DNA of 64,000 nt, from NCBI RefSeq assembly GCF_003790525.1, contig NZ_CP033635.1. One strand, written 5' to 3'. The notes under the pieces are model-generated. The model saw nothing but the letters and a program-made list of their open reading frames with translations, had not been told where the DNA came from and did not search any database. Source of the stretch: Escherichia coli (GTDB lineage Bacteria > Pseudomonadota > Gammaproteobacteria > Enterobacterales > Enterobacteriaceae). How positions within the stretch are numbered: the first letter of the stretch is position 1; each line of letters starts with the position of its first letter. Positions 1-64,000 of this stretch are shown piece by piece. The position numbers were made by a program, and so were the translations under genes.

Positions 1-1
1 C

Positions 2-1819
2 GATTATCGTCTGGCGACGCCGGATCTGCGCATCGGTCTGCCGGAAACCAAACTGGGCATCATGCCGGGCTTTGGCGGTTCTGTACGTATGCCACGTATG
101 CTGGGCGCTGACAGTGCGCTGGAAATCATTGCCGCCGGTAAAGATGTCGGCGCGGATCAGGCGCTGAAAATCGGTCTGGTGGATGGTGTAGTCAAAGCAG
201 AAAAACTGATTGAAGGGGCGATGGCGATTTTACGCCAGGCCATTAACGGCGACCTCGACTGGAAAGCGAAACGTCAGCCGAAGCTGGAACCGCTAAAACT
301 GAGCGAGATTGAAGCCACCATGAGCTTCACCATCGCTAAAGGGATGGTCGCACAAACGGCGGGGAAACATTATCCGGCCCCCATCACCGCAGTAAAAACC
401 ATTGAAGCTGCGGCCCGTTTTGGTCGTGAAGAAGCCCTAAACCTGGAAAACAAAAGTTTTGTCCCGCTGGCGCATACCAACGAAGCTCGCGCACTGGTCG
501 GCATTTTCCTTAACGATCAATATGTAAAAGGCAAAGCGAAGAAACTCACCAAAGACGTTGAAACCCCGAAACAGGCCGCTGTGCTGGGCGCAGGCATTAT
601 GGGTGGCGGCATCGCTTACCAGTCTGCGTGGAAAGGCGTACCGGTTGTCATGAAAGATATCAACGACAAGTCGTTAACCCTCGGCATGACCGAAGCCGCG
701 AAACTGCTGAACAAGCAGCTTGAGCGCGGCAAGATCGATGGTCTGAAACTGGCTGGCGTGATCTCCACAATTCACCCAACGCTCGACTACGCCGGGTTTG
801 ACCGCGTGGATGTTGTGGTAGAAGCGGTTGTTGAAAACCCGAAAGTGAAAAAAGCCGTACTGGCAGAAACCGAACAAAAAGTACGCCCGGATACCGTACT
901 GGCGTCTAACACTTCAACCATTCCTATCAGCGAACTGGCCAACGCGCTGGAACGTCCGGAAAACTTCTGCGGGATGCACTTCTTTAACCCGGTCCACCGA
1001 ATGCCGTTAGTAGAAATTATTCGCGGCGAGAAAAGCTCCGACGAAACCATCGCGAAAGTCGTCGCCTGGGCGAGCAAGATGGGCAAAACGCCGATTGTGG
1101 TTAACGACTGCCCCGGCTTCTTCGTCAACCGTGTACTGTTCCCCTATTTCGCCGGTTTCAGCCAGTTGCTGCGCGACGGCGCGGATTTCCGCAAGATCGA
1201 CAAAGTGATGGAAAAACAGTTTGGCTGGCCGATGGGGCCGGCATATCTGCTGGACGTTGTGGGGATTGATACCGCGCATCACGCTCAGGCGGTGATGGCA
1301 GCAGGCTTCCCGCAGCGGATGCAGAAAGATTACCGCGATGCCATCGATGCGCTGTTTGATGCCAACCGTTTTGGTCAGAAGAACGGCCTCGGTTTCTGGC
1401 GTTATAAAGAAGACAGTAAAGGCAAGCCGAAGAAAGAAGAAGATGCCGTCGTTGACGACCTGCTGGCAGAAGTGAGCCAGCCGAAGCGCGATTTCAGCGA
1501 AGAAGAGATTATCGCCCGCATGATGATCCCGATGGTCAACGAAGTGGTGCGCTGTCTGGAAGAAGGCATTATCGCCACTCCAGCAGAAGCGGATATGGCG
1601 CTGGTCTACGGACTGGGGTTCCCTCCGTTCCACGGCGGCGCGTTCCGCTGGCTGGACACCCTCGGTAGCGCAAAATACCTCGATATGGCACAACAATATC
1701 AGCACCTCGGCCCGCTGTATGAAGTGCCGGAAGGTCTGCGTAATAAAGCGCGTCATAACGAACCGTACTATCCCCCGGTTGAGCCAGCCCGTCCGGTTGG
1801 CGACCTGAAAACGGCTTAA
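2..1819 (+). CDS. fadB: Fatty-acid oxidation complex alpha subunit FadB, 5'-truncated by the window edge
   Basis: The frame is open from nt 2 ([23 protein letters not shown]...) to TAA at 1817-1819. It carries the NAD-binding [10 protein letters not shown] motif, and fadA follows 9 nt later. Matches my recollection of the E. coli FadB C-terminal ~605 aa. Confidence 0.97.
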
Positions 1820-2992
<1,173 letters not shown>

Positions 2993-2997
2993 CCACT

Positions 2998-3109
2998 TGC
3001 CGGATGCGGCGTGAACGCCTTATCCGGTCTACCGATCCTGCACCAATATAGGCCTGATAAGACGCGCCAGCGTCGCATCAGGCATCGTGCACCGATTGCC
3101 GGATGCGAC
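2998..3109. repeat. REP/BIME cluster (2-3 REP units) downstream of fadA
   Basis: Typical REP palindromes: tgccggatgcggcgtgaacgccttatccggtctac (2998-3032), aggcctgataagacgcgccagcgtcgcatcaggcat (3050-3085), and a partial gccggatgcgac. Confidence 0.85.
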
Positions 3110-3152
3110 ATAGATCTAAATGCCACTGTATAAAGTTTTAGTTGCCGTTCTT

Positions 3153-3177
3153 CCCGCCTGTCAGGGGCGGGTTTTTT
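3153..3177 (+). terminator. Rho-independent terminator (fadBA side)
   Basis: Stem CCCGCC (3153-3158) / GGCGGG (3166-3171) with a 7-nt loop, followed by TTTTTT (3172-3177). Confidence 0.75.
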
Positions 3178-3182
3178 ATATC

Positions 3183-3884
3183 TCAGATAAATGCAAACGC
3201 ATCGCCAAACAGGCGATCTTCCCGCGCATTACGCTCGCTGCAAAACAGGTCACGGGCAATTTTCGCCATCTCAAAACGTCCGGCAATATAGATATCATGC
3301 TCTGCCAGCGTACCATGATCCTGCAATACCGCCGTTAACACGGTGCCAGTACGCCCACGCCAGCCCGCTTCCGGTTGTTCAACCACCGGCACCACTTGCA
3401 GACCAGGATGCTTCAACGAAAGCGCCTCAAGCTCGGAGAGATCATAAAGATGCTGCTCTTCACGCCCGCCCCAGTAAATGGTGATATCACGGTTTGGGTT
3501 ACGCGCCAGCGCCGTCAGCAAAATCGAGCGCGCATAAGAGAACCCGGTGCCACCCGCAATCAAAATCATCGGACGTTCTTCATCATCGCGCAGCCATGCC
3601 TCACCGTGCGGAATATCGACCACGATTTGATGATCTTTAAGAATGCGGTCCATGACTGCTTTCGCGTAAAGGTTGATTTCAGAAGCGCCAATATGCAGCT
3701 CGATGAACCCTTTTTCATCTGGCGTCGAAGCCATTGAGAACGGACGTTTGTCACGCTCATCCATCACTACCATCAAATACTGACCAGCACGAAAAGAAAA
3801 GGCCGCGTCTGGTACGATTCGGACACGGTATACGGTATCCGTGATAGCTTCTACCGAGGTCACTTTACAGCTTAAGGTTGTCAT
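3183..3884 (-). CDS. fre: NAD(P)H-flavin reductase Fre
   Basis: The ORF track gives 244 aa. The internal Met ([21 protein letters not shown]...) gives the 233-aa Fre I recall from K-12. FNR-like RPFS and GGTG motifs are present. Confidence 0.95.
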
Positions 3885-3929
3885 GCGCTTTCTCTGTCGG
3901 ATCGATAAATAGGGCAAAACAAACGCGCA

Positions 3930-5423
3930 TCAGGCGCTTTTACCGTTGTTAAAAATAGCCAGTTCATCCCAGATGGCGTCAATATGCGCGACAACATCCG
4001 GATCTTTTTTGATGGGACGTCCCCATTCACGCTGGGTTTCCCCTGGCCATTTATTCGTGGCATCCAGCCCCATTTTTGAACCCAGCCCGGACACAGGCGA
4101 GGCAAAATCCAGATAATCAATAGGCGTATTTTCGACCAACACCGTGTCCCGCGCCGGGTCCATACGGGTGGTAATCGCCCAAATCACATCGTTCCAGTCG
4201 CGTGCGTTGACGTCATCATCGCAAACGATCACAAATTTAGTGTACATAAACTGGCGTAAGAACGACCAGACGCCCATCATGACGCGCTTCGCGTGTCCGG
4301 CGTACTGTTTTTTGATCGTCACTACCGCCAGGCGATAAGAGCAGCCTTCCGGCGGCAGGTAAAAATCGACAATTTCCGGGAACTGTTTTTGCAGAATCGG
4401 CACAAACACTTCGTTCAGTGCGACACCCAGCACCGCAGGTTCATCCGGCGGACGCCCGGTATAGGTGGAATGATAAATCGCATCTTCACGCTGGGTAATA
4501 TGCGTCACGGTAAATACCGGGAAACTATCGACTTCGTTATAGTAACCGGTGTGGTCGCCATACGGCCCTTCCGGCGCAGTTTCGCCTTGTTCGATATACC
4601 CTTCCAGCACAATCTCCGCACTGGCGGGCACTTCGAGATCATTGGAAATACACTTTACTACTTCGGTTTTGGTGCCGCGTAGCAATCCGGCAAACGCATA
4701 CTCTGAAAGCGTATCCGGAACGGGGGTGACTGCACCGAGAATCGTGGCGGGATCGGCACCCAGCGCCACAGAAACCGGGAAACGTTCGCCCGGATGCGCC
4801 ACACACCACTCCTGATAATCCAGCGCGCCGCCGCGATGCGACAGCCAGCGCATAATCAGTTTGTTTTTACCAATCAGCTGCTGGCGATAAATGCCCAGAT
4901 TCTGCCGCTCTTTATGCGGGCCGCGCGTCACGGTCAGCCCCCAGGTAATCAGCGGCGCGGCATCTTCCGGCCAGCAGGTCATAATGGGAATGCGATTGAG
5001 ATCGACGTCATCGCCAGAGACGATTTTTTGTTGGCAAGGCGCACCACGCAGCCGCTTTGTCGGCATGTTCAATACTTGCTTAAACTGCGGCAGTTTATCA
5101 AACAGGTCGCGGAAACCTTTTGGCGGCTCCGGCTCTTTCAGAAACGCCAATAATTTACCAACTTCACGCAGCGCCGAAACATCTTCCTGCCCCATGCCCA
5201 TCGCCACGCGCTTTGGCGTACCGAACAGGTTGCACAGCACCGGCATTGAGTAGCCTTTAGGGTTTTCGAACAACAGCGCAGGCCCACCGGCACGCAAAGT
5301 GCGGTCAGCAATTTCAGTGATTTCCAGATGCGGATCCACCGGGAGCGTGATACGTTTTAGCTCACCCTGCTGTTCAAGCAGCGTCAAGAAGTCGCGTAAA
5401 TCGTTATATTTCATGGCGTCCAT
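3930..5423 (-). CDS. ubiD: 3-octaprenyl-4-hydroxybenzoate decarboxylase UbiD
   Basis: 497-aa ORF starting [25 protein letters not shown]..., as in E. coli UbiD. Confidence 0.97.
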
Positions 5424-5544
5424 TGTAGCCTCTTAATCTGCGCCCATTATACGGCGTTCATCTTTGCGATGCTGTAAATTTGTTAAATTAGCGTGAACTC
5501 TGACGGTATAACGCAAACCGGGGAATATAATTAACTTAGCGTAA

Positions 5545-6857
<1,313 letters not shown>

Positions 6858-6898
6858 CCTGTACTCCATATGACAACCGCCCTGACGGGCGGTTGAAT

Positions 6899-7675
6899 TT
6901 ATTCTTCAGTTTTTTCGCTTTCTGCTTCAGCGTCGTTTTCCTCTTCCCGGTTTCGACCCTTACCAACGTAAAAGCGAGAGAAGAAGACACCGATTTCAAA
7001 CAGGCAGTACATCGGGATCGCCAGCAGCGTTTGCGAGAAGACATCCGGCGGCGTCAGCAACATCCCGACAACGAATGCACCAACCAGCACATACGGGCGT
7101 TTTTTGCGTAAGTCTTCTGGCGAGGTAATCCCCATCCAGCACAGCAGCACAATTGCCACAGGCACTTCAAAGGAGACACCAAACGCCATAAACAACGCCA
7201 TAACGAAGCTTAAATAGCTGGCGATGTCGGTGGATACCTGTACCCCTTCCGGCGCGGTATTGGCAAGGAAGCCAAATGCCAGCGGAAAGACCACAAAGTA
7301 GGCGAACGCCATGCCGATATAAAAAAGCAGAGAGCTGGAAACCAGCAGCGGCACCACCAGGCGACGTTCATGCTTATACAGCGCTGGGGCGATAAACGCC
7401 CACACCTGATAGAGAATCACCGGCGCTGACAGAATCAGCGACACCATAAAGGTCAGCTTGATCGGCGTAAAGAACGGCGAGGCCACGTCGGTGGCGATCA
7501 TCGTTGAACCTTGCGGCAACTGCTTGATCAATGGCGCGGATACCAGGTGATAGATGTCATTGGCGAAATAGACCAGACACAGGAATATCACGATCACCGC
7601 GATAATGCAGTTCAGCAGACGCTTACGCAGCTCAATCAGATGCGTGATAAGCGGTTGAGTATCTTCTACAGACAT
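6899..7675 (-). CDS. tatC: Twin-arginine translocase subunit TatC
   Basis: 258-aa polytopic membrane protein starting [21 protein letters not shown]. Confidence 0.97.
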
Positions 7676-7677
7676 GT

Positions 7678-8193
7678 TTACGGTTTATCACTCGACGAAG
7701 GGGAAGGTGCAGCGGTTTTCGGTTCAGCGTCCGCAGCAGGTTTTACCACCGGCTCTGGCGTGGTTTCTGGCTTCTGTTCCGGCGAACTGGCCTGCGTTTG
7801 TGCAGCGGCAGGCGTTACGCCTTCATGCGCAGCTTCATTGTCTTTCACCACCGGGTTATGGATGGTGTGCGCTTCATCGCTCGCCTTTTCAGGATCGTTT
7901 GCAACGTAGGAACGCTTCATCGACTCCGCGGCCTGGCGTAATTCATCCATCGACGCTTTCAGTTCGGGTGTCAGGTTAGTGAGGCTCGCCTTTTCAACCT
8001 TTTTCAGACTGTCCTGAAACTCCTGGAGTTTTAACTCCTGGGTCAGTTCGTTCTGCACCGTTGTCGCCAGTGAACGCAACGCGCGAATCCAGCCCGCGAC
8101 CGTTTTTACCGCCACAGGCAGTCGTTGCGGCCCCAGAACGACGAGGCCGATGATGAATACCAATAGCAGTTCGCTAAAACCGATATCAAACAC
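7678..8193 (-). CDS. tatB: Twin-arginine translocase subunit TatB
   Basis: 171 aa starting [26 protein letters not shown]. Sits 2 nt upstream of the tatC start. Confidence 0.97.
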
Positions 8194-8196
8194 GGA

Positions 8197-8466
8197 TTAC
8201 ACCTGCTCTTTATCGTGGCGCTTCGCGTCTTGTGTTTTAGCCTGTTCCTGATTCGTATCCGCCTGCTTATCGGCGATAGTTTTCGCAGTAAAATCAGCAT
8301 CCTGACTGGTTTTATCCTGCTTTGGTTCATCATCGCTCATTGCTTTTTTAAAGCCTTTGATCGACGCACCAAGATCGGAACCGATGGAGCCGAGCTTTTT
8401 GGTGCCAAAAAGCAGTACAACGATGACGGCAATAATCAATAACTGCCAAATACTGATACCACCCAT
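8197..8466 (-). CDS. tatA: Twin-arginine translocase subunit TatA
   Basis: The ORF-track entry (103 aa) over-extends. The Met at 8466 gives the 89-aa [27 protein letters not shown]... TatA. Confidence 0.95.
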
Positions 8467-8544
8467 ACATGTTCCTCTGTGGTAGATGATGATTAAACAA
8501 GGCCGCATTATACGTTACACAGCCCGCCTTGAGCGATGAAAAAA

Positions 8545-10787
<2,243 letters not shown>

Positions 10788-10800
10788 TTCCGGTCTCCTG

Positions 10801-11556
10801 TCAGAACTTATAACCACGATGCAACGCCACAACCCCTGCCGTCAGATTGTAGTAGTCGACACTTTCGAATCCGGCATCCTGCATCATGGCTTTCAGGGTA
10901 TCCTGATCGGGATGCATACGGATGGATTCTGCCAGATAACGGTAGCTGTCGGCGTCGTTCGCGACCAGTGAGCCAATACGCGGCAGCACATGGAAGGAGT
11001 ATGCATCATAGGCTTTGCTCAGCGGCTCGATAATTGGCTTCGAGAACTCAAGCACCAGCAGGCGGCCGCCGGGTTTCAGCACGCGATACATTGAACGCAG
11101 TGCTTTATCTTTGTCGGTGACGTTACGCAGACCAAACGAAATGGTGATGCAATCAAAGGTGTTATCCGGGAACGGCAGCGCCTCAGCGTTCGCTTGAACA
11201 TACTCAACGTTGCCAATCACACCGATATTACGCAGCTTCTCGCGTCCCATTTTGAGCATGGATTCATTGATATCAGCAAGGACCACTTTGCCAGTTTCTC
11301 CGACCAGGCGGGAGAATTTCGCTGTCAGGTCGCCGGTGCCACCAGCCAGATCCAGCACGGTCTGCCCACGGCGTACGCCGCTGCAATCAATCGTGAATCG
11401 CTTCCACAAACGATGAATACCGAATGACATCAAATCATTCATGACATCGTATTTTGATGCCACGGAATGGAAAACGTGAGCGACCATATCCGCTTTTTGT
11501 TCCTTCGCGACGGTCTGAAAACCAAAGTGCGTCGTTTCTTGTGACTTATCCACCAT
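10801..11556 (-). CDS. ubiE: Demethylmenaquinone / C-methyltransferase UbiE
   Basis: 251 aa with the SAM-binding motif [10 protein letters not shown]. Matches E. coli UbiE. Confidence 0.97.
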
Positions 11557-11650
11557 CTCAATGCCTGCTCATCAAAAAATTGTTCCAGAAGTGTAACAGA
11601 TTGGGCGTCGATGCCCTAGATTTCTACCCGGCTTAACTACCCCCAATGGG

Positions 11651-13078
11651 CTAGCGCGACTGCTGATTATATTCATCATCGCGTTGATAAGCTTCATCAT
11701 TCGGCTGCTCCGGAACCGACCGCAGTCGATACTCTTCATCCTGGCTCACCGCTTGTTCAGCCAAATCCGGATTAATCTCGCGTTTAATTTCTACCCCTAA
11801 ACCGCGAAACGCTTCTGCCTGCGCCAGCACATTTCCGCGACCTGAAGAGAGTTTTTTCATTGCCTGGCGGTAGTTATCCTGCGCTTTGTCGAGACTTTGA
11901 CCAATCGCTGACATGTCATCGACGAACAAACGCATCTTGTCGTACAGCTTGCTGGCACGATCGGCGATTTGCTGGGCGTTGCGGCTTTGATGCTCATAAC
12001 GCCACAGGTTGGCGATAGTGCGCAGCGCCACCAGCAGCGTAGTCGGGCTAACCAGCATGATATTGTTTTTCAACGCTTCGGTGATCAGCTCCGGCTGGCG
12101 GTCAAGCGCCAGTAAAAAAGCGGGTTCAACGGGAATAAACATCAGAACGTAATCCAGGGTTCGCAGCCCCGGCAGCTGTTGATAATCTTTGCGTCCCAGC
12201 AAACGGATATGGTTACGCACCGACGCGATATGTTCCTGTAGCGCGCTTTCGCGGGTGTAGTCATCTTCGGCGTTGAAATAGCGTTCATAGGCGACCAGCG
12301 TCATTTTGGCGTCGATCACCACATCTTTTCCCTGCGGCAACCGCACGATGACATCCGGCTGCATCCGCGAGCGGGCGTCATTTTCGATGCTGACCTGGGT
12401 TTCATATTCATACCCTTCACGCAGACCGGAAGCCTCCAGCACCCGCGTCAATACTACCTCGCCCCAGTTGCCCTGGGTTTTATTGTCGCCTTTCAGCGCA
12501 CGCGTCAGGTTGATCGCTTCCTGGGCCATCTGGGCGTTGAGTTGCTGGAGGTTGCGGATTTCGTGAGTCAGGGTATGACGTTCTTGGGCTTCTTTACCAA
12601 AGCTGTCCTGGACCTGACGGCGGAAACCGTCCAGTTGTTCACGTAGCGGCGACAACAGGCTGTTCAGGCTCTGACGGTTTTGCTCATCAACCCGGCGATT
12701 GCTGTGCTCAAAAATACGGTTGGCGAGGTTTTCAAACTGCTCACTGAGGCGCTGCTCGCTGTTAATCATCTGGCGAATTTTATCGTCAGCATGTTGCTGT
12801 GCAGCTTCCATCCGCGTGGTTACTTCACGCAGATCGGCCTCCAGAGAGGTGTTAATACTTTGCAGGCTGCGCACTTCGTTATTGAGTAACTCGCACTCAG
12901 CGCGCCAGTGCTCGCTTTGAGTAATTTGTTGTTTTGCCGCGCTTAACTCCGCGACCATCTCTTCACGTTCAGCTAATTGCTCGGCTTTTTGCTGCGCATG
13001 TTGATAACTGGCAAACAGCCAGCCAATTGCCACACCCACCAATGCAATAACTGCGTAAACCATGATTGAGAAATCCAC
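11651..13078 (-). CDS. rmuC: DNA recombination protein RmuC
   Basis: 475 aa with an N-terminal TM segment, a long coiled-coil region and the RmuC C-terminal domain. Matches K-12 YigN/RmuC as I recall it. Confidence 0.95.
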   Translation of the reverse strand: MDFSIMVYAVIALVGVAIGWLFASYQHAQQKAEQLAEREEMVAELSAAKQQITQSEHWRAECELLNNEVRSLQSINTSLEADLREVTTRMEAAQQHADDKIRQMINSEQRLSEQFENLANRIFEHSNRRVDEQNRQSLNSLLSPLREQLDGFRRQVQDSFGKEAQERHTLTHEIRNLQQLNAQMAQEAINLTRALKGDNKTQGNWGEVVLTRVLEASGLREGYEYETQVSIENDARSRMQPDVIVRLPQGKDVVIDAKMTLVAYERYFNAEDDYTRESALQEHIASVRNHIRLLGRKDYQQLPGLRTLDYVLMFIPVEPAFLLALDRQPELITEALKNNIMLVSPTTLLVALRTIANLWRYEHQSRNAQQIADRASKLYDKMRLFVDDMSAIGQSLDKAQDNYRQAMKKLSSGRGNVLAQAEAFRGLGVEIKREINPDLAEQAVSQDEEYRLRSVPEQPNDEAYQRDDEYNQQSR

Positions 13079-13196
13079 AACGCCTCCTGACGCAACAACT
13101 TACCCGCACAAAATAGAATTGTGCTGTACAAACGTCCAGTTTGAAAGAAGTTTCCTGCGAGGCGCTACGCAAAACGATCGTTAATTTTCATTATTT

Positions 13197-13234
13197 TATC
13201 CCACAATATGAGATGGAGTTTATATTGTGGGATA
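13197..13234. promoter_or_regulatory. 13-bp perfect inverted repeat, candidate IclR-type operator
   Basis: TATCCCACAATAT (13197-13209), then a 12-nt spacer, then ATATTGTGGGATA (13222-13234). It lies about 60 nt upstream of the IclR-family start codon. A degenerate third half-site, TTATGTGGAAC, sits near 13258. Confidence 0.55.
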
Positions 13235-13294
13235 TATCACCTTTTCCCCACGTCATTATGTGGAACACTTCAGCAATATCATCAGGAGAAACGT

Positions 13295-14062
13295 ATGGCA
13301 GAAACCTCTTCAACCACCGCAGGCGCACAAACGTTATTACGTGGACTGGCGGTTCTTAATGCTGTTTATAACGGCTGCCATGACCTAAAAAGTATCGGCG
13401 AGTTCACCGGCACGACCCGGAGCACAACCCATCGTTTAGTCACCGTTCTGGTGGAACAACGCTACCTGCGCCATGTCCCAACGCAGGGCTACCAACTGGG
13501 TGCCAAACTGATCGAATTCGGTGCCAGAGCACTGGAAAGCACCTCGCTGTACGAAATTGCCCAGCCCGTTTTGCAACGCCTTGCCCGTTACACCCTGGAC
13601 ACCGTGCATCTGGGGATCGTTGAAGGCGACGAAGTGCTGTATCTGGAGAAGATCAACAGTCAGCGCGGGCTGGAAATGCGCTCACGCCCAGGCCATCGCA
13701 TGCCACTGGCAATCACCGGCATCGGCAAAGCATTGATACTCAACCGAACAGAAGAAGAGTGGCGCACGCTGTTTAAGACCTGTGGTGATGAAACAAAACT
13801 GGGCGCATTTATTCAGAACATGCGTCGTTATGCCGCCAGTGGTTTTGCTTTTGATCTGGAAGAGAACGAGCCGACTATCCGTTGCGTTGCAGCGCCGGTT
13901 TACAACGCCCGGGATGAAATTGTGGCGGCTATTTCTGTCGCCAGTACCACCACGTATATGTCGCTGGCGCGTCTGGAAGAACTGGCACCTTACGTCAAAT
14001 CCTGTGCAGAAGAGATATCCGCTGAACTGGGCTGGGGTAAGCACGTCCGCAAAGATAAATAA
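13295..14062 (+). CDS. IclR-family transcriptional regulator (KdgR-like)
   Basis: The ATG at 13295 is preceded by AGGAGA (13284-13289), giving 255 aa. It has an N-terminal wHTH (GAQTLLRGLAVLNAV...IGEFTGTTRSTTHRLV) and a C-terminal IclR effector domain. The ORF-track start at 13208 would run through the operator. Confidence 0.85.
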   Translation: MAETSSTTAGAQTLLRGLAVLNAVYNGCHDLKSIGEFTGTTRSTTHRLVTVLVEQRYLRHVPTQGYQLGAKLIEFGARALESTSLYEIAQPVLQRLARYTLDTVHLGIVEGDEVLYLEKINSQRGLEMRSRPGHRMPLAITGIGKALILNRTEEEWRTLFKTCGDETKLGAFIQNMRRYAASGFAFDLEENEPTIRCVAAPVYNARDEIVAAISVASTTTYMSLARLEELAPYVKSCAEEISAELGWGKHVRKDK

Positions 14063-14085
14063 ACCATGATTAAAGGAAACGACTA

Positions 14086-15090
14086 ATGCCGGGAGCACCC
14101 TCATTTATTGCCCTGGACTGGGGAACGTCATCGCTTCGGGCATGGCGTTTTGGCGAATCACCAAATCCACAAGAAAAACGTGAATTCCCCTGGGGGATCA
14201 TGAAATTACCCTCCCAGGCAGCAACACGTGAGGACGCTTTCCACGATACGTTTTTACGTGTCTGCGGCGACTGGCTGGCACAAACCCCATGCCCGGTACT
14301 GGCTTGCGGCATGCTCGGCAGTGCGCAAGGGTGGCAACCAGCAGCTTATTTACCTTGCCCGGTCACTCTCGAGGGTCTGGCGAAGCAGTTGACGCCAGTT
14401 ATCCACCAGCAGCAGACAATGCTGCACATCATTCCTGGCGTGATTAAAGAAGGTGAAATGCCCGAAGTGATGCGTGGCGAAGAGACACAAATCTTCGGTG
14501 CTATCTCGATGGAACCGGCCCTGCAAAACGCGATCCATCAGGGTATGCCAGTGCTGATAGGCTTACCCGGCACACATGCGAAATGGGCAGTAGTTGAAAA
14601 CAACACCATTACCGATTTCCGAACCTTTATGACGGGCGAGTTATTTGATGTTTTATCCCGCCATTCGATTCTCGGTGCCACCATGCATCCTGGAGATGAA
14701 CCGCACTGGGATGCCTTCACCCACGGGCTGACAGCAGCACAAGAGCATCATCAGACCGGATTATTATCGACGCTGTTTTCGACCCGTTCGCGCCTGCTGA
14801 CCAGTAATCTTACGTCGTCCTCGCAGGGGGATTACCTTTCCGGATTACTGATAGGCCATGAATTATGCGGTCTGGCATCCAGTTTGCTACGTGATTTACC
14901 CGCCACAACACCGATCGCCTTAATCGGTAGCGCAAATCTGAACAGCCGCTATTCACAAGCATTCAGCCACGTTTTTCCCGACAGACAGATACACGCCATT
15001 CCTAATGCCACTGAACAGGGATTATGGCGAATCGCCCACGCTGCCGGGTTACTGTCCACCAACGCCAGGGAATGTACCCATGCCATTTAA
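14086..15090 (+). CDS. 2-dehydro-3-deoxygalactonokinase-family (DgoK-like) sugar-acid kinase
   Basis: 334 aa. The N-terminal FIALDWGTSSLRAW matches the DgoK phosphate-1 motif (IAIDWGSTNLRAW in E. coli DgoK as I recall). It starts 23 nt after the regulator gene. Confidence 0.8.
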   Translation: MPGAPSFIALDWGTSSLRAWRFGESPNPQEKREFPWGIMKLPSQAATREDAFHDTFLRVCGDWLAQTPCPVLACGMLGSAQGWQPAAYLPCPVTLEGLAKQLTPVIHQQQTMLHIIPGVIKEGEMPEVMRGEETQIFGAISMEPALQNAIHQGMPVLIGLPGTHAKWAVVENNTITDFRTFMTGELFDVLSRHSILGATMHPGDEPHWDAFTHGLTAAQEHHQTGLLSTLFSTRSRLLTSNLTSSSQGDYLSGLLIGHELCGLASSLLRDLPATTPIALIGSANLNSRYSQAFSHVFPDRQIHAIPNATEQGLWRIAHAAGLLSTNARECTHAI

Positions 15091-15709
15091 GACGCTTTTG
15101 CAAAAAACCGGGTTAGTCGCCATTTTACGCGGCGTGAAACCGGATGAGATTGTCGCCATCGGTGAAAAACTGTACGCCGCCGGATTCCGCCTGATTGAGA
15201 TTCCTATGAACTCGCCGGAGGCGTTGCAAAGTATCAGTTTACTGCGCGACGCCCTGCCTAAGGATTGCCTGGTCGGAGCCGGAACTGTGCTTTCGGTAGA
15301 GCAGGTGGTTGCGGTTAAAGAGGCTGGGGGCCAGATTATCGTGATGCCGCATTGCGATACTGCGGTGATCCGTCGCGCCCGTGCGCTGGGTATGTATTGT
15401 GCGCCTGGCGTCGCCACGCCCACCGAAGCCTTTGCTGCCATTGAACATGGTGCTAATGCCATCAAGCTGTTCCCGGCTGAACAAATTACGCCAGAAGTTA
15501 CCAAAGCCTGGCGTGCGGTTATTCCACAATCCGTTCCGATGTTACCGGTTGGCGGTATCACACCGGAAACCATGGCGCGTTATCTGAGCCACGGCGCAAA
15601 CGGCTTTGGCCTCGGTTCTGCGCTATATCACCCCGGCATGACGCCAGAGCAAGTCTATGAAAATGCAGTACTGTTTATGAACGCATGGAACAATTTAAAT
15701 AGCAACTAA
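15080..15709 (+). CDS. 2-dehydro-3-deoxy-6-phosphogalactonate (KDPGal) / KDPG-type aldolase, DgoA/Eda family
   Basis: The ATG at 15080 overlaps the kinase stop (15088-15090) by 11 nt. 209 aa reading MPFKTLLQKTGLVAILRGVKPDEIVAIGEKLYAAGFRLIEIPMNSPEAL, with KLFPA and PVGGI motifs typical of class I KDPG/KDPGal aldolases. Confidence 0.85.
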   Translation: MPFKTLLQKTGLVAILRGVKPDEIVAIGEKLYAAGFRLIEIPMNSPEALQSISLLRDALPKDCLVGAGTVLSVEQVVAVKEAGGQIIVMPHCDTAVIRRARALGMYCAPGVATPTEAFAAIEHGANAIKLFPAEQITPEVTKAWRAVIPQSVPMLPVGGITPETMARYLSHGANGFGLGSALYHPGMTPEQVYENAVLFMNAWNNLNSN

Positions 15710-15733
15710 CTGATAAATAAGGATATAAAAGCA

Positions 15734-16708
15734 ATGATAAAACATCTTACCTTACCGAAAAAAATGGCTGCAATGGTACTTCTTGCAGGCGCTGCCCTCA
15801 GCATTGCGCCTGTACAGGCAGCCTCCTACCCAACCAAACAGATCGAGTTAGTCGTTCCCTACGCTGCCGGAGGCGGTACGGATCTGGTTGCCCGTGCCTT
15901 TGCTGATGCCGCCAAAAACCATTTACCCGTCAGCATCGGGGTTATCAATAAACCTGGCGGAGGCGGTGCTATCGGCCTGAGTGAAATCGCCGCTGCCCGC
16001 CCTGGCGGTTACAAAATTGGTTTAGGCACGGTTGAACTGACCACCCTTCCCAGCCTCGGAATGGTGCGTTTTAAAACCAGCGATTTTAAACCCATTGCCC
16101 GTCTAAACGCGGATCCGGCTGCTATCACCGTCCGTTCTGATGCGCCGTGGAATAGCTATGAAGAATTTATGACTTACGCCAAAGCGAATCCCGGAAAAGT
16201 ACGCATTGGTAACTCAGGCACCGGAGCTATCTGGCATCTGGCGGCAGCTGCACTGGAAGACAAAACGGGTGCGAAGTTTTCTCATGTCCCGTATGACGGC
16301 GCAGCCCCTGCCATTACAGGCCTGTTAGGCGGGCATATTGAAGCGGTTTCCGTAAGCCCAGGAGAAGTTATCAACCATGTGAAAGGCGGCAAGCTGAAGA
16401 CACTGGTAGTGATGGCGGATGAGCGAATGAAAACCATGCCTGACGTCCCGACGTTAAAAGAGAAAGGCGTTGATCTCTCCATCGGCACCTGGCGCGGCCT
16501 GATTGTGTCGCAAAAAACGCCGCAGGATGTGGTGGATGTTCTGGCAAAGGCAGCAAAAGAGACGGCTGAAGAGCCTGCATTCCAGGATGCACTGCAAAAG
16601 TTGAATCTCAACTATGCATGGCTTGACGCTGCCAGCTTCCAGACCCAAATCAGCGAACAGGAAAAGTACTTTGACGAGTTGCTGACTCGCCTGGGCCTGA
16701 AAAAATAA
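15734..16708 (+). CDS. Tripartite tricarboxylate transporter substrate-binding protein (TctC/Bug family)
   Basis: 324 aa with a Sec signal peptide (…LSIAPVQA|AS). The PYAAGGGTDLVAR motif is characteristic of Bug/TctC periplasmic receptors. Confidence 0.88.
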   Translation: MIKHLTLPKKMAAMVLLAGAALSIAPVQAASYPTKQIELVVPYAAGGGTDLVARAFADAAKNHLPVSIGVINKPGGGGAIGLSEIAAARPGGYKIGLGTVELTTLPSLGMVRFKTSDFKPIARLNADPAAITVRSDAPWNSYEEFMTYAKANPGKVRIGNSGTGAIWHLAAAALEDKTGAKFSHVPYDGAAPAITGLLGGHIEAVSVSPGEVINHVKGGKLKTLVVMADERMKTMPDVPTLKEKGVDLSIGTWRGLIVSQKTPQDVVDVLAKAAKETAEEPAFQDALQKLNLNYAWLDAASFQTQISEQEKYFDELLTRLGLKK

Positions 16709-16724
16709 ACCTGAGGTACGGTTG

Positions 16725-17231
16725 ATGAACACAAAACAGTCTGTTGCTCAACTCGCCGTACCGCACCGCAAGCGCCTTTCATCAACGATGGTGGTGGCGC
16801 TGTTACTTTGTGTGGTTGCTGGCGCGGTGATGATTAATGCCGCTGATTTTCCAGCAACTGCCATTGAAACGGATCCCGGTGCAAGTGCCTTCCCTACCTT
16901 CTATGCCTGTGCCCTGATTGTGCTCGCTGTCTTGCTGGTGATACGCGATCTTTTGCAGGCAAAACCAGCCTCTTGCGCCAACGCACAGGAAAAACCGGCA
17001 TTCAGGAAAACGGCAACAGGAATTGCGGCAACCGCGTTTTATATTGTGACGATGAGCTACTGCGGTTATCTCATTACTACTCCTGTTTTCCTCATCGTCA
17101 TTATGACGTTGATGGGCTACAGGCGATGGGTACTCACACCGGGTATTGCGCTGCTGTTAACGGCAATCCTCTGGTTGCTGTTTGTCGAAGCGTTACAGGT
17201 GCCATTGCCTGTCGGCACATTTTTCGAATAA
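16725..17231 (+). CDS. Tripartite tricarboxylate transporter small membrane subunit (TctB family)
   Basis: About 168 aa with 4 predicted TM helices, sitting between the TctC- and TctA-type genes. The ORF track starts at TTG 16722; the adjacent ATG at 16725 is more likely. Confidence 0.75.
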   Translation: MNTKQSVAQLAVPHRKRLSSTMVVALLLCVVAGAVMINAADFPATAIETDPGASAFPTFYACALIVLAVLLVIRDLLQAKPASCANAQEKPAFRKTATGIAATAFYIVTMSYCGYLITTPVFLIVIMTLMGYRRWVLTPGIALLLTAILWLLFVEALQVPLPVGTFFE

Positions 17232-17243
17232 CAGGGGCCAGCA

Positions 17244-18734
17244 ATGTTTGAAAGTGAACTTTTAACTCAGGGTTTTTCGACATTACTCAATAATCCTCAG
17301 GCGCTGCTGTTTGCCACTTTTGGGGTGATGCTGGGTATTGTGATTGGCGCTTTGCCTGGTCTGACAGCGACCATGGGTGTGGCGATTTTGCTGCCTTTCA
17401 CCTACGGCATGGAGCCTGTTTCTGGCTTGTTGATGATTTGCGGCGTCTTTTTTGGTGGCGTCTACGGTGGTTCTATCACCGCAATTTTGCTCAAAATTCC
17501 CGGAACGCCTGCCGCCGCAGCCACCGCTATTGATGGTTATGAGCTGACGAAACAGGGAAAAGCAGGGCTGGCATTGAGTGCCGCCACGTTCTCTTCCTTT
17601 AGTGGCGGAACGCTCAGCATTATCGTGCTGATGTTTCTCTCTCCGGTACTTGCCAGTTGGGCGCTGAAATTTAGTGCCTCGGAGTCCTTCGCCCTGGCAA
17701 CCTTCGGACTGAGCATTATTGCCAGTATTTCCGGTGAGTCACTGATTAAAGGGCTGATTGCCGGGGTTGGCGGATTGCTGATCGCAACGATAGGCCTTGA
17801 TCCAATGGGCGGTTTTCCACGGTTTACAGGTGGATTTGTGGAGCTGATGAATGTGCCATTTATCCCGGTGATGATTGGTTTATTTGCTGCTTCAGAAGCA
17901 TTCCGCTCTATGGAGCAAAACCAGCAAATTCGTCAGGGGGCGAAGGTGGCTATCGGCAGTCTGTTACTGCCCTGGCAAACACTACGCCGCATTGCATTAA
18001 CCATTTTGCGCTCATCAGGATTAGGGGTTTTTATCGGCATGATCCCCGGTGCGGGGGCGGATATTGCAGCTTTTGTTGCCTATAACGAAACTCGTCGTTT
18101 CAGTAAGACACCAGAAAACTTTGGTAAGGGTGAAATTAAAGCTGTGGCCTCCTGTGAGGCAGGCGCGAATGGCTGCACCGGTGGCGCATTGTTACCTATG
18201 CTGACGCTGGGGATCCCTGGCGATGCGGTAACCGCCATCATGCTGGGCGCGTTAACGTTACAGGGAATGCAACCAGGCCCGCTGATGTTTACCGACCACG
18301 GCGATATGGTTTATACACTGTTTGTCGGCATGATCTTCTGTTACTTCATGCTACTAGTTCTTGGACTGCTCTCTTTGAAAGTCATCGGTAATGTGGTGAA
18401 AATTCCCGGCAATATTCTCACACCGATGATCCTCGCACTTTGTGTGGTCGGGACTTATGCGTTGAACAATAGCCTGTTTGATGTTGGCATTATGCTGATT
18501 GCAGGCGTGGTGGGCTATTTCATGCAGAAAGGAGGATATCCGGCATCACCCGTAGTGCTGGCATTGATTATGGGGCCAATGGCGGAAAGTAATTTTCGCC
18601 GTGCGCTGTCGCTTTCTGGTGGGTCACTCGACTTTCTGTATACCCGACCGATAACTCTGGCATTGCTGACTCTGGCAGCCTTTACGCTACTGACGCCAAT
18701 AATCCGCAAAATAATGCGTTTACGGCGTCAATAA
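17244..18734 (+). CDS. Tripartite tricarboxylate transporter large permease (TctA family)
   Basis: 496-aa polytopic membrane protein with the GALPGLTATMGVAILLPFT and GIPGDAVTA motifs typical of TctA. Confidence 0.88.
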   Translation: MFESELLTQGFSTLLNNPQALLFATFGVMLGIVIGALPGLTATMGVAILLPFTYGMEPVSGLLMICGVFFGGVYGGSITAILLKIPGTPAAAATAIDGYELTKQGKAGLALSAATFSSFSGGTLSIIVLMFLSPVLASWALKFSASESFALATFGLSIIASISGESLIKGLIAGVGGLLIATIGLDPMGGFPRFTGGFVELMNVPFIPVMIGLFAASEAFRSMEQNQQIRQGAKVAIGSLLLPWQTLRRIALTILRSSGLGVFIGMIPGAGADIAAFVAYNETRRFSKTPENFGKGEIKAVASCEAGANGCTGGALLPMLTLGIPGDAVTAIMLGALTLQGMQPGPLMFTDHGDMVYTLFVGMIFCYFMLLVLGLLSLKVIGNVVKIPGNILTPMILALCVVGTYALNNSLFDVGIMLIAGVVGYFMQKGGYPASPVVLALIMGPMAESNFRRALSLSGGSLDFLYTRPITLALLTLAAFTLLTPIIRKIMRLRRQ

Positions 18735-18741
18735 CTGATAT

Positions 18742-18769
18742 CGCTCCCCGAAGTTGGGGAGCGTTTTTT
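18742..18769 (+). terminator. Rho-independent terminator of the TTT operon, overlapping the udp stop codon
   Basis: Stem CGCTCCCC (18742-18749) / GGGGAGCG (18756-18763) with a 6-nt loop, then TTTTTT (18764-18769). Confidence 0.8.
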
Positions 18770-19532
18770 ATTTCAGCAGACGACGCGCCGCTTCCACCAC
18801 GATTTTCACCGCATGGCTTTCGGTTTGTTTCATCGTCTCAGCATTCGGGATCTCTTGCTGGGTGCGGTTAACGATAACCCCCGCTACCATACCGGCACGC
18901 AGGCCCTGACTTGCACACATGGTCAGCAGGGTTGCAGATTCCATTTCATAGTTCATTACGCCCATCGCCTGCCACTCTTCCATAGAACCTTTAAAGTGAC
19001 GAACTACGCGACCAGAGTAAGTATCGTAACGTTCCTGACCCGGGTAGAAGGTATCAGAAGAAGCCGTCACACCAACGTGAGTGGTGGCACCAATTGACTT
19101 CGCCGCTTCAACCAGCGCAGTCGTACATTCGAAATCAGCGACAGCCGGGAATTCCAGCGGTGCGAAGTGCAGGCTCGCACCATCCAGACGAACAGACGCC
19201 GTGGTAACCAGGACATCGCCAACATTAATATGCGGCTGAATAGCGCCTGTTGTGCCGATACGCAGGAAGGTGCGAATGCCCAGCTGTGCCAGCTCTTCAA
19301 CAGCAATAGAGGTAGACGGGCCGCCGATACCGGTAGAGCAGACGATAACAGGTTTACCATCCAGCTCTGCACGCCAGGTGGTGAATTCGCGATGAGATGC
19401 CAGCTTAACCGGCTTATCCATCAGCGCGGCGATCTTTTCCACACGATCCGGGTCGCCAGGGACGATGGCAAGCGTAGCCCCTTGTAAATCGTTTTTAGTG
19501 AGGCCGAGATGAAAAACATCAGACTTGGACAT
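18768..19532 (-). CDS. udp: Uridine phosphorylase Udp
   Basis: [28 protein letters not shown]... The Met at 19532 gives 254 aa ending ...AARRLLK. I recall K-12 Udp as 253 aa. Confidence 0.96.
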
Positions 19533-19657
19533 ATACAACTCCTCTGTGAATCGGTTTAGTCAGAAGAAGCAAAAAGACACTTTACCGAAGGGTTTAACAT
19601 TTTTTCGTGATACTCATCACCATGACGAAAATGCGTTGCATAAATTTACCCGCCAAA

Positions 19658-19673
19658 AGTGATGCAAATCACA
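19658..19673. promoter_or_regulatory. CRP-binding site in the udp promoter region
   Basis: AGTGA-TGCAAA-TCACA is a near-perfect match to TGTGA-N6-TCACA. udp is a known CRP/CytR-controlled gene, and GTTGCAT-like CytR half-sites lie nearby (19635-19641). Confidence 0.55.
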
Positions 19674-19793
19674 TAAATCACTCTTCATTCTGCAGGACTG
19701 CATAAAAGATGAGCCGATTCAGGCAATGTGATTTGTTGCATGCTGACTATAGTTAACATTGCGCAACATTTTTATAAGGGTACGGAGAATACC

Positions 19794-20603
19794 ATGGCAA
19801 CAACACAACAATCTGGATTTGCACCTGCTGCATCGCCTCTCGCTTCGACCATCGTTCAGACTCCGGACGACGCGATTGTGGCGGGCTTCACCTCTATCCC
19901 TTCACAAGGGGATAACATGCCTGCTTACCATGCCAGACCAAGGCAAAGCGATGGCCCACTGCCAGTGGTCATTGTAGTGCAGGAAATTTTTGGCGTGCAT
20001 GAACATATCCGCGATATTTGTCGCCGTCTGGCGCTGGAGGGGTATCTGGCTATCGCACCTGAACTTTACTTCCGCGAAGGCGATCCGAATGATTTTGCCG
20101 ATATCCCTACGCTGCTTAGCGGTCTGGTAGCAAAAGTGCCTGACTCGCAGGTGCTGGCCGATCTCGATCATGTCGCCAGTTGGGCTTCCCGCAACGGCGG
20201 CGATGTTCATCGTTTAATGATCACCGGATTCTGCTGGGGTGGACGTATCACCTGGCTGTATGCCGCGCATAATCCACAACTGAAAGCAGCGGTGGCATGG
20301 TACGGCAAATTAACCGGCGATAAGACGCTGAATTCACCGAAACAACCTGTTGATATCGCAACCGATCTTAACGCGCCGGTTCTCGGCTTATATGGTGGTC
20401 AGGATAACAGCATTCCGCAAGAGAGTGTGGAAACGATGCGCCAGGCGCTGCGGGCAGCAAACGCGAAAGCAGAGATTATCGTGTACCCGGATGCAGGGCA
20501 TGCGTTCAACGCCGATTATCGTCCGAGCTATCATGCCGAGTCTGCGAAAGACGGCTGGCAGCGAATGTTGGAATGGTTTACACAGTATGGTGTTAAAAAG
20601 TAA
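19794..20603 (+). CDS. dlhH: Dienelactone hydrolase-family protein (carboxymethylenebutenolidase homologue) DlhH/YsgA
   Basis: The ATG at 19794 follows GGAGA (19784-19788). Sequence reads MATTQQSGFAPAASPLAS..., with a nucleophile-elbow-like GFCWGG motif. Matches K-12 YsgA as I recall it. Confidence 0.92.
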   Translation: MATTQQSGFAPAASPLASTIVQTPDDAIVAGFTSIPSQGDNMPAYHARPRQSDGPLPVVIVVQEIFGVHEHIRDICRRLALEGYLAIAPELYFREGDPNDFADIPTLLSGLVAKVPDSQVLADLDHVASWASRNGGDVHRLMITGFCWGGRITWLYAAHNPQLKAAVAWYGKLTGDKTLNSPKQPVDIATDLNAPVLGLYGGQDNSIPQESVETMRQALRAANAKAEIIVYPDAGHAFNADYRPSYHAESAKDGWQRMLEWFTQYGVKK

Positions 20604-20668
20604 CGCCATAGTCGCTAAATCTGATGATTAAGCTCACACAATTTCAACGATTTTTTTAATCTCAAAAC

Positions 20669-20699
20669 CATACAGCATCAAAAAATTTGTTGCTGTATG
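20669..20699. promoter_or_regulatory. 9-bp perfect inverted repeat, candidate operator upstream of the island-2 operon
   Basis: CATACAGCA (20669-20677), 13 nt, TGCTGTATG (20691-20699). The right arm plus its A/T tract (CAAAAATTTGTTGCTGT) recurs as CAAAAATTTCGTTGCTGT at 20748-20765. Confidence 0.4.
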
Positions 20700-20859
20700 C
20701 CACTCTTTGACTCCCTTCACATTCGTCATCACACCACCTGCTGAATGCAAAAATTTCGTTGCTGTGCGGCAAACTTTTTTCCTGTTTTGTGCCGCTTTTC
20801 TCCTGAATACTCGTTCTCAGAACAACTGGATCGTTTAAACATCAGACAGGAGATTTACC

Positions 20860-21528
20860 ATGACGCAATCCATTTTTCAGGCTCAACCCTTTGAATTACC
20901 TTTTGATCCGCGCACAACTGCACTGGTCATGATCGACATGCAGCGTGACTTTGTCGAAGCAGGGGGCTTCGGTGAGGCACTGGGCAATGATGTTTCACTG
21001 GTACGCACGGCTATCGCACCATGTACAGAGGTGCTGGCAGCCGCACGTCAAAAAGGAATTATGGTTATTCATACTCGTGAAGGCCATCGTGCAGACTTAA
21101 GCGACTGCCCGCCAGCCAAACTGACGCGCGGCGGAAAAACCTTTATTGGTGAACCAGGACCGATGGGACGCATTCTGGTCAGAGGTGAAGCAGGTCATGA
21201 CATCATTCCTGAACTGTACCCGGTGGCAGGCGAACCGGTGATTGATAAGCCTGGCAAAGGCGCGTTTTATCAAACCGACTTACATCTGATTTTGCAAAAC
21301 CACGGTATCAAGACGCTGATAGTTTGTGGTGTTACAACCGAAGTTTGCGTAACCACCACCGTGCGCGAAGCAAATGATCGTGGCTATGAATGCATTATCC
21401 CGGAAGATTGTGTCGGCTCCTATTTCCCGGAATTCCAGAAATACGCCCTCGAGATGATCAAAGCACAAGGTGCCATTTTCGGTTGGGTTACTGATTCCAA
21501 AGCCATTATTGCAGGCCTGGAAGGCTAA
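20860..21528 (+). CDS. Isochorismatase-like cysteine amidohydrolase (RutB / biuret-hydrolase / N-carbamoylsarcosine-amidase type)
   Basis: 222 aa. The catalytic triad context is present: ALVMIDMQRDF (Asp), KPGKGAF (Lys), LIVCGVTTEVCV (Cys). The C-terminal GAIFGWVTD resembles the RutB FFGWVSD. AGGAG lies 8 nt upstream. Confidence 0.85.
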   Translation: MTQSIFQAQPFELPFDPRTTALVMIDMQRDFVEAGGFGEALGNDVSLVRTAIAPCTEVLAAARQKGIMVIHTREGHRADLSDCPPAKLTRGGKTFIGEPGPMGRILVRGEAGHDIIPELYPVAGEPVIDKPGKGAFYQTDLHLILQNHGIKTLIVCGVTTEVCVTTTVREANDRGYECIIPEDCVGSYFPEFQKYALEMIKAQGAIFGWVTDSKAIIAGLEG

Positions 21529-21533
21529 CACCG

Positions 21534-22394
21534 ATGGTACAGGTTACGCTTTGCGCATCGTCGTTGGGATATCTTTTCCCGCAGAATGAAACGCAAGATT
21601 TACGTCTACATAGCGCTTTTAAACATGCGGTAAATCTGTATTCAGACGCGGGAACATTCATCACTCTGTTGTGTGCGCAAACGTATCTGAATCTCCCTGA
21701 TGCAGCCAGAGTCTGGCTACCTGAATGTTGGGACTGGCGAAGAGAGATTGCCCATTCAGATCCCATTCAGTTAACCCCAGGCTTACTGCGGACACCTCGA
21801 TTTTGTGTGGCGCTCGAAAACGCAACGCTCTGGCAGTCGCCATTTGTGGGGGGAATGCTGACACTTGAGGCATTCCCTTTGGTTTTCCAGCACTACCCAA
21901 CGATGGCATCGCAACGGCTTTTATTTTGTCTGGAACATAACGTTCAAAGCACATTGCACCTGCCGGATAGTCTCACGCACCAGGGATTAGCGATTATGGA
22001 GCATCCAGATGCGCTGGAACGCCAGGTGCCACAACTGATCGGCTTTGGTAAAGGCTTAACGCCCGATGGAGATGACTATTTGTTGGGCTATCTGGCAGCA
22101 CTCTGGTTATGGCAACTCCCTGCACCACTTGCCGATCATCAATACCGGTTGCAGCAGGTAATTGATCAACATGCGCACAACACCACGGATATCAGTCGTC
22201 ATTATCTGGAGCGTGCGCTTCAGGGACATTTTTCAGAACCGATTTGCCAGTTACTCGCACAACTGGTTGGGAGTGCATCGGCAATGACAATCGCATCCTG
22301 TGCAGAACAGGTCATGCAATTTGGCGCAACGTCAGGAGTAGATTGCCTTGCAGGAATGCTGCATGGCTTTCGAACCCTGAACACCATAAATTGA
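21534..22394 (+). CDS. DUF2877-family protein (YlbF-like)
   Basis: 286 aa with the GKGLTPDGDDYLLGYLAAL and TTDISRHYL motifs I associate with YlbF/DUF2877. It starts 5 nt after the hydrolase stop. Confidence 0.75.
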   Translation: MVQVTLCASSLGYLFPQNETQDLRLHSAFKHAVNLYSDAGTFITLLCAQTYLNLPDAARVWLPECWDWRREIAHSDPIQLTPGLLRTPRFCVALENATLWQSPFVGGMLTLEAFPLVFQHYPTMASQRLLFCLEHNVQSTLHLPDSLTHQGLAIMEHPDALERQVPQLIGFGKGLTPDGDDYLLGYLAALWLWQLPAPLADHQYRLQQVIDQHAHNTTDISRHYLERALQGHFSEPICQLLAQLVGSASAMTIASCAEQVMQFGATSGVDCLAGMLHGFRTLNTIN

Positions 22395-22488
22395 TTTCAA
22401 CCTTTTCTCCCGTAGCCCGTTTATGGGGCTACACGGGGATGCTTTGCCCGAATTTTGCTATCGGGCGGAATGAAACAGGCGTAACAGC

Positions 22489-24048
22489 ATGAAAGTTAAA
22501 TATAAAGTTTTCAGTAATCTTTATCAGGACTCAGTTTCTCTGATGCAGATTTCCGCGCAAATCAGCAAGTTGCCCGGTATTCAACAGGCCTCGGTCGTCA
22601 TGGGAACACCCAATAATCTCGAGCAATTGAGCGATGCGGGTCTGGGTAACGAAATCAACGCCAGTCCCAATGATTTAGTGATTGCAGTCATGGGTGAAGA
22701 AGATATTTGCAATGAAGCACTGGTACTGGCCCAGCAACGTCTGACCAGCAAACCCGATGATGAAACGGATAGTGGCATTAAAACACCGGAAAAGGTCAGC
22801 CTGGAAATGGCACTGGAAGCCGAGCCCGAAGCCAACCTGGCACTCATTTCTGTACCGGGAGACTACGCCGCCGCCGAAGCAATTAAAGCGTTAAACCTCG
22901 GAATGAACGTGATGATGTTCAGCGATAACGTCAGTATCGTGCAGGAAAAATCCATCAAAACGCTTGCCCGAGAACGTCAGCGCATCGTAATGGGACCTGA
23001 CTGTGGAACCGCCATTGTTAACGGCATTCCGTTAGGCTTCGCTAATGTGGTGAAACGCGGAGCAATTGGTGTTATTGGCGCGTCAGGCACCGGGCTACAG
23101 GAAGTGACTTGCCGAATCGACCAGCTCGGAGCGGGTATTTCTCAGGCGTTGGGAACAGGCGGACATGATCTCAGTGAAGAGATTGGTGGAATATCGATGC
23201 TCTTCGCTTTAGATGCGCTGGCGCAAGACGATGAAACTCGCGTGATTGTGCTTATTTCAAAACCGCCTTCACCGATCGTTGCCCGGACTATTCTGGAGCG
23301 TGCCGAGGCTTGTGGAAAACCCGTGGTGGTGAATTTCCTCGGTGCGAATCCGCATGATCTGGCACGTCCCAATATCACCGCGGCCACCACACTTGCCAGC
23401 GCCGCAAATATCGCCGTGGCGTTACTGAATGATCAACCACTTCCGACTATCGAGACCGAAATTTCCTGCGACGATCTCACAATGTTACAAAACGCCTGCC
23501 AGCGCCTGCCAGCCCATCGCCAGGCGATACGCGGTGTTTTCGCCGGAGGAACCTTCTGCTACGAAGCGCAACTTATCTGCCAACAAAAGGGATTCAGCGC
23601 AGCCTCCAATACGCCAGTTGCGGGTAATCGTGCTCTGGCAAATATCTGGCAAAGCGAAGATCACACGTTGATCGATATGGGCGACGATGATTTCACCCGT
23701 GGCAAACCGCATCCAATGATCGACCCGACTCTGCGCAATCAACGTCTGCTCAACGAACTCAACGACTCACACACTGCCGTCGTGTTATTCGACCTGGTAC
23801 TTGGTTATGGCGCTTCCACGACGCCTGCCAGCGAATTACTGGACCAACTTTCACACATCGACATGAATAACGCACCGTTGCTGATTGCGCACGTTTGCGG
23901 AACGGAAGCTGATCCGCAAATACGCAGTCAGCAGATAAGCGCACTACAAAATGCAGGGGTCATCATCGCCAGCAGCAATGCACAGGCGGCGTTATGGGCC
24001 AGCACCGTTGCACAGACTCAGTTGCAGAAAAAGGGGCTAAACGCATGA
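22489..24048 (+). CDS. FdrA-family protein (succinyl-CoA-synthetase-alpha-like, CoA-ligase fold)
   Basis: 519 aa with long collinear similarity to my recollection of E. coli FdrA: QDSVSLMQIS, NVMMFSDNV, MGPDCGT, IGVIGASGTGLQE, GDDDFTRGKPHPMIDPTLRNQ. Confidence 0.88.
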   Translation: MKVKYKVFSNLYQDSVSLMQISAQISKLPGIQQASVVMGTPNNLEQLSDAGLGNEINASPNDLVIAVMGEEDICNEALVLAQQRLTSKPDDETDSGIKTPEKVSLEMALEAEPEANLALISVPGDYAAAEAIKALNLGMNVMMFSDNVSIVQEKSIKTLARERQRIVMGPDCGTAIVNGIPLGFANVVKRGAIGVIGASGTGLQEVTCRIDQLGAGISQALGTGGHDLSEEIGGISMLFALDALAQDDETRVIVLISKPPSPIVARTILERAEACGKPVVVNFLGANPHDLARPNITAATTLASAANIAVALLNDQPLPTIETEISCDDLTMLQNACQRLPAHRQAIRGVFAGGTFCYEAQLICQQKGFSAASNTPVAGNRALANIWQSEDHTLIDMGDDDFTRGKPHPMIDPTLRNQRLLNELNDSHTAVVLFDLVLGYGASTTPASELLDQLSHIDMNNAPLLIAHVCGTEADPQIRSQQISALQNAGVIIASSNAQAALWASTVAQTQLQKKGLNA

Positions 24049-25469
24049 ATACCTTATTTAATCAGCCTTTGAAGGTTGTGAACGCGGGACTACACAGTTT
24101 TGCTGACAATATTCAACATGCCGGGGGAAGCGCAATTGCACTCAACTGGCAGCCACCAGCACAAGGCGATATTGACGCTGGATTGGATCTGGCATCGTTG
24201 CTACGTCATCCCCTGGTAGAAAATGCCAACCAAATCGCCATGACACGTTATCTCGAAGCACAGCCCGTGCTGGTGGATGTCATGCTCGCTAAAGAGGCCA
24301 TTCCAGAAATGGCTGAACAAAAACGTATTTTGCACTCTGGCCCGCCGATTGCCTGGGAAGAGATGTGTGGTCCGGTAAAAGGGGCGATTATTGGTGCCAT
24401 GCTGTACGAAGGTTGGGCCACCAGCCAGCAAGACGCTGAAAACCAAATAAACGCAGGCGAAATCGACCTTGCCCCTTGTCATCATTATCACGCGGTTGGC
24501 CCAATGGCAGGCATCATCAGCCCGTCGATGCCGTTATGGGTGGTAGAAAACAAAACCAACGGCCACCGTACTTTTAGCAATTTCAATGAAGGTCTGGGTA
24601 AGGTTCTCCGTTTTGGCGCCAATAACGATGAAGTTCTCAATCGTCTGGCCTGGATGCGCGATGAACTGGCGCCGGCAATGAAAGCAGCAATCGCACAACA
24701 CGGCGAGCTGGAACTCAAGCCATTAATGGCGCAGGCGCTGCATATGGGGGATGAAGTTCATAACCGCAATGCTGCCGCTACCGGTTTGCTGATTAAGCGC
24801 CTGCTCCCGGCATTGCTGGCCTGCTCTCTTCCACAGGAACATATCCAGCGCGTCGTGGCATTTATCACCGGTAACGATCACTTCTTCCTCAATCTTTCGA
24901 TGGCCGCCTGTAAAGCAATGATGGATGCCGCCGCCAATGTACCGTTCAGTTCAATGGTTACGGTGATGGCGCGTAACGGGGTGAATTTTGGTATTCGGCT
25001 TTCCGGTACTGGCGATCGCTGGTTCCAGGCTCCTGCCAATGCCGTTGAAGGTCTGTTCTTCCCCGGATTTGGCGTCGACGATGCCGCTGCTGACCTGGGT
25101 GATAGCGCAATTACTGAAACCGCAGGTGTGGGTGGCTTCGCGATGGCGTCGTCTCCGGCGATCGTCAAATTTGTGGGAGGCACCCCTGCCGATGCCACCA
25201 ATAACAGCCGTCGGATGCAAGCCGTCACCCTCGGCGGTAACCCCGCATTTACACTTCCAGCCCTCAATTTTGCCCCCACCGCAGCAGGGATTGATGCGCG
25301 TAAAGTGACCGATCGCGGCATTTTACCGGTCATCAATACGGGTATCGCCCACAAACAAGCGGGGGTCGGGCAAATTGGTGCCGGGATCACCACTGCGCCG
25401 ATGGCCTGTTTTGTCGCCGCTGTACGTGCACTGGCGGAGATCGTCGCAAAGGAGAACCATCATGGTTAA
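24045..25469 (+). CDS. DUF1116-family protein (YlbE-like)
   Basis: The ATG at 24045 overlaps the FdrA-like TGA (an ATGA junction), giving about 474 aa starting MNTLFNQPLKVVNAGL... It is the conserved partner of FdrA in fdrA-ylbE-ylbF-ybcF clusters. The ORF-track start at 23994 is probably an over-extension. Confidence 0.78.
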   Translation: MNTLFNQPLKVVNAGLHSFADNIQHAGGSAIALNWQPPAQGDIDAGLDLASLLRHPLVENANQIAMTRYLEAQPVLVDVMLAKEAIPEMAEQKRILHSGPPIAWEEMCGPVKGAIIGAMLYEGWATSQQDAENQINAGEIDLAPCHHYHAVGPMAGIISPSMPLWVVENKTNGHRTFSNFNEGLGKVLRFGANNDEVLNRLAWMRDELAPAMKAAIAQHGELELKPLMAQALHMGDEVHNRNAAATGLLIKRLLPALLACSLPQEHIQRVVAFITGNDHFFLNLSMAACKAMMDAAANVPFSSMVTVMARNGVNFGIRLSGTGDRWFQAPANAVEGLFFPGFGVDDAAADLGDSAITETAGVGGFAMASSPAIVKFVGGTPADATNNSRRMQAVTLGGNPAFTLPALNFAPTAAGIDARKVTDRGILPVINTGIAHKQAGVGQIGAGITTAPMACFVAAVRALAEIVAKENHHG

Positions 25470-26418
25470 GCCACTGGCTGTCGTCGCGGTTGGCGGCAAT
25501 GCGCTCATTCAGGACGAGCAACGCAATAGTATTCCCGATCAATATGTTGCAGTGATGGAAAGCGTGCAGCATATCGTTGATATGGTTGAAGCCGGATGGG
25601 ACCTGGTGCTAACCCACGGTAATGGCCCGCAGGTGGGCTTTATTCTGCGCCGCTCTGAACTCGCCAGTAACGAAGTTTCTCCGGTTCCACTTGATTACGC
25701 CGTGGGTGATACACAAGGTGCAATTGGCTACATGTTCCAGAAAGCACTGCATAACGAATTGGCTCGCCGTGGCATAAACAAACCGGTAATTGCCCTGGTG
25801 ACACAAACGCGAGTCAGCCCACATGACGATGCTTTCGCCAGCCCCAGTAAACCAATTGGCGCGTTTCTCGATGAAGCAACGGCCCAACAACGCCAACAAC
25901 AACTCGGCTGGACGCTGATGGAGGACGCCGGGCGTGGTTGGCGGCGTACAGTTCCCTCTCCTGCCCCACTGGAAGTTATTGAGCACGACACCATCGCTCA
26001 CCTGGTGCGCCAGGGATATCTGGTTATTGCCTGCGGCGGCGGCGGTATTCCGGTGGTGCGAGACGGACAACAACTGAAAGGTGTAGAAGCCGTGATCGAT
26101 AAAGATCTGGCCTCCGCGCTGCTCGCCAGTCAGTTAGGCGCAGATCTGCTGGTGATCCCCACCGGTGTAGAAAAAGTGGCGATTAACTTTGGTACACCAC
26201 AACAACAGTGGCTCGACGCTATCAGCGTTGCCGAAGCGCAAACGCTGTTGCGGGAAGGTCAGTTTGGTGTCGGCAGTATGCAACCCAAAGTGGAAGCCAT
26301 TGTTGATTTCATCAATGCCAGCCAGCAACAAGGCAAACAGGCCAGCGGCCTGATTACTTCACCGCAAACCATAAAAGCAGCCCTGGCGCATCAGAGCGGT
26401 ACATGGATAACCCTTTAA
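25462..26418 (+). CDS. Carbamate kinase
   Basis: The ATG at 25462 follows GGAGA (25451-25455) and overlaps the upstream stop by 8 nt, giving 318 aa. Carries AVVAVGGNAL and THGNGPQVG, the carbamate-kinase signature motifs, plus CGGGGIPV. Confidence 0.92.
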   Translation: MVKPLAVVAVGGNALIQDEQRNSIPDQYVAVMESVQHIVDMVEAGWDLVLTHGNGPQVGFILRRSELASNEVSPVPLDYAVGDTQGAIGYMFQKALHNELARRGINKPVIALVTQTRVSPHDDAFASPSKPIGAFLDEATAQQRQQQLGWTLMEDAGRGWRRTVPSPAPLEVIEHDTIAHLVRQGYLVIACGGGGIPVVRDGQQLKGVEAVIDKDLASALLASQLGADLLVIPTGVEKVAINFGTPQQQWLDAISVAEAQTLLREGQFGVGSMQPKVEAIVDFINASQQQGKQASGLITSPQTIKAALAHQSGTWITL

Positions 26419-26434
26419 TTCTCTGGAGAACACA

Positions 26435-26824
26435 ATGACTACAACGCTTTTAGCCGTTAACGGAACGCTGATGCGCGGCCTGGAACTCAACCCAAATATG
26501 CAAAAAGCGGGCGGTATTTTTGTCCGTGAAGACCGAACTGACGCCCATTACCGGTTGTGGAGTATTAATGATCGCCATCCGGGAATGATTCGCGTGAATG
26601 AAGGAGGAACACACGTCGACGTAGAAATTTGGCAATTACCGCTGGCCAGTTTTGCCGCTCTGTTAATGAGCGAACCCGCTGGGCTGGCAATTGGCAAAAT
26701 CAAACTTGCCGATGGTAGCGAAGTGCTGGGCGTACTGGCAGAAAACTGGCTGACCGAAGGCCAACGGGAAATTACAGAACTGGGTAGCTGGCGCAAATAC
26801 ACCGGGCATTTTCATACTGTGTAA
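26435..26824 (+). CDS. Stand-alone allophanate-hydrolase C-terminal-like / gamma-glutamylcyclotransferase-fold domain protein
   Basis: 129 aa. LAVNGTLMRGLELN...YRLW...PGMIRV..GG..VDVEIWQLP...F..L....P.GLAIGKIKLADGSEVLGVL...ELGSWRKY parallels the C-terminal domain of allophanate hydrolases (from memory). No amidase-signature domain is present. Confidence 0.6.
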   Translation: MTTTLLAVNGTLMRGLELNPNMQKAGGIFVREDRTDAHYRLWSINDRHPGMIRVNEGGTHVDVEIWQLPLASFAALLMSEPAGLAIGKIKLADGSEVLGVLAENWLTEGQREITELGSWRKYTGHFHTV

Positions 26825-26849
26825 CGCGCATTTATAAAGGGAACATACT

Positions 26850-28073
26850 ATGCGTAAAAAAGAAGAGAATCTGAATACGGCATCAGGATTGCGTATTGCC
26901 ATGATTTTGCTGGGTATTGCCGTCACACCTGTGCTGTTGTCATCCTCAAGCCTCGGCAATCAACTTTCCAGCGGCAGTTTAATTAGCGTCGTATTGTTAG
27001 GCGGCGTCATTCTGACCTTACTTTCAGCCATCACCATTAGCGTGGGAGAAAAAGCCCGCCTACCAACGTATGGCATTGTGAAATATTCGTTTGGCGAAAA
27101 AGGGGCCATCGCCATTAACATTTTGATGGCGATAAGTCTGTTCGGCTGGATTGCCGTTACCGCCAATATGTTTGGTCATTCGGTACATGACTTACTGGCT
27201 CAACATGGACTGGAAGTTCCACTGGCACTGTTAGTGGCGGCTGGCTGTGTCATTTTTGTCGCCTCTACGGCATTTGGCTTTGCCGTTCTGGGAAAAATTG
27301 CCCAGGTTGCCGTGCCGGTTATCGCGCTGGTGCTGTGTTACATCCTCTATGTGGCAACCCATACCGAAGTGGCAGTACCAGCGGCGATTGTGGAGATGAA
27401 TACAGGTGTCGCCGTTTCCACCGTTGTTGGCACCATTATTGTGCTGGTTGCCACACTGCCTGATTTCGGTAGTTTTGTGCATAACCGCAAACATGCGCTG
27501 ATTGCCGCAGGCGTGACGTTTCTGGTTGCCTACCCTCTGCTCTACTGGGCGGGTGCAACGCCGAGCGCCATTAGTGGTCAGGGATCTTTACTGGGTGCGA
27601 TGGCGGTATTCGGTGCGGTTCTGCCTGCGGCGCTGTTGTTGATTTTCGCCTGCGTCACCGGTAACGCGGGCAATATGTTCCAGGGCACGCTGGTGGTTTC
27701 CACACTGCTTACCCGCTTTCCCAAATGGCAGATTACCGTGGCGCTGGGTATCCTTTCCGCCATCGTAGGCAGTATGGATATTATGGCGTGGTTTATTCCG
27801 TTTCTGCTGTTCCTGGGTATCGCCACGCCACCCGTTGCCGGAATTTATATCGCTGACTTTTTCTTTTATCGCCGTAATGGCTATCAAGAGTCAGTGTTAG
27901 CCCAGGAGTCACAGATTAAAGTGCTGACATTCGCAGCATGGATCATAGGCGCAGCGGTTGGCTTTATGACCGTAAAAGGCTTATTCACCCTGACGACGAT
28001 CCCTTCGGTAGACTCGATTCTGGTGGCATGTATCGCTTATGCGATTCTCAGTCGGGCAAGTCAACACCGCTAA
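26850..28073 (+). CDS. NCS1-family permease, CodB (cytosine/purine/uracil/allantoin)-like
   Basis: 407 aa with about 12 TM helices. YSFGEKGA...LFGWIAVTANMFG and PPVAGIYIADFFFYRR align with the CodB SFGVKGS...QVGWFGVGVAMF and PPVGGVIIADYLMNRR (from memory). Confidence 0.8.
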   Translation: MRKKEENLNTASGLRIAMILLGIAVTPVLLSSSSLGNQLSSGSLISVVLLGGVILTLLSAITISVGEKARLPTYGIVKYSFGEKGAIAINILMAISLFGWIAVTANMFGHSVHDLLAQHGLEVPLALLVAAGCVIFVASTAFGFAVLGKIAQVAVPVIALVLCYILYVATHTEVAVPAAIVEMNTGVAVSTVVGTIIVLVATLPDFGSFVHNRKHALIAAGVTFLVAYPLLYWAGATPSAISGQGSLLGAMAVFGAVLPAALLLIFACVTGNAGNMFQGTLVVSTLLTRFPKWQITVALGILSAIVGSMDIMAWFIPFLLFLGIATPPVAGIYIADFFFYRRNGYQESVLAQESQIKVLTFAAWIIGAAVGFMTVKGLFTLTTIPSVDSILVACIAYAILSRASQHR

Positions 28074-28101
28074 TTCCTGGGTATACTCAGGCAATGATTA
28101 C

Positions 28102-28125
28102 GGCTGAATCTGGAGAGATTCAGCC
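28102..28125 (+). other. 10-bp perfect stem-loop between the permease and LysR genes
   Basis: GGCTGAATCT (28102-28111), loop GGAG, AGATTCAGCC (28116-28125). Only a weak U-tract (ACTTTACC) follows. It ends 25 nt before the LysR ATG. Confidence 0.5.
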
Positions 28126-28150
28126 ACTTTACCACTGACCAGGAAGCCTT

Positions 28151-29047
28151 ATGTTCATCTCAGACGAAACGCTTCGTGTTATTCATCTGGTCGCCAGACA
28201 CCAGAGCATTACCACCGCAGCCGAGCAGTTAAATAAAGTCCCTTCCGCCATCAGTTACACCATCAAGAAAGCGGAAGAGAGCCTGGGCGTTGAACTGTTC
28301 ATTCGTAAGGGACGCTATATTGAATTATCGCCAGCGGGAAGTTACTTCATCGAACATAGCAAAACTATTCTTGGCGACCTGGAAGCATTAAAGCGCAACA
28401 CAGTGCTGATTCACGATGGTATTGAGCGTGAACTGACAATTGCGGTAAACAATATTATTCCTGGTGATTTGCTGGTGGCATTTATTCGAGATTTTGAACG
28501 GCAATTCACATCAACAACACTGACGGTAGATCTTGAGGTATACAACGGCTGCTGGGATGCGCTGTACAGTAAGCGTGCCGATCTGGTCTACGGTGCTCCT
28601 CATGCAGTGCCAAGCAGTGAAGGCATCATTAGCGAACCGGTCGGACAAATGGAATGGGATTTTGTCGTCAGCCCACTCCACCCACTGGCAGCGAAGCGGC
28701 ATCCATTAGAAAACAGTGAATTGCGTCATTATCCAGCGGTTTGTATCCGCGATACCTCCGTTAACTTCCCCCCGATGCAAGCCTGGTTGTTGGAAGGACA
28801 AAAACCCATTTTTGTTCCTGACTTCGCTACGGCAATCGCCTTAATAGAACAAAACGTCGGTATTGGTTATATTCCACATCATCTGGCATTGCCGTTATTG
28901 AACAGCGGTAAATTGCTTAAAAAGCCAATGCGCGAACATAAACACGCCACCAAGTTATTTCTTGCCGCTCGTTCCGATGGTATGGGCAAAGCCTGTCAGT
29001 GGTGCATAGAATATTTAAGAAATCCGCAATTAATTTTCTGTTCCTGA
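28151..29047 (+). CDS. LysR-family transcriptional regulator
   Basis: 298 aa with an N-terminal LysR HTH (LRVIHLVARHQSITTAAEQLNKVPSAISYTIKKAEESLGVELF) and a C-terminal substrate-binding domain. Confidence 0.9.
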   Translation: MFISDETLRVIHLVARHQSITTAAEQLNKVPSAISYTIKKAEESLGVELFIRKGRYIELSPAGSYFIEHSKTILGDLEALKRNTVLIHDGIERELTIAVNNIIPGDLLVAFIRDFERQFTSTTLTVDLEVYNGCWDALYSKRADLVYGAPHAVPSSEGIISEPVGQMEWDFVVSPLHPLAAKRHPLENSELRHYPAVCIRDTSVNFPPMQAWLLEGQKPIFVPDFATAIALIEQNVGIGYIPHHLALPLLNSGKLLKKPMREHKHATKLFLAARSDGMGKACQWCIEYLRNPQLIFCS

Positions 29048-29076
29048 AGATCCACATCATACCTGGCATACATAGC

Positions 29077-29107
29077 AAAATGGCTTCCGGTGTTGGAAGC
29101 CATTATT
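29077..29107. terminator. Stem-loop terminator between the convergent LysR gene and metE
   Basis: ATGGCTTCC (29080-29088), a 6-nt loop, GGAAGCCAT (29095-29103). It is flanked by AAAA on the left (a U-run for minus-strand metE) and TTATTG on the right. Confidence 0.65.
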
Positions 29108-29140
29108 GTGCTGCAATTTACAATGACTCGTTAATACTCA

Positions 29141-31402
29141 TCATCCCCGACGCAAATTCTGCGCCGCCTGCACCATGTTCGCCAGTGCCGCGCGGGTTTC
29201 TGGCCAGCCGCGCGTTTTCAGGCCACAGTCCGGGTTGACCCACAGACGCTCTGCCGGAATGCGTTTTGCCGCTTTCTTCAGCAAGGCTTCAATCCATTCC
29301 ACGCTCGGTACGTTTGGCGAGTGAATGTCATAGACGCCAGGACCGATTTCATTTGGATAATCAAACTCTTCGAACGACTCCAGCAACTCCATGTCGGAAC
29401 GCGAGGTTTCGATGGTGATGACGTCTGCGTCCAGCGCCGCAATCGAATCCATGATGTCGTTGAACTCGCAGTAACACATGTGAGTGTGGATTTGTGTGTC
29501 ATCTTTCGCCACAGCGGCGTTGATACGGAAAGCCTCCACGCCCCACTGGAGATAGGCATCCCAGTCGCTGCGACGCAGTGGTAAACCTTCGCGCAATGCC
29601 GGTTCGTCAATCTGAATGATGCCAATTCCAGCGGCTTCCAGGTCCGCGACTTCATCACGCAGCGCCAGCGCAATTTGTTTGGCGATGGTTTCACGGCTGA
29701 CATCTTCACGCGGGAACGACCAGCAGAGAATAGTCACCGGGCCGGTCAACATCCCTTTCACCGGTTTATCAGTCAGGGATTGCGCATATTTTGCCCACTC
29801 CACGGTAATCGGTGCCGGGCGGCTAACGTCACCAATAACAATCGGTGGCTTCACGCAGCGGGAACCGTAGCTCTGTACCCAACCGTTTTGCGTAAAGACA
29901 AAGCCATCCAGATGCTCGCCAAAGTATTCCACCATGTCATTACGCTCGGCCTCGCCATGTACCAGCACATCCAGTCCCAAACGTTCCTGCTCAACAATGG
30001 CCTGCTTGATATGTTCCGCAATGCCTGTGCGGTAGTTGTTGGCGTCGAGATTACCCTTTTTGAAATCCAGACGCAGGGTACGAATCTCCGTGGTTTGCGG
30101 GAAAGAACCAATCGTGGTGGTCGGCCATGCTGGGAGTTTAAAACGCGCACGCTGGGCTTCAGCACGCACTTCATAGACATTCGCACGCTGACTGTCCTGA
30201 GCGGTGATCGCCGCCAGACGCTTTTCTACTGCCGGATTATGTACACGAGTAGAGTGACGACGCGCCTGAATCGGAGCGCTCCACGCTGCCAGAGCTGCCG
30301 TATCACCACTGTTCAACGCATCGCGCAGCAATGCCAGTTCATGACATTTTTGCAGGGCGAAGGCAAACCAGCTTTTCACTTCTGCATCAAGACGTGTTTC
30401 CACACTCAGGTCAATGGGACTGTGCAGCAGTGAGCAGGAAGATGCCACCCACAAATCACGTTTGCCGACAATGTCCTTAATTTGCGCATATTTCTCGGTA
30501 AGATCGGCGCGCCAGACGTTACGACCATTGATAAGACCCGCAGACAGCAGCCAGTCAGAAGGCAGACGCTTGTGCAGTTCAGCAACGTCATCTTTACCAT
30601 GTACAAGATCGACATGCAGACCCTGAACAGGCAGCGCAGTAATCGTGTCGAGATTTGGTGTTACGCCTTCAAAATAGGTGGTCAGCAGCAGTTTCACCTG
30701 TCCCTGGAGCGCGTCGTAAGCGGGTTTGTATGCGTCCAGCCACGCCTGCGGCAGTTCCAGTACCAGCGCGGGTTCATCAATCTGTACCCACTCGATGCCG
30801 CGTTTCGCCAGTTCTGCCAGCACTTGCTGATAAACCGGCAGAATGTCGTTCAGCAGGCTCAGGCGATCAAACTGTTCACCTTTCACTTTACCCAGCCACA
30901 GGTAGGTAACTGGCCCCAGCAGCACAGGTTTCACCTTGTGGCCCAGCGCCAGCGCCTCGTCCACTTCCTCCAGCAGCTGCGTCCAGGTCAGTTTGAACTG
31001 TTGGCCTTTAACGAACTCCGGCACCATGTAGTGATAGTTGGTGTTAAACCATTTGGTCATTTCCGCTGCCGCCGCAGGTTCGCCAGTCGGTGCACGTCCA
31101 CGACCAATACGGAACAGGGTGTCGATATCTACCGAACCATCGTTGTTCTGGTGACGCGCCGGAACATTACCCAGCAGCAGACTGGTGGTCAGTACATGAT
31201 CGTACCAGGCAAAATCGCCCACCGGCAGCAGGTCGATACCCGCTTGCTTTTGTTGCTCCCAGTGACGAGCACGTAATTCACGCCCTACCGCCAGCAGTTC
31301 TTCACGCGTGGAGTTCCCCGCCCAATAACTCTCTTGCGCTTTTTTCAGCTCGCGACGCAGGCCAACGCGAGGGAAACCGAGGGTGTGATTAAGAATTGTC
31401 AT
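29141..31402 (-). CDS. metE: Cobalamin-independent methionine synthase MetE
   Basis: 753 aa starting [29 protein letters not shown]..., matching E. coli MetE. Confidence 0.98.
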
Positions 31403-31432
31403 TATATGCCCCTTATGGAATTTTTAGTATTT

Positions 31433-31456
31433 AGCCGTCCAGATGTTTACACATCC
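31433..31456. promoter_or_regulatory. Tandem MetJ boxes in the metE-metR divergent control region
   Basis: Three contiguous 8-mers, AGCCGTCC AGATGTTT ACACATCC, compared with the met-box consensus AGACGTCT (6/8, 6/8, 4/8). MetJ is known to repress both metE and metR from this intergenic region. Confidence 0.45.
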
Positions 31457-31519
31457 ATAATTGGCGGTTACTGTATATTCCTCAAGCGCAAATTATTCAT
31501 GCCGAAGTGAAGGACTTTC

Positions 31520-32473
31520 ATGATCGAAGTAAAACACCTGAAAACGCTACAAGCGTTGCGGAACTGCGGCTCACTCGCAGCCGCTGCGGCGACGTTGCAT
31601 CAAACGCAATCCGCCCTGTCTCACCAGTTTAGCGATCTGGAACAACGCCTTGGCTTCCGGCTATTTGTGCGTAAAAGCCAGCCGCTTCGCTTTACACCGC
31701 AGGGAGAAATCCTGTTGCAACTGGCAAATCAGGTGCTGCCGCAAATTAGCCAGGCACTGCAAGCCTGCAATGAACCGCAGCAGACGCGCCTGCGCATTGC
31801 CATAGAGTGCCATAGCTGTATTCAGTGGCTGACGCCCGCATTAGAAAATTTCCATAAGAACTGGCCGCAGGTGGAGATGGATTTTAAATCGGGCGTAACG
31901 TTTGATCCGCAGCCTGCGTTGCAACAGGGCGAGCTGGATCTGGTGATGACGTCCGATATTCTGCCGCGCAGTGGCCTGCATTATTCGCCGATGTTCGACT
32001 ATGAAGTGCGTCTGGTGTTAGCACCTGACCATCCACTGGCGGCAAAAACGCGAATTACACCGGAAGATCTCGCCAGCGAGACGCTGTTGATTTATCCGGT
32101 GCAGCGTAGCCGACTGGATGTCTGGCGGCATTTTCTTCAGCCAGCAGGCGTCAGCCCGTCACTGAAAAGCGTCGATAACACCTTATTGTTGATTCAGATG
32201 GTTGCCGCACGGATGGGTATTGCCGCACTACCGCATTGGGTAGTGGAGAGTTTTGAACGCCAGGGTCTGGTGGTCACCAAAACCCTGGGCGAAGGCTTGT
32301 GGAGCCGACTGTACGCCGCCGTGCGCGATGGCGAGCAGCGTCAGCCGATTACAGAAGCGTTTATTCGTTCAGCGCGCAATCACGCCTGCGATCATCTGCC
32401 GTTTGTGAAGAGCGCGGAGCGACCCACTTACGATGCACCCACAGTGAGGCCAGGATCACCAGCGCGCCTGTAA
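31520..32473 (+). CDS. metR: LysR-family activator MetR
   Basis: 317 aa starting [37 protein letters not shown]. Confidence 0.97.
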
Positions 32474-33260
32474 TAAACGTTGGCCAGTGCGGCTGTTGGT
32501 GCCAGATAGCCAGGTTTACCAGCAGCCCTGCCGGAACGTGCATATTATTCATAATGCCCAGCGTTCCGGCGTCCACCTGCGTCGCGCCGTAGTTCCACAT
32601 AAAGTAGCCAATCCCGGAAGCCACCACGCCAAGAAACACCAGAATGCCCCATTGCAACGTGGTTTGCGGCATTTTCTGCGCATTTCCTAGCAAGAACCAT
32701 GCAATCACTGCCACCAGGAACGCGCCAAGATAGAACCACGCAAAGGCGTTATGCTGCGGCATCGGGCGAGTTTCCATCAGACGTTTGTAACCCACCATGC
32801 CGATGGCAAAAGTGATATTGGAGAGTTGCACCAGCAATAAGCCAGTCCAGAAATGGTCGGTGACCTGATCATAGCGAATAATCCCGGCACCAATCACCGC
32901 CAGCAAGGCGCTAAAAGCATAGCCCCAGCGCAGACGGCGCTTACTCATGATGTCATAAATCAGCGTGATGTAGAGCGGCGTCAGTACGGTGAACAGCAAC
33001 AGTTCGGAGACCGTCAGGTAGAGATAGGCGCGGAAACTCAGCATATACATCACACCGAGCTGCATCGCGCCCACCAGCATATACAGGCCGACCGTTTTCA
33101 GGCTATTGCCACGGGTACGCAGAAACGGCAGAAAAACGAGTGCCGCCAGGCCAACGCGCACCAGCACCGCAAAATAGCTATCGACGTGCCCCGCAAGGTA
33201 CTCGCCATAAAAGCTAAAGGAGAAGGCCCACAGAATCGTGGTGATGATAAGTAGCGCCAC
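32361..33260 (-). CDS. bioP: Biotin transporter BioP (YigM), DMT/EamA family
   Basis: 299 aa with 10 TM helices, starting [17 protein letters not shown]... The 3' end overlaps the metR 3' end by 113 nt (convergent). Confidence 0.93.
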
Positions 33261-33335
33261 AATGGAAAACTCTTTGATTAACGAGTATCCATTGTAGCGA
33301 AGTATCAGGTTGACAACTGACCAAATAAAGAACGA

Positions 33336-34136
33336 TTACGATAAATAGAGCTTACGCAGATAATGCGGCACTGCGTCCTCGGCGTTAGTACCAATCACTT
33401 CCAGTTCCGGATGCAGATCTTTCAGACGCTGGTGCGCACTGCCCATAATGCAGCCTTTCCCCGCCATCGACAGCATTTCGGCGTCGTTCATGCCATCGCC
33501 AAAGGCAATACAATCTTGCAGGCTGTAGCCCAGTTTCTTCGCCACCGCTTCCAGCGCATGGCCTTTCGACACGCCGCCCGCCATCACTTCCAGACAGGTT
33601 AAGGTAGAGAAACTAACGTTGACGCGATCGCCCCAGCGAGCATTAATCGCCTGCTCCAGCGGCAGCAGTTGTTCATGGGAATCGCAGGTGAAGAACACTT
33701 TGCTGACGCCTTCCGGCTCCAGTAATCCCGGCTCATACAGCGCATATTTGAATACCGCTTCTTTAAAAAAGCGCATCTCTTCCGGGCGATGACGATTCAT
33801 AAACCATTCGTCGTCGCGATAAACGTTAGTAATGATGTCCGGATTGTCGTTGACTACGCCAAACAGATCGCTGGCAATATCGCGATCCAGGTTATGAGCA
33901 AAAATCAGATTGCCATCCAGATCGTGAACGCGCGCGCCATTGGAGGTAATCATGTAAGACTTAATCTCCAGATTATCGCGAATTTGCCCCACATCAACGT
34001 GGTGACGACCGGTCGCAAATACAAAGTTGATGCCGCGCGCGGTGAGCAGCTTCAGAGTTTCTTTGGCGTAAGGGGATAACGTATGGTCGGGAGAAAGTAA
34101 CGTGCCATCTAAATCAGACGCAACAACCTGGTACAT
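33336..34136 (-). CDS. yigL: HAD-family sugar-phosphate phosphatase YigL
   Basis: The Met at 34136 (MYQVVASDLDGTLL...) gives the 266-aa K-12 length and carries the HAD motif I DLDGT. The ORF-track 308-aa form would overlap pldB. Confidence 0.94.
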   Translation of the reverse strand: MYQVVASDLDGTLLSPDHTLSPYAKETLKLLTARGINFVFATGRHHVDVGQIRDNLEIKSYMITSNGARVHDLDGNLIFAHNLDRDIASDLFGVVNDNPDIITNVYRDDEWFMNRHRPEEMRFFKEAVFKYALYEPGLLEPEGVSKVFFTCDSHEQLLPLEQAINARWGDRVNVSFSTLTCLEVMAGGVSKGHALEAVAKKLGYSLQDCIAFGDGMNDAEMLSMAGKGCIMGSAHQRLKDLHPELEVIGTNAEDAVPHYLRKLYLS

Positions 34137-34143
34137 AAGAAAT

Positions 34144-35166
34144 TTAAACCTCTGTAGAGCGGTTTCCGCTGGGTGAGTTATGCCTGTTGAAAAAATCAAC
34201 GATAGCGTGGAGCGCGACTGAGCGCATTGCGTCCTTTTCAAAAAGGATCTCATGGTACGCACCTTTAATTACCAACGGCCGTCCTCCTTCGACAGGATGG
34301 CCCGCAGCGGTGCGTAGTTCACAAAAACGGTCGTGCATGCGGTTATCCACCACGCGTTCCTCTTCAGCTTGTAAGAGAAGCGTTGGCGTGGCGTCATCAC
34401 CCGCACCGGCTAACACCTGTTCGCCAGCCAGAATACTTTCGCGTACCCAATGGTAGGTCGGCCCACCGACGCGAATCGTTGGGTCATCAGCATAAAAGCG
34501 TAAGTTACGTCGATATCGCTGTCTGCTGTGGGTCAGTACGTTGATAGCAAACGGCAACGCGCGCCAGCGCCCGGTGCCTATTGCATAGCCATCACGGAAA
34601 CGTGGATGCGCTTCGGCCCAGTTGAGGATCTGCCGTGCCATAAATGACGGCATACGAATCACGATCCCAAACATTGGCGCAGTTAGCGCAATGGCGTCAC
34701 ATACACCTGGATGGCGTTGCAGAAATAATGTGGAGATCGCACCGCCCATTGAATGTGCCAGTATATAGCGTTTACGCCACGGACCGGGCTGAACCTCCTG
34801 CTGCCAGAATGCCGCCAGATCATCAACATAATCATTAAAGCGATTAACATGCCCGAGATGCGGATCGGCTAACAGGCGACCGGAACGTCCCTGCCCGCGA
34901 TGGTCGATGATTAAGACATCAAACCCCAAATGGAACAGGTCATAGGCCAGTTCCGCATATTTTACGTAGCTCTCAATACGCCCCGGGCAGATGACTACCA
35001 CCCGGTCATGGTGCTGTGCGCGAAAACGGACAAAGCGCACCGGAATGTCATCCACACCAGTAAATTCTGCTTCATCACGCTGACGCCAGAAATCAGTCAG
35101 CGGTCCCATGGTAAAAGCAGCAAACGCGTTTTCTCTTGTTTCCCAGTCTTTTTGCTGCTGAAACAT
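34144..35166 (-). CDS. pldB: Lysophospholipase L2 PldB
   Basis: 340 aa, alpha/beta hydrolase with the GHSMGG nucleophile elbow. Its stop is 7 nt before the yigL start (the known pldB-yigL operon). Confidence 0.96.
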   Translation of the reverse strand: MFQQQKDWETRENAFAAFTMGPLTDFWRQRDEAEFTGVDDIPVRFVRFRAQHHDRVVVICPGRIESYVKYAELAYDLFHLGFDVLIIDHRGQGRSGRLLADPHLGHVNRFNDYVDDLAAFWQQEVQPGPWRKRYILAHSMGGAISTLFLQRHPGVCDAIALTAPMFGIVIRMPSFMARQILNWAEAHPRFRDGYAIGTGRWRALPFAINVLTHSRQRYRRNLRFYADDPTIRVGGPTYHWVRESILAGEQVLAGAGDDATPTLLLQAEEERVVDNRMHDRFCELRTAAGHPVEGGRPLVIKGAYHEILFEKDAMRSVALHAIVDFFNRHNSPSGNRSTEV

Positions 35167-35276
35167 CGGGTAATCTGCCTCTTAAACCACGTAAAATCGT
35201 TTTTTTAAGCGTGCCTGACACAACGCTGCGACAGTAGCGTATTGTGGCACAAAAATAGACACACCGGGAGTTCATC

Positions 35277-35897
35277 ATGACCTTAGAATGGTGGTTTGCC
35301 TACCTGCTGACATCGATCATTTTAAGCCTGTCGCCAGGCTCTGGCGCAATCAACACCATGACCACCTCGCTCAACCACGGTTATCGCGGCGCGGTGGCGT
35401 CTATTGCTGGGCTTCAGACCGGACTGGCGATTCATATTGTGCTGGTTGGCGTGGGGTTGGGGACGCTATTTTCCCGCTCAGTGATTGCGTTTGAAGTGTT
35501 GAAGTGGGCAGGCGCAGCTTACTTGATTTGGCTGGGAATACAGCAATGGCGCGCCGCTGGTGCAATTGACCTTAAATCGCCAGCCTCTACTCAATCGCGC
35601 CGACATTTGTTCCAGCGCGCAGTTTTTGTGAATCTTACCAATCCCAAAAGTATTGTGTTTCTGGCGGCGCTATTTCCGCAATTCATCATGCCGCAGCAGC
35701 CACAACTGATGCAGTATATCGTGCTCGGCGTCACCACTATTGTGGTCGATATTATTGTGATGATCGGTTACGCCACCCTTGCTCAACGGATTGCTCTATG
35801 GATTAAAGGACCAAAGCAGATGAAGGCGCTGAATAAGATTTTCGGCTCGTTGTTTATGCTGGTGGGAGCGCTGTTAGCATCGGCGAGGCATGCGTGA
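35277..35897 (+). CDS. rhtC: Threonine efflux protein RhtC (LysE/RhtB family)
   Basis: 206 aa starting [28 protein letters not shown]. Confidence 0.95.
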
Positions 35898-35906
35898 AAA
35901 ATAATG

Positions 35907-35939
35907 TCGGATGCGGCGTAAACGCCTTATCCGACTTAC
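35907..35939. repeat. REP element between rhtC and rhtB
   Basis: gtcggatgcggcgtaaacgccttatccgacttac, a canonical REP palindrome. Confidence 0.85.
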
Positions 35940-35958
35940 TCTGATGACGCGTCTGGCA

Positions 35959-36579
35959 TCAACGCGAAATAATCAAATGAATGCCAAATCCGGCAAATAA
36001 CGCCCCGGCAAAACCATCAATCCACTTCGCCAGACGTTGATAACCACGGCGCATTTGCGGCAGGGCAAACAGGCTGGCAACGACGGTAAACCACGCCAGT
36101 GTTTCGATAATAATCAACGCGAAAATGCCCCAGCGCTCAGTGGTGCCGACGTTATCGCCGACAAACAGCGAGAATACCGAACCAAAGTAGATAATCGCTT
36201 TCGGATTGGCGAGATTGGTCAGTAAGCCTTTCAGGAAACTGCGCCCGCTTTTTGCCAGCTCAACCTGTGGTGCAGGCGCAGAAACCGCCTCTTTTTTCAG
36301 TGCACCGCGTAGCATCTGGTAACCCATCCAGCAGAGATACAGGCCACCGCCCACCATAATCAGCGTATGCAGCCAGGCCATTTTTTCGATAATCAAATGT
36401 AGGCCAAGCAACGCAATCCCAGCCCAAACCATTACGCCGCAGGTAATGCCCAGCACGCCCATCATCGCTTCTTTACGGGAACGACTGACAGCGGTCTGAG
36501 AGACAAAAAAGAAATCGGGACCGGGGCTCATAAGCGCCACAATGTGCACCATGGCGACGGTGAGGAATAACATCAACAT
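35959..36579 (-). CDS. rhtB: Homoserine/homoserine-lactone efflux protein RhtB
   Basis: 206 aa starting MLMLFLTVAMVHIVALMSPGPDFFFV. LysE/RhtB family. Confidence 0.95.
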   Translation of the reverse strand: MLMLFLTVAMVHIVALMSPGPDFFFVSQTAVSRSRKEAMMGVLGITCGVMVWAGIALLGLHLIIEKMAWLHTLIMVGGGLYLCWMGYQMLRGALKKEAVSAPAPQVELAKSGRSFLKGLLTNLANPKAIIYFGSVFSLFVGDNVGTTERWGIFALIIIETLAWFTVVASLFALPQMRRGYQRLAKWIDGFAGALFAGFGIHLIISR

Positions 36580-36642
36580 ACATTAGACTCGCGGGGGAAA
36601 CGTTTACGGAGTCTTCATCCTGGCACTTTTTTATGCTGCTGA

Positions 36643-38472
36643 CTACTCTTCGTCGTCACCATCGACATGCGCGCGGATAAGCGCCATAAACGGTTTACCA
36701 AAGCGTTCCAGCTTGCGCATCCCAACGCCGTTAACGCTGAGCATTTCGCTGGCGGTGATCGGCATCTGTTCAGCCATCTCAATCAAGGTTGCGTCGTTAA
36801 ACACCACGTACGGCGGGACATTGCTTTCATCGGCAATCGATTTACGCAGTTTGCGTAATTTGGCGAACAGTTTGCGATCATAGTTGCCGCCGAAGGATTT
36901 CTGCATCGCTTTCGGTTTGAGCGCCACGATACGCGGCACGGCAAGTTGCAAAGAGGATTCGCCGCGCAGCACCGGACGCGCAGCCTCTGTCAGTTGTAGG
37001 GCAGAATGCTGGGCAATATTTTGCGTCACCAGGCCGAGGTGAATCAGCTGGCGGATCACGCTCACCCAATGTTCATGGCTTTTATCACGGCCCATGCCAT
37101 AGACTTTCAGTTTGTCATGACCATAGTCGCGGATACGCTGATTATTAGCACCGCGAATAACTTCCACCACATAGCCCATCCCAAACCGCTGATTCACACG
37201 ACCAATGGTGGAAAGGGCAATCTGAGCATCGGTTGAACCATCGTATTGTTTCGGCGGATCGAGGCAGATATCGCAGTTCCCGCACGGCTCCTGCCGCCCT
37301 TCGCCAAAGTAGTTCAGCAGCACCAGACGACGGCAAGTTTGCGCTTCGGCAAACGCGCCCATCGCATTGAGTTTATGGCGCTCGATATCCTGCAATTGCC
37401 CCTGCGGCTTCTCTTCCAGACAACGGCGTAGCCACGCCATATCGGCCGGATCGTAAAACAGCATCGCTTCCGCGGGCAGGCCATCACGCCCGGCGCGACC
37501 GGTTTCCTGATAATAGGATTCGATATTGCGCGGAATATCAAAGTGGACCACGAAGCGGACGTTAGGCTTGTTGATGCCCATGCCAAACGCCACGGTCGCC
37601 ACCACAATTTGCAGGTCATCGCGCTGAAATTTTTCCTGCACGTCGGCGCGGACATTATTTTCCAGCCCGGCATGATAGGCCGCCGCGCTAATACCCTTGC
37701 TTTGCAGGCGCGCAGCGGTGTCTTCTACTTTCGCCCGGCTGTTGCAGTAGATAATGCCGGACTTACCGCGCTGTTCCTGCACGTAGCGCATCAACTGATC
37801 GAGCGGTTTGAACTTCTCCATCAGCATGTAGCGAATATTCGGACGATCAAAACTGCTGATTTGAATCAGCGGATCGTTCAGCCCCAGCAGGCGCACGATA
37901 TCCTGGCGCGTGGTGTCATCGGCTGTGGCAGTCAGCGCCATAAACGGCAGCGTCGGAAAACGCTGACGCAGCTGACCGAGGGCAGCGTATTCCGGGCGGA
38001 AATCGTGACCCCATTGGGAGATACAGTGCGCTTCATCAACGGCTAATAACACCGGATTCCAGTGCGCCAGATGCTCAAGAAAGTTATCCAGCATCAGGCG
38101 TTCCGGCGCGATATAAAGCAGGCGGATTTGCCCGGTGCGACAGCCTGTCATCACTTCAAGTTGCTGCTCGCGGGTTTGCGTCGAGTTAAGGCACACCGCC
38201 GCCACGCCGTTGGCTTGCAGTTGATCCACCTGATCTTTCATCAACGAAATCAGCGGTGAAACAACCACGGTAAGGCCGTTTAGCAATAAGGCAGGGATTT
38301 GATAGCAAAGGGATTTTCCGCCACCAGTGGGCATGACAACGAGGCAATCGCGGCCGGAAAGCACAGTGTCGATAATTTCTTCCTGGCCGGGGCGAAACTG
38401 TTGGTAGCCAAAGGTTTCTTGTAAAACCTGTTTAGCCCCGGACTCCAGATTCAACACTTCCGCCTGCGCCAC
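36643..38472 (-). CDS. recQ: ATP-dependent DNA helicase RecQ (GTG start)
   Basis: The helicase motifs are present ([19 protein letters not shown] and HRDC regions). There are two in-frame GTGs at 38478 and 38472. The K-12 609-aa form ([11 protein letters not shown]...) corresponds to 38472. Confidence 0.95.
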
Positions 38473-38490
38473 ATTCACCCCGATTGCCTG

Positions 38491-38521
38491 AAATAAAAAC
38501 AGGCGCTATTTTCAGCGCCTG
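38491..38521 (-). terminator. pldA Rho-independent terminator
   Basis: Minus-strand reading is CAGGCGCT-gaaaat-AGCGCCTG followed by TTTTTATTT. In plus coordinates the stem is 38500-38507 / 38514-38521 and the A-run is 38491-38499. Confidence 0.8.
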
Positions 38522-38596
38522 CGCGAGAAACTGCAATGCTTTTAGTCTCTGAGAGGGTAATCCTGGATGCTGGATTCCAGATTTGCCAACCATTCA

Positions 38597-39466
38597 TCAA
38601 AACAGGTCGTTTAGCATAACTCCCACACCAACGCGGGTCTGGTTGAAGTTATAGTCGATGAGCGATTCGCCATAGCCGCTGTAAACCTGAGTATAAAGGC
38701 GCACATGTTTGGTGATCGGGTAACTTAAGCCTAACTCCGCGCCGCCGTAGCCCGTGTTCCAGTTGTACTGTCCTTTCGCACTCAACACCGCATCACCGAG
38801 GTGATAGCCGATTTTAAGCTGGTAGTAACCCATATATTTGGTGATATCCGGGTTATCGTCAGTATTACCCACCACATACCACGGCTTCACCTCTACCAGC
38901 CAGTTACCGTTTTCTGCCATCAGGCGTGTATAAAGGCGGTTCCAGCTGCGGGAGGTCGGGTCTGAACGCCCGTTAGAGTCGTGGTTATAACCCATCTCCA
39001 CATCGCGCAGCGTCCAACCTGCAAAACGGTAATCGGTGGCAAAACCGAGGAACAATTGCGGTTCGTAGTTGGTTTCACGAAACGGTGAAGACTCTTCGCT
39101 ATTGGACAGTTGCCACCAGGATTTTTGCGTGTAAGACGCACCCAATACCGAGTTCGGGCCTAAAATCCCACGCCACAGCGGAAATGCCAGGCTCAACTGA
39201 AACTTTACTTCATCCTTACGCGCATTTTCCGCCCAGTCGTAACTGGCAATCGCTTCTTTATTCAGATCGCTGGTTTGGGTGTAGATGATGTAGTTGGTGT
39301 CATAAGGATAAAGGGTGAACGGATTGTCATGCTCCTGCAGCATATTGGCGATAATACTGCCACGCACCGCTGGCGCGTCATGCACCTCTTTCACCGTTGC
39401 CTCTTGTGCATATACTGCCATAGGCAACATAAACACCGGCAACAACCAGCCCTGCAGAGTCCGCAT
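38597..39466 (-). CDS. pldA: Outer-membrane phospholipase A PldA
   Basis: 289 aa with a signal peptide (…PMAVYA|QE) and the beta-barrel OMPLA sequence with the YNHDSNG active-site region. Confidence 0.97.
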   Translation of the reverse strand: MRTLQGWLLPVFMLPMAVYAQEATVKEVHDAPAVRGSIIANMLQEHDNPFTLYPYDTNYIIYTQTSDLNKEAIASYDWAENARKDEVKFQLSLAFPLWRGILGPNSVLGASYTQKSWWQLSNSEESSPFRETNYEPQLFLGFATDYRFAGWTLRDVEMGYNHDSNGRSDPTSRSWNRLYTRLMAENGNWLVEVKPWYVVGNTDDNPDITKYMGYYQLKIGYHLGDAVLSAKGQYNWNTGYGGAELGLSYPITKHVRLYTQVYSGYGESLIDYNFNQTRVGVGVMLNDLF

Positions 39467-39630
39467 CGCTCGTGTTCTCCGTAACGAATTATTGATAAGG
39501 TGAATATTTTTCTGCGGGCTATTTTACATACTTAACTCCATAGCCGTTAGTTATCCCTTCCTAAAGTAGAAATCAACAATAAAGAAGCATAAAATCAACA
39601 TTTCATTAACTAATGAAGTGTAAGGATGAT

Positions 39631-40098
39631 ATGTCTGCCGTACTGACCGCTGAACAAGCCCTGAAATTAGTGGGTGAGATGTTTGTTTATCACATGCCGT
39701 TTAACCGCGCATTGGGGATGGAACTGGAGCGTTACGAAAAAGAGTTCGCACAGCTGGCCTTTAAAAATCAGCCAATGATGGTGGGTAACTGGGCGCAAAG
39801 CATTTTGCACGGCGGGGTCATTGCGTCGGCGCTGGATGTCGCCGCCGGTCTGGTGTGCGTGGGAAGTACCTTAACCCGCCACGAAACCATCAGTGAAGAT
39901 GAACTACGCCAGCGGCTATCGCGGATGGGGACCATTGATCTTCGCGTCGATTATCTGCGCCCAGGCAGAGGCGAGCGTTTTACTGCTACCAGTAGCCTGT
40001 TACGTGCAGGCAATAAAGTCGCCGTCGCCCGCGTTGAATTACACAATGAAGAACAGCTTTATATTGCCAGTGCCACCGCCACCTATATGGTAGGTTGA
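39631..40098 (+). CDS. yigI: Hotdog-fold acyl-CoA thioesterase YigI
   Basis: The Met at 39631 ([18 protein letters not shown]...) gives 155 aa, as in K-12. PaaI/4HBT-like fold. Confidence 0.92.
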
Positions 40099-40149
40099 AG
40101 ACATAAAAGCAGGTAAACTGCTGTTACCAATTAAAAATGAGTATTCCCG

Positions 40150-41040
40150 ATGGATGCAAAACAAACGCGGCAGGGCGTATTACTCGCTCTTGCCGCTTAT
40201 TTTATTTGGGGTATTGCGCCAGCGTACTTCAAGCTGATTTACTACGTGCCCGCCGATGAGATCCTGACGCATCGCGTGATCTGGTCGTTTTTCTTTATGG
40301 TGGTGCTGATGAGCATTTGCCGCCAGTGGTCCTATTTAAAAACGCTGATTCAGACGCCACAGAAAATTTTTATGCTGGCAGTCTCTGCCGTGCTGATTGG
40401 TGGCAACTGGCTACTGTTTATCTGGGCGGTGAACAATCACCATATGCTGGAAGCGAGCCTTGGTTACTTTATTAACCCACTGGTGAACATTGTGCTGGGG
40501 ATGATTTTCCTCGGCGAGCGATTCCGCCGGATGCAATGGCTGGCGGTGATTCTGGCGATATGTGGCGTGTTGGTTCAGTTGTGGACTTTTGGTTCACTGC
40601 CGATTATCGCGCTGGGGCTGGCGTTTAGTTTTGCCTTCTACGGCCTGGTACGCAAGAAGATTGCTGTTGAAGCGCAAACCGGCATGTTAATCGAAACTAT
40701 GTGGTTGCTGCCCGTGGCGGCGATTTACCTGTTTGCTATTGCCGACAGCTCAACCAGCCATATGGGGCAAAACCCGATGTCGCTGAATTTACTGCTGATC
40801 GCCGCCGGTATTGTCACTACCGTACCGCTGTTGTGTTTTACTGCGGCTGCGACACGCCTGCGTCTCTCAACGTTAGGCTTTTTTCAGTACATTGGCCCGA
40901 CGCTGATGTTCCTGCTGGCTGTGACGTTTTATGGTGAAAAACCGGGTGCCGATAAGATGGTAACCTTCGCCTTTATTTGGGTGGCGCTGGCAATTTTTGT
41001 GATGGATGCGATTTATACGCAGCGTAGAACGTCCAAATAA
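40150..41040 (+). CDS. rarD: EamA/DMT-family membrane protein RarD
   Basis: 296 aa with 10 TM helices, starting MDAKQTRQGVLLALAAYFIWGIAPAYFK. Confidence 0.95.
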   Translation: MDAKQTRQGVLLALAAYFIWGIAPAYFKLIYYVPADEILTHRVIWSFFFMVVLMSICRQWSYLKTLIQTPQKIFMLAVSAVLIGGNWLLFIWAVNNHHMLEASLGYFINPLVNIVLGMIFLGERFRRMQWLAVILAICGVLVQLWTFGSLPIIALGLAFSFAFYGLVRKKIAVEAQTGMLIETMWLLPVAAIYLFAIADSSTSHMGQNPMSLNLLLIAAGIVTTVPLLCFTAAATRLRLSTLGFFQYIGPTLMFLLAVTFYGEKPGADKMVTFAFIWVALAIFVMDAIYTQRRTSK

Positions 41041-41055
41041 AAAATAAATATATTC

Positions 41056-41095
41056 TGAAAAAATATGCCGACTCTTGCATGAGAGTGGGCATATT
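41056..41095 (-). terminator. Orphan minus-strand Rho-independent terminator just after the rarD stop
   Basis: The stem is AATATGCCgACTCT (41062-41075) / AGAGTgGGCATATT (41082-41095), 13 bp with one G-G mismatch and a 6-nt loop. The only U-run lies on the minus-strand side (plus-strand AAAAAA at 41056-41061). Confidence 0.5.
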
Positions 41096-41349
41096 GCCAT
41101 GCTGACAGGAGACTCACATAAGGAAAGGCAGAATTTCCAGACGTCGTTGTATATTTTCATTTGCTTTAATAAATTTCATTTTTGGTAAATTCAGCATTAT
41201 GTTATTAGCGATGAGCAAGACCAATCATTAACCAAGTTCTCTTCAGAATGTAATGAAAAATGTGAAGTGCATTTCTTTTTTAAAATTTTTTACCCTATTA
41301 TTTCTTATCAAATTAACATTGCCCTTAATTATAAGAAAGGAGAATATAA

Positions 41350-42198
41350 ATGAACAACATATTAGGCTCATCAATTAATATGCCCTGTACACTTTTCGAA
41401 ACTATTACTTTATTCGATGATTTTTCTGCTGATGATATGCAGTATGGGGATATGGAAGAACAAGATTTTCTCTCACTCGGCTTAAGCGACATCTCTGCAA
41501 AAGTTGATCCTTACCGCCTCATTAAATACCATTTTCCTGGGCCGAATTCTACTTATGGTGCTTTTAGTGTTCCAACTTCTGGAACAAAAATATCACAAAG
41601 TGAATGTATTGATATTTTATTTGCAGAAATGAAAGATCTGGCAAAAATGTTTTCCTTTTTTGGACAATACAAAACACTCATCCAGGATCTGATTGATCAT
41701 TTTAGATATGGAAATGGCAACAGTTTCCATAGCCAGGAATTGAACTTATCTTTTCATGAACGAATAAACAAATATGATTATAATAGCCCAATACGTGTAA
41801 TCAAAGAATGTATCGAAAATGATATTTCTTCAACACCTACGATAGGATACCGGCCTCTTCTCCTACAAAAGATTAAGACCGAATTACTTTCATCAAGACT
41901 AAATAAATTCAATGATTTTAAAGATAATTTTAATGGCATGGGAATCAGCATTCATGATATCTCAGCTCAAAAAATATCTCTTTTAAATTTTCAAAAATAT
42001 CCTATGGGCTGGAGCGCTACCATTCATTTCATAGCACAAGACCACTTTGGTTTGGATGTGACTGATATAAAAAACAAGATTTACAACAAGTATAGATTTT
42101 TTCGCATATGGTTCTTTTTACAACGGCATAAAGACTTTGCTTTCAAACCTTTTTTCACCAATTTTAACACTATCGAAAGAATCGAAAATTATCTATGA
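41350..42198 (+). CDS. Hypothetical protein, probably DUF3289 family; no signal peptide
   Basis: 282-aa ORF in an AT-rich islet, with AAGGAG 7 nt upstream. The motifs FNGMGISIHD, QDHFGLD, FRFFRIWFFLQR and FKPFFTNF resemble DUF3289 proteins as I remember them (unverified). Confidence 0.7.
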   Translation: MNNILGSSINMPCTLFETITLFDDFSADDMQYGDMEEQDFLSLGLSDISAKVDPYRLIKYHFPGPNSTYGAFSVPTSGTKISQSECIDILFAEMKDLAKMFSFFGQYKTLIQDLIDHFRYGNGNSFHSQELNLSFHERINKYDYNSPIRVIKECIENDISSTPTIGYRPLLLQKIKTELLSSRLNKFNDFKDNFNGMGISIHDISAQKISLLNFQKYPMGWSATIHFIAQDHFGLDVTDIKNKIYNKYRFFRIWFFLQRHKDFAFKPFFTNFNTIERIENYL

Positions 42199-42692
42199 AA
42201 AGAAAACTCCAGAAAATTATATTATATTTATTTCTTCTATGCTGCATCTATAATTTATGGACATTGCGTCCTGTACAGATTTTGTATACATACTCTGATG
42301 CTGGCAATTCAGTCTTTCTGGTCGTTGATCATCTGCCATGGACTGACAGCGATAAAATAAATTGGTATCTGAAGCATCAGAATGAAATTAAAAATCAACA
42401 CCCCCTACCAGAAGGTAGTTGGCATACCTGGTATGTTATTGATATCGGTAATGGCTTCACTGACTATAAAAAATATATCGAAGGGCCGTATGAAGATCTC
42501 TACTGTTTCCCGACGATTAAGAGCAATGATAATTGCATCGTAAAAAACTATTTAATGGTTATTAATGAATATCCTTACCGTAATACTCATTTTTTTATTG
42601 CTGATAACAATGAGTATCAACTAACCCAGGAAAATAAGATAGAGCGAGTGTTCAACCCGCATGACTTTGAAAAAGACAATTTTCAGCAATAA
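42195..42692 (+). CDS. Hypothetical membrane-anchored protein, probably DUF943 family
   Basis: 165 aa. The ATG overlaps the upstream TGA (ATGA at 42195-42198). It has an N-terminal signal-anchor, KIILYLFLLCCIYNLWTL. LPWTDSDKINWYLKHQ resembles the DUF943 FPFTDKGKINWWLKN (from memory). Confidence 0.65.
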   Translation: MKRKLQKIILYLFLLCCIYNLWTLRPVQILYTYSDAGNSVFLVVDHLPWTDSDKINWYLKHQNEIKNQHPLPEGSWHTWYVIDIGNGFTDYKKYIEGPYEDLYCFPTIKSNDNCIVKNYLMVINEYPYRNTHFFIADNNEYQLTQENKIERVFNPHDFEKDNFQQ

Positions 42693-42720
42693 GCCGGATA
42701 AAGAACAATCTTTACCCGGC
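42693..42720. terminator. Stem-loop between the convergent DUF943-like gene and corA
   Basis: GCCGGaTAAAGA (42693-42704), loop ACAA, TCTTTAcCCGGC (42709-42720), with one A-C mismatch. Flanks are AT-rich on both sides. Confidence 0.55.
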
Positions 42721-42727
42721 ATTTATA

Positions 42728-43678
42728 TTACAACCAGTTCTTCCGCTTAAAGTACAGATACGGTGCCAGGCCCGCGAGGATCATAAAGATAATCGCGCCA
42801 GGGTAGCCGAAGCTCCACTTCAGTTCCGGCATAAACTCAAAGTTCATCCCGTAGCTGGAAGCGACCAGCGTCGGTGGCAGGAACACCACGGATACCACCG
42901 AGAAGATTTTGATGATGCGGTTCTGCTCGATATTGATAAAGCCCATCGCCGCCTGCATCAGGAAGTTCACCTTCTGGAACAGGGATTCGTTATGCGGCAG
43001 CAGGGATTCGATATCTCGCAGGATTTCACGCGCCTGCTCCAGTTGCCCACCCGGTAAGCGTGCTTTACGTACCAGGAAGTTGAGCGCGCGCTGGGTATCC
43101 ATCAGACACAGGCGAACTTTCCAGCCGATATCTTCCAGTTCCGCCAGCGTGGAGAGCGCCTCGTCGTACTCATCGCCCTGATGCCCTTCCATAATTACCC
43201 GGCTCAACTGCTCCAGGTCACTGTAGATATTTTCAATTTCATCCGCCAACTGTTCGATTTTGGTTTCGAACAGATCCAGCAACAGCTCGTAGGCGTTACC
43301 GTCCACCATCGACTGGCTACGGGCACGCATACGATACAGACGAAAAGCGGGCAGTTCACGCTCACGCAGAGTAAACAGACGACCATCACGAATGGTAAAT
43401 GCCACAGTGGAGTTACCGGCGTGATCTTCCGCATCTTCAAAGAAGAAGAAGGAGTGAATATGCAGGCCGTCATCGTCTTCAAAGAAACGTGCCGATGCTT
43501 CGATGTCTTCCAGTTCCGGGCGGGTTGCCAGGCTCTGGCCAAGTTCAGATTGTACGCGCAGTCGCTCGTCGTCGTCCGGTTCGACAAGATCAATCCATAC
43601 TGCATTTACAAGGGGTTGTGACTCTTCGACTTCCAGCCGGGTCAGTCGGTTATTTTCCAGTTGAAATGCGCTCAGCAT
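42728..43678 (-). CDS. corA: Magnesium/cobalt/nickel transporter CorA
   Basis: The Met at 43678 ([17 protein letters not shown]...) gives 316 aa. The YGMNF signature is present near the C-terminus. Confidence 0.97.
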
Positions 43679-44047
43679 GACCGGGACTCCCAATGCTTAA
43701 AATATCGGACAGTTCGGTGGGCACACAGAAACAAATTGGGTTTCAGACCATTAAACAGCCTGACTCAGCGCGACGGGAAAAATTGAGGTCGCTGACAACC
43801 GCTAAGGCTATCAGCAAAAAGGGATAGCCTTAGGAGTTGATCCTGGATGACAGGATAGTGAGCCAGTATCTACTGGGTGTGTCCAAGGCGAATGTCCTCT
43901 TAGAGTGATCGTGCGCGCATGTTACGCCAGCAAAATTTTGCCGTCAACACGCAACAGAACACCACAGAACAATAGTTGAACTTCGCGCTTTTTGGTACTC
44001 GTCAAGGTCGCTAACAGGATAAAAAAATCCCACATCCAGGACCTATA

Positions 44048-44812
44048 ATGGCGCATCGGCTACTCATTGGTAAAGGAATGATCACCTTGAATCTCAAACG
44101 GATTTTTCTCACCTTCACCTTACTTCCCTTGTTTGCTGTTGCCGCTGATGATTGCGCACTCTCAGATCCGACGCTGACCGTACAGGCGTATACCGTTAAT
44201 CCTCAAACAGAGCGGGTGAAAATGTACTGGCAAAAAGCCAATGGCGAAGCGTGGGGAACGTTACATGCTCTGCTGGCGGATATGAATAGTCAGGGTCAGG
44301 TGCAGATGGCGATGAACGGCGGCATCTATGATGAAAGCTATGCGCCGCTCGGTTTGTACATCGAAAACGGTCAGCAGAAGGTGGCGTTAAATCTCGCTTC
44401 AGGTGAAGGGAATTTCTTTATTCGTCCTGGCGGCGTGTTTTATGTCGCGGGAGATAAAGTCGGCATCGTTCGTCTGGATGCCTTTAAAACCAGTAAAGAG
44501 ATTCAGTTTGCAGTGCAGTCAGGGCCAATGTTATTAGAAAACGGCGTAATTAATCCACGCATTCACCCGAATGTTGCCTCGCGTAAAATTCGTAACGGTG
44601 TAGGGATTAATAAACAAGGGAACGCCGTGTTTTTGTTGAGCCAGCAGGCGACAAATTTTTATGATTTTGCCTGCTATGCCAAAGCGAAACTGAACGTTGA
44701 GCAGCTGCTTTATCTTGATGGCACAATTTCACATATGTATATGAAAGGCTGGGCAATCCCGTGGCAACACTATCCTTTTGTTACCATGATTTCCGTCGAG
44801 TGGAAAGGTTAA
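44048..44812 (+). CDS. yigE: DUF2233-family periplasmic protein YigE
   Basis: 254-aa ORF matching the K-12 YigE length, with a hydrophobic signal-like segment (IFLTFTLLPLFAVA|AD). Confidence 0.85.
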   Translation: MAHRLLIGKGMITLNLKRIFLTFTLLPLFAVAADDCALSDPTLTVQAYTVNPQTERVKMYWQKANGEAWGTLHALLADMNSQGQVQMAMNGGIYDESYAPLGLYIENGQQKVALNLASGEGNFFIRPGGVFYVAGDKVGIVRLDAFKTSKEIQFAVQSGPMLLENGVINPRIHPNVASRKIRNGVGINKQGNAVFLLSQQATNFYDFACYAKAKLNVEQLLYLDGTISHMYMKGWAIPWQHYPFVTMISVEWKG

Positions 44813-44894
44813 GCATTGTACACTCGAGGAGGCCAGACAAACTGGGACTGGCTACACAGCTGGAAAATCATCAGATAAATGAAGGGAAACAAAA

Positions 44895-45797
44895 ATGAAA
44901 AAAAGGCTCGCAACGTTATTTTTATTAACGTGTCTGGGATCATCATCCGCCTATGCGGATAACGCTTTGATTTTACAAACTGATTTTAGCCTGAAAGATG
45001 GTGCCGTCTCGGCGATGAAAGGGGTCGCATTCGGCGTTGACCATAATCTTAAAATCTTTGATTTAACACACGAAATTCCACCGTATAACATCTGGGAAGG
45101 CGCTTATCGCCTGTATCAGACTGCCAGTTACTGGCCGCAAGGTTCGGTGTTTGTTAGCGTGGTCGATCCGGGCGTAGGCACTGACCGTAAATCGGTAGTG
45201 CTGAAAACCAAAAACGGTCAATACTTCGTTTCACCAGATAACGGTACGCTCACTTTGGTGGCACAAACTCTGGGTATTGATAGCGTCCGAGAAATCGACG
45301 AAAAAGCTAACCGCCTGAAAGGTTCTGAAAAGTCATATACCTTCCACGGTCGTGACGTGTATGCCTACACCGGTGCGCGTCTGGCTTCCGGGGCGATTAC
45401 GTTCGAACAGGTGGGGCCAGAGCTTCCTGCAAAAGTTGTCGAACTTTCTTATCAGAAAGCAAAAGCAACAAAAGGTGAAGTGAAGGGCAATATCCCGATT
45501 CTCGATATTCAGTACGGCAACGTCTGGAGCAATATCAGCGACGAGTTGCTGAATCAGGCAGGAATCAAACTCAACGACACGTTGTGTGTGACCATTTCCG
45601 AAGGTTCCCAGCAAAAATACGCAGGGAAAATGCCATATGTCGCAAGCTTCGGCGATGTGCCGGAAGGCCAGCCGATGGTGTATCTGAACAGCTTATTGAA
45701 TGTTTCCGTGGCGCTGAATATGGATAATTTTGCGCAGAAACATCAGGTTGCGTCTGGTGCTGACTGGAATATTGATGTGAAGAAGTGCGCTAAGTAA
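44895..45797 (+). CDS. SAM hydroxide adenosyltransferase / SAM hydrolase family (DUF62) protein with an N-terminal Sec signal peptide
   Basis: 300 aa. The signal peptide is MKKRLATLFLLTCLGSSSAYA|DN. The mature part carries DUF62 hallmarks: LQTDFSLKDGAVSAMKGV, DLTHEIPPYNI, VDPGVGTDRK, VSPDNGTLTLV. Confidence 0.8.
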   Translation: MKKRLATLFLLTCLGSSSAYADNALILQTDFSLKDGAVSAMKGVAFGVDHNLKIFDLTHEIPPYNIWEGAYRLYQTASYWPQGSVFVSVVDPGVGTDRKSVVLKTKNGQYFVSPDNGTLTLVAQTLGIDSVREIDEKANRLKGSEKSYTFHGRDVYAYTGARLASGAITFEQVGPELPAKVVELSYQKAKATKGEVKGNIPILDIQYGNVWSNISDELLNQAGIKLNDTLCVTISEGSQQKYAGKMPYVASFGDVPEGQPMVYLNSLLNVSVALNMDNFAQKHQVASGADWNIDVKKCAK

Positions 45798-45851
45798 GGT
45801 GCTGATGCCGAATGCGGTGTGGCGCACCGCATCCTGCAACGGAGTTGTAAA

Positions 45852-48014
45852 TTACACCGTCTCCAGTCGGGCATAAGCCGCCACCAGCCATTTAATACCC
45901 TGGCCCTGGAATGCCACCTGCAAACGGCTATGCTCGCCGCTGCCTTCCATATTGACGATGGTGCCTTCACCAAACTTAGCGTGGCGTACGCGCTGGCCGA
46001 GCTTGTAGCCGCTGTCGTTCTCGACCATCGGCGTACCCATCCGTTGATGGCTGACCGGGCGGCTTACCGTAGCGCGCAGGCGCACCTCTTCCACACACTC
46101 TTCCGGCAACTCACCGATAAAGCGCGACGGGCGATGGTAAACCTCTTTGCCATACAGACGGCGAGTTTCCGCGTAGGTCAGCGTCAGTTTCTGCATCGCG
46201 CGGGTTACGCCAACGTAGGCCAGACGGCGTTCTTCTTCCAGACGTCCGCCTTCATCCAGCGACATCTGGCTTGGGAACATGCCCTCTTCCATACCAACGA
46301 TAAACACCTGCGGGAACTCCAGGCCTTTCGCCGAGTGTAGCGTCATCAACTGCACCGCGTCCTGCCAGGTATCCGCCTGCCCCTCGCCCGCTTCCAGCGC
46401 CGCATGGGAGAGGAATGCCTGCAGCGGCATTAAATCTTCGTCTTCTTCGTTGTAGCTGAACTGGCGCGTTGCCGTCACCAGTTCCTCCAGGTTTTCGATA
46501 CGCGTCTGACCTTTTTCGCCCTTCTCCTGCTCGTACATGGTGCGCAAGCCGGAGTCTTTAATTACCCGGTCAGTCTGTACATGCAGCGGCATATCGGCAG
46601 TTTCCTGCGCTAAGGCGTCGATCAGCTCCATAAACCGCTGTAAGGCACTGGCAGCACGTCCGGCGAGGGCTTTTTCCTGCAACAGTTCACGACATGCCTG
46701 CCAGAGTGTTAACTGGCGATCACGCGATGTCTGACGTACCACGTCCAGCGTCCGGTCACCAATACCCCGCGTTGGTGTATTCACCACGCGCTCAAAGGCC
46801 GCGTCGTCATTACGGTTGGCAATCAGGCGCAGATACGAGAGCGCATCTTTGATTTCCTGGCGTTCGAAGAATCGCATCCCGCCGTAAATACGGTACGGCA
46901 TACTTGCCTGTAACAGTGCTTCTTCCAGCACACGCGACTGGGCGTTGCTGCGGTAGAGAATGGCGCACTCGGCAAGCGCCCCGCCGTTGTCCTGCCAGGT
47001 TTTGATACGGTTAACCACAAAACGCGCTTCATCGAGTTCGTTAAAAGCGCAATAGAGGGAAATAGGCTCACCATCCGCGCCATCGGTCCACAGTTTTTTA
47101 CCCAAACGCCCGTTGTTGTTTTCAATCAGGGCGTTCGCGGCGCTCAGAATATTGCTGGTAGAGCGGTAGTTCTGCTCCAGACGGATAGTTTCAGCACCGG
47201 GGAAATCATTGAGGAAACGCTGAATATTCTCCACCTGCGCTCCGCGCCAGCCGTAGATTGACTGATCGTCATCGCCAACGATCATCACTTTGCCGGTATC
47301 GCCCGCCAGCAGGCGGATCCACGCATACTGAATGTTGTTGGTATCCTGGAATTCGTCCACCAGGATATTGGTAAACCGTTCGCGATAGTGCTGAAGGATA
47401 TGCGGCTTGTTAAGCCACAACTCGTGAGCACGTAGCAGCAGCTCGGCGAAGTCCACCAGCCCCGCGCGGTCACACGCTTCCTGATACGCCTGATACACCT
47501 TCTGCCAGGTCTGCTCCACCGGATTACCGTAGCTTTGAATATGATGTGGACGCAGGCCTTCATCTTTCTGGCTGTTGATGTACCACATTGCCTGGCGCGG
47601 CGGCCACTGCTTCTCGTCGAGGTTCATCGCCTTGATTAGGCGTTTGAGCAGGCGTAGCTGGTCCTCGCTGTCGAGGATCTGAAAATCCTGCGGCAGATTG
47701 GCGTCCATATGGTGCGCACGCAGCAGACGGTGCGCCAGCCCGTGGAAGGTGCCGACCCACATGCCGCCCTGGCTGGTGCCCATCAGCTGCCCGATACGAT
47801 GACGCATCTCCGCCGCCGCTTTGTTGGTAAACGTTACCGCCATAATCGAGTATGGCGAGCAGTTTTCCACGCTCATCAGCCAGGCGATACGATGCACCAG
47901 TACGCGCGTCTTACCACTGCCCGCGCCCGCCAGCACCAGAAGGTTGCTGCGTGGCGCGGCCACCGCTTCGCGCTGTTTGTCATTAAGGCTGTCGAGCAGG
48001 TAAGAAACGTCCAT
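45852..48014 (-). CDS. uvrD: DNA helicase II UvrD
   Basis: The Met at 48014 (MDVSYLLDSLNDKQREAVAAP...) gives the canonical 720 aa. The 782-aa ORF-track form runs through the LexA box into yigB. Confidence 0.97.
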   Translation of the reverse strand: MDVSYLLDSLNDKQREAVAAPRSNLLVLAGAGSGKTRVLVHRIAWLMSVENCSPYSIMAVTFTNKAAAEMRHRIGQLMGTSQGGMWVGTFHGLAHRLLRAHHMDANLPQDFQILDSEDQLRLLKRLIKAMNLDEKQWPPRQAMWYINSQKDEGLRPHHIQSYGNPVEQTWQKVYQAYQEACDRAGLVDFAELLLRAHELWLNKPHILQHYRERFTNILVDEFQDTNNIQYAWIRLLAGDTGKVMIVGDDDQSIYGWRGAQVENIQRFLNDFPGAETIRLEQNYRSTSNILSAANALIENNNGRLGKKLWTDGADGEPISLYCAFNELDEARFVVNRIKTWQDNGGALAECAILYRSNAQSRVLEEALLQASMPYRIYGGMRFFERQEIKDALSYLRLIANRNDDAAFERVVNTPTRGIGDRTLDVVRQTSRDRQLTLWQACRELLQEKALAGRAASALQRFMELIDALAQETADMPLHVQTDRVIKDSGLRTMYEQEKGEKGQTRIENLEELVTATRQFSYNEEDEDLMPLQAFLSHAALEAGEGQADTWQDAVQLMTLHSAKGLEFPQVFIVGMEEGMFPSQMSLDEGGRLEEERRLAYVGVTRAMQKLTLTYAETRRLYGKEVYHRPSRFIGELPEECVEEVRLRATVSRPVSHQRMGTPMVENDSGYKLGQRVRHAKFGEGTIVNMEGSGEHSRLQVAFQGQGIKWLVAAYARLETV

Positions 48015-48072
48015 TGGCACCGCCGCGTAAAAATAGGTTGGGCGGAGAAGCGCAACGCCCTCCGCCAAAAAG

Positions 48073-48088
48073 CTGGGTATATATACAG
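48073..48088 (-). promoter_or_regulatory. LexA (SOS) box of uvrD
   Basis: The minus strand reads CTGTATATATACCCAG, against the consensus CTGT-N8-ACAG (one mismatch). It lies about 60 nt upstream of the uvrD start. uvrD is a known SOS gene. Confidence 0.8.
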
Positions 48089-48097
48089 ATTTGCTGA

Positions 48098-48814
48098 TTA
48101 TATCAGCGAGGTCAGAGATGCCAACCGGGAAATTTCCAGATGCGGGAGTAAACGGCTGTCCCAGGTTTGCATCAGATCGCCATTTTCCGGTCTGATCCAA
48201 CAGGCCTGCATTCCGCTGCGAATTGCCCCACCCACGTCAGTGGTGAGATCGTCCCCGACATGTAAGATCTCGCCGATCGGCACGTTGAGTTTTTCCGCCG
48301 CCAGGAAGTACATATCGCTGAACGGTTTTGAGCGCCCGTGCGGGCCAGCGCGCAACACAAACTCAAAATAATCCCCTAAACCAAACAGCTCCGGCTGGGC
48401 GTTACCGTTGGTGATCGCCACCAGCGGCCATTTCTTCGCCAGCTGTTTTAAGGTGTCGTGGGTTTGCTGCGGGACATCGATTCGGCTGCGCCATTTGGCA
48501 AAGTTGATCATTGCTGCGTGTGCGCCTGCACTGGCTTCTTCGGCACTCAGCCCGGCGTCGAGCATGGCTTGTTCAATCGAACGAAAACGCCAGCGCGTCA
48601 CGTCGTGATAAATCTCGGGTTCCGCTTCCCGTACCGCCTGGCGCAGGCGTTGCAGATCTTCATTCTGGAAGCTGCGCAGCGCCGGATGATAATTTTGCAC
48701 AAAGGTAAGCGCCTCTCGCTCGGTGCGCAAAATCACCGGACGGTTATCGTAAAGGGTATCATCCAGGTCAAAGGTGAGCGCCGAGATGCGCCCCAAAGGC
48801 CGGTAAAAACGCAT
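48098..48814 (-). CDS. yigB: HAD-family 5-amino-6-(5-phospho-D-ribitylamino)uracil phosphatase YigB
   Basis: 238 aa with the HAD motif I FDLDDTLY. The start codon shares one nt with the xerC stop (TAATG). Confidence 0.94.
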
Positions 48815-49710
48815 TATTTCCCCCGTTTGGCGCGTGGATGCGCCGCATCGTACACCGAGGCAAGGTGTTGAAAATCAAGATGAGTATAGATTTGCGTGGT
48901 GGAGAGGTTGGCATGACCCAGCAGCTCCTGCACACCACGAAGATCGCCGCTCGACTCCAGCATATGCGTAGCGAACGAGTGACGTAATTTATGCGGGTGA
49001 ACGTGATTATTCAGCCCCTGTTTTATTCCCCATTCGGCAAAGCGTTTTTGCACATTACGCGCGGAGATACGCTTGCCCAGTTTCGACAGGAAAAGCGCGT
49101 CGTCTTCGCTGCCAAACAGGTCGCGCAAATCAAGCCAGTGCTCAATCCACGCCACGGCGTTACGACCAATCGGCAGGCGGCGCTCTTTGCTGCCTTTCCC
49201 CATCACCCACACTTCGCCGGACTCCAGGTCGAGGTGTTTGATATCGAGCCCCACCAGTTCGGAAAGACGCAGCCCCGCGCCGTACATCACTTCCAGCATT
49301 GCCCGATCGCGCACGGCGAGGGGATCGTTGATATCAATATCCAGCAGCCGATTCATATCATCGACGTCGATGTTTTTCGGCAGATGACGCGGCGCTTTCG
49401 GTGCCGACACACCTTTCGCCGGGTTGGCTTTGAGTTCGTTCTGGCTGACCAGCCAGTCAAAAAAGCTACGTAGCGCAGAAAGCCGTAACGCCAGACTTGC
49501 AGCTCCCAGCCCTTTACGGCGGCTGCGTACAGCGAAATTGCGCACCATCGTCACATCACATTGCTGCCAGCTTTGCAGGCCGTTTTCACTGGCAAAATTG
49601 ATGATCGCCTCAAGCTGACGCTGATAGTTAAGTAGGGTTATCGGGCTAAGCTGACGCTCCACGCTCAGATAACGTAGGTAGCGTTCTACATCGGTGTGTA
49701 AATCGGTCAT
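48814..49710 (-). CDS. xerC: Tyrosine site-specific recombinase XerC
   Basis: 298 aa starting [26 protein letters not shown], with a C-terminal [14 protein letters not shown]...[13 protein letters not shown] catalytic region. Confidence 0.97.
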
Positions 49711-50414
49711 ACGCGTTCAATCCAACGCTCCAGAAGCTCCGGCAACATCAGCGCAATTTCATGAAGTAACTGCGTTCCCTGCCCTTGTTGATAGTGACTG
49801 GCATCGCGACTGGTAAACAGCACGACACCCAAATCAGCATCGCTTCCCAGCATCGACATCGCCACCGATCCCACCGCTTTCGCTTCCGGTAGCACCACCA
49901 GAAGCTCCGGTCCGTTAAGTGGCCCCAGATAGTGCTGTTCCTGCCCCAGACGCTGAATACGCAGCGGTTCGAAAGACTGACGGCTTAATGCCAGATGAGT
50001 GTGGTTCGACGGCGCACCTAAACGCCAGCGATCCGGGAACAGGCGTAGGCTCGCACCCGCCAGGCCGAGATCGCGCGCCCAGCGGTGAAAGCGCATCAGC
50101 ATATCATCGAGACTGCTGGCGGCGGTGAGACTGCGCTGCAGGTAGAGTAGACGATAAAACAGGCCTTCGTTGGCAATAGCCTGTTCCATCAACAACGCCA
50201 TGTTCTCTTCCAGAACATGAATGTGATTACGTGCGCGGGCCATGTGCCATTCGACCAACGAAACGGTGCCGCGTACCGGATGCGGCACACGTATCGCTTC
50301 AACTGCGCGCGCATTGCGGATAAAAAACTCAGGATTTTTAATCAGATAATCGACAACCGCCCGGTCATCAAGCTCCGTGAGTGTTTCCTGCAGTTCTTCC
50401 CCTGGTTGCTTCAT
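49707..50414 (-). CDS. yigA: DUF484-family protein YigA
   Basis: 235 aa with 4-nt overlaps to both dapF (upstream) and xerC (downstream). Part of the dapF-yigA-xerC-yigB operon. Confidence 0.92.
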
Positions 50415-51235
50415 AGATGAATAAATCCGTCGTAGACATGTACCGCCGGGCCAGTCATATATAACGGGTGACCCGGACCTTTCCAGGCGATATCAAGACG
50501 ACCGCCGGGGAGTTCCACGCGTACTTCTTCGGCCAGCAAACCTTGCTGAATCCCTACCGCCACCGCCGCACATGCGCCGCTGCCGCAGGCCTGGGTTTCT
50601 CCTGCCCCACGCTCATAAACGCGTAAACGAATATGCTCGCGCTTAACCACTTGCATAAAACCGATATTGGCGCGCTCCGGGAAACGTTCGTGGCTTTCCA
50701 GAACAGGACCAAGCGTTTCTACCGCCGCGGTATCGACATCATCGACCTGAATCACGCAATGCGGATTTCCCATCGACACCACGCCGCATAAGATTGTCTG
50801 CTCGGCGGCGCGCATAATATAGGTCTTTTCCGCTTTGTTAGCGCGAAACGGCACGGCAGAAGGTTCGAAGTTGGGTTCGCCCATATTTACGCGGACCAGA
50901 TCATCATCGGTGACGGTAAGAACCATCCGCCCGTTGGCGGTGCTGACGCGGATATCGCGCTTATTGGTCAGCCCTTTCAGACGCACAAAACGGGCAAAGC
51001 AGCGTGCTCCGTTGCCGCACTGCGCCACTTCACTGCCATCAGCATTGAAAATGCGATAGTGAAAATCCAGTTCAGGATCATACGGCGGCTCAACCACCAG
51101 CAGTTGGTCAAACCCTACCCCCAGGTGCCGATCAGCCAGGCGACGAATCAGCTCCGGTGAAAAAAAGACATTCTGCGTTACCGCGTCGACGACCATAAAA
51201 TCGTTGCCAAGGCCATGCATTTTCGAGAACTGCAT
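50411..51235 (-). CDS. dapF: Diaminopimelate epimerase DapF
   Basis: [19 protein letters not shown]..., 274 aa from the second Met. The two catalytic Cys contexts are present ([22 protein letters not shown]). Confidence 0.97.
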
Positions 51236-51271
51236 CATTTACTCCAATCACGCGGGTACAGAAACTGACTT

Positions 51272-51475
51272 TTAGTAATTCACCTGGGATGGACCATCGC
51301 CAGTGGCGCGGTCGTTTTTATCCGGCACCGTGGATTGCGTTTGCGTCTCTACCGGTTTGGTCGGTGGCGGTGCGTTTTTATCTGCAGGCGGGAAATAGAG
51401 CGGACCTTTCAGACCGCAGCCCGTCAGGCTGAAGAGAGTAAGTAATACAGTGAGTGCCTTAAACACGTTTTTCAT
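51272..51475 (-). CDS. lptM: Small lipoprotein LptM (YifL)
   Basis: 67 aa. The signal peptide carries the lipobox LTGC (MKNVFKALTVLLTLFSLTG|C). Confidence 0.9.
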   Translation of the reverse strand: MKNVFKALTVLLTLFSLTGCGLKGPLYFPPADKNAPPPTKPVETQTQSTVPDKNDRATGDGPSQVNY

Positions 51476-51944
51476 TATGGATTGCCTGTAAAGTTCATCG
51501 CTTTCTGCTTTCTATCATCGCAGGAGAAGACGTAAAAGCAAGCGTTTAGCGACTCTTTATGAAGTCTGAAAAGTGAGGAAATGCTGCGAGTATAACGCTT
51601 ACACGTGGCGATTTATGTTTTGCTGGCAGTTTCGTGATCGGCACCTCGCGCCAGGATGGCTTTATGCACTATCGCAACGTGGTTTGTTTGTTGTCTTGTT
51701 CGTTGTTCTTATCGTCGGCATGGGGATGTCGGCTTTCCGCGCCTGAACATAATATTTACCAGAAACAGGGAAAAGGCGTGGTGTACCTGCGTCCTTATGA
51801 AAAGACCAATCTTTCGCTATATAGAGATATTATTATTCCGTTGACGGATGAATCATGCCGTAACGCAGCCGCAGACGGGCAAACTTTGAAGCCCTGACCC
51901 CATACCGCTATACTGCCGCCATCACTTAAAAACAGGATACAACA

Positions 51945-52265
51945 ATGAACGACAGTGAATTTCATCGCCTGGCTGATCAACTGTGGCTGACCATTGAAGA
52001 GCGTCTGGACGACTGGGATGGCGATAGCGATATCGACTGCGAAATCAACGGCGGCGTGCTGACCATTACCTTTGAAAACGGGAGCAAAATCATTATCAAC
52101 CGCCAGGAACCGCTGCACCAGGTATGGCTGGCAACCAAACAGGGCGGCTACCATTTTGATATGAAAGGCGATGAGTGGATTTGCGATCGTAGCGGCGAAA
52201 CCTTCTGGGATTTGCTGGAACAGGCGGCAACGCAGCAAGCGGGTGAAACAGTCAGTTTCCGCTAA
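51945..52265 (+). CDS. cyaY: Frataxin homologue CyaY
   Basis: 106 aa starting [33 protein letters not shown]. Confidence 0.97.
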
Positions 52266-52304
52266 GATTGCATGCCGGATAAGCCTCGCTTTCCGGCACG
52301 CTCA

Positions 52305-54851
52305 TCACGAAAAATACTGCTGTAATAGCGGCGTGTCGTGATCCTGATTGGCAGGCGGCATGTTGCCAATCGATTTGGTGCGGAACGGAATCACCTGTTC
52401 ACGACCATCAACCTTCACAATCTGATAGAACTGCGGCAGGTTGAAGTTGATGAAGCTTGAGCCGTAGGTAAAACGGTCGTGCGATGACGAGTAGAAGCGA
52501 CTGACGTCACGCACCAGCTCCTCTTTGCTGCCTTCGCAGTGGTGATACACCTCAACCCGGTTGCTTTCGTCGAGAATGTAGATATTAAAGCCATTCTCGT
52601 CTTGCGTTTCTTCGAAGAAGAACTGGATGATCCCTTCGCTGGCAAAGCCGTCCACCACCGCCGGTAATTTGACGTGATTGGTTTCAACCTGCACTGACAG
52701 GCCGTGCAGTTTGTTATGCGAAATAGCGCCATAAAACTCGATGGCATTTTCTAGTTTCTGTACCGATACATTCAGGCGTTCGAAGAATAAGCCCCAGGTT
52801 TGACCAGAAACGCGCAGCGCCTTGAAACGTCCGGTTTCCTGGCGGGTGCTGGAAAGACGCAGTTCAATGCACTCAGAAACCAGTTGCTGCACGCGAGTAC
52901 GGATTAATCCGCGCAGATGCTGGCTATAACAGAAGACTTCCACGCTATCTGGCGGTGCGGCGTCCTGATGCATTTTACCGAGAATGGTTTTCAGGGCTTC
53001 GATCATCGACTGCTCGCCGTTGAAGTGCAACGTACGCACTTCGTTCCACGAGTTGCGGTACAGCAGGTCCACGCTACCTACCAGGCAATTTTGATTCTCG
53101 CCAAAGCTGAAGACGTCCAGCTTACGGAAATCAAAATGCACCACCTGATTGCGGAACGCAGCTGTCGGGTCATATTCCAGGTTAACGATAATCGCCAGAT
53201 GGCGAATCTCACATGGGCTGTAGAGCGCTTTTGGCGTCGGTGCAGGCAGGCGCAGCGGGAAATGGTGCGACACGTCGGCGACCATCTCCTGCAACTTAGG
53301 CAAATCGACAATGCCGTTGCCTTTAATATACAAGCGGGTGCGCGAGGTCAGCAGGCCGTTAAACCATGCCCACGCCACCAGTTTATTCAGGTAACGGTTA
53401 TATTCCAGCGGCTGATGGCTGATGATCGACTCAATATTTGGCGCGCGGTTATACAGATACCAACCTGAACGGTTAGCCCGGCCCGGCGGCACATAAATAA
53501 AGGTCAGATTCGGTTCCGAGAGATCGGGCGAAATCTGCGGGTTTACCAGCGTCACTTTACCTGGCAATGCTTCAAACGCGGCGTACAGCTTACGTGTCAG
53601 CACGCCGATATCCTGCGGGCTGGCGGAGACGCTAAGGTTATTGCGGCGCGCAAAGCGGATCAGATTACGGTAGCTCTGCATCATCGCGTCGAGCAGCTCG
53701 TTGTGCGCCTCACGCACCTGATCAATCTTCCAGTTGGCGCGGTTATCGAGCATTGCCAGACGCGCATCGTCCCATTCCCACTCTTTCACTAACTGGGTTA
53801 GCACTTCACGACGCCAGCCTACGCAAGCGCGTTCGCGGCTGAGTTTTTCGCACACTTTTAAATAGAAGCAGCGGCGTACTAAATCCAGACGGGTGAAATC
53901 TTCAATCGCCGTCAGGTATTCCGTAACACGCTCCAGCATCATGCAGTATGGATCGAGGCCAAACGACACAATCTCGCCGTCGTGCAAACGCTGTTTGATA
54001 TCTTTCGCCAGCAGGCGTGGGTTGGGATATTCCCAGGAATAGGCTTCCAATAGCAGTGTTTTCAGCACCGCTTTGTATGGGGAATCGATACTCTTGTAGA
54101 GCTGCCAAAGGCTGGCACCAAAGTACTCTTCAGCAGAAAGCGAGCTTAAGCCACCAAGATCCAGCCATTCATTAGGAGTAAGCACGCCCTGCGCGTAAAG
54201 CGTCATCACATAGTCGTCGTAATGCTCTTCTTCGTCGCACGGCACCATATTCCACAGAATACGCTTACCGGCGAGACGCACGGCGGTACGATAAAATTCG
54301 TCAAGCAGCAGTATATGCTGGGTGGAGCCACAATCTTCGCCCCCCAGGCTGCCGCTTTCATTATGACGGAAGCGATTTTCATCAATCAGGAAGAAGCTGA
54401 CTTCCACACCCAGCGAGGCGGCCCAGCTTTCCAGCAGACTACATTTACGTTGTAGTAACTGGCGCTCTTCGCTATCGAGCCAGGATTGATGACAGACCCA
54501 GATATCCAGGTCAGAGGAACAACTTTGCCCTACGGACGAGGTGCTGCCCATGGTGTATACACCAGTAATTGGAAGCTCACCTTTCGGCGGATCCTGTACT
54601 GACATTCCACGATACAGTTCAAGCTCGTTCAGGTAGTGGCGTTGAGTTTCATCAGGCGTGTAAAGGCAAATGCCTTTGGGAACGTTACCATCAAGGTAAC
54701 CCGGCATTAGCGGATGGTGATAGTGCAACAATGTCGGCAGTAGACTGTAGACCTGTTGGAATGCAGGCCCCATAGCAGCAAGCGCGCGATCCACACGCAA
54801 TTGATTTATGGCATCCAGTCTCTGTTTCAGAGTCTCAATATAGAGGTACAA
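52305..54851 (-). CDS. cyaA: Class I adenylate cyclase CyaA (TTG start)
   Basis: 848 aa starting (M)[28 protein letters not shown]. The codon at 54849-54851 is caa on the plus strand, i.e. TTG, consistent with the known TTG initiation of cyaA. Confidence 0.97.
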
Positions 54852-55004
54852 GACGTATCGCCTGATTTGCTACCCGTCATGACTGTGATTCCGCCAACAT
54901 CAACGGTAACACGCGGCATTCGGGATATTTCGTATGTCAAAGGTAACCGTTACCACTTTTCGCGCCTGGTTTTTTTAGTTTCACGACGAAAAAATGGTCT
55001 AAAA

Positions 55005-55020
55005 CGTGATCAATTTAACA
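55005..55020. promoter_or_regulatory. CRP-like site in the cyaA promoter/leader region
   Basis: CGTGA-TCAATT-TAACA compared with TGTGA-N6-TCACA. cyaA P2 is known to be repressed by cAMP-CRP. Placement relative to the TSS is not verifiable here. Confidence 0.4.
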
Positions 55021-55237
55021 CCTTGCTGATTGACCGTAAAGAAAGATGCGCTACATACAAGTGTAGCACCGTTTATTCTCTGTAAATTCCTTATTACGAC
55101 GGCGTGAAACGCCTGTCAGGATCCACTGCCAGACCTCATTTTACGGTTTGCGCAGGCGTCTACGTTTCACCACAACACTGACATCGCTCTGGCAAGGATG
55201 TTAGGATGGACCACGGATGATAATGACGGTAACAAGC

Positions 55238-56179
55238 ATGTTAGACAATGTTTTAAGAATTGCCACACGCCAAAGCCCACTTGCACTCTGGCAGGCACAC
55301 TATGTCAAAGACAAGTTGATGGCGAGCCATCCGGGCCTGGTCGTTGAACTGGTACCGATGGTGACGCGCGGCGATGTGATTCTTGATACGCCGCTGGCGA
55401 AAGTAGGCGGAAAAGGCTTATTTGTTAAAGAGCTGGAAGTCGCGCTCCTGGAGAATCGCGCCGATATCGCCGTACATTCAATGAAAGATGTGCCGGTTGA
55501 ATTCCCGCAAGGTCTGGGGCTGGTCACCATTTGCGAGCGTGAAGATCCTCGCGATGCCTTTGTGTCCAATAACTATGAAAGTCTGGATGCGTTACCGGCA
55601 GGCAGTATCGTCGGGACGTCCAGTTTACGTCGCCAGTGCCAACTGGCTGAACGCCGCCCGGATCTGATTATCCGCTCCCTGCGCGGCAACGTCGGCACTC
55701 GCCTGAGTAAACTGGATAACGGCGAATACGATGCCATCATTCTTGCCGTAGCCGGACTAAAACGTTTAGGTCTGGAGTCCCGCATTCGCGCCGCATTGCC
55801 ACCCGAGATTTCTCTTCCGGCGGTAGGACAAGGTGCGGTGGGTATTGAATGCCGCCTTGATGATTCTCGCACTCGCGAGCTGCTTGCCGCGCTGAATCAC
55901 CACGAAACTGCACTGCGCGTTACCGCAGAACGCGCCATGAATACCCGTCTCGAAGGCGGATGTCAGGTGCCAATTGGTAGCTACGCCGAGCTTATTGATG
56001 GCGAAATCTGGCTGCGTGCGCTGGTCGGCGCGCCGGACGGTTCGCAGATTATTCGCGGTGAACGCCGCGGTGCGCCGCAAGATGCCGAACAAATGGGGAT
56101 TTCGCTGGCAGAAGAGCTACTGAATAACGGCGCGCGCGAGATCCTCGCTGAAGTCTATAACGGAGACGCCCCGGCATGA
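55238..56179 (+). CDS. hemC: Porphobilinogen deaminase HemC
   Basis: The Met at 55238 ([20 protein letters not shown]...) gives 313 aa. The stop overlaps the hemD start (ATGA). Confidence 0.97.
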
Positions 56180-56916
56180 GTATCCTGGTCACCCGCCCGT
56201 CTCCCGCTGGAGAAGAGTTAGTGAGCCGTCTGCGCACACTGGGGCAGGTGGCCTGGCATTTTCCGCTGATTGAGTTTTCTCCGGGTCGACAATTACCGCA
56301 ACTTGCTGATCAACTGGCAGCGCTGGGGGAGAGCGATCTGTTGTTTGCCCTCTCGCAACACGCGGTTGCTTTTGCCCAATCACAGCTACATCAGCAAGAT
56401 CGTAAATGGCCCCGATTACCTGATTATTTCGCCATTGGACGCACCACCGCACTGGCATTACATACCGTAAGCGGACAGAAGATTCTCTACCCGCAGGATC
56501 GGGAAATCAGCGAAGTCTTGCTACAATTACCTGAATTACAAAATATTGCGGGCAAACGTGCGCTGATATTACGTGGCAATGGCGGTCGTGAGCTAATTGG
56601 GGATTCCCTGACGGCGCGCGGTGCTGAGGTCACTTTTTGTGAATGTTATCAACGATGCGCAATCCATTACGATGGTGCAGAAGAAGCGATGCGCTGGCAA
56701 TCCCGCGAGGTGACGACGGTCGTTGTTACCAGCGGTGAAATGTTGCAGCAACTCTGGTCGCTGATCCCACAATGGTATCGTGAGCACTGGTTACTACGCT
56801 GTCGACTATTGGTCGTCAGTGAGCGTTTGGCGAAACTCGCCCGGGAACTGGGCTGGCAAGACATTAAGGTCGCCGATAACGCTGACAACGATGCGCTTTT
56901 ACGGGCATTACAATAA
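56176..56916 (+). CDS. hemD: Uroporphyrinogen-III synthase HemD
   Basis: 246 aa starting [34 protein letters not shown]. Confidence 0.96.
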
Positions 56917-56937
56917 CTCTCATAACAGGAAGCCATA

Positions 56938-58131
56938 ATGACGGAACAAGAAAAAACCTCCGCCGTGGTTGAAGAGACCAGGGAGGCCGTGGACACCACG
57001 TCACAACCTGTCGCAACAGAAAAAAAGAGTAAGAACAATACCGCATTGATTCTCAGCGCGGTGGCTATCGCTATTGCTCTGGCGGCGGGCGTCGGTTTGT
57101 ATGGCTGGGGTAAACAACAGGCCGTCAATCAGACTGCCACCAGCGATGCCCTGGCTAACCAACTTACTGCACTGCAAAAAGCCCAGGAGAGCCAAAAAGC
57201 CGAGCTGGAAGGCATTATCAAGCAACAAGCTGTACAGCTTGAGCAGGCGAATCGTCAGCAAGAAACGCTGGCAAAACAGCTGGATGAAGTCCAACAAAAG
57301 GTCGCCACCATTTCCGGCAGCGATGCTAAAACCTGGCTGCTGGCTCAGGCTGATTTCCTGGTGAAACTCGCCGGACGGAAGCTGTGGAGCGATCAGGACG
57401 TCACGACCGCTGCAGCGTTGCTGAAAAGTGCAGACGCCAGCCTGGCGGATATGAATGACCCGAGTCTGATTACCGTTCGCCGGGCAATTACCGATGATAT
57501 CGCCAGCCTTTCTGCGGTATCGCAGGTGGATTATGACGGCATTATCCTTAAGCTTAATCAGCTTTCAAATCAGGTAGATAACCTGCGTCTTGCTGATAAT
57601 GATAGCGATGGTTCGCCGATGGATTCCGACGGTGAAGAGCTTTCCAGTTCCATCAGCGAATGGCGTATCAATCTGCAAAAAAGCTGGCAGAACTTTATGG
57701 ACAACTTCATTACGATTCGCCGTCGTGATGACACCGCCGTACCGCTGTTAGCGCCAAATCAGGATATCTATCTGCGCGAAAATATTCGCTCTCGCCTGCT
57801 GGTCGCAGCACAAGCTGTACCGCGTCACCAGGAAGAGACTTATCGCCAGGCGCTGGAGAACGTCTCCACCTGGGTACGTGCTTACTACGATACTGATGAT
57901 GCCACCACCAAAGCGTTCCTCGACGAGGTGGACCAGTTAAGCCAGCAAAATATCTCGATGGATCTTCCGGAAACCCTGCAAAGCCAGGCGATGCTGGAAA
58001 AATTGATGCAGACCCGCGTGCGTAACCTGCTGGCACAACCGGCAGCAGGGACAACGGAAGCTAAACCTGCACCTGCACCTGCACCTGCACCGCAAGCTGA
58101 TACTCCGGCAGCCGCGCCGCAAGGAGAATAA
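56938..58131 (+). CDS. hemX: HemX membrane protein (putative uroporphyrinogen-III C-methyltransferase-family annotation)
   Basis: 397 aa with a TM segment ([22 protein letters not shown]), a coiled-coil region and a Pro/Ala-rich C-terminus. Confidence 0.93.
58066..58089 (+). repeat. Hexanucleotide tandem repeat (CCTGCA)x4 encoding (PA)n in hemX
   Basis: Four perfect CCTGCA units run from 58066 to 58089, followed by CC. They translate to PAPAPAPAP. Confidence 0.95.
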
Positions 58132-58133
58132 CC

Positions 58134-59330
58134 ATGCTAAAAGTGTTATTGCTCTTTGTTTTGCTGATTGCGGGGATCGTGGTTGGCCCGATGATTGCCG
58201 GTCATCAGGGGTACGTATTGATTCAGACCGACAACTACAATATCGAAACCAGCGTCACTGGCCTCGCGATTATTTTGATTCTGGCGATGGTAGTGCTGTT
58301 TGCCATTGAGTGGCTACTGCGGCGGATCTTCCGCACAGGCGCGCACACCCGTGGGTGGTTTGTCGGACGTAAGCGTCGCCGTGCCCGTAAGCAGACCGAA
58401 CAGGCGCTGCTGAAACTAGCGGAAGGCGATTATCAGCAAGTTGAAAAGCTGATGGCGAAAAATGCCGATCACGCTGAACAACCGGTGGTGAACTATCTGC
58501 TGGCTGCCGAAGCCGCGCAACAACGCGGTGATGAAGCACGCGCCAACCAACATCTGGAACGCGCAGCGGAGCTGGCCGGCAACGACACAATTCCGGTAGA
58601 AATCACCCGTGTACGTCTGCAACTGGCCCGTAATGAAAACCATGCTGCACGCCACGGCGTGGATAAGCTGCTGGAAGTTACGCCACGCCATCCGGAAGTA
58701 TTACGTCTGGCGGAACAGGCGTATATCCGCACTGGTGCATGGAGTTCGCTGCTGGATATCATCCCATCAATGGCGAAAGCCCACGTTGGCGATGAAGAAC
58801 ATCGTGCAATGCTGGAACAACAGGCATGGATTGGCCTGATGGATCAGGCGCGTGCCGATAACGGTAGCGAAGGTTTGCGTAACTGGTGGAAAAACCAAAG
58901 CCGGAAAACGCGTCATCAGGTGGCGTTACAGGTGGCAATGGCGGAACACCTTATTGAGTGTGATGACCATGACACCGCCCAGCAAATTATCATCGACGGC
59001 CTGAAACGCCAGTATGACGATCGCCTGCTGCTGCCGATCCCGCGTCTGAAAACCAATAACCCGGAACAGCTGGAAAAAGTGCTGCGCCAACAGATCAAAA
59101 ACGTGGGCGATCGCCCGTTGTTGTGGAGCACACTGGGTCAGTCGCTGATGAAGCACGGCGAATGGCAGGAAGCATCGCTCGCCTTCCGCGCGGCGCTGAA
59201 ACAACGTCCGGACGCCTACGATTACGCATGGCTTGCCGACGCGCTGGACAGACTGCACAAACCGGAAGAAGCCGCAGCGATGCGTCGCGATGGCTTGATG
59301 CTGACCTTACAGAATAACCCGTCACAGTAG
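58134..59330 (+). CDS. hemY: HemY (TPR-containing inner-membrane protein)
   Basis: 398 aa starting MLKVLLLFVLLIAGIVVGPMIAGHQGYVLIQ. Starts 2 nt after the hemX stop. Confidence 0.96.
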   Translation: MLKVLLLFVLLIAGIVVGPMIAGHQGYVLIQTDNYNIETSVTGLAIILILAMVVLFAIEWLLRRIFRTGAHTRGWFVGRKRRRARKQTEQALLKLAEGDYQQVEKLMAKNADHAEQPVVNYLLAAEAAQQRGDEARANQHLERAAELAGNDTIPVEITRVRLQLARNENHAARHGVDKLLEVTPRHPEVLRLAEQAYIRTGAWSSLLDIIPSMAKAHVGDEEHRAMLEQQAWIGLMDQARADNGSEGLRNWWKNQSRKTRHQVALQVAMAEHLIECDDHDTAQQIIIDGLKRQYDDRLLLPIPRLKTNNPEQLEKVLRQQIKNVGDRPLLWSTLGQSLMKHGEWQEASLAFRAALKQRPDAYDYAWLADALDRLHKPEEAAAMRRDGLMLTLQNNPSQ

Positions 59331-59340
59331 TTCTTTCTCA

Positions 59341-59362
59341 CCCGGAGGCAAGCACCTCCGGG
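59341..59362 (+). terminator. Stem-loop after hemY (weak terminator)
   Basis: CCCGGAGG (59341-59348), a 6-nt loop, CCTCCGGG (59355-59362), followed by a short ACCTTTCT tract. Confidence 0.5.
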
Positions 59363-59376
59363 ACCTTTCTGATACA

Positions 59377-59584
59377 TAAAAAAACGCCTGCTCTTATTAC
59401 GGAGCAGGCGTTAAAACAGGTCTGTATGACAACAAGTGGGTGCTTCACTCAACGTTGTGTCCATGGTGTCTGATGAGGCATAAGCGACATCTGTCAGTGG
59501 ACGATAAGCACCGTAAACGGCTCTGCGTCATTCCGGAGTTTATGAGGCACTAAGGCGAACATAAGAGATGGAATGAGCATCTAC
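59377..59584 (-). ncRNA. glmZ: GlmZ small RNA (SraJ/RyiA), activator of glmS translation
   Basis: The minus strand reads GTAGATGCTCATTCCATCTCTTATGTTCGCCTTAGTGCCTCATAAACTCCGG...ACGCCTGCTCcgtaataaGAGCAGGCGTTTTTTTT, which matches the GlmZ sequence I recall. The terminator stem is 59384-59393 / 59402-59411 with a U-run at 59377-59383. Its location between hemY and aslA agrees with K-12. Confidence 0.9.
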
Positions 59585-59590
59585 TCGTTT

Positions 59591-59599
59591 ATTATGCCA
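59591..59599 (-). promoter_or_regulatory. Extended -10 promoter element of glmZ
   Basis: The minus strand reads TGGCATAAT (TGn + CATAAT), with the hexamer ending 6 nt upstream of the inferred 5' end (59584). No good -35 or sigma-54 -12 element was seen. Confidence 0.5.
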
Positions 59600-59993
59600 C
59601 AGAGAACCGGGAAATAACATCCCTTAACACTTGTTATGAGATAATTCTGTAATCCTCTTTGCTTCCTGAGTGAATATTTCTCCTGCGCACGATTCTACAC
59701 ATATATATAATGAATAATAAAATTCATTCAATTAATAACATATATATTAATTGCCGTTAAAACTAAAAACAGCATCAATAATCAACGCGATATAACATCA
59801 CCGCCTTACATATCACCTGCGCCAGAGGTAGGATTGAAAACGCTCTCCTGATTTTCCAATTCATTTTCTGGATAAATAAATAATTTATTTTTATCACTAT
59901 TATTTATGCAATCATCCTGTCAGGGAGAGGGATCTCAATTATCAATGCTTAATTACGTCAACATTTTGACGACATGAAACCGGAGCATTTTGC

Positions 59994-61649
59994 ATGGAAT
60001 TTTCGTTTTCACCCAAACTTCTTGTTGTAGCTGTCGCCGCCGCTCTTCCACTCATGGCCAACGCAGCAGATACCCCGTCAACCGCCACCGCACGCAAAGG
60101 CTTTGCCGGATACGATCACCCAAACCAGTATCTGGTTAAACCGGCGACCACTATTGCCGACAACATGATGCCGGTGATGCAGCATCCTGCACAAGACAAA
60201 GAAACCCAGCAGAAGCTGGCAGAACTTGAGAAAAAAACCGGTAAGAAACCGAACGTGGTTGTTTTCTTGCTGGATGATGTGGGCTGGATGGATGTTGGCT
60301 TTAACGGCGGCGGCGTGGCGGTGGGTAACCCTACACCAGATATCGACGCCGTTGCCAGCCAGGGGCTGATTTTAACTTCGGCGTATTCTCAACCGAGTTC
60401 TTCCCCAACCCGCGCCACGATTCTTACCGGACAATACTCCATCCACCACGGCATTCTGATGCCGCCAATGTACGGGCAACCGGGCGGTCTGCAAGGGTTA
60501 ACCACTCTGCCGCAGTTGCTGCACGATCAGGGCTACGTCACTCAGGCCATCGGGAAATGGCATATGGGGGAAAACAAAGAGTCGCAGCCGCAGAACGTTG
60601 GCTTTGATGATTTCCGCGGCTTTAACTCGGTATCCGATATGTATACCGAATGGCGTGATGTTCACGTCAACCCGGAAGTCGCCCTGAGCCCGGATCGTTC
60701 TGAATACATCCAAAAACTGCCGTTCAGCAAAGATGACGTTCATGCCGTGCGCGGCGGTGAACAGGAAGCCATTGCCGACATTACGCCGAAATATATGGAA
60801 GACCTGGATCAACGCTGGATGGAATATGGCGTTAAGTTCCTCGACAAGATGGCGAAGAGCGATAAGCCTTTCTTCCTCTACTACTGCACTCGCGGCTGTC
60901 ACTTCGATAACTACCCAAATGCGAAATATGCGGGTAGCTCTCCGGCGCGCACCTCTTACGGCGACTGCATGGTGGAGATGAACGATATCTTCGCCAATCT
61001 GTATAAAGCACTGGAGAAAAACGGTCAGCTTGATAACACGCTGATTGTGTTCACCTCTGATAACGGTCCGGAAGCCGAAGTTCCGCCGCACGGTCGCACG
61101 CCGTTCCGCGGTGCGAAAGGTTCTACATGGGAAGGCGGCGTTCGTGTGCCAACCTTCGTTTACTGGAAAGGCATGATCCAACCGCGTAAATCTGACGGCA
61201 TTGTCGATCTGGCGGATCTCTTCCCTACGGCGCTGGATCTGGCGGGGCATCCTGGGGCGAAGGTAGCGAATTTAGTACCGAAAACCACCTTTATCGATGG
61301 TGTGGACCAGACATCTTTCTTCCTGGGAACAAATGGTCAGTCTAACCGTAAGGCCGAGCACTACTTCCTCAACGGTAAACTTTCTGCTGTGCGTATGGAT
61401 GAGTTCAAGTATCACGTCCTGATCCAGCAACCGTACGCGTATACCCAGAGCGGGTATCAGGGTGGATTCACCGGCACAGTAATGCAAACGGCGGGATCGT
61501 CGGTGTTTAACCTGTACACCGATCCGCAGGAAAGCGACTCCATCGGCGTGCGCCATATTCCGATGGGTGTACCGCTACAGACCGAAATGCACGCGTATAT
61601 GGAGATCCTGAAAAAATATCCACCACGCGCGCAGATTAAATCTGACTAA
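59994..61649 (+). CDS. aslA: Arylsulfatase-like protein AslA
   Basis: 551 aa with a signal peptide (…LPLMANA|AD) and the sulfatase signature region [15 protein letters not shown] (Ser-type FGly motif SxPxR). Confidence 0.95.
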
Positions 61650-61676
61650 GCCGGCGCTATCGCTGAGATCTGCCTT

Positions 61677-61782
61677 TGCCGGATGCGATGCTGACGCATC
61701 TTATCCAGCCTACAGAACGCTGCAATTTATTGAATTTGCAAGGATTGTAGGCCGGATAAGGCGTTCACGCCGCATCCGGCAA
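61677..61782. repeat. BIME: two inverted REP elements between aslA and aslB
   Basis: tgccggatgcgatgctgacgcatcttatccagcctaca (61677-61714) and tgtaggccggataaggcgttcacgccgcatccggcaa (61746-61782), in opposite orientation. Confidence 0.85.
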
Positions 61783-61806
61783 TCAACCGCAGGCGGCCGC
61801 CGATTT

Positions 61807-63042
61807 CTACTTATTCACCACCATCAAATGCGCCTGCATAATGTCGCTGGCCGGACGACCGTGCGCCAGCAAATCAGCCATTGCTTTAAGATATGGCGGT
61901 AGATGGCGGAAATAACGCTGATACCCGGCACACAAATAATTCAGCCCCGGTTTGCCGCTGGCATCGAGCATAAAGCGGTGTTTCGGGCAGCCTCCCCAAC
62001 ATGCTTTTAACACGTTACAACTGCGACACTGCGCTGGTAACTGCTTAAATTTATCTTCACCAAACACCTGCTGTTGCGGGGAATCTACCATTTCTGCAAT
62101 TGTCTGCTGAAGCATATTCCCCAGTCGATATTGCGAATAAACATAGTGATCGCAGGCGTAAACGTCGCCGTTGTGTTCAACAATCACCGAGCGCCCACAG
62201 GTTGGCTGATGATGGCAAACCGCTCCTGGCGCACCGACAAAATTGGCAAACGCCCATTCGATATTCATCACGAAAATCTTGCCGACGTCGCGTTTGATCC
62301 AGTGGTCGAATATCGCCACCAAAAATTCACCGAACTCATCGGGGCGTACCGACCATTCCGTCAGTTCGCCCTGAATATCGCCGGGAGCATGTAGCTTAAG
62401 TCCAGCATGAACAGCCGTTTCATCAGCCAGGCGTTCGACCACAGGAATAAACTGGATAAACTCAACGCCTGCATCACACAGAAAATCATAGACTTGCAAA
62501 GGTTGTAACGCACTGGTGCGATTTACGCAGACCAGCACGTTATAGTTGACATGATGTTTTTGCAGGAGCGTCAGGGCACGCATCACCAGCTTATGCGTTG
62601 GTCTGCCGCCTTTGGTCACGCGATATTGATTGTGGATCTCAGCCGGACCATCCAGCGATAACCCAACAAGAAAATGATTTTCTGCCAGAAATGCACACCA
62701 TTCGTCATCAAGCAGAACGCCGTTAGTCTGGAAGCTGTTACTTATCTTCCTGCCAGCACCATATTTCGCCTGTAGCGCCACGGCACGGCGGTAAAAATCC
62801 AGCCCGAGTAACGTTGGTTCGCCACCCTGCCAGGTAAAAGCCACTTCGTTTTGGGTTTCGCTGGCAGCGATATAGTGACGGACATACGCTTCCAGCGTGT
62901 CATCGTCCATATGCGTGACTGGCTTTTCGCGGTAAAGGGATTGTTTTTCGAGATAAAAACAGTAGTCACAGTTCAGATTACAATCGGAACCGCTCGGTTT
63001 CGCCATCACATGAAAAGCACGCGTTGGAACCTGTTGCAGCAT
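61807..63042 (-). CDS. aslB: Anaerobic sulfatase-maturating radical-SAM enzyme homologue AslB
   Basis: The Met at 63042 (MLQQVPTRAFHVMAKPSGSDCNLNCDYCFY) gives 411 aa, with a CxxxCxxC radical-SAM cluster motif plus C-terminal SPASM cysteines. Confidence 0.94.
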   Translation of the reverse strand: MLQQVPTRAFHVMAKPSGSDCNLNCDYCFYLEKQSLYREKPVTHMDDDTLEAYVRHYIAASETQNEVAFTWQGGEPTLLGLDFYRRAVALQAKYGAGRKISNSFQTNGVLLDDEWCAFLAENHFLVGLSLDGPAEIHNQYRVTKGGRPTHKLVMRALTLLQKHHVNYNVLVCVNRTSALQPLQVYDFLCDAGVEFIQFIPVVERLADETAVHAGLKLHAPGDIQGELTEWSVRPDEFGEFLVAIFDHWIKRDVGKIFVMNIEWAFANFVGAPGAVCHHQPTCGRSVIVEHNGDVYACDHYVYSQYRLGNMLQQTIAEMVDSPQQQVFGEDKFKQLPAQCRSCNVLKACWGGCPKHRFMLDASGKPGLNYLCAGYQRYFRHLPPYLKAMADLLAHGRPASDIMQAHLMVVNK

Positions 63043-63188
63043 GGTCGCTCCTTGCCTGAAGTCATCCTTCAATAAGTTAAGGGCGAAATCATACCGTGGC
63101 GCAATGCGTTATTACGGGCGTTTATTGCGAAGGGAAAGTGACGAAATGCACAGAAAACAAAAAACCCCGCCGAAGCGGGGTTCAAAAT

Positions 63189-63265
63189 TGGTCGGCGAGA
63201 GAGGATTCGAACCTCCGACCCACTGGTCCCAAACCAGTTGCGCTACCAAGCTGCGCTACTCGCCG
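63189..63265 (-). tRNA. proM: tRNA-Pro (UGG)
   Basis: The reverse complement gives CGGCGAGTAGCGCAGCTTGGTAGCGCAACTGGTTTGGGACCAGTGGGTCGGAGGTTCGAATCCTCTCTCGCCGACCA. 77 nt with anticodon-loop TTTGGGA and an encoded CCA. Confidence 0.97.
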
Positions 63266-63307
63266 AAATACTGCTTTTTGAATTTTTAGTTCAATTCTTT
63301 AAAGTCG

Positions 63308-63394
63308 TGGTGCGAGGGGGGGGACTTGAACCCCCACGTCCGTAAGGACACTAACACCTGAAGCTAGCGCGTCTACCAATTCCGCCACCTTCGC
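63308..63394 (-). tRNA. leuT: tRNA-Leu (CAG)
   Basis: The reverse complement gives GCGAAGGTGGCGGAATTGGTAGACGCGCTAGCTTCAGGTGTTAGTGTCCTTACGGACGTGGGGGTTCAAGTCCCCCCCCTCGCACCA. 87 nt, class II with a long variable arm. Confidence 0.97.
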
Positions 63395-63414
63395 ATTGTC
63401 ACAACTTCTAATAA

Positions 63415-63491
63415 TGGGGTGGCTAATGGGATTCGAACCCACGACAACTGGAATCACAATCCAGGGCTCTACCAACTGAGCTATAGCCACC
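63415..63491 (-). tRNA. hisR: tRNA-His (GUG)
   Basis: The reverse complement gives GGTGGCTATAGCTCAGTTGGTAGAGCCCTGGATTGTGATTCCAGTTGTCGTGGGTTCGAATCCCATTAGCCACCCCA. It includes the His-specific extra 5' G(-1). Confidence 0.97.
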
Positions 63492-63548
63492 ACTACAAAT
63501 CTTGTTACGCGGTATTACTACCACCGCAGCTCAAGCGCCGGGACTAAA

Positions 63549-63625
<77 letters not shown>

Positions 63626-63646
63626 TTAGCGCCGTTGCGGGGGTGG

Positions 63647-63700
63647 ATAATACGGACTTCCCACCCCTCTGTCTAGTCCCTTTTTAAATAAATTGCGCGT
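63647..63700 (-). promoter_or_regulatory. argX-hisR-leuT-proM tRNA operon promoter
   Basis: The minus strand has -35 TAGACA (63670-63675), a 17-nt spacer and -10 TATTAT (63647-63652). A GC-rich discriminator (CCACCCCCGC) follows, and an A/T-rich UP-like tract (aatttatttaaaaaggg) lies upstream. Confidence 0.65.
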
Positions 63701-63727
63701 TTGGTTACGGTTTGTGCGTTTTGCTGC

Positions 63728-64000
63728 TTATTCCTCCAGTTTATGCGCTTTACCGTGGCGATTAAGCCCAAAAATTTTATAAATCGCCGTCACCGCCAGC
63801 ATAAAGATGATGCCGACAAACAGCGACATACGCGTATCTTCATTAAAGTACATGCCGATCAAAACGCAAATCAGGAATGCCATTGTTACGTAGTTGGCCC
63901 ACGGGAACAGGATTGAGCGGAACGGATGGCTGGCAATCGCCGCTTTATGCGCACGACGAAAACGCAGCTGGCTTATCAATATCACAAACCATGGCACCAT
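63728..64000 (-). CDS. yifK: Amino-acid permease YifK (APC family), 3' part only; gene continues beyond the window
   Basis: The C-terminal 90 aa are visible (…[50 protein letters not shown]…KAHKLEE). Its position next to argX matches K-12. Confidence 0.88.

Follow-up and report, generated by a model that had tools for sequence, protein, structure and literature searches.

Two groups of described enzymes are closest to the protein considered here. The SAM hydroxide adenosyltransferases or (R)-SAM hydrolases of the DUF62 family (we compared PH0463, MJ1651, TTHA0338, T. maritima 2zbu, SaDUF62/StDUF62 and SaciSAMH) are cytoplasmic, start at the domain, and have housekeeping genes as genomic partners. 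The hydroxide adenosyltransferases convert SAM and water to adenosine and L-methionine, and form homotrimers whose active sites lie at the subunit interfaces. The halogenases SalL, ClA1/ClA2 and FlA have the same fold and carry out an SN2 displacement at C5' of SAM. The motifs PxNGL and IDxxFGN have been defined for the family (PMC4859513), and a water-activating Asp-Arg-His triad is specific to the hydrolases (PMC10491745, PMC4859513); the halogenases lack this triad and use Y70/G131 (SalL) or T80/S158 (FlA) (PMC4859513). The physiological role of the DUF62 hydrolases is debated, and could be (R)-SAM repair or something else (PMC12120602). In the literature searched we found no functional study of an exported DUF62 member.

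The yigE–uvrD spacer in the 64,000-nucleotide window of Escherichia coli DNA analysed here occupies 44813..45851 and contains a single long open reading frame at 44895..45797 on the plus strand. This ORF is complete, running from ATG to TAA with a 300-aa product, and a Shine-Dalgarno-like GAAGGGA read from the sequence 7 nt 5' of the ATG (44881..44887, +) backs M1 as the start codon. The upstream gene yigE (44048..44812, +), which is separated from the ORF by 82 bp and is on the same strand, encodes a member of the NAGPA/DUF2233 phosphodiester glycosidase family with its own signal peptide (Pfam PF09992, RefSeq), and the downstream neighbour uvrD (45852..48014, minus strand; RefSeq annotation of a 99.9%-identical locus) is convergent, its stop lying 54 nt past that of the ORF. 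Promoter and terminator scans gave background levels, and because no terminator-like site was found between yigE and the ORF, the two may be co-transcribed in E. coli. No MetJ or PurR consensus was found anywhere in the window with up to three mismatches allowed. RefSeq already names the product a 'SAM hydrolase/SAM-dependent halogenase family protein'.

The original prediction described the ORF as having a complete DUF62-type core, and this description holds. All of the motifs it quoted (TDFSLKDGAVSAMKGV, THEIPPYN, VDPGVGTDRK and SPDNGTLT) are present, and both domains of the DUF62/SAM_HAT superfamily (PF01887 + PF20257), the N-terminal alpha/beta and the C-terminal beta domain, are full-length with scores far above chance. 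SAM_HAT_N spans residues 26–174 (44970..45416, +; E 3.6e-53, 179.7 bits against a cut-off of 26.3, profile 2–145 of 145) and SAM_HAT_C spans residues 198–291 (45486..45767, +; E 2.2e-18, 66.8 bits against 25.5, profile 1–83 of 84). An AF2 monomer model (pLDDT 87.9) has 2zbu, SalL, ClA1, PH0463 and FlA as its top Foldseek matches, with TM scores of 0.82–0.85 to DUF62, SalL and ClA1 structures (2zbu, E 6e-29, TM 0.84), and sequence matches in the PDB include 2zbu (E 1.3e-43), SalL (E 1e-35, ~30% identity) and PH0463.

The catalytic Asp/Arg/His triad, whose conservation the original prediction had singled out for checking, is intact. Asp91 (45165–45167), Arg98 (45186–45188) and His151 (45345–45347), all on the plus strand within SAM_HAT_N, are spaced by 7 and 53 residues, compared with 7 and 52 for D68/R75/H127 of PH0463, and they are conserved in 78/78, 78/78 and 76/78 exported homologues respectively (100/100/97%). 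The adenosine-binding set is also present: the ribose-binding Asp30 (44982–44984, +; FlA D16) and the PxNGL motif P114-D-N-G-T-L119 (+) within SAM_HAT_N, and L203-D-I-Q-Y-G-N209 (LDxxYGN) within SAM_HAT_C, where N209 corresponds to FlA N215. Among the 78 exported homologues D30, P114, N116, G117, D204 and G208 are invariant (100%), and N209 is retained in at least 97%. The protein has in common with the DUF62 hydrolases the two-domain fold, the triad, the ribose-binding Asp, PxNGL and (I/L)DxxFGN.

An affinity to fluorinases and chlorinases, also raised originally, does not survive this comparison, because the halogenase-type residues are missing. The D/R/H positions align with Y/T/Y in SalL and ClA1, the TIGR04507 fluorinase profile gives 83.9 bits against a cut-off of 400, and there is no biosynthetic gene cluster around the gene; the triad residues and the profile score rule out a halogenase, and identify the enzyme type, as judged by sequence, as a hydroxide-adenosyltransferase. 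Neither of the (R)-SAM hydrolase equivalogs is reached (NF058624, 131.5 bits against 350; NF053629, 116.9 against 470), so that the protein is a relative of these and not itself an equivalog. As the scores are so far under the cut-offs, its substrate or stereo-preference may differ from that of the (R)-SAM hydrolases.

The clearest departure from the known hydrolases is at the N-terminus, where residues 1–21 (MKKRLATLFLLTCLGSSSAYA, followed by DN; 44895..44957, +) form a predicted cleavable Sec signal peptide with n/h/c architecture and cleavage before D22. Applying signal-peptide criteria by hand (a positive n-region, an h-region of 7–15 residues, and small residues at -3/-1), we read MKKR, LATLFLLTCLG and SSSAYA before D, in agreement with the SPase I rule, with a net charge of +3, an 11-residue hydrophobic core, A-x-A at -3/-1, and a best 10-residue Kyte-Doolittle mean of 2.47. 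Solved family members start at the equivalents of residues 24–28, so the protein is about 21–23 residues longer at this end, and in the AF2 model residues 2–14 are a low-confidence helix apart from the fold that begins at residue 24. The textbook Sec signal that was originally described is thus canonical in form. It is not a peculiarity of E. coli. When the closest homologues were collected from 80 species-level loci, all 78 full-length sequences had a hydrophobic signal-like extension, kept in kind although not in sequence across at least five phyla, and this extension defines a large clade. The 150 nearest cluster representatives at 50% identity include 104 full-length sequences, 14 of which are unclassifiable for the extension; it is found in 56 of the 90 classifiable sequences, and 34 are without it. 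These counts point to a large and undescribed exported DUF62 branch with the E. coli protein as one member, and the conserved signal-type N-terminus suggests that the 300-aa protein is itself exported.

The characterised enzymes being cytoplasmic, we considered whether this could be an ordinary (R)-SAM repair hydrolase of the cytoplasm, with an extension that does not work as a signal or with a wrongly assigned start codon, but we regard this as highly improbable. The next and sole internal Met, M41, is downstream of the invariant Asp30, and a start there would delete a ligand-binding strand; the internal start that the original prediction named as a risk is thereby excluded. The Shine-Dalgarno sequence ahead of M1 and the universality of the extension among the 78 homologues also argue against it, as does the presence in some relatives of lipobox-type signals in place of SPase I-type ones. 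A lipoprotein reading was rejected for E. coli. In the candidate LLTC, Thr occupies position -1 and the Cys, which relatives do not conserve, is preceded by only 12 residues; this poor match favours the SPase I site. Additional candidate support for export comes from Cys231 (45585–45587) and Cys298 (45786–45788), a putative periplasmic disulfide pair spanning 45585..45788 (+) that is particular to the clade and not a feature of the DUF62 hydrolases. The pair is found in all 20 sequences of the proteobacterial subclade and in none of the 58 others; because it is confined to one clade, this covariation counts as a single evolutionary event.

The genomic partners of the exported clade also differ from the housekeeping neighbours of the cytoplasmic enzymes. 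A TonB-dependent receptor gene is directly beside the gene in about 19 of 80 species-level loci from three or four phyla. In 14 loci the receptor gene is immediately upstream and co-directional, with gaps of 15–125 bp; in two more it is downstream, and in two it is one gene removed. These loci come from Gammaproteobacteria, Bacteroidota, Balneolaceae and Verrucomicrobiota. The gammaproteobacterial and Bacteroidota receptors are 30–38% identical over their full length (E 1e-105 to 1e-157), whereas the best E to any solved receptor is 1e-25; by these comparisons they constitute one uncharacterised orthologous subfamily. Four loci have an APC amino-acid permease adjoining the gene or close to it, and at two of these loci (L062 and L074) the permease lies between receptor and enzyme; in four Verrucomicrobiota loci an NCS2 purine permease and an 8-oxoguanine-deaminase-type amidohydrolase flank the gene. 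No riboswitch was found 5' of any receptor-enzyme pair; L062 has a SAM-I riboswitch directly downstream, together with an ORF of 1220 aa. SAM had been treated in the original prediction as strictly cytoplasmic, but this is an assumption, and the synteny of an exported enzyme with outer-membrane importers speaks for the existence of a substrate outside the cell.

The interpretation we favour, with a probability of roughly 0.5, is that the protein is a periplasmic SAM hydrolase, Sec-exported and SPase I-processed, that scavenges adenosine and methionine. It draws on the observed family membership, intact catalytic and ligand-binding motifs, signal-type N-terminus, purifying selection and importer synteny. 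After export and processing, this DUF62 or SAM hydroxide adenosyltransferase-type enzyme would use water activated by Asp91-Arg98-His151 to attack an adenosyl-sulfonium compound, bound by Asp30 and Asn209, at its C5'. We infer that the substrate is most likely S-adenosylmethionine that has reached the periplasm, yielding adenosine and L-methionine, and that the physiological role is nutrient scavenging, to which both the importer-linked branch and a core relative in Helicobacter pylori (see below) point. SAM is not known to be taken up across the E. coli cytoplasmic membrane, whereas the cell already has transporters that import nucleosides such as adenosine, and methionine. The exported enzyme is coupled in many other bacteria to a dedicated TonB-dependent importer and to amino-acid or purine permeases. 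We found no transporter neighbour in E. coli, H. pylori, Pasteurellaceae, Aeromonas or Edwardsiella, and for the stand-alone gene in the first four of these, diffusion through porins would presumably supply the substrate. The enterobacterial periplasmic scavenging hydrolases UshA, CpdB, AphA and PhoA, together with TonB-receptor-linked processing enzymes, may follow the same proposed logic, by which a non-transportable precursor would be cleaved in the periplasm to a transportable nucleoside and amino acid, although UshA, CpdB, AphA and PhoA have other folds and hydrolyse phosphoesters rather than cleaving a C5'-S sulfonium bond. An exported branch with importers and permeases would represent a second, extracytoplasmic role for DUF62 proteins, which is unmentioned in the literature searched, and would mean that bacteria exploit SAM, or adenosyl-sulfonium compounds related to it, from outside the cell.

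The same receptors raise the question of whether SAM is the ligand, as TonB-dependent receptors mostly carry scarce or bulky compounds and this subfamily is uncharacterised. The enzyme could be a periplasmic hydrolase of another adenosyl compound delivered by the receptor, such as adenosylcobalamin, decarboxylated SAM, an adenosyl-bearing natural product or a siderophore-like conjugate, with SAM only an in vitro model substrate. The low equivalog scores are compatible with this, as is the C-terminal segment, where NSLxxxSxALNxxxFA is unlike DSAGFLEIAVN (DSxGxLEIAVN) of the cytoplasmic hydrolase 2zbu and resembles the LNxxxF segment of SalL (NSRGRLALGLNQSNF), minus the SalL Arg. We nonetheless consider it unlikely, given that the adjoining permeases transport amino acids and purines, which correspond exactly to the two halves of SAM, and that the adenosine-binding and water-activating residues are unchanged. 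Adenosylcobalamin in particular was rejected: the receptor is not BtuB-like (64–77 bits against cut-offs of 600–836), and no cobalamin riboswitch was found in 23 loci.

H. pylori HP0709/jhp0648 (UniProt O25413) is an orthologue of the E. coli protein, with 300 aa aligned free of gaps, 89–91% amino-acid identity and 83% nucleotide identity. This near-identical relative and the TonB-receptor synteny are the most informative facts about the gene, and the original prediction overlooked both. HP0709 resembles the E. coli protein in type of signal peptide, Cys pair, triad and purifying selection; its N-terminal LSAC resembles a lipobox, yet is just as short as the E. coli LLTC. Its locus (uvrA-omp-rsmH-HP0708-HP0709-homA) differs from that of E. 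coli, and it is core in H. pylori, whereas the E. coli gene is present in only 44% of genomes. HP0709 is richer in GC (44.5%) than its neighbours (33–41%), whereas the E. coli gene is poorer (47.4% against 53–57%). HP0709 probably came from an enterobacterium. Such a cross-class gene transfer would link enterobacteria and H. pylori, both of the human gut. A 'Helicobacter phage' match proved to be a prophage record running on into chromosomal uvrA...homA. HP0709 is called 'adenosyl-chloride synthase' in a gastric-cancer GWAS paper, and it and its relatives are listed in databases as 'acetolactate synthase'; neither name suits the sequence, so that a core gene, serological marker and GWAS hit bears misleading names.

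These medical associations invite the suggestion that the protein is a host-directed factor, freed in vesicles or by lysis, that makes immunosuppressive adenosine or depletes mucosal host SAM. HP0709 has been reported in H. pylori outer-membrane vesicles and as a serum antigen, with antibody levels that vary with gastric lesion stage, and a bacterial GWAS has linked a non-synonymous SNP, D49N, to gastric cancer; the nearest relatives are mainly animal-associated (Pasteurellaceae, Edwardsiella, Aeromonas, Cardiobacteriaceae and Leptotrichia). We note, however, that ribosomal proteins too occur in vesicle proteomes, which makes vesicle detection weak evidence of export, that position 49 is neither catalytic nor conserved among exported homologues (the neighbouring V48 is conserved), and that a GWAS association is not a mechanism. 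Secretion-system linkage is absent, and most of the exported clade belongs to Bacteroidota and Verrucomicrobiota that live free in soil and water and show transporter synteny. A host-directed role is therefore very improbable.

Nutrient scavenging would suit the biology of H. pylori, which requires methionine. H. pylori is also auxotrophic for purines and depends on their salvage (PMC13328217, PMC13280913). A broader and more tentative proposal, which we hold to be possible rather than probable, is that the exported DUF62 enzyme and its dedicated receptor subfamily make up an unrecognised multi-phylum pathway harvesting extracellular SAM, possibly its biologically dead (R)-sulfonium epimer, to supply purine and methionine together. 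On this view the E. coli gene and HP0709 would belong to the pathway as stand-alone members, and an Escherichia-like enterobacterium would have been the donor of HP0709, which then became fixed in a pathogen auxotrophic for both products. Both HP0709 and an orphan gene of ~44% of E. coli genomes would thereby gain a candidate function.

Within E. coli, 2413 of 5426 complete genomes (~44%) carry the gene, as a single copy in all but one, and it is located between yigE and uvrD in each of six loci inspected; on these grounds it is a common polymorphism and not a rarity. The values of dN/dS are 0.045–0.09 in each of E. coli and H. pylori and also in the comparison of the two species, showing strong purifying selection and a function that is kept. 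A patchy distribution is typical of accessory defence traits, and the original prediction listed SAM analogues and nucleoside antibiotics among the candidate substrates. The protein could then be a defence enzyme that breaks down toxic SAM analogues or 5'-activated nucleoside antibiotics while they are still in the periplasm, a location that suits pre-emptive detoxification. We consider this improbable. Resistance, toxin or biosynthetic genes adjoin the gene in no locus, the PADLOC defence-system models gave no family at E ≤ 0.01, linkage to importers and nutrient permeases is the opposite of what a detoxifier needs, and the gene is core and under purifying selection in H. pylori.

The original prediction also suggested that the product works with YigE. 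K-12 has yigE without the gene, and no yigE homologue is near the gene in 79 other loci, so that the linkage is not kept elsewhere and we reject a conserved functional pair. Its description of the gene as inserted fares no better. E. coli alleles have dS of 0.12–0.22, matching the flanking core genes uvrD (0.12–0.20) and corA, and an Edwardsiella copy that is 73% identical lies in the same rhtC-recQ-pldA-rarD-corA block. The search for plasmid-borne members of the exported clade gave no genuine case, the E. coli PLSDB 'plasmid' matches being 4.9-Mb chromosomes, and with no genuine plasmid or phage copy we reject a recent insertion or a mobile element; the one exceptional E. coli genome has the gene in two places, one on a plasmid record. 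Long residence fits these data better than insertion, and K-12 probably lost the gene. Strains of O157:H7 and B carry the gene, and its absence from K-12 is as the original prediction stated: in MG1655 uvrD ends at 4000145 and yigE at 4000292, with no annotated gene in the 146-bp gap. The uvrD junction of the gene-positive locus was also aligned to K-12, and the MG1655 gap contains a REP-like palindrome.

The complete yigE-uvrD spacer of the window (44813..45851) lies between yigE upstream (44048..44812, + strand) and uvrD downstream (45852..48014, - strand), and its sole long ORF is the DUF62 gene (44895..45797, + strand; 300 aa), with a Shine-Dalgarno-like GAAGGGA 7 nt 5' of the ATG. The product matches Pfam SAM_HAT_N (E 3.6e-53) and SAM_HAT_C (E 2.2e-18) over their full lengths, and its N-terminus, MKKRLATLFLLTCLGSSSAYA followed by DN, is laid out like a Sec/signal peptidase I signal in charge, hydrophobic core and A-x-A, which confirms the original observation of an exported-type DUF62 ORF at this position. 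In structure-sequence alignments the solved family members all begin at the equivalent of query residues 24–28, showing that the 21–23 additional residues are genuine and specific. An internal start giving a cytoplasmic protein had been considered, but the next Met, M41, is downstream of the invariant Asp30 and such a start is excluded. An AlphaFold2 model of the 300-aa protein (pLDDT 87.9) has residues 2–14 as a detached, low-confidence helix, with confident folding starting at residue 24. Many H. pylori alleles (including P0048 and P0104) have a lipobox-like L-S-A-C at residues 10–13, the Cys being preceded by only 12 residues, and the E. coli counterpart is L-L-T-C. Signal peptidase I cleavage after residue 21 seems more likely than lipoprotein processing, because the lipobox-type Cys of E. 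coli and H. pylori is not kept in Pasteurellaceae, Aeromonas or Edwardsiella.

We examined the N-termini of relatives in two samples. The first comprised the closest 150 representatives of 50%-identity clusters. Approximately full-length sequences numbered 104: a hydrophobic stretch extends the N-terminus in 56 (with lipoboxes in some), no extension is present in 34, and 14 are unclassifiable. A rough NJ tree places the sequences with signals in several large groups, the query lying within one of these. The second, scanning one genome per species, gave 80 loci and 78 full-length proteins, and all 78 carry a signal-like extension whose sequence is unconserved. Judged from these sequences, the predicted export signal is a hallmark of a clade; the alternative of a cytoplasmic enzyme with a spurious signal is contradicted by the extension's conservation, and we regard it as most improbable. 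Cys231 (codon 45585-45587) and Cys298 (codon 45786-45788) occur together in 20/20 sequences of the proteobacterial subclade and in 0/58 others, a pattern that amounts to a single evolutionary event and fits a candidate periplasmic disulfide, which would be sensible only outside the cytoplasm.

DUF62 hydrolases (hydroxide adenosyltransferases) use an Asp-Arg-His triad, D68/R75/H127 in PH0463, whereas the halogenases lack it and have Y70/G131 (SalL) or T80/S158 (FlA) instead (PMC10491745, PMC4859513). The triad, whose conservation had been left to be checked, is intact in the query as D91, R98 and H151, spaced as in PH0463; pairwise alignments place Y/T/Y at these positions in the chlorinases SalL and ClA1. 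Asp30 and Asn209 correspond to D16 and N215 of the fluorinase FlA, the PxNGL and LDxxYGN motifs are both found, and all sequence criteria place the query in the DUF62/SAM_HAT superfamily and its hydrolase branch. A Foldseek search with the AlphaFold2 model returned only DUF62, SalL, ClA and FlA structures (TM 0.76–0.85, normalised to target length). The query scores far under the NCBIfam cut-offs for fluorinase and two (R)-SAM hydrolase equivalogs; it is thus hydrolase-type in its residues yet no equivalog of any characterised enzyme. Assignment as a halogenase was rejected on both residues and model scores. The protein thus differs from the (R)-SAM hydrolases, of which it is no equivalog, and from the SAM-dependent halogenases; what is new relative to known DUF62 enzymes is its compartment and its partners, and we found no mention in the searchable literature of the exported clade, the receptor synteny or the E. 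coli-H. pylori orthology.

Clustering of neighbouring ORFs across the 80 loci identified a single widely recurrent partner, a TonB-dependent receptor with Plug and barrel domains. The receptor gene immediately precedes the DUF62 gene in the same orientation, at distances of 15–125 bp, in Gammaproteobacteria (L025, L027), in Bacteroidota and Balneolaceae (L036, L042, L047, L050, L051, L059, L069, L071, L078, L084) and in Verrucomicrobiota (L037, L048); it is 3' in L066, 3' but on the opposite strand in L054, and one gene away in L062 and L074. Gammaproteobacterial and Bacteroidota receptors are 30–38% identical over ~850 residues (E 1e-105 to 1e-157), their best match among solved receptors is 1e-25 in the plug domain only, and they reach no NCBIfam subfamily cut-off; these two sets constitute one specific, uncharacterised subfamily, from which the Verrucomicrobiota receptor is distinct. 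An APC-family amino-acid permease adjoins or lies near the DUF62 gene in four loci (L062, L067, L071, L074), between receptor and enzyme in L062 and L074. In four Verrucomicrobiota loci the flanking genes encode an NCS2 xanthine/purine permease and an amidohydrolase scoring above the 8-oxoguanine deaminase cut-off. In the Bacteroidales MAG locus L062 the receptor/permease/DUF62 cluster is immediately followed by a SAM-I riboswitch (7098-7207, 71.7 bits) and a 1220-aa ORF of methionine-synthase size (7313-10975). We read the recurrent partners as an importer in the outer membrane together with amino-acid or purine carriers in the inner membrane, matching the two halves of SAM. Detoxification of SAM-like antibiotics is decidedly unlikely, as it has no supporting gene context and the linkage to importers speaks against it. 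In host-associated Gammaproteobacteria and H. pylori the DUF62 gene is solitary, surrounded by unrelated housekeeping genes. Only one Aeromonas locus (A. rivipollensis L018, 6989-8971) has a gene for the alkaline phosphatase PhoX, another periplasmic scavenging enzyme, 110 bp 3' of the DUF62 gene and in the same orientation.

The analysis shows catalytic apparatus of the DUF62 hydrolase type, an N-terminus of signal type, purifying selection, and synteny with importers and permeases, and the query is very probably an exported, catalytically competent DUF62 hydrolase-type protein. We propose that it would be exported by Sec and cleaved after A21, that in the periplasm it would hydrolyse SAM or a closely related adenosyl-sulfonium compound, yielding adenosine and methionine, and that these products would then be taken up by the cell's own nucleoside and methionine transporters; we give this whole chain a probability of roughly 0.5. 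The E. coli inner membrane is not known to import SAM. Hydrolysis of a different imported adenosyl substrate is a rather unlikely alternative. A SAM-splitting enzyme would also serve H. pylori, because this organism requires methionine and is a purine auxotroph. The purine auxotrophy is on record (PMC13328217, PMC13280913).

Outside Escherichia/Shigella, the best-matching proteins come from H. pylori and H. acinonychis; they are exactly 300 aa long and 89–91% identical, and a single 90% cluster contains 2579 sequences. The Helicobacter locus order, uvrA-omp-rsmH-HP0708-gene-homA, identifies the gene as HP0709/jhp0648. The E. coli (window 44895-45797) and H. pylori (6001-6903 of loci L003 and L006-L011) genes have 83% nucleotide identity without gaps, 64% at third codon positions, with dS ~1.0 and dN/dS ~0.045. 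In the tree their alleles form sister groups nested among Gammaproteobacteria, and the next relatives, in Pasteurellaceae, Edwardsiella and Aeromonas, reach 68–75%; the parsimonious reading implied by this pattern is transfer from an Escherichia-like enterobacterium to the H. pylori/H. acinonychis lineage. The best 80 loci include no further Helicobacter species. The H. pylori copy has 44.5% GC (GC3 0.49) among neighbours of 33–41%, and its site adjoins a known prophage-integration hotspot (PMC11321410). The record PQ159899.1 ("Helicobacter phage Pt11444_1", L091) contains phage genes plus uvrA, OMP, rsmH/mraW, HP0708, HP0709 and homA, and because these are ordinary chromosomal genes the record extends beyond the prophage.

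HP0709 has been seen in published OMV proteomes and is a published serum antigen, and its D49N SNP is gastric-cancer-associated in a published bacterial GWAS; the literature searched yielded no functional study. Of the names in use for HP0709 and its relatives, neither the GWAS paper's "adenosyl-chloride synthase" nor the "acetolactate synthase" of databases fits the sequence. Host-directed adenosine production is hinted at in H. pylori only and, the clade being mostly environmental, we consider it very unlikely.

Among complete E. coli genomes the gene is present in 2413/5426, as a single copy in all but one, and occupies the yigE-uvrD position in 6/6 inspected loci. The expectation that K-12 has nothing here was borne out, MG1655 having a mere 146-bp uvrD-yigE gap (L001 7147-7292) with a REP-like palindrome, GCCGGATGCGGCGTAAACGCCCTATCCGGCCTAC; the deletion/insertion boundaries fall immediately past the stop of yigE and just ahead of the uvrD terminator region, which is shared. 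Pairwise dS between five E. coli alleles is 0.12–0.22 (uvrD 0.12–0.20, corA 0.02–0.19), with dN/dS of 0.05–0.09. The Edwardsiella piscicida copy, 73% identical, is between rhtC(-like) and recQ in the same rhtC-recQ-pldA-rarD-corA block (L016 5183-12800; window 35962-43636), at a different intergenic site ~8 kb away, and its identity is within the 66–89% of neighbouring orthologues. Since dS equals that of the flanking genes and the Edwardsiella copy is in the same block, we prefer a history of long vertical residence within Enterobacterales, in which the gene was lost repeatedly (also in the K-12 lineage), to one of recent insertion. No other Escherichia or Salmonella species representative is among the best 80 loci.

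The copy in E. coli strain HS-02 (L086 4915-5772) is a frameshifted pseudogene with an internal stop and an apparent identity of just 82%; because yigF at this locus is interrupted by a stop too, assembly errors seem likelier than decay. The PLSDB "plasmid" records NZ_CP134663.1 and NZ_CP141089.1 (H21, H22) are 4.9 Mb and actually E. coli chromosomes, and the lone "plasmid" location in the E. coli genome search may also be a mislabelled chromosome. GC is low in yigE (46.9%) and the DUF62 gene (47.4%), with GC3 ~0.50 for both, and is 53–57% in flanking corA, uvrD, yigB and xerC (GC3 0.61–0.69). At window 41350-42692, DUF3289 (YPO3983 family, 282 aa) and DUF943 (165 aa) genes with overlapping stop/start codons, 33–34% GC and no PADLOC match replace yigG/yigF, which are found between rarD and corA in K-12 and some other strains; this pair constitutes an alternative cassette that varies independently of the DUF62 polymorphism.
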